Positions 1 through 64,000 of a DNA stretch of 64,000 bases are shown here, one piece after another. Under the pieces are notes generated by a model that saw only the letters and a program-made list of their open reading frames with translations, did not search any database and had not been told where the DNA came from. This DNA comes from Podarcis bocagei (lineage: Eukaryota), in assembly GCA_964188305.1 (NCBI GenBank), contig OZ076888.1; one strand, 5' to 3'. Position 1 is the stretch's first letter; each line of letters starts with the position of its first letter. The position numbers and the translations under genes are program-made.

Positions 1-1181
1 GAGGATGAACTCTTTCAAATCCCTTTAAATACTGTGCTATAAGAATCAAAAAGATGTTAGGATAGTCAGTGCCTTGTTGGTTGAGTAGGAAAAAAATAGA
101 CAAAATTCCAGAAAGAATCATTCCCAGATGTTTGTCATGACTCTGAATACTCTAAATATGGCCAGTTAACTGCCTTGAGCTTATTTTTATCTGTCCTTAG
201 AAGAGACCTATAATTCATGGCTGTGGATATTACAGGTTCTTCTTAAAAAACAATTTTCAATTTCCATTCTCCCTGTTATTTGGACTGCTATATTGTTAAG
301 CCTGTTATTTTGTTAATGGCTTGACTTTCTTTTGAAACCGTTTTTGAGAACAACTGTTTTACCTCCCATGAACTACAAGCCAGTAGCAAGAATTGGGCTT
401 CAGCTAGCACTTGGTTTAGTTGTGTTAAATTGTGTTTCCTTGACAAAAGAACTCATTTGTTCCTGGTAATGGCATTTCCTTATAACTGATTTTTCAGTGG
501 AACATATTTGAGTCGTTTGGGGGGTAACTAAAATTGTTATCTAGCACAGAGACATAGTGCCCTAATTGGCAACCACATTGGCCAGTAGCTTGTCTGCTCT
601 TTGGCCTGCTTCTCATGTCATGTTAAGCCAGTATTAAATCCTGGTTTATTTAAACAATGGTTTATTGAACAAACTAGGCTCAAGTTAAATGATGATCTGC
701 AGTCAGTCAAACTAACTGTAATTTGTTTCAGCATATTCTGTCCTCCTATTCCACTTCTTGTCCTCAGCTGTCTCAACCTGACATCCACTAAACCTTTGTG
801 GTGCCCAACTGCTGACATTGCCTCATTTCCCTTTCCATTGGTTGGCTGTGAGAGTGATGGTGTGTCAAACAGTTACCCTTCCCCTTTGTTCCTCCAAGAA
901 ATATTCATACTTTGTACCTTTAACACTTTTCATTTTTCTCTGCAATTGCACTTTTATTTTTTGTTCCATAACTGGCATGCAGTACCATGAAGTCATGCTT
1001 TGAGTTTAGTAAGCATTACTTGCTTTGGCACTATTGCATCTCATTCTCTACCCATTTCTTCTGTTGCTGGAGGGTTTTTTCTTTTTTTCTGGAAAGACTG
1101 CTTTTACTAATTCACATTTAAGTACTTTCATTTTTTAGTTGTAATAAATGTCCAGACCTCATAAGAACATAGTTGAGATTA

Positions 1182-1403
1182 TGAAGGATCAACATAGGAA
1201 ATGTTTATTGGGACTATTTGACAAATTAAGGAATGCAGTACAATATTAGATCATCACTCCCTGAACTTCAGAGCATGGGAAGTCACCCAACGATATATAA
1301 TTTGGCATGATTGTTCAGCTTTTTTGATTGTATGATAATTTGGAATGTTTTAATGTGGTTTTTATTGGATTGTTAAAATGGAAAATTTAATCATTTTTAA
1401 AAA
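1182..1403 (+). mobile_element. 5'-truncated non-LTR retroelement 3' end (L1-like)
   Basis: A-rich end; flanked by 19-bp duplication AAGAACATAGTTGAGATTA (1163-1181; right copy interrupted by a MITE). Confidence 0.55.
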
Positions 1404-1419
1404 AGAACATAGATGAGAT

Positions 1420-1556
1420 CAGTGCCTTTTTTCTGGAGGGGATGCATACCCCTAAACATTTTGTGAATCTAAGTTTGGCTTCATTGAGGGACAGTATTTC
1501 AATATTAGTAGGAAAGTGAGAGTACCCCTAAACATTTTTTTAAGAAAAAAGCACTG
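1420..1556. mobile_element. hAT-type MITE, copy 1
   Basis: TIR CAGTGC(C/T)TTTTT..AAAAAAGCACTG; 8-bp TSD GATGAGAT/GTTGAGAT; same family as 6904-7048. Confidence 0.85.
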
Positions 1557-1772
1557 GTTGAGATTAGCAGTTTCTGTACTCAGTTGACATTGACACTATC
1601 TCAGAAAAGATGCTGCTACCACTGCCCCTTAAGAGCCTGCTGGCAGTAGAGACCTTGGTGGTGTTTTGTGGACCACATTGTGCCAGCCTTTGTCACTTGC
1701 TAGTCTGTAACACAGTAGTTCCTTGTTCTAATTATTTGCATTTACCCAGAATTTACACATAGTCCTTGGAAG

Positions 1773-2398
1773 TGTCATGGAGATGGTCAGATTATGAGGA
1801 AACAGGGGAGGAATTCAGGGAGTTCAAGCTGGATAACCCTGGGGAGGGTCCTGGGAGGATAGGGGAGGTGAACCCCAAAAAGTGTCTGAGCCCAGGCAGA
1901 GGCCGGTAATCAAGGGACTGGAGAGCTGCATCCAGGGGAGAAACTAAGTGGTCTGGCAGAGGAGCTTTACGCTCCTGTGACACCAGGACCTCTAGTCAGA
2001 TCCCTCTTGCTGTGGAGTCAGCCCTGGCACTGTCTCCTTCAAGGGAGGAGGCAACTGATGCTGAGCCAGCACCCAACCCTACCTCCATCCCCACTGTTGA
2101 GGTACTGTTGTTGCCAAACTTTGTAAGCCCAACCTATTGAAGAAGTACCTGTTTGCTTGCCCCATCCCAGGACTAGGCTGGTCATCATGCTAAGTACTAT
2201 ACCCTCACTGTCCTTCAACAGGAAGATGCAGGGTATGTGTCTTGGTTTACACTTAGCCGTGTTTCTATACCTTTTATGCATCTGTTGTACCTTCTAACCC
2301 GCACCTTGCCTTTTACCATTCTGAATTATTGATTAAATAGCTCATCAGAAACTGAACTAAGAGTTCAAGTTATTCATCAAGCAGTGAAGGTCAGGACA
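1773..2398 (+). mobile_element. Probable solo LTR
   Basis: TGTCA..GGACA termini, about 626 bp, GC-richer than flanks; TSD not clean. Confidence 0.4.
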
Positions 2399-4890
2399 AG
2401 AATCTTCTTTGTTTTTCTGAAAATAAGAATACATTGCTATACAATGTAAAATTGCACAAGAAAATGTTTGTTAAACTTTTTTACCTTGTTTTGCTTCTCA
2501 AAATGTTAAGCCTAGCATGTACTGCTTTTCCTCACCAGCTATTTCTGTCCCTGCACTTTTGCAACTCCTGTCTCCATTCCATGTCATCACTGCTCTAAGA
2601 TAATTCTTACATTGCATAAGTCAAGGACTTGCCATCCCATTTCCTTTAGCAGTCCTAGTGAGAACACCTTGGGGAAAGTCTATGCACATAGGTTTAGCAT
2701 GAAAATATGCAAAATAGTTTCACACACACTCCACCTTCTTGGAGTTCTGAACTTCCCAATTTGTTATGTACAGGTGTAATTTTTATAGTTGTTTCATTGT
2801 CTGTCTGGTAGTGAATTATAGCGCTTCTAAAATAGTAATTCCACATTACTGAAAGTTATGAAGAGCTATATGAGTTTGTCATAGCACTAAAATAAATTCA
2901 CAACATCTGTGCTATATTAAGGAATATTATATAAATAATCCTCAAAAGTTGCAGGATTATATTTGTCCTTGCTTTCTATTATTTTTATCCTGCTGTTTAG
3001 CCTAATAGCATCACTGTGACTTATAACCGAATAAAACAACATCAAAATGTCACAGCATCATAAAAATGGGATCAATGATGTTGGGACCTACCAGTTTGGT
3101 CTGTGAACAGCAGATATGAGCAGGGCTACAATTTGAAGCTGATAATTTCACTTTAATGAGTTTACTGTGAGAAGGGAATAGAAGAATAAGCAATTACTCT
3201 TTAAAATGAAATGTTTAACTTAATAGCTGCTGTTGGAACTGCTGAGCGGAAACATCATCTTATATCCATCTGTCATGTAGCTGACTTGTTTGATGACTTG
3301 AATTCCTGAGTAAACTGGTGTATCCAGGTAGTTCATATGTATTTGTATGTATGTATTTTTTTCTCATGAGATTTTAATGGGTCTGTAGCATGTTCTTGGA
3401 TTACATGTAAATGTGTGAGTGACACTGTCTTCAGATTTTGAAGTTTATCAGAAAAGCTTGAAGAAACTGGGGCAGTAAAGCACTTAGCATTATGTCTTGT
3501 GTGCTGGTCCCGTTTTAAAGATTTTCTGAGAGTTTCTAGCATAGCTTGCAAGGCCAAGATGGATTGTTTAAATAAGGCTGCTGATGTATTCCAATCTTCC
3601 TGTGGACATGTTTACCTGCTATTAACATGGTATCAATCTACAGTGTTTTGTGGGCAGTGGCCTCTTCAGTCTTCTGTGTGAAAAGCCAGGATAGCCAGAT
3701 CAAGGGTTTATATCATTGTATCTACTGTAGTGTGTTGTAATTTTGATGGCAGAAGCTGAAATCCAGAGAAGTACTTTGGGTTTTCCGAGGGGTCTCTGCA
3801 TGTCCAGTGGAATTCCTGACTCCCCCCCCCCCCTTTGTACAACTGAACCTAAGTCATATCATTACTCTCTAATAGTGACCCTAAAGTGACCTCTAATAGT
3901 GTTTGTAGAGCTAACACAACCTGGAAATATTTATTTCTTCAAATGCCAGTGGAAATGATTTTTGTGATTGTATGAATAAGGCTTATTCTGTATCACAAAC
4001 TGCTTATCAGACTCCCTTCAGTTTCAGAGGAGATTTTGTAGGGGGGATGCTGTTGAGGAAACATGTCTCTTGGTCATGCAAAACTAGTCATAATAGTTTT
4101 CTGGGCTTAGGTGACTGGAAACAGTGTTCCTCGTACCTGTCACAATTGTTCTTCAGTCATATTGATGTCCTCAGTTTGTCAGGAAGAATACTAAAATAAT
4201 TATTAAAATATTTAAAAGAGCAAATGAAGATTGTTTTTGACTGAACTCTGTGCAGAATGTCCAGCTTGTGTATAGTCATGCTTCTTAACAGTTTTATTAT
4301 ACTTCTGACTTAATCTTGCTTGTTATGTTTCATTGAAGACATTTACTTTCTAAAAATAAAGAACAACCATTAATTCAATTACATTTTGCTTCAGTTTTTT
4401 AATGACTGAAAGGGGATTGTATCTGACTAAAATCATATGAGTAGAGCTGCTTTAATCATCTTAATATGAGAGTCAGATACAAATCAGAGCTTTTAGAGGG
4501 TCACAGAACTTCCTAATTATCGGTGCATCATGAAATGCATTTACCTACTACATTTATATTGTTTCATTATTGTGTTATATATTTTTGTATTTTTATACTG
4601 TGATCCTCAGATGAAGGTTGGTATATAAATTCAATAAATAAATAATATCACTTTTCTGCAAGTGTACTCAAAATAATATGTAATTCAAAATAGTGGCATA
4701 CAATCTTATGGATATGAAAGAAAAAGAAAAAGAAATGAGAGAAAGAGGAAAAATGTTCATGTACCAATCTTGCATAGTGCTACATAATTGTTTTAATGGC
4801 CAGGTGTTATGGCTAGTGAGTGAGATTGAGAACATTCATTACCTTCCTGCCCAGATCAGTAAATACAATGATTTTGTCTGACTGTAAAAT

Positions 4891-5345
4891 AAGAACATAA
4901 TAAGAGCCTGCTGGATCAGGTCAGTGGCCCATTTTGTCCAGCATCCTGTCCTCTCGCTGGCTGATCAGATGCCTGTTAGAAAACCTCAAGCAGGACCCGA
5001 GAACAAGAGCACTCTCCCTTCCTGTGGTTTCCAGCAACTAGTATTCAGAATCATGACTGTGTCTGACTGTGGAAGTAGAGCATAGCCATCATAGCTAGGA
5101 GCCACTGAATTCCATGGTTTAACTATGTGGTATGTAAAGAAGTACTTTGTCCTGAATCCTCCAGCATTCAGCTTCATTGGATGTCAGTGAGTTCTAGTGT
5201 TACAAGAGAGGGAGAAATGTTGTTTTCCATCCACTTTCTCCATGTATGCACTTCTATCACGTCATCTCTTACTTGCATTTTCTCTAAATTAAAAAGCCCC
5301 AATGATTCAACTTTTCCTCTTAGGGTGTTGCTTCATCTCCTTTAT
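4891..5345 (-). mobile_element. CR1 LINE 3' end
   Basis: - strand KLNAGGFRTKYFFTYHIVKPWNS resembles CR1 ORF2 C-terminus; typical 3' UTR and tail. Confidence 0.75.
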
Positions 5346-5745
5346 ACAGTAATCTCTCCATCCCATGTAATCTGGGGAATAGCTGCTGATGGAGACTGTT
5401 CTGGGAGAGTTTTGACTGTGTGTATGTGTGTGTTTTCTAGCATTCAGAATTTATTTGGCATCAAAATCCCAACCCTATAATGAAATTGATTGTTGGAAGA
5501 GTCATGAAATGTCAAGGCTAACTTCTCTCTAACACTACTGTAAGATCTTAGGAAGGCACTGTACAATCCAGCTTTTGTTTAAAATTACTTAATAGAAACT
5601 CCTGCTATGTTCTAGTGTGGTTGAAATTGGTAGAAACCTTCTACTTCCATTTTAGTAAAATTTGCTTATAATGATAGTGTATAAATGAAAATGTATTTTG
5701 AAATATACCACCTATATACTAGACGGAAATGGCATAATTAATATA

Positions 5746-6197
5746 AAGGTAAAGGGACCCCTGACCATTAGGTCCAGTCGTGACTGACTCTGGGGTTGCG
5801 GCCCTCATCTCACTTTACTGGCCGAGGGAGCCGGCGTACAACTTCCGGGTCATGTGGCCAGCATGACTAAGCTGCTTCTGGTGAACCAGAGCTGCGCACG
5901 GAAACGCCGTTTACCTTCCCGCCGGAGCGGTACCTATTTATCTACTTGCACATTTGAGGTGCTTTCGAACTGCTAGGTTGGCAGGAGCTGGGACAGAGCA
6001 ACGGTTCGTAGAGGGCCATTAACAGTACAAGGGAACTCCTCCCCCGCTGCCTCAGGTGGGAGGTTGCCCGGGTAACTGCTCTGGGGGAGGGCAAGAGATT
6101 TCTGGGAGCTCACCCCATCGCGGGGATTCAAACCGCTGACCTTCTGATCAGCAAGTCCTAGGCTTTGTGGTTTAACCCACAACGGCACCCGCGTCCC
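5746..6197 (-). mobile_element. Sauria SINE with an internal 99-bp insertion
   Basis: GGGACGCGGGTG tRNA-like head, (ACCTTT)n tail, 12-bp TSD ATAATTAATATA at 5734-5745 and 6202-6213. Confidence 0.92.
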
Positions 6198-6903
6198 TTT
6201 TATAATTAATATACAGTTACTTAAAAAGGCAAGTGATGGAAGATAACCCGTTCAAGATGTTCAAAGTTTGGATTGAATGTAATCAGCTAGTTCATACTGA
6301 ATTCTTATTCGCAAGCCCTACATTGCATTCCTCTAGTATTAGAGCGATAACAGATAACAGTTGTTGATATATTTGGGTCAGTGCTTAAGAATGCAAACCG
6401 TGCTTGGAATGCATTTGGGAAAGTCTTAAAGATCTTCATATGTTTAGTACTAGATACCGGTTAATGTACACGAGCATGTTGTCATTACACATGAGTCCGT
6501 TATTCTGTATGATTTAACAGTTAAGCCCTTGCCATTACTTCAGAAGGCACTCCATTATGGATATATTGCTTTCCTGTTGCCTGAATTCCATCCACTCCTT
6601 ATTCTGACTAATGAGTGAATTGCTGTGTGAAATTGACTAGAGTAGAATGTTAAAAATAATGTAGCTTCTGAAAACTCTTCCGATTGAATTTAAAAGACAG
6701 GAGGCTGTGTGTGGGAAGCTGAAAAGAGACCCCAGAATTAAGAGAGTTAGGAGAAAGGTGCCTGCTAGCTGTGAAAAAAGTCAAGATCTGATTTAAGAAT
6801 GAATTGAGTCAGGAATAGTTTTCAATAAATAAAGGCAACGACATCATGGAGGAGAAGCCAAGGAGAAACAAGCTATTGCGAGAATTAAGATAGGGCCTAC
6901 ATA

Positions 6904-7048
6904 CAGTGCTTTTTTTCTGGGGGGACACAGGAGTACACATACCCATAAACATTTTGTGAATCTAAGTTTGGCCTCATTGAGGGGCAATATTTCAATATGA
7001 GTAGGAAAATGAGAGTACCCCTAAACATTTTTTAGAATAAAAGCACTT
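6904..7048. mobile_element. hAT-type MITE, copy 2
   Basis: TIR CAGTGCTTTT; perfect 8-bp TSD CCTACATA. Confidence 0.88.
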
Positions 7049-8075
7049 CCTACATATAAGGGCATATAGGGTCTACAGACAGGAAGAAATTCAGCTGTTA
7101 GCAGCTTTGGAGCCTGTATGTTTGTGTTCTAGGCCCAAGGAAGTAACACAGCCAGAGAGGCTGCGTTTGAATTCATAAAGATTTGAATTAATTAATTTTC
7201 ACCAGTCTATATCTTAAAGATAAAGCATATCTTTAACAACTGTAGGTTGATTATTTGTTATCTGAAAGATGGAAACTGCTCTCATGAGGGTGTACCATGA
7301 GAGTGTATAGTAAAAATGAAATGCACAGGTGGATAAAGAAAAAAAAAACCTGCCCTAACAAACCTTCTATTCTAATGATTTTGGAGAGCTTGAAATTTAA
7401 AAGCACATCTTGTTTCTTCTTAGTTAGTTGAAAGTAGAATTTATGGAATGTTAAGGGTGGTACTAGCATAATGTTGTAACCATACAATTGTGGCACTGTA
7501 TGAATAAACCTTGGCAACATAGGTTTCGGATATTACTATTGAAATATTTATGACCTAATAAATGTTTTGGAATTTTGCATTGTCAAGACTGCATAGTACA
7601 GAATGTACAGAATTTTGCTTTGTGTAGCTTGAATGCAAGTAGATGTGGCATTAAACCAGGAGTAACAAATCCATGGCCATGTATATGGTCCCCAAACTTA
7701 TTTGACGCTTCTCAAGACCCCCCAAATTCATTTGTTTAATTTTATATTTCTTTATTGACTGCTCCTGTGGGTCCCCCCCACTGTAATGTCATGGTGTTAA
7801 TTGTGGTTTTTTGGGTGCTTTTGCCCTAAAGTCATTGTCAGCAGAAGCAAGGCTGCATGCCTATCACTATTTTATTCAGCAGTGCTTCTGCAGGGTTCAA
7901 AAACCTTCATTTGAAGTTCTTCATGTTTGTTTTTAATTTGGCTGCTTCCGATTATAGTTGGAAAATAGTACATCTCTTTGGAGCAGTGTACAACAGCTGA
8001 GACATCTCTCGCGAAGCTAAAGCAGCAGAATTCAAAACACAGTACAGTAGTTATAAATAACTTCAGCAACTTAAA

Positions 8076-8077
<2 letters not shown>

Positions 8078-8109
<32 letters not shown>
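8078..8109. repeat. (CA)n microsatellite
   Basis: direct reading. Confidence 0.95.
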
Positions 8110-8111
<2 letters not shown>

Positions 8112-8694
8112 TACATATATTTCATAAGCATGTTGTCATGCTATAGTTTGGCCTCGGACAGGTGGTACTGCAAGCTACAGTGATGAGCTCTTGGGCCATT
8201 GAGTGAGAGGTCGAGGAAAGGAGAAGGGATCCAGAGGATATATATGCAGGTCCAGGTGATACAGGTCCCGCTGATGTGAGGAGGGAAGTAGTGGATTGAG
8301 ATGCAGGCAGGTGATTAGGGTAGTGGCCCAGGTGAAGCAAGGAGGGGAGGGATCCAGATGATGCGGTAGTTAGCTGGTTCAGACAAGCCATGGAGGTATG
8401 GAGAGGTCTGAGCTAGTGGAAAGCGGGGGGGGGGGGAGGGCTGGCAGGGTTGTTGAGTAAAGATCCTAGGGTGTTTGTATGAATACTCAGATCCTTGTGT
8501 GTGTGTGTGTACACATGCACAACACACATACACTGTCACACATGTATTCATATACCTATATATATCTAGGTAGAGATAAGCATTTGGCATTTTTAGTAAC
8601 AGCACATATACCACAGTTCTATAGAACATATTGTGTCAGTCACTTCTCTCCTATCTTAGGCTTATGAAATCTATTTAAAATATATATTCTGCAG

Positions 8695-9061
8695 CAGGGG
8701 TGGAGAAACTTTGTTGGTTGGTGAGCCAGGTATCTTTGGCTGATGGGTGGGGCCACCCATCTGTAAATTGTCTGATGTCATGATGATATCCAGTGACTGA
8801 TAGGTGGGTGGGCATGGATGGGGGTGGGACAAAATAGCACCCAGTAGGATTGAATCCTCTGCTCACCAACTGATGAGCAAATGATTCAAAACTGCTGGTT
8901 GCAAGGGGTATGCTTTGTCCCCAGCAGGATTGAATTGCACTCCCAGTCCATCAGCTGACATCACTCGTTAATGCCAGCTGATTGACAGGTGGGTGTAGGT
9001 TGGGGAAAATGGACTTGTGTGCCAACTTGGACCCCTTGTGGGCCAGAGTTCCCCACCCTTG
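8695..9061. mobile_element. Degraded hAT (Charlie/MER5-like) MITE
   Basis: CAGGGGTGGAGAAAC..GTTCCCCACCCTTG termini. Confidence 0.55.
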
Positions 9062-10407
9062 TTCTACTGCAAAAAGTGGTCTGTAGAGGCAGCTTCTAAC
9101 AATATCATAACACTTTAAAAATAAAATTGAATGGTTGTTTATATTTGAAGACAATTTTCCCTCTCTAAACACTGAAGATACTTCAAATAGTCCAAAAAGC
9201 TGTCAGTATTCATGTTCACATTTGCACTGTCATCTTTTATATTAGAGAGTTGCACATTTTTTCAGTTGACTATTAAAGGATGTGTCTTGCTCATTATGAA
9301 ACTTGATCAAATCACGAAGCCAAGAGCTAGGAAAAATTACTGAAAATTATGTTGTGCATTAATTGTTGATACATGGCCTGTCTAGGAGTCTGCAGTGATG
9401 AAGGAAAGAAGGGATTAGGACTATGGCATCAAACATACCATGCTGGGGCTGGTGAAGGTTGAAGTTCTTGCCTCCGCTCTTGCCAAAATATACTGTCTTC
9501 TGCCCAGGCACTTACACTCCCCCCCCCCCAGCTATTGGGTACCAGTTGCTCAGTTTTCTCCCCCACCCCTTTACTCTTTTATTGTGACCACAGGCTATAG
9601 CCACATGATCAGAGAAAAGATAGTCACACTGGTGTGGTGATCTTGGGGTGCTGTTCTGGACTAAGGTTTCACAGGAGTCTGACCAGGTGCTGTTCCTGGG
9701 TTTTTAGGTATCTCAGGCATTTTGTTATTGTGGTGTTGAAATGCCAGGCTTTCTTCCAAACATATTGTTCTTGTTAGCAGAATGTTCTCCTCAAAGCTAA
9801 AGATTCATTCCTCACTCACACAACTTACAATCATGTCATTTTCCATTTAGAGTATTAAAGACTGATATACATGAAGCAAAAGATGCAATATTGTAGAAAT
9901 GTAAAAGCAGTTTATAAATACATATTTAATGTTTACTAAGAGTTGGGATAGACATCATGGTGCCCATCAGATGATGTTGCAGTTATGTTGGCTGCAGGAG
10001 TTGCCGGAAGGTGTACAAGGGACTCCACTTTGGTTTGGTTAGGGTTTACTCCTTAGTGGAGGAAATTGCAAGTTTTAGCATCAGATCAGCCACAGGTTGT
10101 AGTGACATCCAGAGCCAGAAAAACTATGGGCAATCGTAAAATTGGTTTTCTGAACCAAACAAACTTCAAACAATAATTTCTGAAGATGCTTCGTTTCGCT
10201 AACTATAGTTAAGATTAACCATGGTTTAACATTTGTACAACATGTTAAACTGGTTAAGTGAAAACTGAAGCAAAATAATCTGATGATTTTGTGGCTATGC
10301 TGGAAGAGTAGACTATGGGGATTATGGAATCCTGAGATTTGACCAGCTCACACAGGTAAACCATAGCTTAGTGTTGTATTCAAGCAAGGTCATTACGTGT
10401 GCTAGAG

Positions 10408-10887
10408 CAGAGACGTCCAACTCCCAATAGACTGCGATCTACTCACAGTATAAAAATCTGGCAGTGAGCTACCCATTGTCGTTTGATGGATCAATGTTGT
10501 TGAGCTTTTTTTTTTTTAGGGAGCAAATTAATGAATGGAACTGAATATATGAATGAATGAAACTGAATGAGCATTGCAATATACATAGAACATAATAAAA
10601 AGTTGATTATATAAAACACACAGCTGAGGGTCCTGAATCTGCAGTCAAATAGTGGACCTTAATCTGGTGGTCCACTTTTTTTGCTAGGAAGCAAAAGTTG
10701 CTGAGCTTTTTTTGGAAAGGCAAAGTTGTTCAGCTTTTCTTAGGAAGCCAGAGTGGTTGAGCTTTTTTTAAATTCTTTTTTATTTATTTATTTTTTTTGG
10801 GGGGGGAGATTCCTGAGGGACCAGAGATCTACCAGGAACACCCCACAATCTACCAGTAGATTGCAATCTACCTGTTGGACATGCCTG
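10408..10887. mobile_element. hAT non-autonomous element
   Basis: Imperfect TIR CAGAGACGTCCAAC/GTTGGACATGCCTG; perfect 8-bp TSD TGCTAGAG. Confidence 0.82.
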
Positions 10888-10974
10888 TGCTAGAGGATCA
10901 TGGAATCAGTTTTAATCAAGTGATGGCTTTAAAATTTCGTATTGGATTTAATGAGTTTCTAATATATAATTGGG

Positions 10975-11340
10975 GTAGGACGCGGGTGGCGCTGTGGGCT
11001 AAAGCCTCAGCGCCTAGGGCTTGCCGATCGAAAGGTCGGCGGTTCGAATCCCCGCGGCGGGGTGCGCTCCCGCTGCTCGGTCCCAGCGCCTGCCAACCTA
11101 GCAGTTCGAAAGCACCCCCGGGTGCAAGTAGATAAATAGGTACCGCTTACCAGCGGGAAGGTAAACGGCGTTTCATGTGCTGCGCTGGCTCGCCAGATGC
11201 AGCTTTGTCACGCTGGCCACGTGACCCGGAAGTGTCTCCGGACAGCGCTGGCCCCCGGCCAATAGATGTGAGATGGGCGCACAAACCCCAGAGTCTGTCA
11301 AGACTGGCCCGTTCGGGCAGGGGTACCTTTACCTTTACCT
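10975..11340 (+). mobile_element. Sauria SINE, young and CpG-intact
   Basis: A box TGGCGCTGTGG, B box GGTTCGAATCC, (ACCTTT)n tail, 15-bp TSD TAATATATAATTGGG at 10960-10974 and 11341-11355. Confidence 0.94.
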
Positions 11341-12148
11341 TAATATATAATTGGGTGATTATCTCAGACTCACCCCTGAAAAAGTATCCATCTTTAAGAG
11401 AGAAAGTTACAAAGATATTCCCATGTTCCTTAGTTTAACTGAGCTGTACACGTTTTTCACTCCAGCTAACAGCCATTGAAATTTTGAAAGGAACCGCTTC
11501 TCTATAGCACTCAGAAACCTCTCCACAAGGGAGCACAGTCTTTGACTGACTTTTAGCTTGTTTCAAAACAAAGCATTGAATTCAAAGAGGCATTGGATTG
11601 AAGATGGCTGATAGAACCAAGGTCTTAAGATATTGACTTAAGAGAGATCTTTCTTCTGTATATAGTCAGAATCTAGTATATATTTACTCCAAGATGATCT
11701 AAAAACTTTAAAACAGCCTGAGGTGAGAAACCTCTTCTTGTTATAGGTTCCCCTGGAACTGGATAATGAGTGAGATCCACACTCATTTATTCTGACTTTG
11801 ACTAATTGGATATTGCCCAGTCTTTTTGATATGTATTCATTTTTGTTCATGTAATGTTTCTCAGCTTGCCTTTAAGACTTTACAGAACAGTGTATCTATT
11901 AATAGGCTGTGTATTTTTATATGGCATGAAAATTTTAACAGTTGTGGCTCATTTTTTTGAATGCAGGCCACATGGAAGTGGCAAAGAAAGAAGAATTCTA
12001 ATGCATTGTGTTGATATATGTGCAGACGTAGCATTAAATTGGCATGAACTATTTTTATCTTTTTGTTTCCAGGTTAAGCTTTGAAACCAACTTTAGCCAT
12101 TACTTTTCAAGTAAACTCAACTTTACATTTTCACTTTATTTTTTCCAG

Positions 12149-12253
12149 TCAAAATGTTATGGCCAGAAACTGCTGACAGAAGTATTTAATCGGTTGAATT
12201 TGGTTGAATCAGACTACTTTGGAATTGAATTCCAGAACATGCAGTCATATTGG
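12149..12253 (+). CDS. FARP2: FARP2 exon 3 (FERM N-lobe)
   Basis: ttccag|..|gtatgt, 105 nt, [35 protein letters not shown]. Confidence 0.95.
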
Positions 12254-15200
12254 GTATGTAATATGTTTTATCTGAATATAAACATCTTTAAATAGATGTG
12301 TTTTCAGCTTTGTTTTTAAAGGAAGACATTTGGTAGTTCTACTCTGGTTAAATTTGCACAAAAATTCCTTTAATGTAGGAGAAAGAGGCTTATATTACAG
12401 GTAAGCAAAGCTGCACCATAGTGATGCAGCTGCAGTTGTTTCAAATAATAACCTACACAGTTTTGTTGAATGCTCTTTTTTGGTCCTTCCATTTTTAAAA
12501 CAAGCACTACCTACTTTGCTTATTATGGAGCTCTCTTAATTTGAGTGTTTAGTTCCTTTTCAATGAGTTTTAATAGTTTTTGCTATGATTCAAAAATAAC
12601 GGTGCTTCAAGAAAAGACACCAAACCACTTGATTAGCATTTTTAGAGTTGAAATGGAGTGCTGTATAAATTGGAATCTCATTTCTACTGAGCAGCATTTG
12701 TATTGTATCTTTTGACATAGAATCAAGATGTTGTGCTACAAGGGATAAAAGTAAAACGTAGATCAAACAAAGCTGTTTAGGAAGTCCATGACTGGGATCA
12801 AATAATATAACCTTGAGCAATGAAACAGGCCTGACAATACCTATGACACAAATGGCATAAGGCTTCATGTGAAGTCAACTAGACATGTGCTGGAGTGCAC
12901 CATTGCACGTGTTGTGTGTCGGTGAAGTTGCATGGACTACATTGGCTATCCTGATCCATATACTGCCATAACTGGTGAAAGGCACTGCTAGCCACAGAGT
13001 TCACTTGGACCTCTAATGACAAAGGTCTAAACTACATACCTGATTGTTCGGAGGGAGTGCAGTATCTTTAGGAGGTAAGAACCTACCCACAGAGCCTCTT
13101 TCTTACCAGGTTTCAAACTCAGTTTGTTGGCCCTTATCCAGTCAACCACTGCATTCAGGCATAGGTCCAGGACTTGCACATCCTTCCCTAATCATGATGT
13201 TAAGGAGTAGTAGTAGATGTAGATGTTAAATAGCACTGGGAACCAAATTGTGCCTTGCAGAATCACATAACACAAGTGCAGGAGGCCATAGAACAGTGTT
13301 GTCCCACTGTTACACTCTGAACTCACCCACACAGGTAGGAACAGTGCTGCTGTAATACATTGCCTCCCATACTGATCCTGAACAGTTGATGTAGGAAGAT
13401 ATGGTCAGTGGGGTCAAAAACCACTGAGAGATCAAGTAATCGTAACAGGGTTGCATTTTCGCTGTCCCTCTTTTGAGGGTGACAAAGACTGATTCAATCA
13501 TGAAACCAGGCCTGAACCCTGATTGAATTGATCTAGACATTCAATGTACTCAAACAACACTTGCCTGATGTACTTCATTTGATGGTAGAATTTGCATATT
13601 TAGTTGTTGAGTTCTATCTAGACCTTTTGCAAAAAACTTTTTTTCTCAGTGGATAAAAAATATATCTTTGATGTTATTTTTGAAGTTTGCATGAATAAAT
13701 GCATTCATATAGTTGAAAGGAATTTCAAGTCATTCATTCTAATCTTTGCCCTCTAGCTTATTTTGGGCAGATTTCATTCAGTTTCCTCACTGAAACCTCC
13801 AGAAAGAGTTGCCATAAGTTTCTTGGGCAAGGGACTCTGTTGCACAAGCATTAGTGTAAATGAATTTTCCTGTGATCCTTCCAAAAGGTGCTCTGCCATA
13901 ACTAGAACTCAGTTCTTTTCCTTCATTCGCTTCAGGAAATGCTTTTCCTTCTGCTACCTTTTCCACTATATTTTTCAGTGTCTATGTATAGACATTTTGA
14001 GGTTTATTCCTTTAGCTAAAACATTTGTTTAACTGAAATGGGGGTGTAGGGAAGTATTGGTTTACAGGTGCTAGAATTATTTTAGCTGTGTGGTTTTATT
14101 TACTGCTGCAGTGTTTGCTTAATTATTCACCTAAGCCCTTTTTTCCTTGTTCAGATTTGGCTTGAGCCTATGAAACCTATAATTAAACAAATACGAAGTA
14201 AGTATATATACTATTTCTATTAGTGTTTCTTTCTAGAATTCTAGCAACTTTTTGGTGCTATTCTTAACATGGCCACATTTGGAAGATTAAGGCAGGATAT
14301 CTATGAGCTGTGTGCACCCACATGCAGCCCCTTTGCTGCCTCTTTGTGCAAGCAGTGGAACCATCCAGTAAGCCAGAGTTAACTGTAGCTTCCTGTTAAG
14401 TCTGAACTGAGAACTATGGTTCATGTCTCCCAATAAGCCAGGATTTCGGAGCATACTTTTAACTGTGGTAAGGTGCATGCAGCTCATGCCTATGCTACTT
14501 TATTAAGCCGGAATTTGATTGCCTGACTTTCCACATCCTGGTACCCTCCAGACGTTTTGGGCTACAGCTCTCATCATTCCCAGCTATCATGGTCAATGGT
14601 GAAGATGATAGGAATTTTAGTCCAAGACATATGAAGGACACTATGTTGGGGAAGACCATTCTAGAGATTTGAAGCAAATGAAGATAATCTGTTTTGCATG
14701 ACACACAGGTTCACTTAATCAATGGAATTGGAGAACATTCATATGGAAAACACAAAAAATGAAGTTTTTTAAAGCAACTTTACAAAATTACATTCCCACT
14801 GGCTCATTCAGCAATTCAAATGCTTTGTTTTTAGAAGGTTTTGTTAATTAGTTTTATCCTGCTTTTCTGTTTGAATAATAAAATGACTTGTATCAAAAAT
14901 AAAAATACAACAAAAGTAAACAAAACATTTTAAAATGCTTTAATTAGCAGAGAATGCACCTATTCCACTGTTCCACAGATCAACATTTGTTTTCTGGGTG
15001 CAATTTCCTTAGAATTTGGATCACTTTAGGAGCTTCATGAGGTCCTATTTCAGTTTTTGATTATACCAACTTCCCACATTCATTCAGCCCATTTTACTGT
15101 TCTTTGGTGTTCTTGTATTATTTTTGCTCCCAGTTTTGCCATAATCCTTTTAACCCCTTTCCTTCCACCATTTAGTAGTTTTTAACAGCTACCTACCACT

Positions 15201-18200
15201 GGCACTTTAGCTAGTATAGGTTCCTCTCCTGTATTTCAGATCACTTGCTTAGGGTGCATATTACAACCATGTTTCAGAATTATGTTGGTATACTTGGTTG
15301 GTTCGGTTACTGTATTTAAGTTGAAATGTTCGTGATCCATTCAATAAATGCCTAATTCCTATTACCTCACTTTTGAGAGTTGGCAATTGGTATTCAAATC
15401 CAATGTTTCAACTATAAAGGTAAAAGTTAATAGAATGCATTGGTTTTATTTTAGGACCAAAGAATGCATTGCTTCGTCTAGCAGTAAAGTTCTTTCCTCC
15501 TGACCCTGGTCAGCTGCAAGAGGAGTACACCAGGTAAACAATGTGACACTATTAATTCCGCAGTAATTTACAATGGAAATAGGAAAGAAGGATTAATGAA
15601 TTATCTTTAAACTCAAAAGACCTGTGAATTCACTGTCAGAGTTGGTATGCGTGTGTAGCCTTGAATGACAGCAAGTTTTACATGATCTAATCAAGTGGCA
15701 GTGATGCGGCTTCAGCTGTGTGCAAAGAGGATATACTTGCCAAGGATGTGTTCAAAATGTCCATGTTTAAAAATTGTCTCAAGAGATAAAGAACTTGTTT
15801 GGCTGCTTGGTGCAGTGGTTTCAGGCTGTTATCCTGACCTGTGCATATTTACACGGGAGGAAAGCCCATTAAACACAACAGGACTACTTCTGAATAAACA
15901 TTTATAAGATTACACTGCTATGGTAGTTTACAAATTATGGGACTGGTTCTTCAGGGTAGCAAGTCATATTTCTGTTAGTTGCCTTTGGGTGTTATGAATT
16001 TCAGGATTGTTTATCTGATATTTCTCATTCTGCTCCCAACTGCTGTGCCATTTGGTTGTGTTCTCTTGTGTACATGCTTTGAGTTGAAAGTACATATGAA
16101 TGGTGTCTCCTTTGTTCTTAATGAGTCTCATTGAAGTCTTCCTCTTGCAGATCTACTCAACTCCAGCCCTTTCATACCTGTTTTTCTGCCATTTGTGTTT
16201 CCCATATTGTCTACTTCAACCCACCTACATACCTTTCCATCAGTGATTCTGTGCTTGTCAGTTTTTCTATTCAGCTGTGATTTTTGAGTTTCTGCTAAAA
16301 CTACTTGCTGCCGTTTTCTGTTGTTTGCACTCCTCCTTTCCTAAATGACTGCCGTTGATGGCTGCAGGGTATACTGGATATGTTGCTATATTTGAAAAAG
16401 TATCTATTTCATAGTTTATCCTAAGTCATAGGAAATGGGTGAGGATGCATGTTCTATCATGCTCTGTGGAGGATTGTACCTGAAGAAATACCGTAATAGC
16501 ATTACAAAAGTATTAAAATAGACTTTGAAAAACTTAAATATGTTGCTTAACTAGAAAGCTTTTTTTCGGGGGGGGGGTTCTTCAGGACATGAGTCAGTCA
16601 CAGGGAAGCTAGTAGGTAGAGAGGGTTGTGACAGTAGCAAGAGCTATAGCTGAACCTCACATTTGAACAAGTCTTAGCCACATTTGATACAAAGCCTGCC
16701 AGTCTTAGAGGTAGTGCAGTTGTATGTTGCTTGGTGACAGCATATATCTTGGCTAGCAACAGCTGGTGATCTGATGTGGTAGTAGTAAATGGCTGTCACT
16801 AAGCAGGTTGGCGGTATGAGGGCGGAGGAGACAATGCTATATTACTACTCTTAGTTATCACTCAGACATTTTCTTCAAAGTCAGCATTGTGCATATATGC
16901 AGCTACTAACTGGCCTGTAGTACTCCTGCATGGGCCATTTTTCATTTCCTGCTGCTAAACAACCAGTAAAATGGACAAAATATGATACTATTGATTTCCC
17001 CCCCCCTTTAGGTATCTATTTGCATTGCAAATCAAGAGAGATCTAGCTGAGGAACGCCTTACCTGCAACGACAATACAGCAGCACTCCTCATCTCTCACC
17101 TTCTGCAATGTTAGTATCTAATGTCACTTATATATTGAGCACACAGATGCAAAGAATCCATTCAACTTCTCTACAGTTTCCTTCCATCAGTAATTATTTT
17201 GCTTCTTTGTCATCCAGCAGTTACAACAGCTTCCCTGGTTAGTTTCCTGCTTCTGTTATAGTTGCTCCCAGAAGCCATTTTTGATTAACATAATTGATTT
17301 GCACTTGTGTTGCTCATTAACCATGCAAGCATCTACTTGGACTTTCTTGGGCTCTTTTGAATCTGATATAAATACCATTTACAAAGAGGGGGGAAATATA
17401 GGAGGCATACATTCTGTTTCAATATCTGTTATCATGCTTTCAGTAAGCCTTCATACATTCTGAATAATGTTCCCCTTTTCTGTCTTATCAGCTTGCTTTT
17501 AGAAGTTTAGTTTTTAAAAAAAGTTAAATGTGCCTATGTTGAACCTGCTTGGGAACTTTACTCATACATATGTTGATTCTGATAGCACAGGAACATTGAA
17601 TTTTCCCTTTTCCCGACACCCCTCCCCTCATGAAACAGATCCGTCTATTAGGTCTTACCAAAGTCCATTTTGTTAATCTGGTGGGTGCCAGTCATCAGGG
17701 TGATCATTTGAAAACTTTATAAAGGGGTACCAAATCTCGTCATTTGCATCCCATATATACTATTGAGAACCAATGGTTATTGTAAGAAGAAGATACCTTC
17801 AAGGATCCATTTGCTAACTTTATGGAACAATTGCAATAGTGAAGCAATATTTTCTTTCAAATATATTTTTCTCTTCTATCACAGCTGAGTTAGGAGATTT
17901 TGATGAATCTGGGGACCGAGAGCATCTTAAAAACAACTGGTACTTTCCAAACCAAGAAAGACTGCAAGGAAAAATACTTGAATTTCACAGGAAGCACATG
18001 TAAGTGTAAATGAATGTTTAATTTCTGGTATTCAACATAGCACTATTTGTTGCTGTTATTGATAACAAAATAAGCTTGTCTATATCTCTCATTAAACATA
18101 AGTTATTTCACCTATACCTTCGTAGTAATTCTAGAAGGAGAATTTGGCTAGGTGACCTGTTGGTCCTAAAAGCAAGAAAAGTTGTCTGTGGCATGAAATT

Positions 18201-21200
18201 TGACTCTTATAATTTACTTGCAGAGTGGTATAATATGCCCAAATTTGGGAAGAATCCATTGACAAATGTCAGGACTACAAATCTTTAAAAATGTTGCTTT
18301 TAGAGGTTCCACATTTCTGACCATGTTCATGCTCAGTGCAACAAACATCTTAAATTCTTTCTTTTGATTGCTTAGACAGTGACAAAATCAAGGAAAAGAC
18401 AGAAGTCTTCGCCTCACTTTTCTTTTGAAAACCTTGTTTCTAAGTTCTATTTTTAAAAAGTAATGTAAATGCGAGGTTGTCCAATACATACTCCATGGGG
18501 CTTTTGAGTACAGAAACAGAAAGGGGAAGTGCTAGCAAATCAGTACAGTATATGCTTGATTGGCAGGTAGACTTTCCAGGGTGGAGTCTTGTCCCAAAGG
18601 TGAAATATATCTCACTCCACTGGGTAGGTTTGCAGCAGAAGTTGTAAGTTAAGACTATAAGCTGGGCAGCTTTCCCTCAAAGTAGGAGTTTGGTGTTGGT
18701 CCATTGATTTTCAGTGGGTCTACTCAGAGAATGACTTAGAAGGATAGAATCGTTAGATTTATTTAATACTCTTCCTTATTGTACAGTATAGTCTATTAGA
18801 TGTGTGACTCTGAAACTGACCACATAATCATTTAATCTGCTCTTTTATTCTTACAATGGTATTTGAAGCTTTCTTGAATAGAAATGAAATTTAAGAAGAA
18901 CCGATTTCATGGGGTTTAAACATAATGTTTTCCTCAATGTTTTCTCCTTTAATAGGATATCATTTTGAATCAAGATGGTGGAATAAACCTTTCAAAATAG
19001 CACTGATTTTAAACACATGTTTCAAAACTGCACTGATTTTTTTGTTTCTTAGAATTCCCAAACAATGGGTATGAGGCTGCCACATTATCATAATGGTCAT
19101 TGAAAACAAACCCTAATCCAATTATCAGTGCAATTTAATGTATTTTGTTCTCTGTGCTTAACATAAAATATATTTTATTGTGGACACAGCTCAGCAAAAT
19201 TCTCTGTGTAAACAGGAGACTTCCAACTTAATGTTCCTCTTATAGTGCTAATGCAAAGGTTGAGCAATCAGAGGTGTGTGGCGTTCTCTGTGTGTTGATT
19301 CTTTCCTACAAACTGGATATTAAATCCCCCACAAGGCTAGGTTTCAAAACCATAAATGAGTCCTAACTAAGGGGAAAGTAACCCAGTGAGACAGCATTTG
19401 CAGCATATAATTAGTGTACATGTGAGGGGTTAACTACCTCTCCCTTCTACCAATTCTCTAAAAGTGTTCTCTACTCCATCACTATTTCACCTGCCATTGG
19501 CAAGTATATGATTGGAACTATGTTTTTCAATCTTGCTTGGGCCTTATGAATGCCAATGTAGTAATTATACTATGTTCACTTATGCAGTTTACAAATTAAT
19601 GTAAAGTTATTCAAGTTAAAAGCAGCAGAATTGGCCAATTAACAATGCCTAATGGCCTTTTCAAAGTACTGTGCAGTATCTTACCACATTTATGTCAGTT
19701 TGACCCTAATTTATTGGTGAATATTGCAGTAACGTTGAAATATTTATTGTCCATACAAGGTCAGAACTTTTTTTAAAAAAACAAAAAAATCCTAGAAACA
19801 ACTGCAGGAATATATTTATTGTTGAGAAAACTCTGTAAATTGGCTGTTCACTGGTTGTAGGATGGCTAAGCGGATTGATCTGCTTAGCAGATAACAAAAT
19901 TAGACCAGATTGTTTTCAGGCCAGTCTGTGAGGCTTAGTCGACTGAAAACATCTGAAGATAATTACTCACTGTGCTTTACCCTTGTAAACATTTGCTTGC
20001 ATAGGGTAAATCACTTGGCATAATTACCGGTTTTTCTCACTTCAGAAATAAAGTATCTTCTGTACGTGGAAAAGGTTATTTAAGAACGTTGATCAGTTTT
20101 TTTAGGCAAACATTTATTCAGGGAATTCTTCTGGTCACTAGAATAGCATAGAAATGTTGACCATTTTAATCTGTAATAAATATCTCTATAATCTGTGAGC
20201 ATGAGCCTGTGGCTTACATGCCCCCTTCTCCATTTTTGTGTGATGGAGGAGATACGAGGAGTAGAAGGCAACAAGCAATCTGTAACAGCCATGACTGTTG
20301 ATCCCCAAACAGGCAGAGGAACCACAGCTTGGGGGGACTGTTTGCATTTTCAGGACTGCTACTACCCAAGGTGTTAGTGAATTGACCTAGCATGTTGCAG
20401 AGGATCCTAACACCACTTGCACACAACTGTAGCACATCCACACTATACATTTAAAAAACAATCAGTGCACATTTAAAGCATATCATGTCCCCCAAAGAAT
20501 CCTGGGGATCAAAGTTTGCTAAAGGTGCTGGGAATTGTAGCTATGTGAGGGGGAAACTACAGTTCCCAGGATTCTTTGGATGAAATCATGCGCTTTGAAT
20601 GTGTGTTAGATATTCTTTAAATTCATAATGGGGATCTGCCCTTGTACTAGGATAATACAATCATTCTCATTCAGAAGGCAGACTTAAGCTCACCTGTTAA
20701 GGATTGACACCTATCAACTGCAGATAATGGGCGGGTGTGAGAACCACCAGGAGCCAGTTGTCTATATACAAAAAGACAGATGCTATTGTAGTGCATCTGT
20801 CTTGAACGTTGCAAAGCTGTTTGGTCCAATTGGGCTTGCCTGCTTACTGACTTGCTCTCATGTTTTCAAACAAAGAGAGATTAGATGTTGGCATATCTTT
20901 TACAAAATTATGGAATACGTAGCATTTTGCATTTAAAATTATGAAATACAGGGCATATTAAGGATACACTTGTTTTAAAGAATAATTAAATGTCTCTGAG
21001 TTTGATTATGACTTCAACTAGATTGCCATGTGTTCTTCCATTTGTAACATATTTTTATGCTAGTTGGTTTTTCTCTTTTGGTCTGGCACAGTAAACCTGA
21101 ATAACTCTGAAGCTTAGTGACTGCTTACTAATATGGATATAATCTCACTAAACTTGTTGAACTATATTAGAGTCTTTTTTCCTGTTTCATAGCTTTGGAT

Positions 21201-24200
21201 AGTGTTATAAGTAATTAATAATATTTTCAATTTTGGTAACACAGGGGCCAAACTCCAGCTGAATCAGATTTCCAGGTGCTTGAAATAGCTCGGAAGTTGG
21301 AGATGTATGGCATGAGATTTCATCTGGCATCTGACCGTGAGGGAACAAAAATTAATTTGGCTGTATCAAACATGGGCGTACTGGTATTCCAGGTAGGAAA
21401 GCAATATTTAACATGAGAAACTTTTTGTAGTTATGCAGACAGAAGACTTTAAACCCAGAGGATAGACCCATATGCCTGCTTTAGAGCATGTAGCAATTGA
21501 TTCTGAACGAATGGCTACATCCTTGCTATGACAGTCTTTGCAGTCCCAACAGACAATGTGATGTTTGCAAATGCCTTTGTGGCAGCAGCACTCTTTATTA
21601 AACCCAGATGGGATTAGTAGGGCACTATTGCAGCAGCTTCTTCTTTGAGACTAATGGGAGTGGTTGTAATATTGCCTTCATTATGCTGGCTTGGGCTGAT
21701 GGGAGTTGTAGTCCAAATGTAGTAGTAGTTGTAATAAATCTGTTACCCACCTTTCACCAGCAGGTCCTAGGGTGGGTTACAACAATTTAATTTTCAGAAT
21801 TAAAAACAGTTAAAACAGGTTGCAATCACAGGAATAGTGTGGATCCTGAAAATACATATCTCAAATGTCAAAGGCCAGAGTAGCAAGGTCAGGGAGGGCT
21901 GCTTTCAGAACTAGAGGTTCCTTTAACAGTCTTGTTGTTTTAAATTATCAGTTATCTGATCCAGACGATATGATTTAGATAGAAAAAAGGTTTGACAGTA
22001 TAAGTCTATAACTTATGTTCTGTTTAAATCCTCTGTATAATATACCTCAGTTATTTTATATTGAATTGAACACAGGGTAATACAAAAATCAATACTTTCA
22101 ACTGGTCCAAAGTCCGGAAAATAAGCTTCAAAAGAAAACGATTCCTTATCAAGCTTCATCCAGAAGTTCATGTAAGTACTTCCATTAGAATGTCATTTCT
22201 ACAGTTTCAAGCATGACTTAATTATGCAGTATTCAGTACTGTTAATGCCTGGATACAAGCTTCATAGGTAATAGCACTATGATAAAAGCATGTTAGTAAA
22301 ACCCATATTTGATTAAAGTCTGAATTCTGACTTGTCTTTCAAAGGAGCCCATGTGGGCATCTGCGGGGGGGGGGGGGAGTTTAAAAGGGGTCCTCACACT
22401 TGTAAAAGTTGGGAATCACTGATCTAGAGCATGTTCTCGAGACCTACATTGAACCATGATATTAAAAAAATATGCCCCTGGACCCTAGACTATGTATTTT
22501 GCCTATTTTTGAGAAAGGTGATCAGGATCTTATATGTAAACAGTTAATTGTATAATTTGTAGCCACTTGATTAGTTATTACACAGGGCTGGAAAGATGCT
22601 TCATGATGTACCCTAGATAACTGGTTCAAGAAAGTTAACGTTCATTGCCATCTCAAAAAAAAAAAGATGGGATATTTAAGCCATTGAGAGTGATGTTGAT
22701 CCTTCTGATTTCACCTCTGGAGGTTATTTATGGAGGGAGGTTATTGGGTTGTTCTTGTTTTTATTTTGATTATGTATTCTGTGTTTTTATATTGTGACAT
22801 TATCCTGTGAACTTCCCCGAGACCTGCGGGTATAGGAATTACTATTATTATTGACATCCCAGTCACATGGGTTGCAAATCCCTTTGAAATAAGATTTTAT
22901 TGGGTGGCTTCTATAGACAGGCAAGACCTTTTTCTTTAGTCCCGTTTCCTTCATTGTACAATGTAAGTGGTGTTTTTCTACCCCATTTACAATTTTATAA
23001 TCGAATCCATTATATTCACTCCTGATTTTTTCTTTTTCTTTTGACTTTATTATCAAAAGCTCCTTGTCTTGAATATATATTATTTGTTGTTATTTTTTGT
23101 TTTTCTCTTCACTTCTATCTATTTTTGTTGAATAAAGTTTTATTAAATATTTTCTCATTGTAACCTTAAATGAGTAGAGGTAGCATGATAAAGTCCCATT
23201 GTGTTTCATTTCTAGGGTCCATATCAAGACACTCTGGAGTTTCTTTTGGGAAGTAGAGATGAGTGCAAGAACTTCTGGAAAATATGTGTTGAATATCACA
23301 CTTTCTTCAGGCTGTTTGATCAGCCAAAACCAAAGTCAAAAGCAGTCTTTTTCAGCAGAGGGTCATCTTTCAGATACAGGTATGATATAACCCAGTTCAT
23401 TTTGATCCAAGAAAATGGAACCAAGAAAAACTTTGGAAGTAATTCCTTTTAAATTAAAGGTTTAGGATCTTTATTTCTTGAGTACAAGAAGCCCAGAATT
23501 TTATGTACTTTTCCTGGAGATTTTTTTGTAACATTCACATTTATTTCTTCACAGTGGGCGTACACAGAAACAATTGGTGGATTATGTTAAAGAAAGTGGG
23601 TTGAAAAAAATCCCATATGAAAGGTAACAAGCTCTTTTATATAAGCAAAGAGTCTTTAATGTTCTTATTTTGTATCTTCCTTAGTCTAGTCTACAATAAT
23701 GAAAGTCCTTTTTTCCTAGAGATTGTAAACTGTTAAAGTATTGTTGTTTTCTGGAGTTTTGTTAGCTTCAGAATTTGACATTTTTATATTCCAAATTTAA
23801 TTAATTAAAATGCTTAGATACTTGACATTGGGAATTATGTTGAGTAGGAAGGAGCTGTAATTGACAAACCATTTAACATGTTTCAAATTCAGAAAAGTGA
23901 TTTGATTGAATGGCATGAATATATGTTGGCTGAAATTTAACTTTCCTTCACATAGTGCCAACTGGAGACATGTAGTCTTTTTTTGTTCCAATGTTGTAAA
24001 CCATCTTGCATTTGTTCATTGTTATACTTACCGGATGGTATCCAGAGCTTCCCTTCTGCTGACAAAAAGCATCTGTCAGCAGAACAGGGAGGGAGGTGAT
24101 TTCTGGTCATTCTTCTTCCATGCTGCAGCCCCCTGCACACCCCAAAATTGGCTATTCAGAGTTTGGAGAGGTGTACCAGATCTTGAGCATCTGGACCACA

Positions 24201-27200
24201 TGAACAAACATTTTAAGCATTTTTTTGAATGTTAAAAATGTGTCCTATCCTGGATTTGTATTTTAGATATTTGTGTTGAAATTTGCAGAATATGGAAATA
24301 CATTTTTGCAGCTTTCCTCTTTCTCTAGTTAAAGTTATAATTTGCAGTCACTGTGTCTAACAGATACAATTATCCATGAATGACAAAATTCTGAGGCTCG
24401 TTGATTTATTACTATTAATCTTTATCACACCTAGCAGCCTTATGAAGTAGGTTATGCTTCAGGGATAGCTTCTTACTGAAGGCTCCCTGTTTGCTTTCTG
24501 TATATAGCTAATGACGTGATCAGGGTATCACAGCATATTCTTTCTTTACAGGAGGCATAGTAAAACTAGAATGTCTGCTCACACCTTGCATGCTGATACA
24601 CCCAAACAGGTTAGTCTTGATATTAACCTGTTTTGAATTATCAGAAAGATTATGAAACTCAGCCTTTTCATTCTAAATCGTGAATGACGTCTGCATTTAA
24701 AATTATATATATTTTCAATCATTGCTTTGTTCAGCCTTGTCCAATTCTGGTAGTAATGTTAAATATGTGTGTACTGTTGAATCAACTTCAGAATTTTTCA
24801 GCTTGTACAGGAAAACAATTTTTCCTGAGTGTTTGCCCGAGGAATTTTTAGCTTTTTTCTTTTGAATGGCAGAGCTCTGTGCCATATCGCAAACTGCATA
24901 TAAAACCTACTTGCAAAGGAAATTTGCTACATGGAATATATATGGGTGGGTGGGGGCGCCGTTCTAAAAGCATGAATCTTATTTTGGGCACATGGAACAG
25001 TGTAGTTCTTTGGATCCAGATCAATATTTGGTCCTAAATAATTCATATATCTTTATCAGCCAGGAGCTGTAGTTCATTATCGATATGATTTACCAGTGTA
25101 TAGAAAATAAATCTCCTTACTGTTGCAATAACAAAAACTTTTCTATGGATGCCATTTCAGAGTGTCAAGATTTCATGCATAATTACTGTTACAGTTAACA
25201 CAGTCATATAATGAATCAACTTTCTCTGGTCCCAAATCCAGAATTCTAAACCAACATAGTGCTCTCATGTAGACCTTAGGAGGAAGAGTTATCTATAAGA
25301 AACCCAGGGCCAGTTTTCTCCATTCACCTACTCCGAACATTATATCTGGAAAACATCATTAGTCATACTATGAAGAGTTCATTCATCCTCAATTTAATAT
25401 AATAAAGATACATCACCTCACAATAATTCCCTCTGCCATTTTATAAAGACCTAACAGGGCCACTTCTACATAAAAGAATAAAGGAATGAATGCAAAACAG
25501 ACATGAAAAATCTAGAGAAACCAGTGAGTGATCAATACAATCTGCCTATGTCTAATAGTCACATACTGCATGTATCCTTCCACCATATCTGAAGAAATAG
25601 GCTTTCAAAGCTCAAGACTCAATGAAATGGTTACCTTTAAAAAGTTGGCACAATATGCTTTTTTCTAAAATTAATACAAATCATGGATGACTGAACATTT
25701 GAGCCAGATTTAAAATGCCATAGATAGAGCAGAGGGCACTGATTCACCCACCTTTGTCATGTGGTAGTGTCTCTCACACTGAAAACGGGCAAGGATGAGT
25801 CCCACAGTCTTCACAGCCAAGTCATCTCGGTAAAATTCATGAACATAAACATGTTTATCTGTCAATTCAAGTGGACATGGTTAGATGTATCCTAAAACAG
25901 ATTGTCTAATAGCTTCCTCTCTTGTTTTTCTCCTCAGAGTGCCTCATTTACAGATGGATTAAGAACCTCTGGGCCTAATGCATGTACATATGCCTCCTTT
26001 CATTCGGATAATGCGTTAGCCACAAACATTGCCAGCTTGCCCACTTTCACAGAGAGCAAGCCTTTATTTTTGGAGCCCAGAATATCCCATACAAGGAGCT
26101 TGGCCGCAGAAGCAAATAGTGGGACATCAGAAGAAACTGGGAAGAAAGTGATACAGCAGCCTGGATCACCAGTACTCCAGTCATTCCAAGGTGTTGGGCT
26201 TTGTCATGTTGCAGAAAACTGCACCCCCACTTGTACTGATGTTGAGAGTAGCTGTGGTTTAGGTGTAGTAGTAGAAGGTAGGATTACTTGTAAAAATGAC
26301 AATTATGTGGATGACTTTACCACAGGTATGGCCATTGCTGCTAAACAGCATCTGCCTCAAGGTAGGGGTGCCTCACTTGTAAAACTGGTTAGCTCCCAGC
26401 TTCAGGTTTCAGAAGAGTTCATTGATGATGATCCAGCAGAAATGTCCTTTTTTGCTGGAGGTTCTGAAGCATTTTCCTATTTGTATGATGGTTTAGATTT
26501 GCAGGAGTCAGATCTAACTAATTGTCTCTCAGAGTCACCTGCTTTAACTAAAGAAATTCTGCAAAGAAATATGATGTCTTCTCAGTCAAGTCCTGATAGG
26601 TGCTCCATAGAAGCAGTAGATATGAACATGGACCATGAGTTTGAATTTGAAGGAGAGAGTGATTTTAATGGGAATGAACAGCCATCAGATACCTCGGAAT
26701 TGTTTGAAGTTAAAGCTCAGGCAAGCAGAATGCAAAGTCTTCTGAGTCCTTCTGAAACTAGTTCACTAATTAACAACCGTTCTGAAAGTAGTTCTCTCAA
26801 CAATTTGACATTAAATGGTATGCCATTTTTGCACACTTATAGCTCTGCTAATCACTCTGAAGCTAGTTCAATGGTGAATTTTCCAGCATATTCAGTTCGC
26901 TCTGAGTCAAGTTCAGCTTTTCAGTTCACTGACATTATTGACCAGTTGGAACAGCTGAGCTATCCACCTACCACTACAGAAGACTCTAGTAGCACTGATG
27001 ACTCATGGGATTCAGAAACTGCAGCCCCATTAGACATAAACCTCTTTTTCAACAACCCCTTTGCTGAGGCTACTAGAGAGAATTTCACTCTTGATTTTCA
27101 GAATAATCTTAAGAATCTCACCCAGGAAGATAAAACAGAAGACACACACACAAGCCATTAATATTTTGGTTGATATTACGTTAATTTATGCTTTCGGGAA

Positions 27201-30200
27201 TCTGGTTTTGAAAGAGAAAAGATAATGTAGATTGTTTCTGACCAGGTTCATTCTAGTGATTGGATTTCAAATTCATGTCCTTTTTTTAAATCCTTATCCC
27301 AATTTTTCTCAAGCCATCATAAATTAGTTGCTACTTTGAAGTATAGATGTCAGTGGTGCAGACTAGCCATTATAATTTTTCTAATGTATTGTACTATGCA
27401 TTTTTTTATCACCCAGCAGTTGTTTAAACCATCTGTGGTGAAGGCCACTGCATCACTGTATTTTGAACTTAGGTACACTTTGCAAATAACAAACCCTCTA
27501 CAAAGCATCGCTGCTGATGAGCAGTAAATGTCTTGAAAGGCCATTGGCATATTTTGTTCTTCCTTGTTGGTGCTTTGTTAGAATTTTAACTCATTACTCT
27601 GCAGAAACAAGCCTATAACACAGGGATAGGGAACCTGTGGTCCCCCATATGCTGTTGGACTACAAATCACATCATGCATGACTATTGGCCATGGGAGATA
27701 GAGTAGAACATCATCTGGAGGACCACAGGTTCCCCACCCCTGCTGTAACTTAACTGAATCAATATGAAAGGTTTGCTTGAGCTTTTATTTGAAGATGGTA
27801 CTACTTCAAGGAAATGATCTTATTATTGTTAGACTATGAATATACAAGTGGTATTGAAAGACTACATTATGGCGGTAAGAGAGTTGGCAAACCTGGTTCT
27901 CTCAGGTCTCCTGATAGACATTGAAGAATGTATTTAAGTTGCAAAGCAGGAAAGCAAACCTTGTACAGGAAATAAACTAAAATACTGTTAGGCCTGTGTC
28001 TGAAAGGATTATATCTTGAGTTAATTAAATAGGCTTGTGTATCTTTCCATTATAATTTCCTAATTATGCCTGTGTGAAAGGGAAGATTGTGCAATATATG
28101 AACTTCACCAGATTTTCTGTGGTGGTGGTGGTGGAGAACCAGGCACATCTGGTTTGTATACTCTGTGATAATTGTGTTTTCACTGTGGATTTCCTATCAT
28201 ACTTTAAAAAACCACTTTCATAATCCTCCTGACCAAATTCTTATTAGACTGATTTTATCAGTGTGCAGCTCAGCATAATGGAGCGATTGCCTTCGGGCTG
28301 CCAATTAGTTTGCTTTTTGTTCTGAGTCGTTCCACATACAAGATTCACTTTCACTAGTAGTTTATCATACCTGTAGTGATATGCTCCATGTGCCTGAAAT
28401 GGTTAAATCAGCAAGAATTTATACTAGTTGTGGTAGTAGCACATTAAATAATACATATAGTAAACCTGCAACTTAACCCGGGGGTTACGTTCCAAGGATC
28501 GCGCCTGAAGCCAAATCACATAAAGGCAAAACACACTGGGTTCCAATGCGGGTGGGATTGCCAAAGTCTTTTCCCCAGGACATCCCTTCCATTTTTAAAA
28601 AAGTGTTGTTGTTGTTTTGGCCAAACACATAAAGCTGGATGTGCACAAGTTGCTGGCTTACTGTACCATGGAATGCAATCTTTAGATGTCAGATTTTTTT
28701 TAAAAATCAGACATCTCTGCCCCTCTACTTTTTCAGAGAAGTACCAGGACTCTGTAGGGCCAGGTTGTGCTTCATGTGGGTATGTGGAGAATATCTGCAA
28801 ATATTCTATATTTAACTTTGATTTTAAGTATTGCTTTGCTTATTCTAAAGCTATGTCGGTGATGCCATAAAGTTATATTACTAGATTAAAGGGTTTTTCC
28901 CCCACTTTTGCCAACCATAATTCAGAAAGGACTTTGCTTAAGTAAGATTTTAAAGTTAAGAATACATGCACCTTTGCTAATACAGGCTAGGAGTTCTAAA
29001 ATTAGATATTGGTCGTGATCAATGACTGGTGGTACATGCCGAGATTGTACAAATAACTTCGGTTAATAAATGGTAATGAGAGGTAATTGTATTTCTTCTC
29101 AGAAACAACATATCTATGGCAATCCACTTCTGAACTCTTGGCACAGTACAGCTAATTTCCTGTTAAAGCTTCCTATTGAATAGGTCAGTTCAGTTACTAA
29201 AATCAAACAACCTTTTCCTTTCCATTTGGAGCATTGCACAACACCCATATTTTATTCAAGACCATCATAATTAAATGCAAGATTGGTCAAATGCAGGTGC
29301 ATTTTCTAGATGTGTCTGTTAACTTCCACAGAGGCTTTTCTAGTAGCTGTTGTGCTTAAATATGTTGCATGTTTTGAAATTAAATAAAATATTCAGGATT
29401 TGTTTGGATTCCATGCCCTTCTGTTTTGTAAGTACTTGTAGGGTACTTCCCTATGAACATCTAACATTTTTTTTTAAAATAGTATTTTTTAGCATCATAG
29501 TTTTTCTGTTTTAAACACATTAAATTGCCTTCATTCCCAATATGAGATTGTTCCTGAACTCTCAAACTTTTTAGGTAAGTCTGAACCTGTTATTTATTCT
29601 TAGTGAAATATAGTTAAAAATAAATTTCGCAATACCATACTCAGCTTCTGTTTATCTCCAAGCTGTGAAGTTATGGACTGACAAGGTTATGTTGATTGAA
29701 GTTGGGACTGATATGCATAGCAGAAAAGAAAGGTGTTGGATCAGCTGGTTAGTTTCCAGTAGTGTGGTGGTTTTTTTTAAAGAATTCAGAATGTAGACAA
29801 TGGAGGGCTGATCTAGAAGTTGTAAGGAACCAGAGATTTGCTCTGCCTCTTGATTGCAGACCTCACGGAAGACCTTGGGCTTGTGTATAGAAAGATTTCC
29901 CTTTTTATTATACTCCATGGGGAGATCTCTTGCACTTTCTTAGTTCTCATAGTGTATTCTACTTTCTTCTGAGAAACTTGTCATAGTTCAAGTCTGTTTT
30001 GTTCAGTATTAAACCATCTATGCTACAGAAGATGAACATTTTTGTTCACCCTAGTCATATCTTGTGATATCGTTAATTTTACTAGTTTTATTATTATTTT
30101 TACTTTTTGCTCATTTCCCGCTTCTGTTAGTACAAACCTAGTTGTTGGTAGAAAAACTTGCCTAGAATTCCAGTTTTAAAATAAATGTGCATGTGTGTTG

Positions 30201-33200
30201 CAGATTATAGCAAGTAGCAGCTGATTGCCTCAGGGTCAACTGGCAGGTGGGGAGCAAATTCACAAAGTGAATGTTCCTCTGACATTAAGATACATTAGGG
30301 AAAATCAAAAATCTGTACATAATAGGTAGCTTTTTTCATAGTTGCAGAAACATCCATGCAAGTGAGTTTGCTCCATTGTACACTGATAAAGTATTTGACT
30401 GCACTTTATGGTACATGGGTATGTAGTATTAAATACTTCAGATTTTAATCAGATATACTCAAAGCATTCTTTACTGACATTATTATAGGTTTATAATCAT
30501 TCTGCATTTAAACATATTTATTTTGACCCAATTAAAAATAAAGGATGAGTTGATTGATGGAATATGGTTGAATGCTGTAGCTTGACAAACATATACAGTT
30601 AAGCTTTGGCAGAACTGTCCACACATAATTTATAATGTTGTATCCATTGTAGAATTAAGTATATAATTTGCTATTAAAGCAATTTCTTTTTCTAATAATT
30701 ATTTACCACTTGACTTGAGTAGTGACATGCTTATTTGCAATCTGGTTCACTTTTAAATTCAGTTTACTAACCTTAAAAGACTAATGAAATTCCTATCAGA
30801 TATATTCTTATGGATGGTGTGTGTGTGTTAAGCCTTTAGAAGAGCATTAATTAAAAATCTGTTGGTAATTCATTCCCATTATTGTCATTTTGCCGAGTCT
30901 TAAGCTTTCAGGTATTACATGCAATAGTTAGGCTTTCATTGCAAATGTCTCAGTACTGATTCTCACAATGGTCACTTATCTTTAATAGTCAAACCCCCCA
31001 CCCAATTAATGCAGTATATATATACATACTTGTATGCACATGCTAAATAAATTAATATTGTGAGTTTTTTGCAGCTCTTCATGCTTAACTTCAGCTCCAG
31101 CTAGATATTTTACTCCTTGTTTGTGAAATTTTAGGGGGTTCATCCACTTAATGAAGAATTTGATTTTCAATGGTTCATCAGTACTTAAAATCGGTATGAG
31201 TGAGATCATAAGAAACAGTTTGGCATATTTAGGGCCAAGTCATAGCTTTAGTATGTGGAGCACATAAAAAATACAGACTCTCTGTATTGGCAACTGACTG
31301 CAAAGGTTCAGAACATACTGGACATACATATAGTAAAGCTTTATGCTTCAAATGATTTGTGCCTTAGTATGATTCGTTTCTTAGTACAATTGATACATAT
31401 TCAGGAAAAAATACATTTATTGGACTGGAAATTCTTACTACAACTTTTTGATCATGATCATTTTTATACTCCAGATGTTTGTTTTATACTTTTTGTTTTC
31501 TGTTGAAATTATTGATGATATATCTACAAATTTGTACTAATTTGAAATTGTTTATGCAATAAAATGAGGAAGTCTTTGATATGAATGATAAATTTGCTTT
31601 TACCTTTCATTAATGGTTTTGTTTTTAAAAAAGGCTTACTACTTTATTTTGTAAGGCTGCCTTACTTTAGAAGTGTAGTAGCTCTTGATAATGCAACGAT
31701 TTATTCTGGAATACAACAGCGAATTTATCTTGAACCATTTTTACTCTGTTCTTTCTTTAAAACAAACTGGCCATGATCATAAGTTGTTGCTTTAGTCTTA
31801 CATATTCTATGAATATCTATAGTATAAATTATATACACAAACACAAGTAAAAATCTACTTAGCTTGTTTCAGGCAGATTAGTCTGTGAAGCTCACCAACA
31901 TTTAACTTACGGGACAGGCCACGAAATATCTAAGTAGCCTATGCAGATTAAGGAGTTCTGCGTATCCAAATATTTTATGGCCTCTCTTGTTTAAAGCTGC
32001 TCTTTCATTATCCATACTTGATTAGCATTTTTGTTTTACAATATTGCTTTAATTTGCACAGTGAACTACATACAGCTGGACCCCTTACGTACAAGAAACC
32101 ACCTGGGATTTGGGATCAAAAATCCTCAAAACTTGCTATAAAAAAGTATTTCTTCAACCATTTTGACATTTTCATATCTTTCTCATTTCTTTGTTTTACA
32201 ACGCAGGCTGTAACACTTTAGTACTATTCTACAGACAGAAAGTTCCTACAACACATATTCAAGTGCCCTGTGTCCCGCTATTTAGTACTTGATAGTCAAG
32301 CACTGTTGGCACTTGGTTGTGAGCTCTGCACATTCCCAGTTGGCTGAAATTTTGACACCAGTATTAACATTTCCCTCTTTCCTAGCAATATTGATATCTT
32401 CAAATAGCCAGTCAATTTTTCCTCTGTGCTGGTGTCACTGAGGGCAGATTACAATAATTCATAATACGGGTAATGCCTACTTGTAGGGGTTGGGGCACCT
32501 GCTTTCCTCCAGATATTGTTGGAGTTAGAGCTCCCATCATGGTCAGTGACCAAGGTTGATGGAAATTTTATTCCCACAACATCTGGAGGGCCACAAGTTC
32601 CCCACCACTGGCTATTCGGAGGCACCGGCCCTCAGTTTGAATTAGCATTGTTTTCCGTCAATGATTCCCAAGCCAAATATAGCTACCAGTTTGGTAGTTG
32701 AAGAGGATCATTTTTCTGACAGTTCAAATTTAAGTAAAATGCATCCTGATGTAGGAAACAGTATATTGACACAGTGGTAGAACTTCTTATTTAAATAGTG
32801 CTTACTATACTACCTGGAAATATGATTCCTCAGAAGGTTAATCCTTAGGAGTAAACCTGATGCACTGGATGCAACTGTACTGTAATGACAATCGTATTAT
32901 CAAGGGCCCTTTTTATTTTCAGACACAGAATGTAAAAGAGGTTCATCATATTTTGGGAAAGGAAATACACCCTACCGTCTCATTATAATATTAAGTTCCA
33001 TTTTAAAATGCTATTTGGGAGTGTTAGTAACCTCTTTGAGAGTATCTATGTGTGCTTTTGGTATCGTGCTATGGAACCATACAGAGAATTGGGTTCTGTA
33101 AATATGAATGCACAGAACCAGTTCTTTAACTACCATTGCAGGTAAGTAAAATATGCATCTTAGAACACATGGCATGGGTAAAAATGCTATTTCAGTTTTC

Positions 33201-34594
33201 TAGTGTGCAAGCACTTCAATGAGCATATACTGCTTAGGGGTGAGAGCAGGAGATGTTACAATTCCTCTTTTTTCTTTTTTGCTAAAGACAGCAAGATCTG
33301 GGTGTTTCCTTACTTGGTATCTGTGTGGCACTTGCAGATATGCTCAGATATGCTATTTACTTTTGTCTCTGTGCAACCATGAATTCCTTCCTTTGTACTT
33401 GTCTATACCTGTAGCAGTCATAGAAAAGGAAGACATGAGGCAAAGAATGAATTGCTTTTCTTTAAAGGCCTCAGCCTCTTATAGGAAGGGGCTACGGCAT
33501 CAAGGTTTATTTACAGCTTGAAGTAGTAAATTCTGTTCTTACAATAGGGTCATGGAGAGGAGGAATAATGGCAATGAGTCTTTTTCAATGGGGTATTCAG
33601 TTTTAGAGGGGTTATAGGATCCTATTTTGATTACTCATGTCAAAAGGTTGAACAGCTTGTAGAAAATAGATTGCTGTTCAAAATAGTGCAAGAAACATGT
33701 CCTAAAAATCAGACTCTTCGGATATTCAGGAGTCACTTTTTCATATCTGCCATTTTTGGGGTTTTTTTAATGGTATTAAACCGTGTGTGGGATTGGAATG
33801 CTAGCCTGTTGTATTTTTTGAGAAGCTGTCACATTTATTTTTGAAAGAAGATATTGTATATATACAATAGACAGCTACCCAACCCTCAGTTTTCAGAGGC
33901 ACGTAGACTGGGTGCATCATTTATGGAGCCATAGTGTAAGCACATTGGGGACTTGCTCGGTTTTCAGAAGTCGTTTTGAATAAATCACAAATCTACTTTT
34001 GCTAAGTTGTGCACTCTTGGAAGGTTCTATCCTTCATTCATTCACATAAGTAGGATCAGGTCTGAAACTATTATGAAATCTTATCCATAGTGTCTGCTGC
34101 CATTTTATTGCATGCATACTAATATCAGCTAAGTGTATAGCGTCTTTTTAAAAACAAAGCCTGGCATACTGTAACTTGTAATGTGTTTATACAACTTGTC
34201 AATGCATCAGTGTCCAACAGAAAGGCTGATGGCTACAAACCTTTTGTAGAAGTCATACTTTTAATATACATAAATAAGAGTTTGAGGAGTTTAACATCTG
34301 ATTGCTGAAGAATGAGGGGTGGGGGTGGAAGTACAAATGGATTTTTATGCATTATTGTGACCTGTACTAATGTATGTATTAATAAATGTAGAATGTAAGT
34401 TGTCTGCGGTACTACTGAAACTCACCTGCTTTCAAGAAAATCAGTTTACTTAGCAGTAGTTTGACTTCTAATTTTTCAAATTAGGAAATGCTTGTTGGAT
34501 GTAGATTTTCAAAAGACACAACACTTGAGGACACCCCCCCCTTTAACTGCTGTTAAATTGAAGGTGTTGTGCATTGTATTAGCTTCTCTACAGC

Positions 34595-34632
<38 letters not shown>

Positions 34633-37600
34633 TAATTTATTTATACCCCACCCATCTGGCTGGGCTTCCCCAGCCACTCTGGGCGGCTTCCAAAAAAATA
34701 TTAAAATACTATAATACATCAAACATTAAAAACTTCACTAAACAGGGCTGCCTTCAGATGTCTTCTAAAAGTCTGGTAGTTGTTTTTCTCTTTGACATCT
34801 GGTGGGAGGGCGTTCCACAGGGAAGGCGCCACTACCGAGAAGGCCCTTTACCTGGTTCCCTGTAACTTGGCTTCTCGCAGTGAGGGAACCGCCAGAAGGC
34901 CCTCGGTGCTGGACCTCAGTGTCCGGGTAGAACGATGGGGGTGGAGACGCTCCTTCAGGTATACTGGACCGAGGCCATTTAGGGCTTTAAAGGTCAGCAC
35001 CAACACTTTGAATTGTGCTCGGAAACGTACTGGGAGCTAATGTAGGTCTTTCAAGACCGGTGTTATGTGGTCTCTTTAGTCCCACTTCTGTGACATGATT
35101 TGCATCCGTCTAAAATTAAACCTGCAGCTGAAAAACTATATAAAACTACTGTTTCAAAGTGCAGACCTCTCTGGAAACACGGAAGTTGGATTCAGTGGCA
35201 AAGAAAGTGCAGTTTTACACATGGTCAGACAGGCTCATCTACAGACACACACAAAAGGCACCACTAATTATAAGGCGAAAGACTTGTTTCTAAAGTTCCT
35301 TCTGTGCTTTTCATATCCACAACTTTCACTCACACTCTAAACACACATTTTCCCTCTTTGTGAAATGATACTATCAAAAGTAGATGCGGCATCCCTTCTA
35401 AATAACCAGTCAGTTGTCAGGCAGGCTGCAAAATTGTCTGTTGACTCCCATGTATAATGGGAGGCCTTTTAATAGTCACTGACTGTAAAAATCATGCTGA
35501 TTTGCATTGTTTCAAAACCACTCCCATCTTTAATCTCACCCCACCCCACTCCCATGATTCTCTTCAATTCTTTTGCTTCCTGCAGAAGATGAGAGGTGGG
35601 GCAAAAGAAATTCATCTTTAGAAAAGAAAAGAAAAAAGCTGTAGCAGTATTCCTTTATCATATACCTGTTAAAATGCAATACTGCTAATGGGCAATGCGA
35701 GACACTGGCAGAGCTTTCTTTACTTAGTGTGTTTTAAGGAAAGATTTCACCCCCACGGTTGTTTCTATAATTGTGGTCATAATGTACTGGATGCCATCTG
35801 CTCACAATCTCATACACACAATGAAAAGAATATTAGCCTTGAAACCGAGCAGCATTTTCAAATAGTGTTTTTTTTTAAGAGAGAGAGAGAGAGAAAGAAA
35901 GAAAGAAAGAAAGAAAGAGAAAAACACATTAAAGATCGGTTTCTTTTGGAAAGGAAATGAAATACTAAAGACTCTGGGGGAAGTCCAAGCTGCTTCTTGC
36001 TTGTATTTGACTTGTACGTTCAAGCAGATTTCCCGTAAACTGCTTTCCCAGCAAGGAACAAATGCCAACAAATACGCTGGATCTTACAGATACGATACTA
36101 AAAGTCAGGAGGAGGAGCAGGGGACTGCATGAGCTGATACAATACACAGTAGACTGGCCAAAGAATGTTAATAGTTAACTTCCCTGATATTCTGAATCTC
36201 TTCCAGGTGACCTAAGTGTAACACTGTTTAGCTTCCTGAGTTAACCAGTGGGAATGCATGCACTTAAACTTCCTCTCCTTTTTGAATTGCCTCCCCTTTC
36301 TTTTGGCATTCATTACTTTTAAAAGGCTTTGCTTCCTGAGTCAAACGAGAGAGCAGTCAGTTCCTTTCAGTAGTGTAGCACTGTAGCAGAAGCCTTGCAG
36401 CTGGCTGCCCTCCAATTTCTTAATCCCGCTTCAAATAAGTGTTGAAAAGTATTACGTGCCTGTTTATTACTGGGCCTTAATATCACTTTGAGTGGATACT
36501 TTGGGGCAGTTCAGTGGAACTTTTTTTTGCTGTTTACAGTGGAATCAAGAATAAATGTTGGCCGGAGCACAAAGCTTCATGCTGTCTTTCTGAGGCTGTA
36601 CAGAATGGAATTTGGAGTGGGAGTGGCAGACATATCTGGGGCAGCACTTACTGGTGTCAGCGTAGGAGCCCTTTCTGGCATTACCCTGTCCAAAACAGCT
36701 TTAGCATTGGAATAATAATGATAATATATATTAATTATAACAGGGGAAATGTCAGCCATAATTCAAATGCAAGAAACTTTCAAAATGCATAAATAGAGAA
36801 GCTGTTTTGCTGTGAAAGTGAGGGACAATGGGATGAACAGCCTAATTTTGAAGTTTTGTGCTCTAGGTAGCAAATTGCAATGCTAGGGCTCCAGAATGCT
36901 TAACATTGCAATTCGGATCTGTGCCGTTTAGTTCCCATTTTGTGCAAAGCTCCTGTGCTGGACTAGATAGGCCTTCAGCCTGATCTAACCTGATATTCTT
37001 ACATGATACTGATCATGGAATTTGCTTGCATTAAAATTGAGAGACCTTCTCTGTGGAGAACAGTATTTTGTGAAATAGCTTGCTTGCTTTAAAGAAAAGC
37101 TACAAGAAATGGAAAATTTACTCTAGCTTGGTAATGTTCACAATGCTAAAACATTGTTTTGATAAGCTTCTTTTTCATTCCTTGCTACATAACAATTACG
37201 TTGTGCCGCGGCTGTCCGGACACACCCTCAAACATTACTTGACAAATGAAATAACTTATCTCCACCCAGTTAGTGATGCAACATGGTTTAAAGACTGTAG
37301 AGGAAGCTGTATTTAGTATGGGTAGCTGTTTAAAAGCTGCTATGTGGTTACAAAGTCAGGAAGGGCATGCAATCTGCATTCTCCCTATTTCTAGTTTCGT
37401 ATTTCCTATCCGTACATACACAGTTTCTGAAATCAAATGTATGCTGAACTCTGAAAACATGGAGCTTTCCCATTTTTGTTCTCCTGCTTTCCGTTCCCTG
37501 TTTTTCAGGGCCATTGTGTCTCTTGTGCTCTATTTGCAGAAAGTAGTAAGAACTCGAACTCTCCACGAGGAATATGTTGAAGCAGTATATTGTGGTCTTG

Positions 37601-40600
37601 ATCTGTTTAGCCATAACAGAGGAAATGGGATTGTTGTTGTTGTAGGTTGCTTTTGTTCAAAAGTCTAAATTCCTAGCTAATTCCAGTTTGACCTCCAAGA
37701 AATTGTACCTAACATTTTCAAAGACTGCTTTAAAATATTTGTGGGCTCATTAAAAAAATAATAATAATTAAGCAAACCAGGGGAGACAACTACTTGCAAG
37801 TGTTATGTCGATTTGGTGATGTGCCTGGTGGTATTTTGTTGAAGCAAAACCAATTTTTAACCTCTTTCTCCTCCCCACTTCCTTCCTAATGTGACACTTA
37901 GGTCCTCAGCTGTCTTCCTTTGTAATGAAGAGTCCAATGACTCTGAACCCCTCGTTTCATGTGAATATGAACACACCTGGCCAGGGCTCATCTCCCCTTT
38001 TGAGTCCTGTCCTGAGCGATGTTGGTGGTGCCAGGATAGAAGAAGAGGATGAGGCAAGGCGTAAGGTAAGGCAAGGACAAGGAGGGTGATTTGTGTTTGT
38101 TTGTTTGTTTCATGAGCCTCTGCTTCAGTTTCTGATTTCTTTGTTGGGGCTTATTCACATTTACCTTTCCTCTACTCTTTCCACACACAGTCCATGGTTT
38201 AAACCTCTGTGTCCAAGTTGCCCCCTCCCCCTTTTTTTTTTTGCTCCAGAGCTTTCCCTGTAAAAACCCACTCTTTAAATTTCAATCAGAGGAAACATCA
38301 ATCCACAGAAAACTTTGAAGAGTGGGTTTTCACAGGGAAAGCTTGGGGCAAAACAAAACAAAATAAACCACTTGGACACAGAGCGTTAAAGTGCAGACCT
38401 CTGCATAGAAAGAGCATGGCAAAAGGTAAGCGTACATAAGCCCTTAGATATTAGCAATGTGCAAATCTGCCAGTGCTATACTATCGTACTGTCTTGTGTA
38501 CTATTAAACTTCCCACACAATGGTTTTTCTTGACCTGTGTTAAAATAAATACACGACACTTTGCTACTATAAAACTGCTAGAAGGAACAATCCTTTGTTC
38601 CAGCTGTTTCAAAGTGAGATATGAACTAAATGCTTTTCTTTACCTCAAGAGCACCATTTTTGTCCTTTCTGTTTGTGGGGAATAGTTGTACTGTAAAACA
38701 TTAGAGACAGTTATAGAAAGTACATTAATTCCAACTCTCTGAGTGCTTTTCTGCAGTCTAATAATCCACTATTTCTTGTCAAAAACAAATCCTTCTCTTT
38801 AACACATTTTTCAGGTGGGAATGAGCTGGTTTTGTTGTTTAGCAAGCTCAGTTCAACCCATAGACAGTTTATCTTATTTAACAACCGTATTGATTACTGC
38901 TGGTGAATCATGCTGGTAAATCAATTTTGGTAAACGTGAAATTAACTAGAACGAAAGGCAAAACCCTTATTTTGCATGTCTAAGCAGGAGGGAAATCAAC
39001 CATACAATTAGGAGTTCTATCTTCCCACTGCAAAAATCATGAAATTTTTGCACCTTTGTATCTTACACTTAGAAGAATTTGGGAAAGTTTGGGGTTGGGC
39101 ATTTTTTGTGTTTGGAGTATGTTCCATAATCCTAATCTAGGACTTTTTCTGTTGAAAATAATACAGTAAACCTCAAGGTTGTGGTTTGGTGCCTTATCTG
39201 AGGTTAGATGAGGTATATTAAAAAGCAAATTTGTGGCTTCCTGTACCCATGTTTCTGTTTCCATCAGGCTCAATGTGACAATGCCAGTTACCATCAATGT
39301 CAGGAATGTGCACTACTAGTTGAATCCAATCTGTGAATTAGGGCCACTGCTGGTTAGTTCTTACCGTATCTGCTTGGTCACAGGTAACAGTGTGTTTCAA
39401 GCAACTAACTCTAGATCAGGATCAAGGTGTGGCTTAACGAAACTCATATTCACATCTCAGGTTCAGGATTCCTACTGACTCATCTGAAGAATACATTTGG
39501 TATATTTGATTCAAATATTTCCTTTAAAAGCCACACACTTCAAAACCATTTAGAGCAGGAGGCTTTGGTTTTGGCTCTCCTTTTATATTGGCACATCTGG
39601 ATGGTCAAAGGAGTCTTCTTATATAGCTCAGCCAAGGTTTCTTAATAAGAAACATTTTCTGTTTCATTTATTTGGGATTTGCTTTTATCTTTCAGAGGTA
39701 CCCAGCAGACAAAGCCTATTTCATTGCAAAAGAAATTCTTGCTACTGAACGAACTTATTTAAAAGACTTGGAAGTCCTAACTGTAGTAAGTGATTTAAAC
39801 CCACTTTTCCCTAAAAAGAGTTGTTTTAATAGTTGTATGTGTAAATTGTGAATTGTAAATTGTGTGCTATTGCAGTCCCTTAGCCTCAGGGTAAAATTGG
39901 TTATAAACTGGAATTTCCCAGATGGAATATTTGCAAAACGTCTCTTGTGCATCTTGTTTAGAGTATGTGTCTGCTGCCAGAGGACTTGTTTGATATTGTT
40001 GAAATTTGTTTGCATGTTGTTGTTTTTCTGGGTTCTTTGATACTTTTTACATTGCTGATACCAAGAACAGGAAGCCAAACATCTGCTTCTTATTTATCTC
40101 TCCTCTGCAGTGGTTCCGCAGTGCAGTTGTCAAGGAAAATGCCATGCCTGAAGGTCTCATGACCTTGCTGTTCTCAAACATAGACCCCATCTATGAATTT
40201 CACAGAGGTTTTCTGAAAGAGCTTGAACAGCGGCTAGCACTATGGTAAGTGTTAACATCATTGTGAAGGCAAACATTTGAATCTGGTCAAAAAGAGAAGA
40301 AATATGGTTTCTTTGTTTTAAATTTCCAGGTCTGGCATGCCTATTTTTGCAAAATACATATAAACTTCAGAGAGGTTTAGTTGATAGCATACAGTGTTAA
40401 CCCTTTTCTTCCGTTTTTAAAATGATTATTTGATTATTGAGACTCCAATTTGAGCTACAAATTGAAACAGGAAACATGGTTAGTTTGCTGAGAAATGAAT
40501 GGAAACAGTTTTGGAACTCTTTTATAGTTATTGTTAGTATGCTTTAGTTTCTAGAAAACAGTTCCTACTGGAAAATAATTGTAAGATTCAATTTCCCAAG

Positions 40601-43085
40601 AGCAGTAGCACAATCTTCTCACACTCTCATTGCAGGGAGGGACGTTCCAACGCTCCCGCGAAAGGAGATTATCAACGGATTGGTGATGTCTTACTGAAAA
40701 ATATGCATATGCTAAAGGTAGAAAAATAACTCCCAAGAATCTGTGTGTTCCTTCATGTTCAGTGGGCTGATTAATATATAACATTAAATCATTGTTTAGC
40801 GATGTGTACTCAAGGAAGGAGCCCAGGCGAAATTCTTGCATGCGCCTTCTAGCCTGCTGCTCCTGCATGACTGGACTGAGTTCTTCAGCAGTCTTGACTT
40901 CCATTTTCATAGAATCCTGATTTGTTACCTATGAGCCAGATATTGTGGTTTAAAACAAATTCCAGTCTGTTTCAAAACAAGCTGCTTTCAAATTCTGGGT
41001 CATGAAAGTGTCTTGTTTGGGTAACAGAGTTTGCTTTAAACCACAAGATTTGGTTTGTGTGCAATGACAGCCCATTATTATGTGAAACTGAAAGTAAATG
41101 CTGCCAGAGCCTGTACTCATGGCCACATCTTTTGTGATCCTACAGGAATATACCACCTACCTGAAGAAACATGATGAAGTCCTGTCGGAGTTAGAGAAAG
41201 CAACTAAGCGCATAAAGAAACTGGAAATGGTTTATAAGGAGTTCGAACTCCAGAAGGTTTGTTACTTGCCACTCAACACTTTCCTGCTGAAACCCATCCA
41301 GAGGTTAATGCACTACAAGCTGATCCTGGGGAGACTTTGCAAACACTACGTGCCAGATCATCGGGACTACACTGACTGCAGGAGTGAGTGAAAGATCAGA
41401 CAAATATCTGCAATGCCAATACTCGACACATTCTGTATTCTCATTTTATGTTGCTGATTGACAGAAATTTGGTTGTCTTGGTAGAAACAGTACAGTCGTA
41501 GCTTGGATCCTGAATGCTTTGCGAGTCAAATGTTTTGGCTCCCAAATGCCACATACCTGGAAGTGAGTGTTCCCAGTTTGTGAACGTTCTTTGGAACCCA
41601 AACGTCGGATGTGACTTCTGCGGGTTCTGATTGGCTGCAAGAGCTTCTTGCAGCCAATTGGAAGCTGCACCTTGGTATCCGAATGTTTTGGATGTTGAAT
41701 GGACTTCCGAAATGGATTCCATACGACTTCCGAGGTACCACTGTATTGCTACAAAACGAGTTCATCTGGTTTCAGTTATTTTTAACCTCTAGCCTATGTC
41801 AACCTTTTCCAGGCATATATGACAGCAGGTGAAGTCAAGTTCAAGCCATGACTTGAAACTTCTTTTGCATCCTAGCTTCAATTTAGGCTGTGGGTGTATA
41901 GGAAGTACAGTGGTACCTCACATTACAGACGCTTCAGCTTACAGACTCCGCTAACCCAGAAATAGTACCTCAGGTTAAGAACTTTGCTTCAGGATGAGAA
42001 TAGAAATCGTGCGGCGGCAGCGGGAGGCCCCATTAGCTAAAGTGGTACCTCAGGTTAAGAACAGTTTCAGGTTAAGAACGGACCTCCAGAACGAATTAAG
42101 TTCTTAACCCGAGGTACCACTGTATTGGGACCAAACACTTTCCTTTTGAAGTTAAATCACTTAATTTTGTTTGTGTGTGTGTTTAATAAGTATCCTGTCC
42201 TACATCCCCAAGGACCTGGGTTGGCAAATGTCATGGTGATGCCCAGTGATTGACTGGTGGGCATCCCTACCCACCTGTTGGGTGGGTAGTGTGGTGTAGT
42301 GGTTAAGAGCGGTAGTCTCGTAATCTGGGGAACCGGGTTCGCGTCTCCACTCCTCCACATGCAGCTGCTGGGTGACCTTGAGCCAGTCACACTTCTTTGA
42401 GGTCTCTCAGCCCCACTCACCTCACAGAGTGTTTGTTGTGGGGGAGGAAGGGAAAGGAGAATGTTAGCCGCTTTGAGACTCCTTAAAGGGAGTGAAAGGC
42501 GGGATATCAAATCCAAACTCTTCTTCTTCTGGGGAGACTACCTATTATTTTGTTCTACTTTCTGTGAATAGTGTGACACTGAGCCAAGAACTGAGTCACA
42601 CCATCATCTTACTTGCACTTAGTCATGTGAACTGTCTCCATTGGAAAATACTGAGTCATGTGAATGCTGTGACTATTGCAGTAGTTAAGTTGTGAACATA
42701 AAAGTACAAACTCATCCTTATTGGCTTTGCATCATACATCTCCATTTAAAATACAAGTGAGAAGAGTATCTGCCATAGTTCTTATAGGTGGGGCTGTGTG
42801 CATTCTGCAGATATAATATACAGGGCAAAATTGGATATCATGGATAATGTGTGACATTCGACCAGCTCATTGCTGTCAAACATAAATGTGGCATTCATAT
42901 GTGTGAATGACACATATTCTGCCTCCTAGGAATTATTGTGAAATTGAGTACTATAGCAATTAAGAATAATGGAACAGTCTCAGCCTTAACCTTTGAAGAG
43001 TTGTTCTAGTGAAAGTTGTAAGCAAATAAATCTGCACAAAAAGCCCAGTACATGAGTAAAACTGCCCACCATGAGGATCTCTGTA

Positions 43086-43145
<60 letters not shown>

Positions 43146-46100
43146 TAATAATCATAGAATCATAGAGTTGGAAGAGACCACAAGGGCCATCGAGTCCAAC
43201 CCCCTGCCAAGCAGGAAACACCATCAGAGCACTCCTGACATATGGTTGTCAAGCCTCTGCTTAAAGACCTCCAAAGAAGGAGACTCCACCACACTCCTTG
43301 GCAGCAAATTCCACTGTCGAACAGCTCTTACTGTCAGGAAGTTCTTCCTAATGTTTAGGTGTGATTTAATTACACCTTATTTTAATAAAAATAATAAATT
43401 AAAAATAATAAAAATAATAAATTAAAGACAGCTGAGAAATGTGGGTTACAGTCTCAGAAGCCAAAATAGAGTTATTACACATATCTCCGTTACTGTCCCT
43501 GGGCTTATATACTGTGCTTGCTTCCAAAATCTCTGTCTTCCATTCCTTACTTTTCCACCATCTTCTGCAAAATAGATTACTGCATTTTGAACACCTGTTT
43601 CTTGGATGTAAGGTATAATAATTATGAAAGTGCAACCATGTTTGATTTTGCAGAGTTTATTTTGAGCACAAAATTAGGTAAAATGGAGTCTAAGTGGCTC
43701 TTTATGGTTCTCACTGGGGAAGAATGTAAGTGGAGCCCTGCAAGATCAGATCAGAGGCCTATCTAGTCTAGCCTTCTTTCCCACAATGACCAACCTATAT
43801 AGAGCCCATGAGAGGAATTGAGTGCAGTAGAACTTTCCCTCTCTTGTTCCTCAGAAACTGGCATTCAGCAGCATACAGCCTCTGATACTGCAGGAAATAC
43901 TGCCATTGTGACTAGTAGCTGTCTAATTAAAATGGCATGGTCGTGTATGTTTAGGCTAGTCTGTCCACTTACCAATCATTTGGAGATTTCTGTGATTGCA
44001 TCTTCTCTTAAATAAGTACATGTAACGTTCCATTTTTTCCTTTTGGAAAAAAGCAATGTTCATACACTACTTCAGTTTGGCCTGTACTTTTGTCCGTGCT
44101 TCTCTGATTGCTTGGTTTGGACTAGACCTTTTCTTTTGTAATTCCCTTCTGCAGGTGCACTGAAAGAAATAACAGAAATTACATCACAGCTTCAAAACAG
44201 TCTCATCCGTTTGGAGAATTTCCAGAAGCTAACAGAGTTACAGCACGACCTGCTTGGCATTGATAACCTTGTAGCAGCTGGCAGAGTAGGTAGTTCTTTC
44301 CATATTTTAAGACCCGTGTACTTCAATTGTTTCTGACCTTTCTTCTTGCTTTCTTCCTTTATGGGATGATGGCTTTAGAGGTTTTACTGGTTTATTTCAG
44401 AACTAGGGAAATCCAGTATGTTATTTCCAAAAAATATATCTCAATATTGAAACTCTCATGAATAACCATTCAAAAATTGTATTTGCATGTACTTACCGAG
44501 ATGTTTTAAAGGTTGGCAAAACAATGTGAGAAGAGGCTCCTTTGAAGGGCCTTCATTTCAGGGATCATAGGCATTGTTTCAGTTTTCCAGTCCTTCAATT
44601 ACCGTATTTTTCGCCCTATAGGACGCACTTTTTCCCCTCCAAAAATGAAGGGGAAATGTGTGTGCGTCCTATGGGGCGAATGCAGGCTTTCGCTGAAGCC
44701 TGGAGAGCGAGAGGGGTCGCTGCGCACCAATCCCTCTGGCTCTCCAGGCTTCAGGAAGCTCTGCGCAACCCTCGGGAGACCGGCTCCGAGGGTTGCGCAG
44801 AGCTGCCTGCAGTCCCGGGATCAGCGCAGCTCTGCGCGGCCACCGAGAGCGGGACACAAAGTCCCGCCCAGCTCCGGATGGCCGCGCAGAGCTGCCTGCA
44901 GTCCCCGGCTCAGCGCAGCTCTGCGCGGCCACCGGGAGCCGGACGAAAAGTCCCGCCCCGCTCCCGATGGCCGCGCAGAGCTGCCTGCAGTCCCGGGATC
45001 AGCGCACTTCTTCCCATAGCCAGCCCCACAAGCTTGGGGGACAGCGGGGAGGCAGAGCACGCCTTCCCGCTGTTCCCCGACCTGGTTCTTCCAGCCCCGC
45101 ACCTGGGGGGGAAATTAAAAAAAAATTCTTTATTTCCCCCCCAAAAAACTAGGTGCGTCTTATGGGCCGGAGCATCCTATGGGGCGCAAAATACGGTAAT
45201 TTCTGATCCACAGAGGTAACAGGGACCAGCACAAGTATGATGCATGCATGGGTGTGCAGGCTCTCTTCATGTATTCATTCATCATGGACAAATCCTAGGG
45301 AAAATAGTACTTGCCCCTTAGACATTTTGAGGACTCTTAGTTGTGTACCACAGCACTATAAAGAGCTTTGGAAACTGGACAAACATCCTCCCACTTACGC
45401 ATGTTCCACTCACGTGCGATTGCATATATGTGCAGTGCCAAAAAATAGATAAATAGACTCATATAAATGAATATAAATAAATATAAATAGACTCAAATGG
45501 CGGGAGTCAGCTGGAGAGTTTTTGACGCTTGTAAAGAAACCCTCCCCGGAGCCCAAAGAGGACATCAGATAGCACAGAGGAAACCCTGGGGAGACTGGAG
45601 GCACAGCAGGGCTTTGTGTAGGCTGCTCAGCCTCTACGCCAAATGGCTGATACCTGGGGTAGCGCAGCAGCAGCCACATTCCAGTGCATCCTCCTACCTC
45701 CTGCCAGCCCCAGAGCTTAAACTCACGTTGAAGAGAGAATTGTATGGAGAGAGAGTGAGAGTGAGTGCTGGAGAATTGGGGTGGGGGGAGATTTAGAGGC
45801 TTTGGGGTGGGGAGAGATTTAGAGGCTTTTTAGAAGGTACTCTCCACTTTACGCAATTTCACTTATGCGCACAGGGGCCTGGAACATAACCCCTGCATAA
45901 GTTGGGGGATGCTTACATTTTATAAATGGAAGAGGTGGTCACATAATTTGTGGTGAGCCTGGTCATTCTTAGTTTTAATAGAACACTAACTGAGTGGCCA
46001 AGTTGTAATAGCCTAGCTGTTTTAAATAAGCTTGCTCTGGTGGCCTAAATGGCTTTTGTAGCTTAGTGGCACACTTCCAGCAGAGAACTGGAAGTGGTGC

Positions 46101-46422
46101 TGCTGGTGATGAGGGAAATAATCAGAGCAGAGGTGACGAACCCACAGCCCAGATCTGGCCAGCCAATCCATGGGAAGTGGCCAGATTTATATCCTGGTGT
46201 GGTCAGGAGGCAAAGCAAGTCTCTGCTGCAATCTTAGTGCTAAGCACCACCACACCAAGAATAAAGACAAAGCCTTTGCCTGCTCGTTGTTCTTTAAGAG
46301 TAAATGGCAGCATTACCATGCATGCATGCACATGTGCATACACACACGCACACACACACTGAAGTGGGGAGAAATGCTGTGTTTTTCTTTGCACAAACCA
46401 ATCTATGCAAAGTAACAGGCAG

Positions 46423-46465
<43 letters not shown>

Positions 46466-49400
46466 TATGTGTGAGAGAGGGGGAAGAGTATGGTGTGTGC
46501 CTGTATGTCTGGCATTGTGCTTACTGTATGTGTCCTGAGTGGGATCTGTATGTTTAGTACATGTATATACATTGGCCATGTCCACCACTGGCATGTAGGC
46601 TTTGGAGAGGTGGGTGACTGTAAGAGAGTCCTCGGGCCAAAAACAGCCCCACCCCTGAAGTAGAGAGTGCTGCATTTCACAGAAGAGCCATCAAATGTAC
46701 TAAAGTTTTGTGTATTTTTCCCCACAGGAATTTATCCGGGAAGGCTGCTTATACAAGCTTACCAAAAAGGGTTTACAGCAAAGGATGTTCTTTCTGGTGA
46801 GCTGATGCTTTTGATCAAAATTTCAACTCGTAATGAGGTTTCTGGAGCCCATTCCCCTGTAGTAGTTTGATTGGGATTGGTCAAGACTTAAGTTTCCTGT
46901 ACATATTCTGAGCAGTACGGCCTTGTTATTTGAGCCTCGGTTGTTTCACAGCCAAAATATAAAGAAGCCTTTGTATACAGCATGGAACTTTTCAGGAAAT
47001 GTGAGGCAGTTGCATAGGTGGGTTCCCAAACCCTGACTTTATCCAAGCTCAGATTCTTTGCCTCCTCATGGGGCTGGATCCTCAAGAGATAGATAGCAGA
47101 ATGGCCCTTGATCAGTAACTGCTTGTCATGATGGAACAGTTGTGGACCCTCCTTCCTTGGAGATTTTAAAGCAGAGGTTGGATGGCCATCTGTCATGGGT
47201 GCTTTAGCTGAGATTCCTGCATTGCAGGGGGTTGGACTAGATGACCCTCAGAGTCCCTTCCAACTCCAAGATTCTTTTGAGTCTATGATGGCTGTGTACT
47301 TCATCCAGTATTGAAAGCAGAATGCCTCTGAATGCCAGTTGTTGGGTAACACAAGTGGGGGAGCGTTACTGTGCTCATCTACTGCATGTGGGCTCCCCAT
47401 GAGTATCTAGTTGGCCTCTAAGAACAGTTTGCGGGATGAGATACATCTTCGATCTGATCCAGCAGGGTGGTTCTCATATTCTCAGTTTGCCCTGTGGGCA
47501 GCTAATTTGTATGTGCTGTATGTGCTTGTTCCTCATCAGATTTTGATGATGTCAGGATCCGTTCCTTAAAAGGGCTCCCAAAAGGAAAGAAAGTGGCTTC
47601 TGTTAGTTGGGCAGTCTCTTTGCTTGATCCTAATTCTGCACAGAAAAACTACAGGGTTTTTTCCCTTGGTGTTGAAGGACTCTTTGTAATCATGTATGAA
47701 CTGAAAACCGGTTGGTAATAATTTGTGCCCTATAATTACAATGAGAAACTGTAAGCATAGTGTAATGCAGATATCTCGAGTGGATAAAAGTTAAATACTT
47801 TTATAGAGAAATATAACAGACAGTGATAGTTGGTTTTGTTACTGTTATGCTTTACTGTGAATCACTTGGAGCACAATTTAAAGAGAAAACTTAAATTGGC
47901 TTGCAAATTTATTTGGTTTGCAAATAAAGCTACAAAGGGGTTTATCCAATGGTTGTATGTGTGGAGGGCAGCTTGCCAACAAATTTCGCTATTTTTCTCT
48001 TCCCTCTCTGTGGCCTCTGCAAAGGTTTGGGGAGCCCTCTGAACAGTGTGAGCTGTATTGTTTGGTACCGCAATAGGAGGGATAAATTGTGTATGGTTTG
48101 TCTGCCTGATTCCAGGCAATTTCAAATTCCTACTGCAGCCCCAAACAACACAGCCTCACTGTTCCAGAGGAACCCCCAATTCAATGGAGAGGATTTTCAG
48201 AGGAGCTCAGGGGCTCTAGAGCAGGAGAAGAGAAAAAGACAATAGTTGCTTGAGCTGCTTTCTACTTATGCACTCTTTGGGTGTAACCCAAGGATTGTGA
48301 CAAAAGATAGAATTGCCTTTTTCCCTAGTACCTAAATGATTTTGTAAACTTTTCCATGCCTCAGTTTTCAGATATGTTGCTCTACACCAGCAAAGGAGTC
48401 ACGGGTACCAATCAATTCAAAATTCACGGCCATCTCCCTCTGCATGGGATGCTGGTGAGTGATACATCACACAGCAATCAAACATCAAAATAATAAAATG
48501 TGTTTCATGTTAACCTGGGCTTCCTCTTTATACTGAACTTTTAAGGGACTCTTGCGAAATGTTAACAGTTCTGGTTACTGTAGTTTTCTCCAGTCATTAG
48601 TAGACACAGATTTTTGGGTTAGATTTAAGTAGTCAAAAGAACAAGCACTGCCAGTTTTTTGGCATTGGAGTAGCTGGGAAGACGAGACAACTCTTGATTG
48701 TGCTTTTGCTATTTTCAAGGCTAGCTGGATGTCCTAATTGGTGTTGCTTCCACACCAAAATGCAACATTCCCTTCCACTCCTTAATGGAACTTTTTTTAT
48801 GTGTCTGTGTTTGATTTTCAGCTGATAGTCCTCGATCCTCCGGTGAGTAATATGACAGTGACTACTATGCTTAGCAGCTGCTGAAGTGACAATGCAATTG
48901 TAGCTGATAGTTTTCCCATTAGAAACAAAATAGAAACAAAATACTTTTAATGTAGCTAGTTGCTGTTGTCAGACCATTTCTTTTAGTTCCTAGTGTAGAT
49001 GTGTGTGTTGTTGCTCACTGAGTGATGAATAAATTTCCTTTATTGTAGGTGGAAGAGAGCGAAAACGAATGGTCTGTCCCTCATTGCTTTACCATTTATT
49101 CAGCTCAAAAAACCATAGTAGTAGCAGCAAGGTAAGCATTTTCTCAGTGGTCAGTTGTGAAAAGGTAGGAGTGTTAAAGCACTGGTAAAATAGGCGTCTT
49201 TCAGTGTGTGTATATGCTACTATACCCCAGGCTACGCAATGTGGGAGACCACACACTCCCTGAGTCATTATGCAGTCATCTGTTGAGGCAAAACCTGATT
49301 TCCCCATGGGGTAGTGCTCCAAGCTTACATTAAAGTGCAATAATATGTTGCTTCCTCTCATCTTTATGAGACTTCAGATTTCAGGAGGAATAGAAAAAGA

Positions 49401-52400
49401 TCCCGAACTGTGTTGTGGTTTTATCAAACCTGAATTTGTGTGGAATTTAAAATTGTTGAGGCAAGCTTCTGCAGTTGCCAGAATGGTAACATTGACTGCA
49501 AATTTTGTTATTTCAGTGGGAATTTATGGAAACATGAAATTGCTCTAAGTATGGGTCAAGCAGTGCTTTTCTTGAACCATAAATCACAAACAGCAGCTGA
49601 GCTCTGAAAACGTGCTTAGCTATCATTCCTGTCTCTATTTTTCAGCACTCGTCTGGAAATGGGGAAGTGGATGGAAGATCTAAATATGGCAATTGAAATG
49701 GCCAAGAAATTCACTGAGAAATCAGAGATGTTTCTAGAAAACTCAGTGTGCAATCGTTCTAACAGTGAGTAGCTTTCGTGCCACTTGTGATTAGTGATTC
49801 TTGGCTAGTTGTGCACACTTCAGGCTTCTGAGATGGAAATGGTATAGATTACGCAGCCTTCAGTCTTTTTCACGAAGTAACATTCCATACCCTCTCTGAT
49901 GCTCCAGATATTTCAGGCTTGGTAAATAAGAACTTCCAGCTGTTAAAGCAATAATAATGAAGTTTATAGTGTGTAATCCTTCCTTACCACCCTCTTACAT
50001 AGGAAAGTATTCATCCTTTTAAACCACAGTTCACTTACCAATCTGTGGAAGTCATTGAAATAATATCCTGTGTACTCCTGAATGTCTCATCATCTATGGA
50101 TCCTCCCCCACCACTGGGCCACTGAAGCACACTGTGGCATTCCTCAGGTGGAAATTATATATTTCTGCTACAAATCAAACCCTTCTAGCTTCTGAGCAAA
50201 CTTTTCAATATTTTCCCTATGTAACAGAGTGGGACTTTTTCCTATGCAATAACTTTGAGGTGTCCTATCCTTCAAATGATCGATTATGAAGGTTGTGGGT
50301 GTCAGAAGGAGAGTAACCCATGCATGCCAATTCCTTTTGTGAGGGGATGATGCTATTATACGTCAGCAATCCTTGCCGCTATCACCACCCCTGTGGCCAC
50401 AGCCTGTTAAATGTTTGCTCCCTTCTCCCCCCTCAGGATCCTCAGATGAGGTATCTCTAGAACAGGAGTCCGAAGAGGACATACATTCTTCTCGTAGCTC
50501 CCTGGACAGGCAGAGCCACCACCGTGCCAATACTACCATGCATGTGTGCTGGTACCGCAACACCAGTGTCTCCATGACAGATCACAGTGTGGCCGTCGAG
50601 GTACCCAGCAGCAGAGCACATATCACTATCACTTTCACTTACCACTCTGTCTGTCTTGGTTGCTGGTTTCTCTGCACTGTATACATGTGTGCGGTTTTAA
50701 CACCCCCATTTCCTTCAATAACGTCAGTGGTCTTGTGTGAGAGAGCAAATGAATGAGTAACCACAAGACGTCTGAAGATGTTCTTTGTATGTGTGACTGC
50801 ATGTTTCCATCATGTTCTCAACAAGGGTGTGCTTTGGAGAAGAAAAAAGATTAAAAGGGGGGGCCTTCCTTGATATATCAACAGCTGCCATTCACACTAA
50901 AAAGCCAATGAAATAAATCGGCTTTGGGGTTATGAAACCAAAAGTTTGAGATCTTGCCCACTGAGAACCCTGTTTTAGGTAAATTTGTTAAATCTTTGAT
51001 TTCTCCCCAAAGCACCGTGGCCCCTTGCACTGCTGATCTTAGGACTTACAAATAATGAACTTCATAACATTTTTTTTCTTTTTTCATACTATTTCTTTTA
51101 ACAGACCTTTTCGTGTACTGCCCTTTCTTGTTCTAAATCACCTTTTTCTCTCTTTTTCTCTTTGCCCTGCACCCTCTCTGCTCAGTTTTCTGCTCTCTTG
51201 CTGTTTCTCCAGAGCTTCCTCCTCGCTATTTGCTGGGCCAGACTCAGCGGCCCAACACAATCACCCATGTTTGCTGGTACCGGAACCAGAGCCTATCCCT
51301 GTCTGATTATTTGTGTATGATTCAGGTAAAGCTGCTTCACTCACTCTCAGTATTGATAGGATCTATGAAGACGGTCATTTTCTACTTGTACCATCTCGTT
51401 ATAGCTCTCTTAAACACTGTTCTAATGTGCAGAAACAAGGATCTAAAATATTGGAATGAATGGTAAGACATCCTTTAAGTCTCTTGCAGAAATCAGCCAA
51501 ATTAATCCCTTTATTAAGAAGAACCCTGGATACAGATGCCATTGTTTTGATGCATTTCATTTATCCTGTAGATTAGATAACAGCAAGATAGGTTCCTTCT
51601 CCCTCCTGTGGGGCTTACTCTTCACTTTACCAGCATGTTAACTTAAAAGTGGCATTGCTGCCATGTGCTCTGCAGGGCTTTTTACTGTGTGCTTTCCCTC
51701 AACATTTTCTGTCTTCTAGTTGTATTGTCTCCTTAACTAAGAATGCAAGCTCTGTGTGTTGCTTACTGGTTCTTAGCATGTTGTAGACAACAAAAAGCGG
51801 GACTTAAAGTCGCACAGTTAACACAGCACGGACATGAATCAGTTGCATCCATAATTGTTCTACCCTTTCAGAGGAGGAAATGCAGTACGCAGAGTTATCA
51901 CTGTGAAAAAGGGGTGTGTGCACAAATGGACATTACATTAGTAGCTGGCATACCTGAGAGAAGACACCTTGGTGCAGGATGCCCTTCAGAAGTTGCTAGA
52001 CACCAACTCCCCTCAGCCGCAGCCACTTTGACCAATGGTGAGGGGTGATGGGAGTTGTAGTCCAACATCATCTGGAGGGCACATTGGGTTCACCTGCCTT
52101 AGAGCCTTTTTGGTATGATCAGGAAAAGCCTGACTCAAACAACCTTTAGTGGAAACAGTGAAATATCCTATCTGGACTGAGTGGATCTGAATGGGGAGTA
52201 GGTAGCTCTGCCATAGAGCAGGAGTTCCTAAACTGCCGTCTGTGGACTACCTGTGGTCCATGAGGTTTTTGCAGGTGTTCCACAGCATGGCTATATTAAA
52301 CAGACATTCTATGGAATGCAAATTGTAATACAATAAACTAGAATATAAGAAATAAAAGCAAGAAAAATGCAATTAAAAACCATACAGCATCTGGCACGGC

Positions 52401-55400
52401 ACATTACAGTTACTACAAGTGGAAAAACCAGTTAAGTGGTTTTCAAGTTTCGAAACCACTGCTACAAACTGAATAAAAAAATAATGCTGTCTCACTTCCC
52501 ACCTCCTTAAAAACCTGGGGGTCAAATGCTAAAAAAGTAATAAATAAAAGGACTGTTCGGGCAATGGGGTGTTTTTGCTGGTCTGCCAGTAAAATAAATA
52601 TAACATACACAATGCTTGACAAGCACTCCAGTGTTGTAGTTTCAAAGAATCCCAAATAATTTGTTGGGGGGGGGGGTTGTAATTTTGAATGGCTCCAAAT
52701 TACAGAACCATGGAGTTGGGTGGTGGCTTTATATTGCTCAGTCATTAACTTCATCACAGGGAATAGCCAATAAATGTCTGTGTTACACACCCATGCTCCA
52801 ATATTGCGCTGTCTGGAAAAAATAAGGAACTTTTCTAACTGCACTTGGCAAATTATATCACCACCATAAAAAGGTAACTTGTATACTTCTTGCACAAAAT
52901 ATCTAATCGTACAAAAAGGCTCTGAAGCAGTCTTTCTCAAATTCAGTCATCCCCTAGAAAAAGTTTTGTTTTTTGAATCTGCAATGCAAATTTAACGGCA
53001 GGTTTTTGTTCAGCAATTGTGGAGAATGACTACTAGTCACTTACACTATATGTTCCTCTCTTCCATGTAGAACCAGCTATCGGGATACCTACTGAGGAAA
53101 TTCAAAAACAGTAACGGCTGGCAGAAGCTGTGGGTTGTTTTTACAAACTTCTGTTTGTTCTTCTACAAGACGCACCAGGTAAGATGGATGTGGCACAACT
53201 TCAAGATGGTGTTAGGCATACATAGGAATGAGATGCAATATGCCTTGTGAATCCATTCCTAAAGGCTTTCTTCATTCTTTGGTACATTTTGTGAGTGTTG
53301 CTGCTGTCAGCAACGAGTTGAATGCTCCAGCGCAGCTTCAGCCAGTAGTCATTGGCACATCTTTCTGGCAATTCACTAGGCATCGCCAGATCACAGTAAA
53401 CTAAAATTGATTGTAATATGAATGGCATGTCTGGTGCTCTTTAAAAACACCTAGTTGGAGAAAATTGCAGACAGGGTTCCCAATTATGGCTTTAGTTATG
53501 CTTTCCAGCCGGCATACAATACCTAGAACTTGGGAGAGCTAGTTCTCTCTGACTGGTATATTTGTGCTGGCTGGGAACCGAGGGTTTTTGTTTTTACTTG
53601 TAACTTCATGTATTAACTCAGTGGTACATGGTGGGTTTTAGTACAGGCAATGAACATTTTGTGCAGGCGTTCCATTCCTGACCCCTGCGTCTATGGGCGG
53701 AGCGCACAAAAGCCTGCTCTGCCTCCATTCTGCTCTCTTCTGGCTCTGAAAGGACCTGTGTGTCAGTGGTCACGTGGCAATTGGGCGCATGCGGAATGGT
53801 TGCTGCCTGTATTTTCTTTGTAAACTGCCCTGAAAACGGTGGTTGAAGAGTGGAATGGACATCTGTTAAATAAAGAATAAAACTTGGCTGTTTTTTCAGG
53901 ATGATTATCCATTGGCCAGTTTACCACTTCTTGGTTACACTGTCAGCACACCCGTAGAGGCCGATGGCATTCAGAAGGATTATGTCTTCAAACTGCAGTT
54001 CAAGTCCCATGTATATTTCTTCAGGGCTGAGAGCAAGTACACCTTTGAGAGGTAAGTGTGCTTCCTAGACATAATTTGCAAAACTAATTCGTTAATGTTC
54101 TCTACTAACTCTCCTGGTAATGAGTTGAGGAAACTGCTGGAATTTCACACAGAAGTCATGCTTTCTGTGGCCTTGCCTATATTAATGAATGAGATAACTT
54201 TTGGTGGGTTCTGCTAACTTCAAAATCTGTCAGTGAAAGAACTCTGTGCAAAAGTAGCTCAGATTGAAGTTGTACATATATGGAAGTTTGCACATCACCT
54301 GAGAAATCCTCTCTCTCTCTCTCTCTCCACCCACCTGGAGCAGGTGGTAGAGAAGTGAAGGCCTAAAACTATATATATGGAAAAGCATCCCCCCCAAGGC
54401 CTTTCCCATTTTTCCAGTAAGGGGAGGACTATTTACAGCATTAGGAAATTGCAATTCCTCTATATTGTAAATATGTACAATTCAGATCCATTTCTGTTTG
54501 GCTAAAGAGATACTCTGGCTGTGTTCACACATACCATATGGTTTAGTGGAATAAGCCTGAGTGAAGCCTTGTTTTACCAGTTCTTACTGATAAAAGTTTT
54601 TGTTTGTTTTTTTATAAATTTTATTTATATCCCGCCCTCCCCAGCCAAAGCCGAGCTCAGGGCGGCTAACAACAACAAAACTTGTTGATGACTGAGACGT
54701 TGTGTGTGGTTGCAGGCAACGTGCACTGCGATCAGTGATGGGACCAGTCTAGGCTTTACAATAAAGATTCTTTAGGAAGATGTGCTTAATGTCCCAAACT
54801 TGATGGTCATTCTCCATAAAGATACAACTGTGCAAAATCACTAATGAATAGCACCACTGACTCTACTGAGTCTTCACCATCTGGGCTGGGTGAGACAGTA
54901 AAACTGCTCATTGGCAGCAGGAAAACCAGGAGGAATTTTTTTAAAAATTAAAATTTAACTTGGGGAGACCCTTCCTTTTGAGTTTCTGTGCTCTTCATAA
55001 AAGTGATTTGGTGTGCATATTGTACTCATCTAGGCAGTGGAAAAGAGGGGCATTAACTGCCAGTCCCCTTCCTTGTGGGTTAGGACTCCCTTCTATAACT
55101 CTCCCTTTGCACTATAGTAACAAACCTAGCATAATTGTACAGACCTTTGTTCAAATTATCAGGTTACTGTTGTGATACTGTGGCTCCTTCTTTACAGTAA
55201 GTTAACTTTTAAGTGTTAGTCTGAGTGTTAATCTTACTAAAATCCTCTGCAAAATGGAAAGCGAAATATTAATATTCCTACTAAAAACTATTATGTAGCA
55301 CATTCAAAGAATGATAGTGAGTAGGTAACGAACTAGGGCCATGACAGTTGACTTTTTTTCTCTCGTCAGGTGGATGGAAGTAATAAAGAGAGCCACAAGT

Positions 55401-55460
55401 TCTCCAGGGAGATCCAGCCTCTGCCTTCCTAAAGATGAAAAGGAAAAGAACACAAACTGA
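12149..55460 (+). CDS. FARP2: FARP2 gene span (FERM, ARHGEF and pleckstrin domain protein 2), spliced CDS, 5'-partial (ATG exon upstream of window)
   Basis: 25 GT-AG exons join in one frame with matching phases. Translation matches FARP2 ([61 protein letters not shown]). Adjacent to STK25 as in mammals. Confidence 0.97.
13270..13540 (-). mobile_element. Degraded L2-type LINE reverse transcriptase fragment
   Basis: QSGFRPG RT motif in - strand ORF 13310-13540. Confidence 0.6.
14155..14197 (+). CDS. FARP2: FARP2 exon 4
   Basis: ttcag|..|gtaagt, 43 nt, [14 protein letters not shown]. Confidence 0.95.
15455..15533 (+). CDS. FARP2: FARP2 exon 5
   Basis: tttag|..|gtaaac, 79 nt, [25 protein letters not shown]. 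Confidence 0.95.
17012..17109 (+). CDS. FARP2: FARP2 exon 6
   Basis: tttag|..|gttagt, 98 nt, [32 protein letters not shown]. Confidence 0.95.
17885..17999 (+). CDS. FARP2: FARP2 exon 7
   Basis: cacag|..|gtaagt, 115 nt, [37 protein letters not shown]. Confidence 0.95.
20435..20640. mobile_element. Palindromic MITE-like repeat
   Basis: Internal inverted repeat CCAAAGAATCCTGGG/CCCAGGATTCTTTGG with imperfect terminal IRs. Confidence 0.6.
21245..21392 (+). CDS. FARP2: FARP2 exon 8
   Basis: cacag|..|gtagga, 148 nt, [49 protein letters not shown]. Confidence 0.95.
22076..22171 (+). CDS. FARP2: FARP2 exon 9 (FERM C-lobe)
   Basis: cacag|..|gtaagt, 96 nt, [32 protein letters not shown]. Confidence 0.95.
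23216..23379 (+). CDS. FARP2: FARP2 exon 10 (FERM C / FA)
   Basis: tctag|..|gtatga, 164 nt, [54 protein letters not shown]. Confidence 0.96.
23555..23623 (+). CDS. FARP2: FARP2 exon 11 (FERM-adjacent)
   Basis: cacag|..|gtaaca, 69 nt, [22 protein letters not shown]. Confidence 0.95.
24552..24609 (+). CDS. FARP2: FARP2 exon 12
   Basis: tacag|..|gttagt, 58 nt, [19 protein letters not shown]. Confidence 0.92.
25938..26190 (+). CDS. FARP2: FARP2 exon 13 (spliced form; donor position uncertain)
   Basis: ctcag| acceptor; [23 protein letters not shown] aligns in length with recalled human SISFPEGLRT..QPLGPPALQPGPG. Phase-1 donor AAG|GTGTTG is weak and stronger in-phase donors lie downstream. Confidence 0.8.
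25938..27161 (+). CDS. FARP2: FARP2 exon 13 long form: putative alternative terminal exon, 407 codons plus stop, acidic/Ser-rich tail
   Basis: Frame stays open 971 nt past the 26190 donor to TAA at 27159-27161. Not repeat-like; protein-like internal motifs. Confidence 0.7.
   Translation, partial: SASFTDGLRTSGPNACTYASFHSDNALATNIASLPTFTESKPLFLEPRISHTRSLAAEANSGTSEETGKKVIQQPGSPVLQSFQGVGLCHVAENCTPTCTDVESSCGLGVVVEGRITCKNDNYVDDFTTGMAIAAKQHLPQGRGASLVKLVSSQLQVSEEFIDDDPAEMSFFAGGSEAFSYLYDGLDLQESDLTNCLSESPALTKEILQRNMMSSQSSPDRCSIEAVDMNMDHEFEFEGESDFNGNEQPSDTSELFEVKAQASRMQSLLSPSETSSLINNRSESSSLNNLTLNGMPFLHTYSSANHSEASSMVNFPAYSVRSESSSAFQFTDIIDQLEQLSYPPTTTEDSSSTDDSWDSETAAPLDINLFFNNPFAEATRENFTLDFQNNLKNLTQEDKTEDTHTSH
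27621..27742. mobile_element. Short hAT (MER5-like) MITE
   Basis: CAGGGATAGGGAACCTGTGG..CCACAGGTTCCCCACCCCTG; 6/8 TSD. Confidence 0.75.
31558..31563 (+). terminator. Candidate intronic poly(A) signal for the short FARP2 isoform
   Basis: TGTA at 31533-31536, AATAAA, then U-rich downstream; alternatives at 27971, 29065, 29383, 34381. Confidence 0.4.
34597..35074 (-). mobile_element. L2 LINE 3' end with (ATT)n tail
   Basis: - strand [42 protein letters not shown] is L2 ORF2 C-terminus; (AAT)n at 34597-34631. Confidence 0.88.
35878..35920. repeat. (GA)n/(GAAA)n microsatellite
   Basis: direct reading. Confidence 0.9.
37902..38065 (+). CDS. FARP2: FARP2 exon 14
   Basis: cttag|..|gtaagg, 164 nt, phase 1 to 0, ..[39 protein letters not shown]. 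Confidence 0.92.
39696..39785 (+). CDS. FARP2: FARP2 exon 15 (DH start)
   Basis: ttcag|..|gtaagt, 90 nt, [30 protein letters not shown]. Confidence 0.95.
40111..40244 (+). CDS. FARP2: FARP2 exon 16 (DH)
   Basis: tgcag|..|gtaagt, 134 nt, [44 protein letters not shown]. Confidence 0.96.
40636..40717 (+). CDS. FARP2: FARP2 exon 17 (DH)
   Basis: tgcag|..|gtagaa, 82 nt, [27 protein letters not shown]. Confidence 0.94.
41146..41383 (+). CDS. FARP2: FARP2 exon 18 (DH)
   Basis: tacag|..|gtgagt, 238 nt, [44 protein letters not shown]. Confidence 0.96.
41493..41743. mobile_element. Tc1/mariner (Tigger/pogo-like) MITE
   Basis: TA|CAGTCGTAGCTTGG..CCGAGGTACCACTG|TA. Confidence 0.8.
41908..42122. mobile_element. 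Tc1/mariner (Tigger/pogo-like) MITE
   Basis: TA|CAGTGGTACCTC..GAGGTACCACTG|TA; internal CAGGTTAAGAAC repeats. Confidence 0.88.
42283..42530 (+). mobile_element. tRNA-derived SINE (Squam3-like)
   Basis: A box TGGTGTAGTGG, B-box-like GGTTCGCGTC, (TCT)n tail. Confidence 0.78.
43087..43151. repeat. (AAT)n microsatellite
   Basis: direct reading; abuts a CR1 tail. Confidence 0.95.
43152..43360 (-). mobile_element. CR1 LINE 3' end
   Basis: (CATAGAAT)n tail and typical CR1 3' terminal sequence. Confidence 0.88.
44155..44285 (+). CDS. FARP2: FARP2 exon 19 (DH end)
   Basis: tgcag|..|gtaggt, 131 nt, [43 protein letters not shown]. Confidence 0.95.
44602..45196. mobile_element. Tc1/mariner (pogo-like) MITE with internal GC-rich 89-bp hairpin repeats
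   Basis: TA|CCGTATTTT..AAAATACGG|TA; subterminal ATAGGACGCAC/GTGCGTCTTAT. Confidence 0.88.
46424..46463. repeat. (TG)n microsatellite
   Basis: direct reading. Confidence 0.95.
46728..46796 (+). CDS. FARP2: FARP2 exon 20 (PH1)
   Basis: cacag|..|gtgagc, 69 nt, [23 protein letters not shown]. Confidence 0.95.
47130..47485 (+). mobile_element. Two adjacent CR1 3'-end fragments
   Basis: GCAGAGGTTGGATGGCCATCTG..GGACTAGATGACC..CCCTTCCAACTC then degraded tail; second piece is the reverse of the 4891 family. Confidence 0.72.
48365..48454 (+). CDS. FARP2: FARP2 exon 21 (PH1)
   Basis: ctcag|..|gtgagt, 90 nt, [30 protein letters not shown]. Confidence 0.95.
48822..48842 (+). CDS. FARP2: Putative 21-nt alternative microexon (LIVLDPP) in PH1
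   Basis: ttgattttcag|CTGATAGTCCTCGATCCTCCG|gtgagt; phase 0/0 matching its intron; no stop. Confidence 0.6.
49049..49131 (+). CDS. FARP2: FARP2 exon 22 (PH1)
   Basis: tgtag|..|gtaagc, 83 nt, [27 protein letters not shown]. Confidence 0.95.
49646..49764 (+). CDS. FARP2: FARP2 exon 23
   Basis: ttcag|..|gtgagt, 119 nt, [39 protein letters not shown]. Confidence 0.94.
50437..50600 (+). CDS. FARP2: FARP2 exon 24 (24a, inter-PH linker)
   Basis: ctcag|..|gtaccc, 164 nt, [41 protein letters not shown]. Confidence 0.95.
51213..51325 (+). CDS. FARP2: Putative mutually exclusive duplicate exon 24b
   Basis: Long pyrimidine tract, ctccag|..|gtaaag, 113 nt, phase 1 to 0 like 24a; [37 protein letters not shown]. 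Confidence 0.8.
52219..52461. mobile_element. Degraded hAT/Charlie-like MITE
   Basis: CAGGAGTTCCTAAACT..AGTTTCGAAACCACTG termini. Confidence 0.55.
53071..53178 (+). CDS. FARP2: FARP2 exon 25 (PH2)
   Basis: tgtag|..|gtaaga, 108 nt, [36 protein letters not shown]. Confidence 0.96.
53900..54051 (+). CDS. FARP2: FARP2 exon 26 (PH2)
   Basis: ttcag|..|gtaagt, 152 nt, [50 protein letters not shown]. Confidence 0.96.
55370..55460 (+). CDS. FARP2: FARP2 last exon, coding part
   Basis: gtcag| [29 protein letters not shown] then TGA at 55458-55460. Confidence 0.94.
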
Positions 55461-57026
55461 TAAAAGCAGAGCTGGGTCTCTGTTGTAAGTTAATTATTTG
55501 CAGTATGGGGGAAAGGAGCCTGAGCATGATAGTAGTAAAAGGAACCCATCTGCTCCCTCCTGTGGCCAAGTTAGCTGCCTCGTGGAAGATGGTGAATTTT
55601 GCTAGTATAGAAAGCTCTATCATCCAAAGGGACTGCAAAGACTCTGGGGAATTCAGTTCATGAAAAAAATGTGGCTGCTGGATTTACATGACTTGCTTCT
55701 TTTGTTGGGGTTTGGCCAATGTTAGTTCTCTGGCTTTCAAGTGGTTTTCTATTATTTGTTAATGCTCAGTCTCAACTAAATAATCTGTGTGCAACTTGTT
55801 CTTTCAGCCTACCAGCCATACATGCCTCACATACAGCAAGCAATGTTCACATTAATGTTAAGATGGAATTTCTCCTCACGGTAGAGCGGAGTGCTTCAGA
55901 AAATTGCCAGGAAGCAACTTCACCCTTGTTAGTTTTTATTTGGGTAGTGGGCATGAGAAAAGAGGATTCCACATTCAGTTTGAAGGGGTAGAAAAGTATA
56001 CAGAAGATACTGAAGTATGCAAAGATGAGGATAGCGGATATTTTAGTGTGTCTGTACCGCTGCAGATAATGTTCTGAGTTCTCTTTCTGTTCTGGGCTTG
56101 AGAGTGGTGCTTGTTATGTTTTGGCTAAGTTCTTTTAAAAGTTATATGTATACAGAGAGTTGGAAAGGAAAGGCAGCTTCAGCAATAACCAGTCCCTGTT
56201 TTTATTACCTCAGCCAAAACATCTATTGTAACAGATGTCCAATAAGCACGCATGTGCAGCAGTAATAAAAGCCTAGTAGTGTTTGGGGGGTGACTGTTAA
56301 AGGGTTTATTCCTTCATTAATGACACACCTCTACTCCTTAGATCCTTTAACAGTGACAGGCCAGGGTGGGGGGAATACTCAGGGACTTAGTATGAGAACT
56401 GGTGCAGACATATCTTTAAAAGTGCATATTCAGGAATTAAGGCAGATCAGTTGAAACAAGTACTGCACAATGGCAAGATAATTGAAACCCCCCCCCCTTT
56501 CTCTATAGTGCTATTGTCCCGAGATCATGGAGGCAGAGCCTACGCGTTTTATTTTTTAAGTTCATATATTTCTTTCATGGGACAGATAAGGTTTATCACG
56601 TTACCCTTGGATAGTAGTAGAAAGTAGTCTGCTGGTTTGAAGGCGGTCTTTACTTGTCACGTTATACTGTGTTGAGCAACAATGTGGTGATGGGTAGTAT
56701 GCTTTAGAAGAAACTGAGGTAAAAAAAATATATATTGAACACTGCATTTTGAAGTATGGGCAATTAAAGGAGGGGCAGGACATGGGAAAAATACAGATGT
56801 CTTTATTACTCCTCATATTGACCCTTAAAACTATGTAGGTCAGTCTTTTAGGTAGAAGGTTGGGGTTGGTTTCCCACTTAGAGGGCAAAGGGAAGGTTTG
56901 TTACGTTTTTTTGTTTGACATTGTCATTTATAAGGAAGCTACAAAGTGCTAAATATTCTTCTCTACTATTATGGCCATTCAATATACATTAATGTATTTT
57001 TTTATTTATTAGTGTCTGTTTTTGGA

Positions 57027-57032
57027 AATAAA
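57027..57032 (+). terminator. Probable FARP2 polyadenylation signal (3' UTR about 1.6 kb)
   Basis: AATAAA after a U-rich stretch with TGTA; another AATAAA at 56264-56269. Confidence 0.55.
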
Positions 57033-57254
57033 CTATTGTAGATCTCTAGATGGCTCACAAGCAGTTTGTCATAACCTAATTCTTACTCCGTTCAGAATTT
57101 TCAATATAAAAATTACTCCTGTATCAGTAGTGCCCACATTCTCATTTCAAATGCATAGTTTTCCCTATTTTATTAACTTAAGACCTCTAGTGAGCTGTGG
57201 CTAGCCTACAACTGAATCCTGATCAAGGCTTAACCAAAATTGCCCACAACAAAA

Positions 57255-57580
57255 AACACAACGGAGAGTTGAAGGGGGCCTTGTGGACAATCTGTTTCAA
57301 GCCCCTGCTTGTCGTAAGAAATCCTACAGCCTTCACAACAGATGGCTGTACAGCATCTGCTAGAAGAGCTCCAGGGAAGGGAGAGTCTACCACGCCCCTA
57401 GGTAAATAATTTTACTGTTGAATTGCTGTTACGTTCAAGGTGTTTCAGCTAATGGTCAACTGAAAGCTCCCCTCAGATGAAATTTAGTCCTGTCCTTTGG
57501 GGCACCTTTTCCTTCCCTGCAGGTATCTTCTCCAGGTTAAACTTACCCATTTTTTTCAATCTTAGCTCCCCAGCCCCCAC
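57255..57580 (-). mobile_element. Old CR1 3' fragment between the two poly(A) sites
   Basis: GAGTTGAAGGGGGCCTT..AGAGTCTACCAC resembles the CR1 at 43152. Confidence 0.6.
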
Positions 57581-57821
57581 CACCAAAAAAACCTGCTCTG
57601 CTTTATCTTACTGCAGTGCCTAAAACTCTCCCAACCAGTGTGTGGCTAGATGCACTCTAGCAAAACAACCCCTAACAACCCAGTAGCACAACTGAAATCC
57701 CACACTGCATTAGATCAGACGGAAAATAGTCCTTACTCCCCTGGAGTAACTCCAGTCCAGCTTTGGAGTTTCTAGCAATGCATAAATAACCATATAGTCA
57801 GCATTTACTTGACAAGTTAGT

Positions 57822-57827
57822 TTTATT
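57822..57827 (-). terminator. Probable STK25 polyadenylation signal
   Basis: AATAAA on - strand about 1.6 kb after the stop; second copy at 57918-57923. Confidence 0.5.
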
Positions 57828-59456
57828 GAAAGTGGCAGATCCCTCTCACTGCTCATTTGAAAAACTAAGACATTGTTGTTTTGAATACTAGAGACACTGT
57901 GAGAGCTTTACTGGTGATTTATTGTGAGTTAAATGCAAGGTACCTTTTATGAACAGCACAAAGTAGCAGCTTCACAGCTTCCTGTTTTCCTTTCTACATC
58001 ATTCCCATATGTTTCGTAAGCAGTCCTGGAGGATAATGGTAAAGGAAAATGGATTCTTCATATTCCTGCCCATGTTCTCAACTCAGCTATCCATGAGCAA
58101 AACTGAGAATGCAGCAACTGCAGCTCTGAAGACACGGTTCTAGCATAAAGTATGAATACCAAGAAAAGAGCATTTCCATTACTTTCCCCCTAACATTACT
58201 TGCAAGGGTATGTAGAAAAGGCAATTCCATCTCCACCCCTGAACTCTATCAAAAGAATAGATCCATACCACTGTCAGTGACTAAATGGTTTTACACATTT
58301 AGGAAGTGACTCTTTTCAATATGACTACTGCCAATTTGTGTGACTACTCTAGACCTTCATTTCTTGAAGAGGAAGAACTAGTTGGAAGTCTGAAATACTT
58401 ATGGTATTTATAGGCCACTTCTCAGCCAGAACCAGAGATAATAGCCATAAATAAATTGGGCAGAAGTACTGTTCAAGTCCACAATAGAATGAACAGTTCA
58501 GAAGAGACAGGATAAGTTTTAGAAACATCACCTAGAACTTCCTCCAGCTGTTGGCACCACACATGTATTTAAATTTAACTGAATTGCAGTCACATTTCAG
58601 AGAACAGCAAACTTCCATGAAGTTTGAAGACTTATATACCACAATCCTTTTACACTGTAGGTGTAGTTAAGCATTTAGCTTCTCTCCCTCTTTAGCAAGT
58701 TCATAATACTCTTGATAAACTATTTGAATTGGATATGAATGTATCCATGATACTGAGTGTTCACACTCAAAGATAATAAGTAGCAGCAAAAGGCCTTGAT
58801 TGAGTAGGAACACATCTTTTCCAAGCTGTTGCTGGTGAAACGTGGGCTAAGTGCAGAATGCAAGCAGCAGTCAAATCTACCTCACAAAAGGAGCAAGTAG
58901 AAAGACAGGAGAAGGAGAAGGCAAGCTTCACCTGTCTCAGCAACTGTTAGGCCAATCTTCTTGTTCTAATAGTTGAGAAACTCTTAAACAAAAATCTTGT
59001 TGAGTAGCACCAGCATATGCCCACCTAACTGGGTAGTGATAATCCCTCCTTGCTGATGAACAATGTTCACACATACCTCTTGCCAAAGCAGGGAGCTACA
59101 CAGTCTCACCTTTTCCCTTTTGGAATGTGTTTATCTGAATTTCCATTTTCCAGCAGTCAGGATTTTGCTTTGAAACAAGGTCTGACCTGAGAGAAATTGG
59201 GATATAATTAAAAACCTCCATGAAGTACACTGTAGAAATTACCCTCCTAGGGCTCTGCAAAGTAGTCCATGTTCATTTGTGTTGTAAATCCCATCCAGGG
59301 TGGTCATGAAACACACACAAAGGCTCTGAAATGTCTGGGAATCCATAGCACAATGTTAACATCCAACAGCAGATGGCGATGGATTCAATATGCAGTTCTT
59401 ATGGAGCTGGGGTGGGAAAAGTCACCCTCCTTTCAATGAGTAACAAAGATGATGCC

Positions 59457-59496
59457 TCAGCGTGCTGAAGTCAGGTGGTTCCTGCTGTGTGAGAAC
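59457..59496 (-). CDS. STK25: STK25 last exon, coding part
   Basis: ctcag| [12 protein letters not shown] then TGA. Confidence 0.94.
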
Positions 59497-62400
59497 CTGA
59501 GGGAGAGAGAACGAACAACGGATATGCTTCAGGCTTATTCATAGTAAATTCTTGCTGTCAGCCTCACACCAACTTTCTTCAAATTCAAGCATAAACAAGG
59601 AATAGCAACCGTGTCAAAAACTCATCTGTCCTAATTTAAAAGGCAGGTGGTGCGGATGTTTGCCCCAGGCCATGTACTAACAAATTAATTGGCCCAGAAT
59701 AACTGTATTTTGAGGGTTAAGTTTTCATTGTACAGGCAACCCTCAATTTGCGTGGGGATTGTGTTCCAGGTCATGGCATGCGATGGTGGAGCATGCATAA
59801 GCCCGGCCCCTTTTCCAGTCACTTTCGGGTCGCTGTGTTGCACACATCAATTGGACACATGTAAATCAGTCGTTGCCTGTATTCTGTTTCTGTAGTTGTA
59901 ACCTACCCTGGGACCTTATGGTGAAGGACAGTAGCAAAATACAGTTGTTAATAATAATAATAATTTAGATTTCATCATTCCACACAACCACCAATCAAAG
60001 GACCAGCATGCTAGACAGTTGCCTAGGGCAGAGTATGTTGTCCTAAGCAAACAGCTATATCTTGGGCCCAAACTAAGAACAGCAGCACTAGAGAAAGGTG
60101 TACAGGGGCAAGGTGTAGGATTGGCTTCTCTTACTCCTTCTAGCCCATATCCTCACGTTAACAACGCTCAGAACTTTTACCTTTGCACTCGCTCTACCAT
60201 GTGTGCAATTAGTTTGTCAGAGATTCCTGGACAAGACTCCTCAGCTAAGCTAAAGGCATTCTCCAGTTCCTCCATGGCGCCCACGTTGCCTCCAGTGTGC
60301 TTGTGCTTGTCTTTGAGCTGCCAAGACATTAGAGGAAAGCAAAATGTTTGGAACAAGAGAAAGCTCTAAGTAGCAGCACAAAATCCTTAATGCCAATTTT
60401 CATAGGAGGCAAAAACATTTGCTGTATAAAGAAGTACAATAGGCATCTCTAGAATATGGGCCAGTTCCACAGCCCCTATGGCCGTAGTAGTACAGGGGTG
60501 GAGAACCTCTTTCATGCCAAGGGCTGAATTCTAACTTTGGAGGTTGCATTCCATAGGTGGGAGGGGCCTGAGGCAGAAATGGGAATAAACAGAAATAACC
60601 TCTCACACAAACAGCCTTTTCCCTATCGGAGCATAGGTCTGATTCCCCAAAACACATACAACCACCCATCACAGAAATCTTTTAGACAAGGCTAAGTGGA
60701 CACACAAAGTTGCAACTTAGCTCCTGTAGGAGGGAAACTCAGAAAGGTGCCTAAGACAGTTTCGGTTAGCATGCTATTGCTGACGGCTGGTAATGGTGCC
60801 AAATTTAAACAGTACTTTGAACAAGCAGAATACAGAATTAATCAGCTGCAGCTACAGCAATGTTGCCTAGCTGTAAAAATTGCCTAAAGCTACAGTAAGT
60901 GACAAACTCAAGTGACACATAATGATTCGGAGCTGGACGAGGCTCACTGGAGCGGGCCACTGCTGTAATAACTAAGCACACTAGATATCAGGAAACTTGC
61001 ACCCTGTTCCTAAAGCCATATATATGGAACTAAATCTCCCCAACAGCCTTGTGGCTGTTGGGGAGAGTATGCAATCAACCACCCAACACTATACTGCACC
61101 CAGATGCTTCACTCACTATGTGATGCCCAGTGTCCCTGGGAAGCTTGCAACTCCAGCTAAACAACACATTGCTTTCTTAATACATGCAGCTACATAATTG
61201 CTGACCCAATTTTACCAAATTTAGACCAGAAAGCCAGAGGACAACTCTATCCATTGTGGATATAGCAATGTGTCTATGTTTTGCAGTCGTGTCCTTCTTT
61301 AGAGTACTCTGGCCCTGTGTACATATTACTTCCTGTCTGATCCCTACTCACTGTACCATATATTGTTCTCTTATACCACCTAACATGTGTCTGGTTCAAT
61401 AACTCTCCCCTTCATCAGCTGTGCAAATTAAGTGGCTTTGAGCTGTCCTCACAGATCCTGGCTCATAATCCAGGGATCAACCTCTTTTGCAGAGTTCAAG
61501 CTGCCTCCCACATCATAAGGATGCAGAACAGGGCAAAAGATTACCGGTAATTCTAATAATCACCATACAAGTGTGAAAGGTCTCATTTCTTACCATCACT
61601 TGGTTGTCAGCTCCTACTCATTATTCTAACCCAACATCCTCAGAGAAACACTTCATATGTTACAGATAATAATTGGGAAAAATTCAGACCCTGCCACCTC
61701 ACCTCTCCGAAGACAGGACGTACAAGAGTAGAGAGACACTGAGACCGTGGTTGCCGTTTGATAGGCTCAGCAGGCTAATAGGAGGAGGGAGAAGAAGGAT
61801 GCTGTTCAATATGACTCTGAACAGTTCTTTCAACCTGTCTATGAAAATGCTTTGCTTTGACAAGCAGCATTAATCTACCATCACCAGCAGGAACAGTAAA
61901 GAACAAAGTAGATATAGCATCCGTTAAGAATCTTCCAGTTTGTGCTGCTGCTCCTACATGGTCCCTAGGAGAAGCCTAAGGCAGATAAATGGCACAGGCA
62001 GGAGTAGCAACCTGTATGCAAAGCGTATGGCGTTACACCATTTTGCAGCAGCAACTAACAGCAGGATTACTATTCGTAGCAAACTTCCTTTATCAGGGAT
62101 GGGGAACCTCCAGCCCATGGGCCAAATTTGGCCTGCTACATGTCCCGATGTGTCTTAACAATGCCATTTTCCTCAAACCATGCCCAGCTGCCCCATGCCT
62201 GACATCAGATGTGACTTCAGGTGTGGGGCAGGTAGAAGCACAGCTTGGGTGGGGAACTCAATCACACAGCCAATCTCTACAGAAAGCAGCTTTGCCAACC
62301 GTATTTCTTGCAATTTCCCTATGCTTGGCACTTGGCAGGTGGCAAAGCTTTGTGCATTACAGTTCCCAAGCACCTAGAAACCAGATGGTTACTGGGTGGT

Positions 62401-63955
62401 TAGGAAGCACTGTACAAGGGACTTGGATAGGTGGGAGGGACAACTCATCTGTCAATCGGGTGGGGACAGATAATGATCTGGTCCACCAGTCCACAAAAAG
62501 TATCCCAACCCTGACCTCCATTCTAGCTCCACTGCATTAAATGGAATCTTCCATGAGTGAACAAAAAAACAGAACAGAATAAGCAGACTCCAAAATCTAA
62601 AGCAAGATACGTTCTGCTCTGACAGTATCAGGGTTAATGGGCGAAACACTACAATTCCCGCACACTGGCTGTTCAGTCCCTCAGAGTGACCACTGCTGGC
62701 TCAGGGCTCTGCTCCCCAGTGGTAATGGACACCACACTGACCTTTTGGGACCCATGATGAGACATCCCTTTGTGCAGCTTATTCAAGGAATTGGGACGAA
62801 TGGTTGGTGGGAAAGTCCAGATTGGCCCTTGATCTCTCTCATCTGCATCTCCATCACTAGAAACAAGAGGGGTGAAAGTGCATTTCAATCAAAGAACACT
62901 GGGTAGAGGAGTGCCAAGATTTGGAGGGCAGGGCTTCCCCAACAGCAGGCTTTTCCAGCTTAATCTTACTTAAACGCAAACTCAGTGTTTGCATTTTCCA
63001 ACCATTATCAAGGGGCTAGAATGTACTTGGTACCAACAGATACCAAACTCATAGCCCAGAACTGGGTATTCATATATTCCATGTCACTATGCAATTATTT
63101 AAAGACTGGAAGCAGTAGCATGACAAATCGTACGTTGCTTTTTGTGCCCATCTGTACTTCTCAACAAGCTACATAAAATCTTACTGGTCCACCTTACAGG
63201 CTTTATTGGTACAAATACAAAATCTGTAGAAACTTAACTGAGCAATCAACCCTGATTATTTGGGTGTGGAGAAAGGAAGAAAGGAAAGATTTTCAAAGTA
63301 GGACAAATGTCTCAGAGGTTTAAAAAATATTAAGCAGGTTACAAATGTTTTTAAAATAAAATGGAAACATACATACATGTCAGAGTCATCTGAGCTTGAG
63401 TCCTCACCATGCCCCTCTGACTTCCAGCGTTTGTACCGGTCAATGAGCTCCATGAGAAATGATGTTTTCTTGGTGTAACGTGTGATAAACTTGTGCTTTA
63501 GCAATTCCTTTGCAGTGGGTCTCTGCACAAATACAAGAGATAAGGTGTTTTAGCTGGCAGGGACTAGACCATAAAGGTGGACAGCTACCACTGCCACTTT
63601 CCAAGGAGTCTTTTCAATTTGAACAGGACTAAGGGCTACTCTGCACATTCCTATGGGTGGGCTCATTTCCAAGGACAAGCATTTCAGAGCTCTGCTAGCT
63701 AGCAGCTGCCAGGTTTTCTGACCTGACACTCAGGCTCTGCTTATGAGAAGAGGCTGGAGCAACACTTACAAATCTGGGGTCCTTGTTAAGGCAGGCTTCC
63801 ACAAATTCCTTAAAGGGCTTACTGTGGTGTCCCTCCAGCGTCGGGGGGTTATTCTTGGGAATCAGGAAGAGAACTCTCATAGGATGCAGGTCAGAGTTTG
63901 GAGGCTCTCCCTTTGCCAGTTCAATAGCAGTAATTCCAAGGGACCATATATCTGC
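59457..63955 (-). CDS. STK25: STK25 (YSK1/SOK1, GCKIII Ste20-like kinase), last six coding exons; 5' part beyond window
   Basis: Spliced translation [82 protein letters not shown] matches STK25. Confidence 0.97.
59733..59879. mobile_element. Tigger-like MITE in the last STK25 intron
   Basis: TA|CAGGCAAC..GTTGCCTG|TA. Confidence 0.7.
60181..60317 (-). CDS. STK25: STK25 exon (C-terminal PDCD10/CCM3-binding dimerisation region)
   Basis: ggcag|..|gtaaaa, 137 nt, [45 protein letters not shown]. Confidence 0.95.
61703..61774 (-). CDS. STK25: STK25 exon
   Basis: attag|..|gtgagg, 72 nt, [24 protein letters not shown]. Confidence 0.95.
62742..62856 (-). CDS. STK25: STK25 exon
   Basis: tctag|..|gtcagt, 115 nt, [38 protein letters not shown]. 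Confidence 0.95.
63377..63522 (-). CDS. STK25: STK25 exon
   Basis: tgcag|..|gtatgt, 146 nt, [25 protein letters not shown]. Confidence 0.96.
63770..63955 (-). CDS. STK25: STK25 exon (kinase subdomains IX-XI)
   Basis: tccag|..|gtaagt on - strand, 186 nt, [15 protein letters not shown]. Confidence 0.96.
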
Positions 63956-64000
63956 CTGGAAGAAAAATGAGAACGATCTGTGAACACTCAGTGTTACCAT

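What the first reader, a model, noticed from the sequence alone, without database searches (positions are those of the whole stretch)
25938..27161. Hidden 323-codon extension of FARP2 exon 13: a GEF-less, FRMD7-like short isoform
Seen: the exon 13 frame runs stop-free for 971 nt past the expected donor (26190) to TAA at 27159-27161. This is by far the longest ORF in an AT-rich window and it has no transposon features. It encodes an acidic, Ser-rich tail ([53 protein letters not shown]). The donor it bypasses (AAG|GTGTTG) is weak. Known: the paralogue FRMD7 is FERM+FA followed by one long terminal exon with no DH/PH domains. Inference: read-through plus intronic polyadenylation gives a protein of roughly 790 aa that keeps the FERM module but lacks DH-PH-PH. 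It could act as a scaffold or competitor of full-length FARP2, making this one gene with two architectures.
Basis: partly seen in the sequence, partly recalled or inferred. Interest (0 to 1): 0.82.

Follow-up and report, generated by a model that had tools for sequence, protein, structure and literature searches.

The report
Conserved GEF-less short FARP2 isoform
The long open reading frame is a real, transcribed and strongly conserved alternative last exon of FARP2 that gives a FERM-only protein without the Rac-activating domains; gene databases already list this isoform (wall lizard, mouse and many other vertebrates), but no paper in the searched library studies it.

Summary
From the acceptor at 25938 the frame stays open for 407 codons to TAA at 27159-27161, running 971 nt past the donor at 26190. 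The longest open run in 30 shuffles was 174 codons.

The window is the FARP2 locus of a lacertid lizard. RNA contigs of a close relative show both outcomes at 26190: splicing to exon 14 at 37902, and read-through across the whole ORF and at least 2 kb beyond it. Upstream introns have zero depth.

Full-length spliced mRNA contigs encoding FERM+FA+tail (795-803 aa) exist in two other squamates, a bird and mouse. The tail is conserved from sharks to mammals. Its dN/dS is 0.05-0.12 in lizard-bird and lizard-mouse comparisons, and it is better conserved than the constitutive part of the exon.

Ensembl/UniProt list an 800-aa Podarcis muralis protein that matches the window at 401 of 407 residues, and mouse D3Z4C0 (795 aa). 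I found no paper on the isoform.

The tail is predicted to be disordered and matches no Pfam family. Its similarity to the FRMD7 C-terminal domain is positional only. An analogous FARP1 short tail does match the FRMD7 C-terminus (hhalign E 3e-10), which suggests the two-architecture design is ancestral. The competitor or scaffold function is inferred, not shown.

The parts
23216..23379 (+). FARP2 FERM-C/FA coding exon, upstream of the finding
   Evidence: Spliced RNA contigs with a joint 23379|23555; tblastn and blastn to P0019/L001
23555..23623 (+). FA-domain exon
   Evidence: Joints in the RNA contigs of X1, X2 and X5
24552..24609 (+). Exon ending in ...PKQ; its phase-0 donor splices to 25938
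   Evidence: Joint 24609|25938 in X1, X2 and X5
25938..26190 (+). Constitutive part of exon 13 (84 codons plus 1 nt), shared by both isoforms. It is a poorly conserved linker.
   Evidence: Lizard-bird dN is 0.43-0.50.
26188..26196 (+). Suboptimal 5' splice site AAG|GTGTTG, used by the full-length isoform and read through by the short one
   Evidence: Loose ends at 26192 continue as CCTCAGCTGTCTTCC, which is window 37904 onward (X1 contig and 5 raw reads of X23). It scores 6/9. The same nonamer is present in two other squamates and a bird, and CAG|GTGCTG in mouse.
26190..27158 (+). Read-through coding extension: 323 codons of an acidic, Ser-rich, conserved tail
   Evidence: RNA contig 26163-27741; 144 homologues from sharks to mammals; dN/dS 0.05-0.12; conserved blocks
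27159..27161 (+). TAA stop of the short isoform
27162..29199 (+). 3'UTR of the short isoform, the part shown here. It contains a dispersed-repeat fragment at about 27712-27748.
   Evidence: RNA contig depth of 25/48/88 continues to the end of the laid stretch
30850..30893 (+). Candidate 3'-end region: ATTAAA at 30850 plus a 39-nt block that is 95% identical to the last bases of a bird short-isoform mRNA contig, which ends in A7
   Evidence: Inference only; no reads were laid here.
37902..38065 (+). Exon 14 (…[11 protein letters not shown]…[12 protein letters not shown]…), the canonical splice partner of donor 26190 and the first exon specific to the GEF-containing isoform

Best explanation
The region 25938 to about 30.9 kb is a composite alternative terminal exon of FARP2. 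When the suboptimal donor at 26190 is used, the transcript splices to exon 14 at 37902 and encodes the full-length FERM-FA-DH-PH-PH Rac-GEF. When the donor is not used, translation continues for 323 more codons to TAA at 27161, and the mRNA ends inside intron 13 after a long 3'UTR. The product is an approximately 800-aa protein. It has the FERM and FA modules and a disordered, acidic, Ser-rich tail with several blocks that are nearly invariant across jawed vertebrates. It has no GEF or PH domains. Three things are shown: both RNA forms exist, the ORF is under strong purifying selection, and the same isoform is expressed as spliced mRNA in other squamates, a bird and mouse. Two things are inferred. 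The protein probably occupies the same FERM-docking sites on membrane receptors (such as class-A plexins) without activating Rac. Its conserved tail motifs, which are probably regulated by phosphorylation, probably recruit partners of their own. The isoform ratio would be set by competition between the weak donor and intronic cleavage and polyadenylation.
For: The ORF is real and far beyond chance. The window is FARP2, with STK25 on the opposite strand at the end. In RNA contigs of a close relative the graph branches at 26192: one branch goes to exon 14 and the other runs straight through to 27741 and on to at least 29199. Read-through depth is 25/50/73 against 69/79/83 for the upstream exons, and upstream introns have depth 0. 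Five raw single-cell RNA reads show the canonical junction. Complete spliced mRNA contigs encode FERM+FA+tail: L001 (802 aa on 2.7 kb), L002, L003 (bird, 6.6 kb) and L004-L006 (mouse, about 6.43 kb, found in 89 index blocks). There are 144 tail homologues, including Callorhinchus, a ray, Latimeria, frogs, tuatara, birds, marsupial and placental mammals. Tail dN/dS is 0.05-0.12 in lizard-bird and lizard-mouse pairs, with about 3-fold more third-position changes. Tail dN (0.13) is below that of the constitutive 84 codons (0.43-0.50). The Podarcis muralis 800-aa protein matches the window at 401 of 407 residues. The same weak donor is conserved.
Against: No protein-level evidence (mass spectrometry, Ribo-seq, western blot) was available. 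The 3' end was not mapped. Coverage was examined only to 29199, so retention of the entire 11.7-kb intron is not formally excluded for the lizard, and contig word depth is a poor measure of abundance. Among squamates dN/dS is higher (0.29-0.37) at short distances. Some database models in turtles, birds, frogs and a lemur splice the tail onward into DH-PH-PH (1294-1404 aa). That would make the tail an internal insert rather than a terminus in those species. The function proposed for the isoform is analogy and inference.
Confidence: 0.88

Rival explanations
1. The tail is an internal alternative segment: exon 13 would have a distal donor near the end of the tail, giving a 1300-1400-aa FARP2 that carries the tail between FA and DH-PH-PH. 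The short protein would then be only a by-product.
For: Database models of 1294-1404 aa contain about 91% of the tail followed by DH-PH-PH: Eulemur X1, Caretta X1, Struthio, Ciconia, Spea.
Against: The junction differs in every model. It lies after PLD in the lemur, after QATG in the turtle, and immediately before the stop in the ostrich. This pattern is typical of gene finders bridging open frames. The window has no GT at any of these positions. The only donor-like GT (7/9 or better) in the distal tail, at 26873, is phase 0 and therefore incompatible with the phase-1 exon 14. No such joint appears in the RNA contigs. The 40 codons after these points and the stop position are conserved from lizards to mammals.
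Confidence: 0.05
2. The read-through RNA is a retained-intron or detained-intron transcript that is not translated. The open frame would be kept for reasons other than this protein.
For: Coverage continues at least 2 kb past the stop and its end was not seen. No protein evidence was obtained.
Against: A 407-codon frame kept open in all jawed-vertebrate lineages sampled, with dN/dS of 0.05-0.12, cannot be explained without translation. Other introns of the same transcripts have zero depth. In mouse, the contigs from three independent runs examined have nearly the same length and the same last 80 bases (compared in two of them), which is not the full intron.
Confidence: 0.04
3. The ORF is a separate serine-rich gene nested in FARP2 intron 13, with its own promoter.
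For: One NCBI model (Galeopterus, 442 aa) names it as an independent 'uncharacterized serine-rich protein'.
Against: The frame is continuous with exon 13. Every complete mRNA contig joins it to the FERM exons. The RNA contigs overlap by 30 nt across 26163-26192 with the spliced upstream contig.
Confidence: 0.02

Closest known systems
Annotated FARP2 short isoforms in public databases (Podarcis muralis 800 aa, P0056; Mus musculus D3Z4C0 795 aa, P0095; Callorhinchus milii 800 aa, P0108; and others)
   Same: This is the same gene, the same exon read-through, the same FERM+FA+tail architecture and the same stop position. The window's exon 13 plus tail matches P0056 at 401 of 407 residues.
   Different: Nothing structural differs. 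The window comes from a different but very close lacertid genome. These entries are automatic annotations without functional description, and I found no paper on them.
FRMD7 (FERM domain-containing 7, the X-linked nystagmus gene)
   Same: It is a paralogue with FERM+FA followed by one long terminal exon and no DH/PH domains. Its terminal exon starts after residue 350 (…SKQ), the same phase-0 boundary as FARP2 …PKQ|exon 13. The length of the post-FA region is similar (about 350-410 aa).
   Different: FRMD7 is a separate gene with only this architecture. There is no significant sequence similarity between its C-terminal domain and the FARP2 tail (hhalign E 0.096; only an LQ[VL]xEE-like motif aligns). 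phmmer of the tail against 1.84 billion representatives found no FRMD7.
FARP1 short isoform (FERM+FA+tail; annotated in teleosts, Callorhinchus and a frog)
   Same: The paralogue shows the same two-architecture design. Two weak, colinear profile matches link its tail to the FARP2 tail (E 6.7e-5 and 0.0076).
   Different: The tail sequence is different. Its C-terminal block (SSGTESSDSESD…PRNKFSFGSLQLDEE) matches FRMD7 (probability 96.8%, E 3e-10), not FARP2. I did not check the genomic origin of the FARP1 tail.
Composite-terminal-exon intronic polyadenylation isoforms that remove catalytic domains
   Same: A weak 5' splice site is read through, an in-frame stop lies in the intron, and the truncated protein keeps the targeting module but loses the enzymatic one.
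   Different: Most such extensions are short and poorly conserved. Here the extension is 323 codons long and better conserved than the neighbouring constitutive coding sequence. The poly(A) site itself was not mapped.

Membership tests
FARP2 orthologue | FERM_N/M/C and FA exons followed by DH and two PH exons in one transcription unit, with best matches to FARP2 rather than FARP1 or FRMD7 | tested here: met
   tblastn of FARP2 proteins maps exons from 12116 to 55457 on the + strand, including DH and PH exons. Best hits are named FARP2. STK25-like exons lie on the - strand at 63.3-64 kb.
Composite terminal exon / intronic polyadenylation isoform | mRNA that continues through the 5' splice site into the intron, alongside the spliced form | tested here: met
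   Contig 26163-27741 runs through the donor, and loose ends at 26192 lead to exon 14. Upstream introns have depth 0.
Composite terminal exon / intronic polyadenylation isoform | In-frame stop codon within the read-through sequence | tested here: met
   TAA at 27159-27161
Composite terminal exon / intronic polyadenylation isoform | Cleavage and polyadenylation site inside the intron, upstream of the next exon | tested here: inconclusive
   Coverage was seen to 29199 only. The candidate site has ATTAAA at 30850 plus a 39-nt block shared with the A-terminated end of a bird mRNA contig. Mouse and bird contigs carry 3.9-4.1 kb after the stop.
Protein-coding sequence under selection | Frame preserved in distant orthologues and dN/dS well below 1 | tested here: met
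   Homologues with the full tail occur from chondrichthyans to mammals. dN/dS is 0.05-0.12 in deep pairs and 0.29-0.37 within squamates.
FRMD7-like architecture | FERM + FA + one long terminal exon starting at the …[SP]KQ boundary, with no DH/PH | tested here: met
   Pfam on P0056 finds FERM_N/M/C and FA only. FRMD7 exon 11 ends at c.1050, which is residue 350, and this is …SKQ in FRMD7 orthologues. FARP2 exon 13 starts after …PKQ in phase 0.
FRMD7 C-terminal domain (sequence family) | Detectable sequence or profile similarity of the tail to the FRMD7 C-terminal domain | tested here: not met
   hhalign of 40 FARP2 tails against 16 FRMD7 C-terminal domains gives probability 0.6% and E 0.096. 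There was no FRMD7 hit in phmmer.
Folded domain | Confident predicted tertiary structure or a Pfam match in the tail | tested here: not met
   AlphaFold2 with a 39-sequence alignment gives pLDDT below 50 for residues 319-649 and 654-800, i.e. nearly the whole post-FA region including the tail; the only sizeable helices in the tail are at 646-661 and 723-734. Pfam finds no family. The ESM Atlas gives only noise.

The most novel reading that the evidence does not exclude
The 'one gene, two architectures' design would be ancestral to the whole FARP1/FARP2/FRMD7 family. The ancestor already produced both a FERM-FA-DH-PH-PH GEF and a FERM-FA-long-tail protein by reading through the same exon. FARP1 and FARP2 keep both forms, and FRMD7 is the paralogue that kept only the short form. 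[quoted passage not shown] It would also make the uncharacterised FARP short isoforms natural candidates for FRMD7-like, GEF-independent functions.
Probability: 0.55. Interest if true: 0.6.

Novelty: already known. Interest (0 to 1): 0.36.

Why it matters
FARP2 is studied almost entirely as a Rac-GEF acting downstream of semaphorin/plexin signalling. This window, together with mouse RNA data, shows a second product without the GEF. That product has been conserved for over 400 million years by the taxonomic spread of hits, with a tail more constrained than the linker of the canonical protein. In the lizard RNA runs its depth is comparable to that of the shared exons. Knock-outs, knock-downs, N-terminal antibodies and expression measurements of FARP2 usually do not separate the two forms. 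Phenotypes assigned to GEF activity could therefore partly belong to the short form. The link between FARP1-short and FRMD7 offers a route to understanding the FRMD7 C-terminal domain. As a discovery it is modest, because the isoform is already in the databases. What is missing is any functional study.

Tried and rejected
- Pfam on the exon-13 ORF gave only TM231 at E 0.069, below its cut-off, so I treat it as noise.
- The ESM Atlas feature search of the tail had a best score of 0.70, which is uninformative.
- AlphaFold2 of the 800-aa isoform with a 39-sequence alignment gave mean pLDDT 42.8 and a disordered tail, so I ran no fold search.
- hhalign of the FARP2 tail against the FRMD7 C-terminal domain was not significant.
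- Literature searches for D3Z4C0, for FARP2 with intronic polyadenylation, and for FARP2 with short, truncated or splice-variant terms found nothing on this isoform. A FARP2 knockout preprint does not mention isoforms of FARP2.
- I considered and rejected the distal-donor, long-insert reading for this species.
- The mouse contigs end without AATAAA or ATTAAA in the last 400 nt, so their common end may be an assembly break rather than the poly(A) site.
- I could not test whether human and other anthropoid primates keep the ORF. None appears among the 120 listed tail hits, and no tool here holds vertebrate genomes.
- One first call to the Atlas used the wrong frame (26191). I corrected it to 26190.

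Full report
**Observation.** The stretch 25938-27161 translates without a stop for 407 codons and ends in TAA at 27159-27161.
- It is the longest ORF of the window: 419 aa by the mechanical ORF list, against 225 aa for the next.
- With the window's composition (about 39% G+C) a 408-codon open run has probability 2.8e-12 per start.
- Thirty shuffles of the window gave longest open runs of at most 174 codons, against 421 observed.

**Identity of the locus.** FARP2 proteins map by tblastn to a series of + strand exons from 12116 to 55457. These include the FERM, FA, DH and PH exons.
- The next exon after the finding lies at 37902-38065 (…[12 protein letters not shown]…).
- STK25-like exons lie on the minus strand at the window's end.
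- The exon-13-plus-tail peptide differs at only 6 of 407 residues from an 800-aa UniProt/Ensembl protein of Podarcis muralis (P0056). The window therefore comes from a very close lacertid.

**Transcript evidence.** RNA runs of a close relative hold 85-89% of the sampled words. I laid three contig sets and one raw single-cell run on 23200-29199.
- A spliced contig covers 23216-23379, 23555-23623, 24552-24609 and 25938-26192, with GT..AG joints. The introns between these exons have depth 0, so these are RNA libraries without a pre-mRNA background.
- At 26192 the assembly graph branches.
- One branch continues as CCTCAGCTGTCTTCC…, which is window 37904 onward. This confirms the canonical junction 26190|37902 (phase 1). 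It is seen in a contig of X1 and in five raw reads of X23.
- The other branch is a 1578-nt contig, 26163-27741. It runs straight through the donor, the whole ORF and 580 nt beyond the stop. Further contigs at the same depth follow to the end of the laid stretch at 29199.
- Word depth of the read-through branch is 25/50/73, against 69/79/83 for the shared upstream exons. This measure is rough, but it indicates a major form rather than a trace.

**Relatives.** phmmer of the ORF against 1.84 billion representatives gave 18 clusters, 17 of them FARP2-like (the weakest was an algal repeat protein); one was a 788-aa lemur protein and one a 781-aa cavefish protein with FERM+FA+tail. A tail-only search gave 144 hits.
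- FERM+FA+tail proteins of about 690-835 aa, without DH/PH Pfam domains, occur in squamates, tuatara, birds, frogs, coelacanth, elephant shark, a stingray and many ray-finned fishes.
- In mammals they occur in mouse (D3Z4C0, 795 aa), other rodents, opossum, dog, bats, armadillo, whales and lemurs.
- These are not only gene predictions. P0019 (802 aa) sits on a 2701-nt contig, P0053 on 4470 nt, a bird protein on 6599 nt, and the mouse protein on contigs of 6428-6452 nt recorded in 89 index blocks. All of these are intron-less, so they are assembled mRNAs.

**Selection.** I made codon alignments of the window against four of these mRNAs.
- For the 323-codon tail, dN/dS is 0.077 (window-bird), 0.111 (window-mouse), and 0.05-0.07 for the other squamate-bird and squamate-mouse pairs whose dS could be estimated.
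- About three times more differences fall at third codon positions.
- Within squamates, at short distance, the ratio is 0.29-0.37.
- The tail (dN 0.13 lizard-bird) is much better conserved than the constitutive first 84 codons of the same exon (dN 0.43-0.50).
- A 41-sequence alignment shows near-invariant blocks: [27 protein letters not shown]; DFNGN…[33 protein letters not shown]; and [51 protein letters not shown]…PLD-NLFFSNP.

**The donor.** AAG|GTGTTG matches 6 of 9 consensus positions.
- Among the 14 FARP2 donors I scored, it is the only one with neither +4A nor +5G.
- The same nonamer is present in two other squamates and a bird, and mouse has CAG|GTGCTG.
- This sequence is also coding (Q-G-V-G-F) in the read-through frame, so its conservation has two possible causes.
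- Three better-looking phase-1 GT sites lie at 26277, 26325 and 26361. No joint from them was seen.

**3' end.** That is not what the data show.
- Coverage continues for at least 2 kb after the stop.
- The mouse and bird mRNA contigs carry 3.9-4.1 kb after the stop.
- The last 39 bases of the bird contig, which ends in A7, are 95% identical to window 30855-30893, just downstream of an ATTAAA at 30850.
- I take this as the candidate 3'-end region, which gives a 3'UTR of about 3.7 kb. It is unproven.

**Nature of the tail.**
- There is no Pfam family and no informative Atlas look-alike.
- AlphaFold2 with 39 sequences gives pLDDT below 50 for the post-FA region; the only sizeable tail helices are at 646-661 ([15 protein letters not shown]) and 723-734 ([10 protein letters not shown]).
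- The tail is best described as an intrinsically disordered, acidic, Ser-rich region carrying conserved short motifs.
- Which partners bind these motifs is unknown. That the many Ser/acidic clusters are phosphorylated is inference.

**Mechanism.**
- Shown: one gene gives two mRNA classes that differ in whether donor 26190 is used, and the read-through class encodes a conserved FERM+FA+tail protein.
- Inferred from established knowledge of FARP2: the FERM domain docks on class-A plexins and the DH-PH-PH module is the Rac-activating part. The short protein should therefore reach the same membrane sites without GEF activity. It could compete with the full-length form or scaffold other partners through its tail.
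- The strong constraint on the tail argues for a function of its own rather than a mere truncation.

**Comparison with FRMD7.**
- The architecture and exon position match. FRMD7 exon 11 ends at c.1050, which is residue 350 (PMC3163398), and this is …SKQ in FRMD7 orthologues. FARP2 exon 13 starts after …PKQ in phase 0.
- Sequence similarity between the tail and the FRMD7 C-terminal domain is not significant (hhalign E 0.096).
- FARP1 also has an annotated short FERM+FA+tail isoform in teleosts, elephant shark and a frog.
- The C-terminal block of the FARP1 short tail matches that of FRMD7 with hhalign probability 96.8% and E 3e-10.
- FARP1-short and FARP2-short tails give two weak, colinear matches (E 6.7e-5 and 0.0076).
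- This suggests the dual architecture is ancestral and FRMD7 kept only the short form. I rate this at about 0.55.

**Rivals.**
- A long isoform with the tail as an internal insert is modelled in some databases (1294-1404 aa). The junction differs in each species, the window has no GT at those places, and no such joint is seen.
- An untranslated retained intron cannot explain the conserved frame.
- A nested independent gene is contradicted by the spliced mRNAs.

**Novelty.** The isoform is already annotated in the same genus, in mouse, and across vertebrates, so it is not hidden. I found no paper that describes it. Anthropoid primates are absent from the 120 listed tail hits. Whether humans keep the ORF could not be tested here.

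**Verdict.** The finding is real and well supported, and it is known at the annotation level. It is of moderate interest because the function has not been studied and because of the family-level link to FRMD7.

Noticed in passing
window 50439-50600 and 51248-51334 (+): Two neighbouring exon-like stretches both match the same FARP2 inter-PH linker segment (…[18 protein letters not shown]… and …[17 protein letters not shown]…). This looks like a diverged tandem exon duplicate and a possible mutually exclusive pair. The scan already noted it as s1-359589.
   Followed up: partly
window 27712-27748: A short dispersed-repeat fragment lies inside the short isoform's 3'UTR. RNA contigs break here, local word depth jumps (up to 1250 in X2), and many unrelated loose ends flank it.
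   Followed up: no
window 26277, 26325, 26361 (+): Three GT sites with 7/9 consensus lie early in the tail. All are in phase 1 and so are compatible with exon 14. They could give full-length FARP2 variants with a longer linker. No joint from them was seen in the RNA contigs.
   Followed up: partly
proteins P0207, P0353, P0379 and others (FARP1); P0218-P0268 (FRMD7): FARP1 also has an annotated FERM+FA+tail short isoform in teleosts, elephant shark and a frog. Its C-terminal block (SSGTESSDSESD…PRNKFSFGSLQLDEE) matches the FRMD7 C-terminus with hhalign probability 96.8% and E 3e-10.
   Followed up: partly
window 63256-64000 (-): STK25/MST-family kinase exons lie on the opposite strand, convergent with the 3' end of FARP2.
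   Followed up: no
one search hit list: No anthropoid primate appears among the 120 listed proteins that carry the tail, although lemurs, a colugo, rodents, carnivores, bats, whales and marsupials do. The ORF may be lost or left unannotated in that lineage.
   Followed up: no

Follow-up and report, generated by a model that had tools for sequence, protein, structure and literature searches.

Tandem linker exons in FARP2

The window, the whole 64,000-nt stretch of Podarcis bocagei contig OZ076888.1 analyzed here, carries on its plus strand exons for the DH-PH-PH unit of a gene that, judged by DH-PH-PH scores, is the orthologue of FARP2. An orthologous bird fragment of 301 residues scores 360 bits against FARP2 and 300 bits against FARP1, and the DH domain of a fish cDNA contig scores 330 versus 256 bits; the paralogues are not separable by exon 24a alone (63.2 versus 62.8 bits). 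FARP2 and FARP1 act between surface receptors, plexin among them, and Rac/Cdc42 signalling in axon guidance, dendrite growth, and bone remodelling.

Two adjacent exons, 24a and 24b, lie between the end of PH1 and the start of PH2 (Table 1). The window and a fish genome contig (L002) share the tandem order 23-24a-24b-25, 24a and 24b being direct neighbours in each with no constitutive exon intervening, and gene models from a sturgeon and the bamboo-partridge contain both exons. Further upstream, 44530–45216 is stop-free for 150–229 codons in all three plus-strand frames and holds recurring peptide strings, suggesting an internal tandem duplication within an intron; the stretch is GC-rich, with a GC content of 0.485 over 44001–46000.

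Table 1. Features of the PH1-PH2 linker region of FARP2, in window coordinates.
Feature	Position	Strand	Remarks
FARP2 exon 23 (end of PH1)	49646..49764	+	Ends in phase 1; donor serves 24a or 24b
Exon 24a, 164 nt, default PH1-PH2 linker exon	50437..50600	+	Acidic Ser-rich half, then conserved core; PDB match and RNA joints
Pyrimidine-rich tract and acceptor upstream of 24b	51036..51185	+	Candidate PTB-type repressor binding region
Exon 24b, 140 nt, alternative PH1-PH2 linker exon with PPxY	51186..51325	+	Phase 1 in, phase 0 out; RNA joint and conservation
Unit drawn by the sequence-only reading, the 3' 113 nt of exon 24b	51213..51325	+	AG 51211-51212 is exon-internal, in codons S-P-E
Exon 25 (start of PH2), acceptor common to 24a and 24b	53071..53178	+	Starts in phase 0

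Exon 24b resembles 24a at the 3' end only, where 13 of the last 26 residues are identical in a gapless match; this match, first noticed in a reading of the sequence alone, was reproduced here, as was the remark that within H-V-C-W-Y-R-N the DNA differs only by gtg/gtt and cgc/cgg, both silent. A comparison of the 37-residue translation of 24b with 177,635 distinct PDB sequences returned FARP2 and FARP1 only, at residues 372–397 of 4gzu (FARP2, E 2.7e-4) and 4h6y (FARP1, E 9.5e-4). Exon 24a matches the FARP2 entry 4gzu over residues 348–399 (E 8.6e-17), and the 24b match falls inside this region. Because the PDB matches are confined to FARP2 and FARP1 and lie at homologous residues, the similarity between the two exons is beyond chance.

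The unit originally drawn, 51213–51325, is flanked by AG at 51211–51212 and GT at 51326–51327 (GTAAAG) and has an open frame. It belongs to a real exon and its 3' end is right, but it begins 27 nt too late: an RNA joint, a fish cDNA, and cross-species conservation all place the acceptor in use at AG 51184–51185 and hence the exon at 51186–51325, and the 27 extra 5' bases are in frame. The accompanying argument from reading frame holds nonetheless, as 164, 140, and 113 all leave a remainder of 2 on division by 3, although the length of 24b is 140 rather than 113 nt. The account of what the swap would change was wrong, since it was built on a junction off by 27 nt. Exon 24b is 8 residues shorter than 24a, not 17, and the acidic segment of 24a is replaced by a proline-rich stretch instead of being simply dropped.

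Exon 23 indeed leaves in phase 1 at 49764 and exon 25 is entered in phase 0 at 53071, as had been proposed. The frame continues into PH2 in 23+24a+25 as well as in 23+24b+25; inclusion of both linker exons leads to a stop inside 24b, and omission of both leads to a stop 14 codons into exon 25.

Conservation and selection on exon 24b

Proteins with the 24b peptide were sought in two word searches, the first starting from the 109 codons of open frame that surround 24b and both covering proteins of 0.55–1.75 times the query length, and in an exhaustive HMMER run that compared the 46-residue exon with 1.84 billion representatives. Word searches and HMMER returned about 30 such proteins at 90% clustering; the HMMER matches, taken among 50% representatives, were short ORFs only, which is what a merging of isoforms into the longer 24a form would produce. 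Most matches are ORFs on unspliced contigs and hence are translated through the splice sites. When 28 of the proteins were aligned on the core, column conservation was 0.9–1.0 from acceptor to donor and 0.2–0.4 just outside, the conserved span running from V-F-x-S-x-A-x-S-P-E through the final Q. Named carriers are the birds Leiothrix and Bambusicola, the marsupial Gracilinanus (XP_044539982.1), a sturgeon, and three teleosts. A Xenopus protein (P0025), whose genomic locus is not on record, is 56% identical to 24b. The matches from the word searches and HMMER include a marsupial but no placental mammal, which is a lead towards a possible absence of 24b in placentals.

At the DNA level, the window, a bird, and three fish sequences agree in the acceptor (cag/TT) and donor (CAG/gta). 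Changes among window, bird, and fish copies of 24b lie mostly at third positions, which account for 20 of the 23 differences between two fish and for 22 of the 35 between window and fish, the latter comparison comprising silent changes in 18 codons and 8 changed residues. Window and bird DNA align at exons only, and the block over 24b (51149–51338) is at 91%, versus 85% for exon 25 and 87% for exon 26. This block reaches into both flanking introns, 51149–51185 upstream of the exon being still alignable and the rest of the intron not. Conservation of an exon together with its flanks typically marks a regulated alternative exon. Taken on these comparisons, 24b is under purifying selection in its own frame, the one read only when 24a is skipped. 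The sequence-only reading had named stops or lost splice sites in orthologous copies as evidence that would count against it; in the copies compared, the frame and both splice sites are intact.

These comparisons bear directly on whether 24b is an unused, decaying duplicate whose junction reflects splicing noise. That reading would account for the zero 24b reads in three of the four RNA runs described below, but we find it hardly credible: the frame and splice sites are intact, and a near-identical peptide is found in fish, sturgeon, birds, marsupial, and the window, between introns that are unalignable. A neutral copy would not be expected to persist over such a time.

Exon 24b in RNA and gene models

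RNA from a close relative of the source lizard, a species 1–3% different from the window, was surveyed over 48300–54200 in four runs with no tissue labels. X23 and X24 are raw-read RNA runs, and X1 and X5 are contigs, X5 being taken as RNA from its spliced contigs. Exon joints 49129>49644 (cut +2), 49764>50437, and 50598>53069 (cut +2) occur in all four runs. X23 and X24 each have 8 reads over 49764>50437, with 3 and 4 reads, respectively, over 50600>53071; none of their 16 junction reads uses 24b, and depth is zero over 50664–51845. The X1 contigs follow the 24a path only, with no use of 24b. X5 has a 24a-path contig at depth 46.8 and a second contig that opens with 30 letters from the end of exon 23, spliced to 51186 with GT..AG ends and 24a skipped. 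The depth of this second contig, 9.2, is a whole-contig mean, and the joint itself may rest on few reads.

Three joint predictions made from the sequence alone can be compared with these runs. The one given as 49764>51213 was wrong by 27 nt, the joint seen in X5 being 49764>51186; 51325>53071 was not seen in the four runs; and the expected absence of a 24a>24b joint agrees with the data, no 50600>51186 being seen in any of the four.

In the X5 24b contig the donor at 51325 is unused and the sequence continues unspliced to 52070. Alternatively, 24b might start an alternative last exon, running past 51325 to a stop at 51464–51466 and an intronic end, to give FARP2 without PH2. Besides the contig, which is unspliced over 51186–52070, the X5 depth of 5–11 over 50781–52328, compared with 0–5 in the other introns of the stretch, would fit such a form, and a further 46 codons of the read-through frame are free of stops. 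The peptide encoded by the read-through is nevertheless unrelated between species, whereas the GT donor shows no variation, and in the fish cDNA and gene models 24b continues into exon 25 by splicing. Coverage in X5 also extends over the intron sequence that precedes 24b, suggesting unprocessed RNA, and neither a poly(A) end nor piled-up read ends were reported in the four runs. We therefore regard an alternative last exon as very unlikely; the X5 coverage over 50781–52328 could stem from RNA not yet processed or from a read-through product that terminates downstream of 24b. An interspersed repeat with inverted arms of 39 nt occupies 51980–52081, with very high depth on both strands and many loose ends at 52041–52080 in all four runs; the X5 24b contig stops there.

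Complete use of 24b is seen in fish. A fish RNA contig from Logan (SRR21813220_50964, here L003; 2769 nt; protein P0030) joins exons 23-24b-25-26-27 through to the stop codon, without 24a, and its DNA also spans the DH domain, PH1, a 21-nt microexon, and the 3' untranslated region. Sinocyclocheilus grahami UniProt entry A0A672SK83, named FARP2, has the order 23-24b-25 with the microexon present, and a gene model from the goby Knipowitschia caucasica has 23-24b-25 without it. A duplicated gene copy, with 24b now constitutive, could be the source of the fish 24b transcripts. Two further gene models were dropped as evidence of use, that of Leiothrix because the 1.4 kb that precede 24b on its contig contain no 24a, and that of Gracilinanus because its 2-kb contig lacks 24a. 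In L003, one intron of about 80 nt is retained between two PH1 exons at 560–650, splitting the ORF in two.

The microexon (L-I-V-L-D-P-P), which lies in PH1, is at 48822–48842 in the window and at approximately 732–752 in L003, and the main joint in the reads of the close relative, 48453>49048, skips it. It occurs on the same molecule as 24b in two of the three fish products, which hints at shared, possibly neural, control.

Exon 24a is thus used without 24b in X23, X24, X1, and X5, and 24b without 24a in L003, two fish gene models, and the X5 joint 49764>51186. The data show a real exon 24b that is under selection and can follow exon 23 directly, 24a being skipped; its continuation into exon 25 is shown in fish. 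Selection in its own frame, the X5 joint, the fish 23-24b-25 products, and the frame test together support the original proposal of a mutually exclusive tandem-duplicate pair, and we consider it highly probable that 24b is a genuine protein-coding FARP2 exon, a tandem copy of 24a and its mutually exclusive partner.

An alternative is that 24b is a poison exon that, when included after 24a, shifts the frame and lowers FARP2 output through nonsense-mediated decay. A stop does arise inside 24b when both exons are included, and strong conservation of exon and flanks is also typical of regulated poison exons. However, third-position changes and a conserved peptide are found in the frame used only if 24b directly follows exon 23, and the joints observed go from 23 to 24b without 24a, no 50600>51186 having been seen. 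A pure poison-exon role is disfavoured because the conserved frame of 24b is that of direct 23>24b joining, and we consider it very improbable.

Linker content, regulation, and age of the pair

Both exons share a core before PH2, R-x-N-T-x-x-H-V-C-W-Y-R-N-x-S-x-S-x-x-D followed by six residues, and differ in their first halves, that of 24a being acidic and serine-rich and that of 24b rich in proline and bearing an invariant L-P-P-R-Y. All 26 sequences spanning the site, the marsupial's included, have P-P-R-Y; neither 24a nor the 24b-like unit of FARP1 described below contains PPxY. PPxY is the consensus of class I WW-domain ligands, and the P-P-R-Y of 24b is a putative motif of this class. AlphaFold2 gave the fish 24b protein a pLDDT of 35.4 alone and 36.7 with a 7-row alignment, values too low for a usable model.

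The 150 nt upstream of 24b are 73% pyrimidine and contain 14 sites of the UCUU/CUCUCU type, versus 1–4 upstream of four neighbouring exons; ORF translations show that sequence upstream of 24b is CU-rich in other species too. Such a tract fits an exon that would be held silent by PTB-type proteins. No Rbfox site (UGCAUG) lies within 200 nt downstream of 24a or 24b, and a search of 49765–53070 for competing RNA pairings of the docking/selector kind yielded weak inverted repeats only (14–39 nt, 71–93%), none of them convincing.

We propose that exon 23 would be spliced to either 24a or 24b and next to exon 25, and that single-choice messages alone would yield full-length protein. Exon 24a would be the default form and 24b a minor or tissue-restricted one, with the long pyrimidine tract presumably silencing 24b in most tissues through a PTB-type repressor. 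The swap would presumably leave the fold of the autoinhibited DH-PH-PH unit as it is and act on its partner binding or phospho-regulation.

The FARP linker was reportedly found to be structured by He et al. in 2013. The DH-PH-PH units of FARP1 and FARP2 are autoinhibited (PMC6041286, citing He et al. 2013), and the linker within the unit is structured (PMC6041286). Release of the autoinhibited unit is still an open question, and FARP1 and FARP2 have even been proposed as pseudo-GEFs (PMC6041286). PDB entries 4GZU and 4H6Y agree with the window gene in gene, domain order, and the core before PH2; they carry the 24a linker, whereas the 24b form adds PPxY and loses the acidic serine cluster. The linker swap may affect the autoinhibited DH-PH-PH state. 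A deeply conserved second linker offers a natural variant for comparisons of GEF activity and binding, and the invariant PPxY a concrete handle for a partner search.

Vertebrate mutually exclusive pairs derived from tandem exon duplication are known from human catalogues (PMC5740500, PMC8373072, PMC9741552). The catalogued pairs are like 24a/24b in consisting of adjacent homologous exons with the same phases, in which one exon keeps the frame and both or neither break it, and in being ancient, with isoforms identical save for one homologous stretch. Exons 24a and 24b differ from them in that the last 26 residues alone are alignable, the first halves being unrelated and the lengths 164 and 140 nt. 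Neither FARP1 nor FARP2 appears in the main text of the three papers or in the supplementary text of two of them, within the portions accessible, and no mutually exclusive FARP exon pair was found in the literature searched. Exon 24b is present in databases, as fish gene models, yet undescribed in that literature. With this pair, the few known ancient tandem-exon substitutions gain a case that had not been listed, and studies of zebrafish, chick, and lizard FARP2 should ask which linker form is present.

A weaker 24b-like unit also occurs in FARP1-type loci of teleosts, among them L004, L006, L007, and L008. In a Logan ORF with a FARP1-type 24a (L004), the unit takes the position of 24b, at 1816–1947, with exon 25 following it as the next exon. 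A pyrimidine tract and an AG precede 128 nt that fit the frame and encode the string C-W-Y-R-x-x-S-L-S-F-S-D, with a GT exactly six codons past S-D, as in 24b. The unit is kept in six more fish ORFs at 57–90% identity, and the variable sites across four loci number 6, 8, and 16 by codon position, a distribution suggestive of coding. If the unit is real, the duplication predates the split of FARP1 and FARP2.

A further parallel is exon 5a/5b of the SCN-alpha genes, a mutually exclusive pair older than its paralogue family and with unannotated copies in distant species (PMC12772994). From the part of that source available, the FARP case is similar in that a 24b-like unit is also present in teleost FARP1-type loci, and dissimilar in that the coding constraint in FARP1 is only suggestive and no RNA of the FARP1-type unit was seen.

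A fuller history is possible, and we put it forward tentatively as the less probable side of the argument. The pair would predate the FARP1/FARP2 split in early vertebrates and would have served for about 450 million years as a PH1-PH2 linker switch, between an acidic, phosphorylatable version and a PPxY version used together with the microexon in a restricted tissue, where it would recruit a WW-domain partner or alter how autoinhibition is released. Placental mammals would later have lost the switch, and this loss would explain why work on mouse and human never met 24b.

An intronic block of AAGGACCATTGATCCAATGTCCTTTGTCTT and following sequence, at about 1690–1745 of L004, is conserved in four fish FARP1-type loci. 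ORF callers read this block in three different frames across species, so that it is conserved as nucleotides, and it may be a splicing control element.
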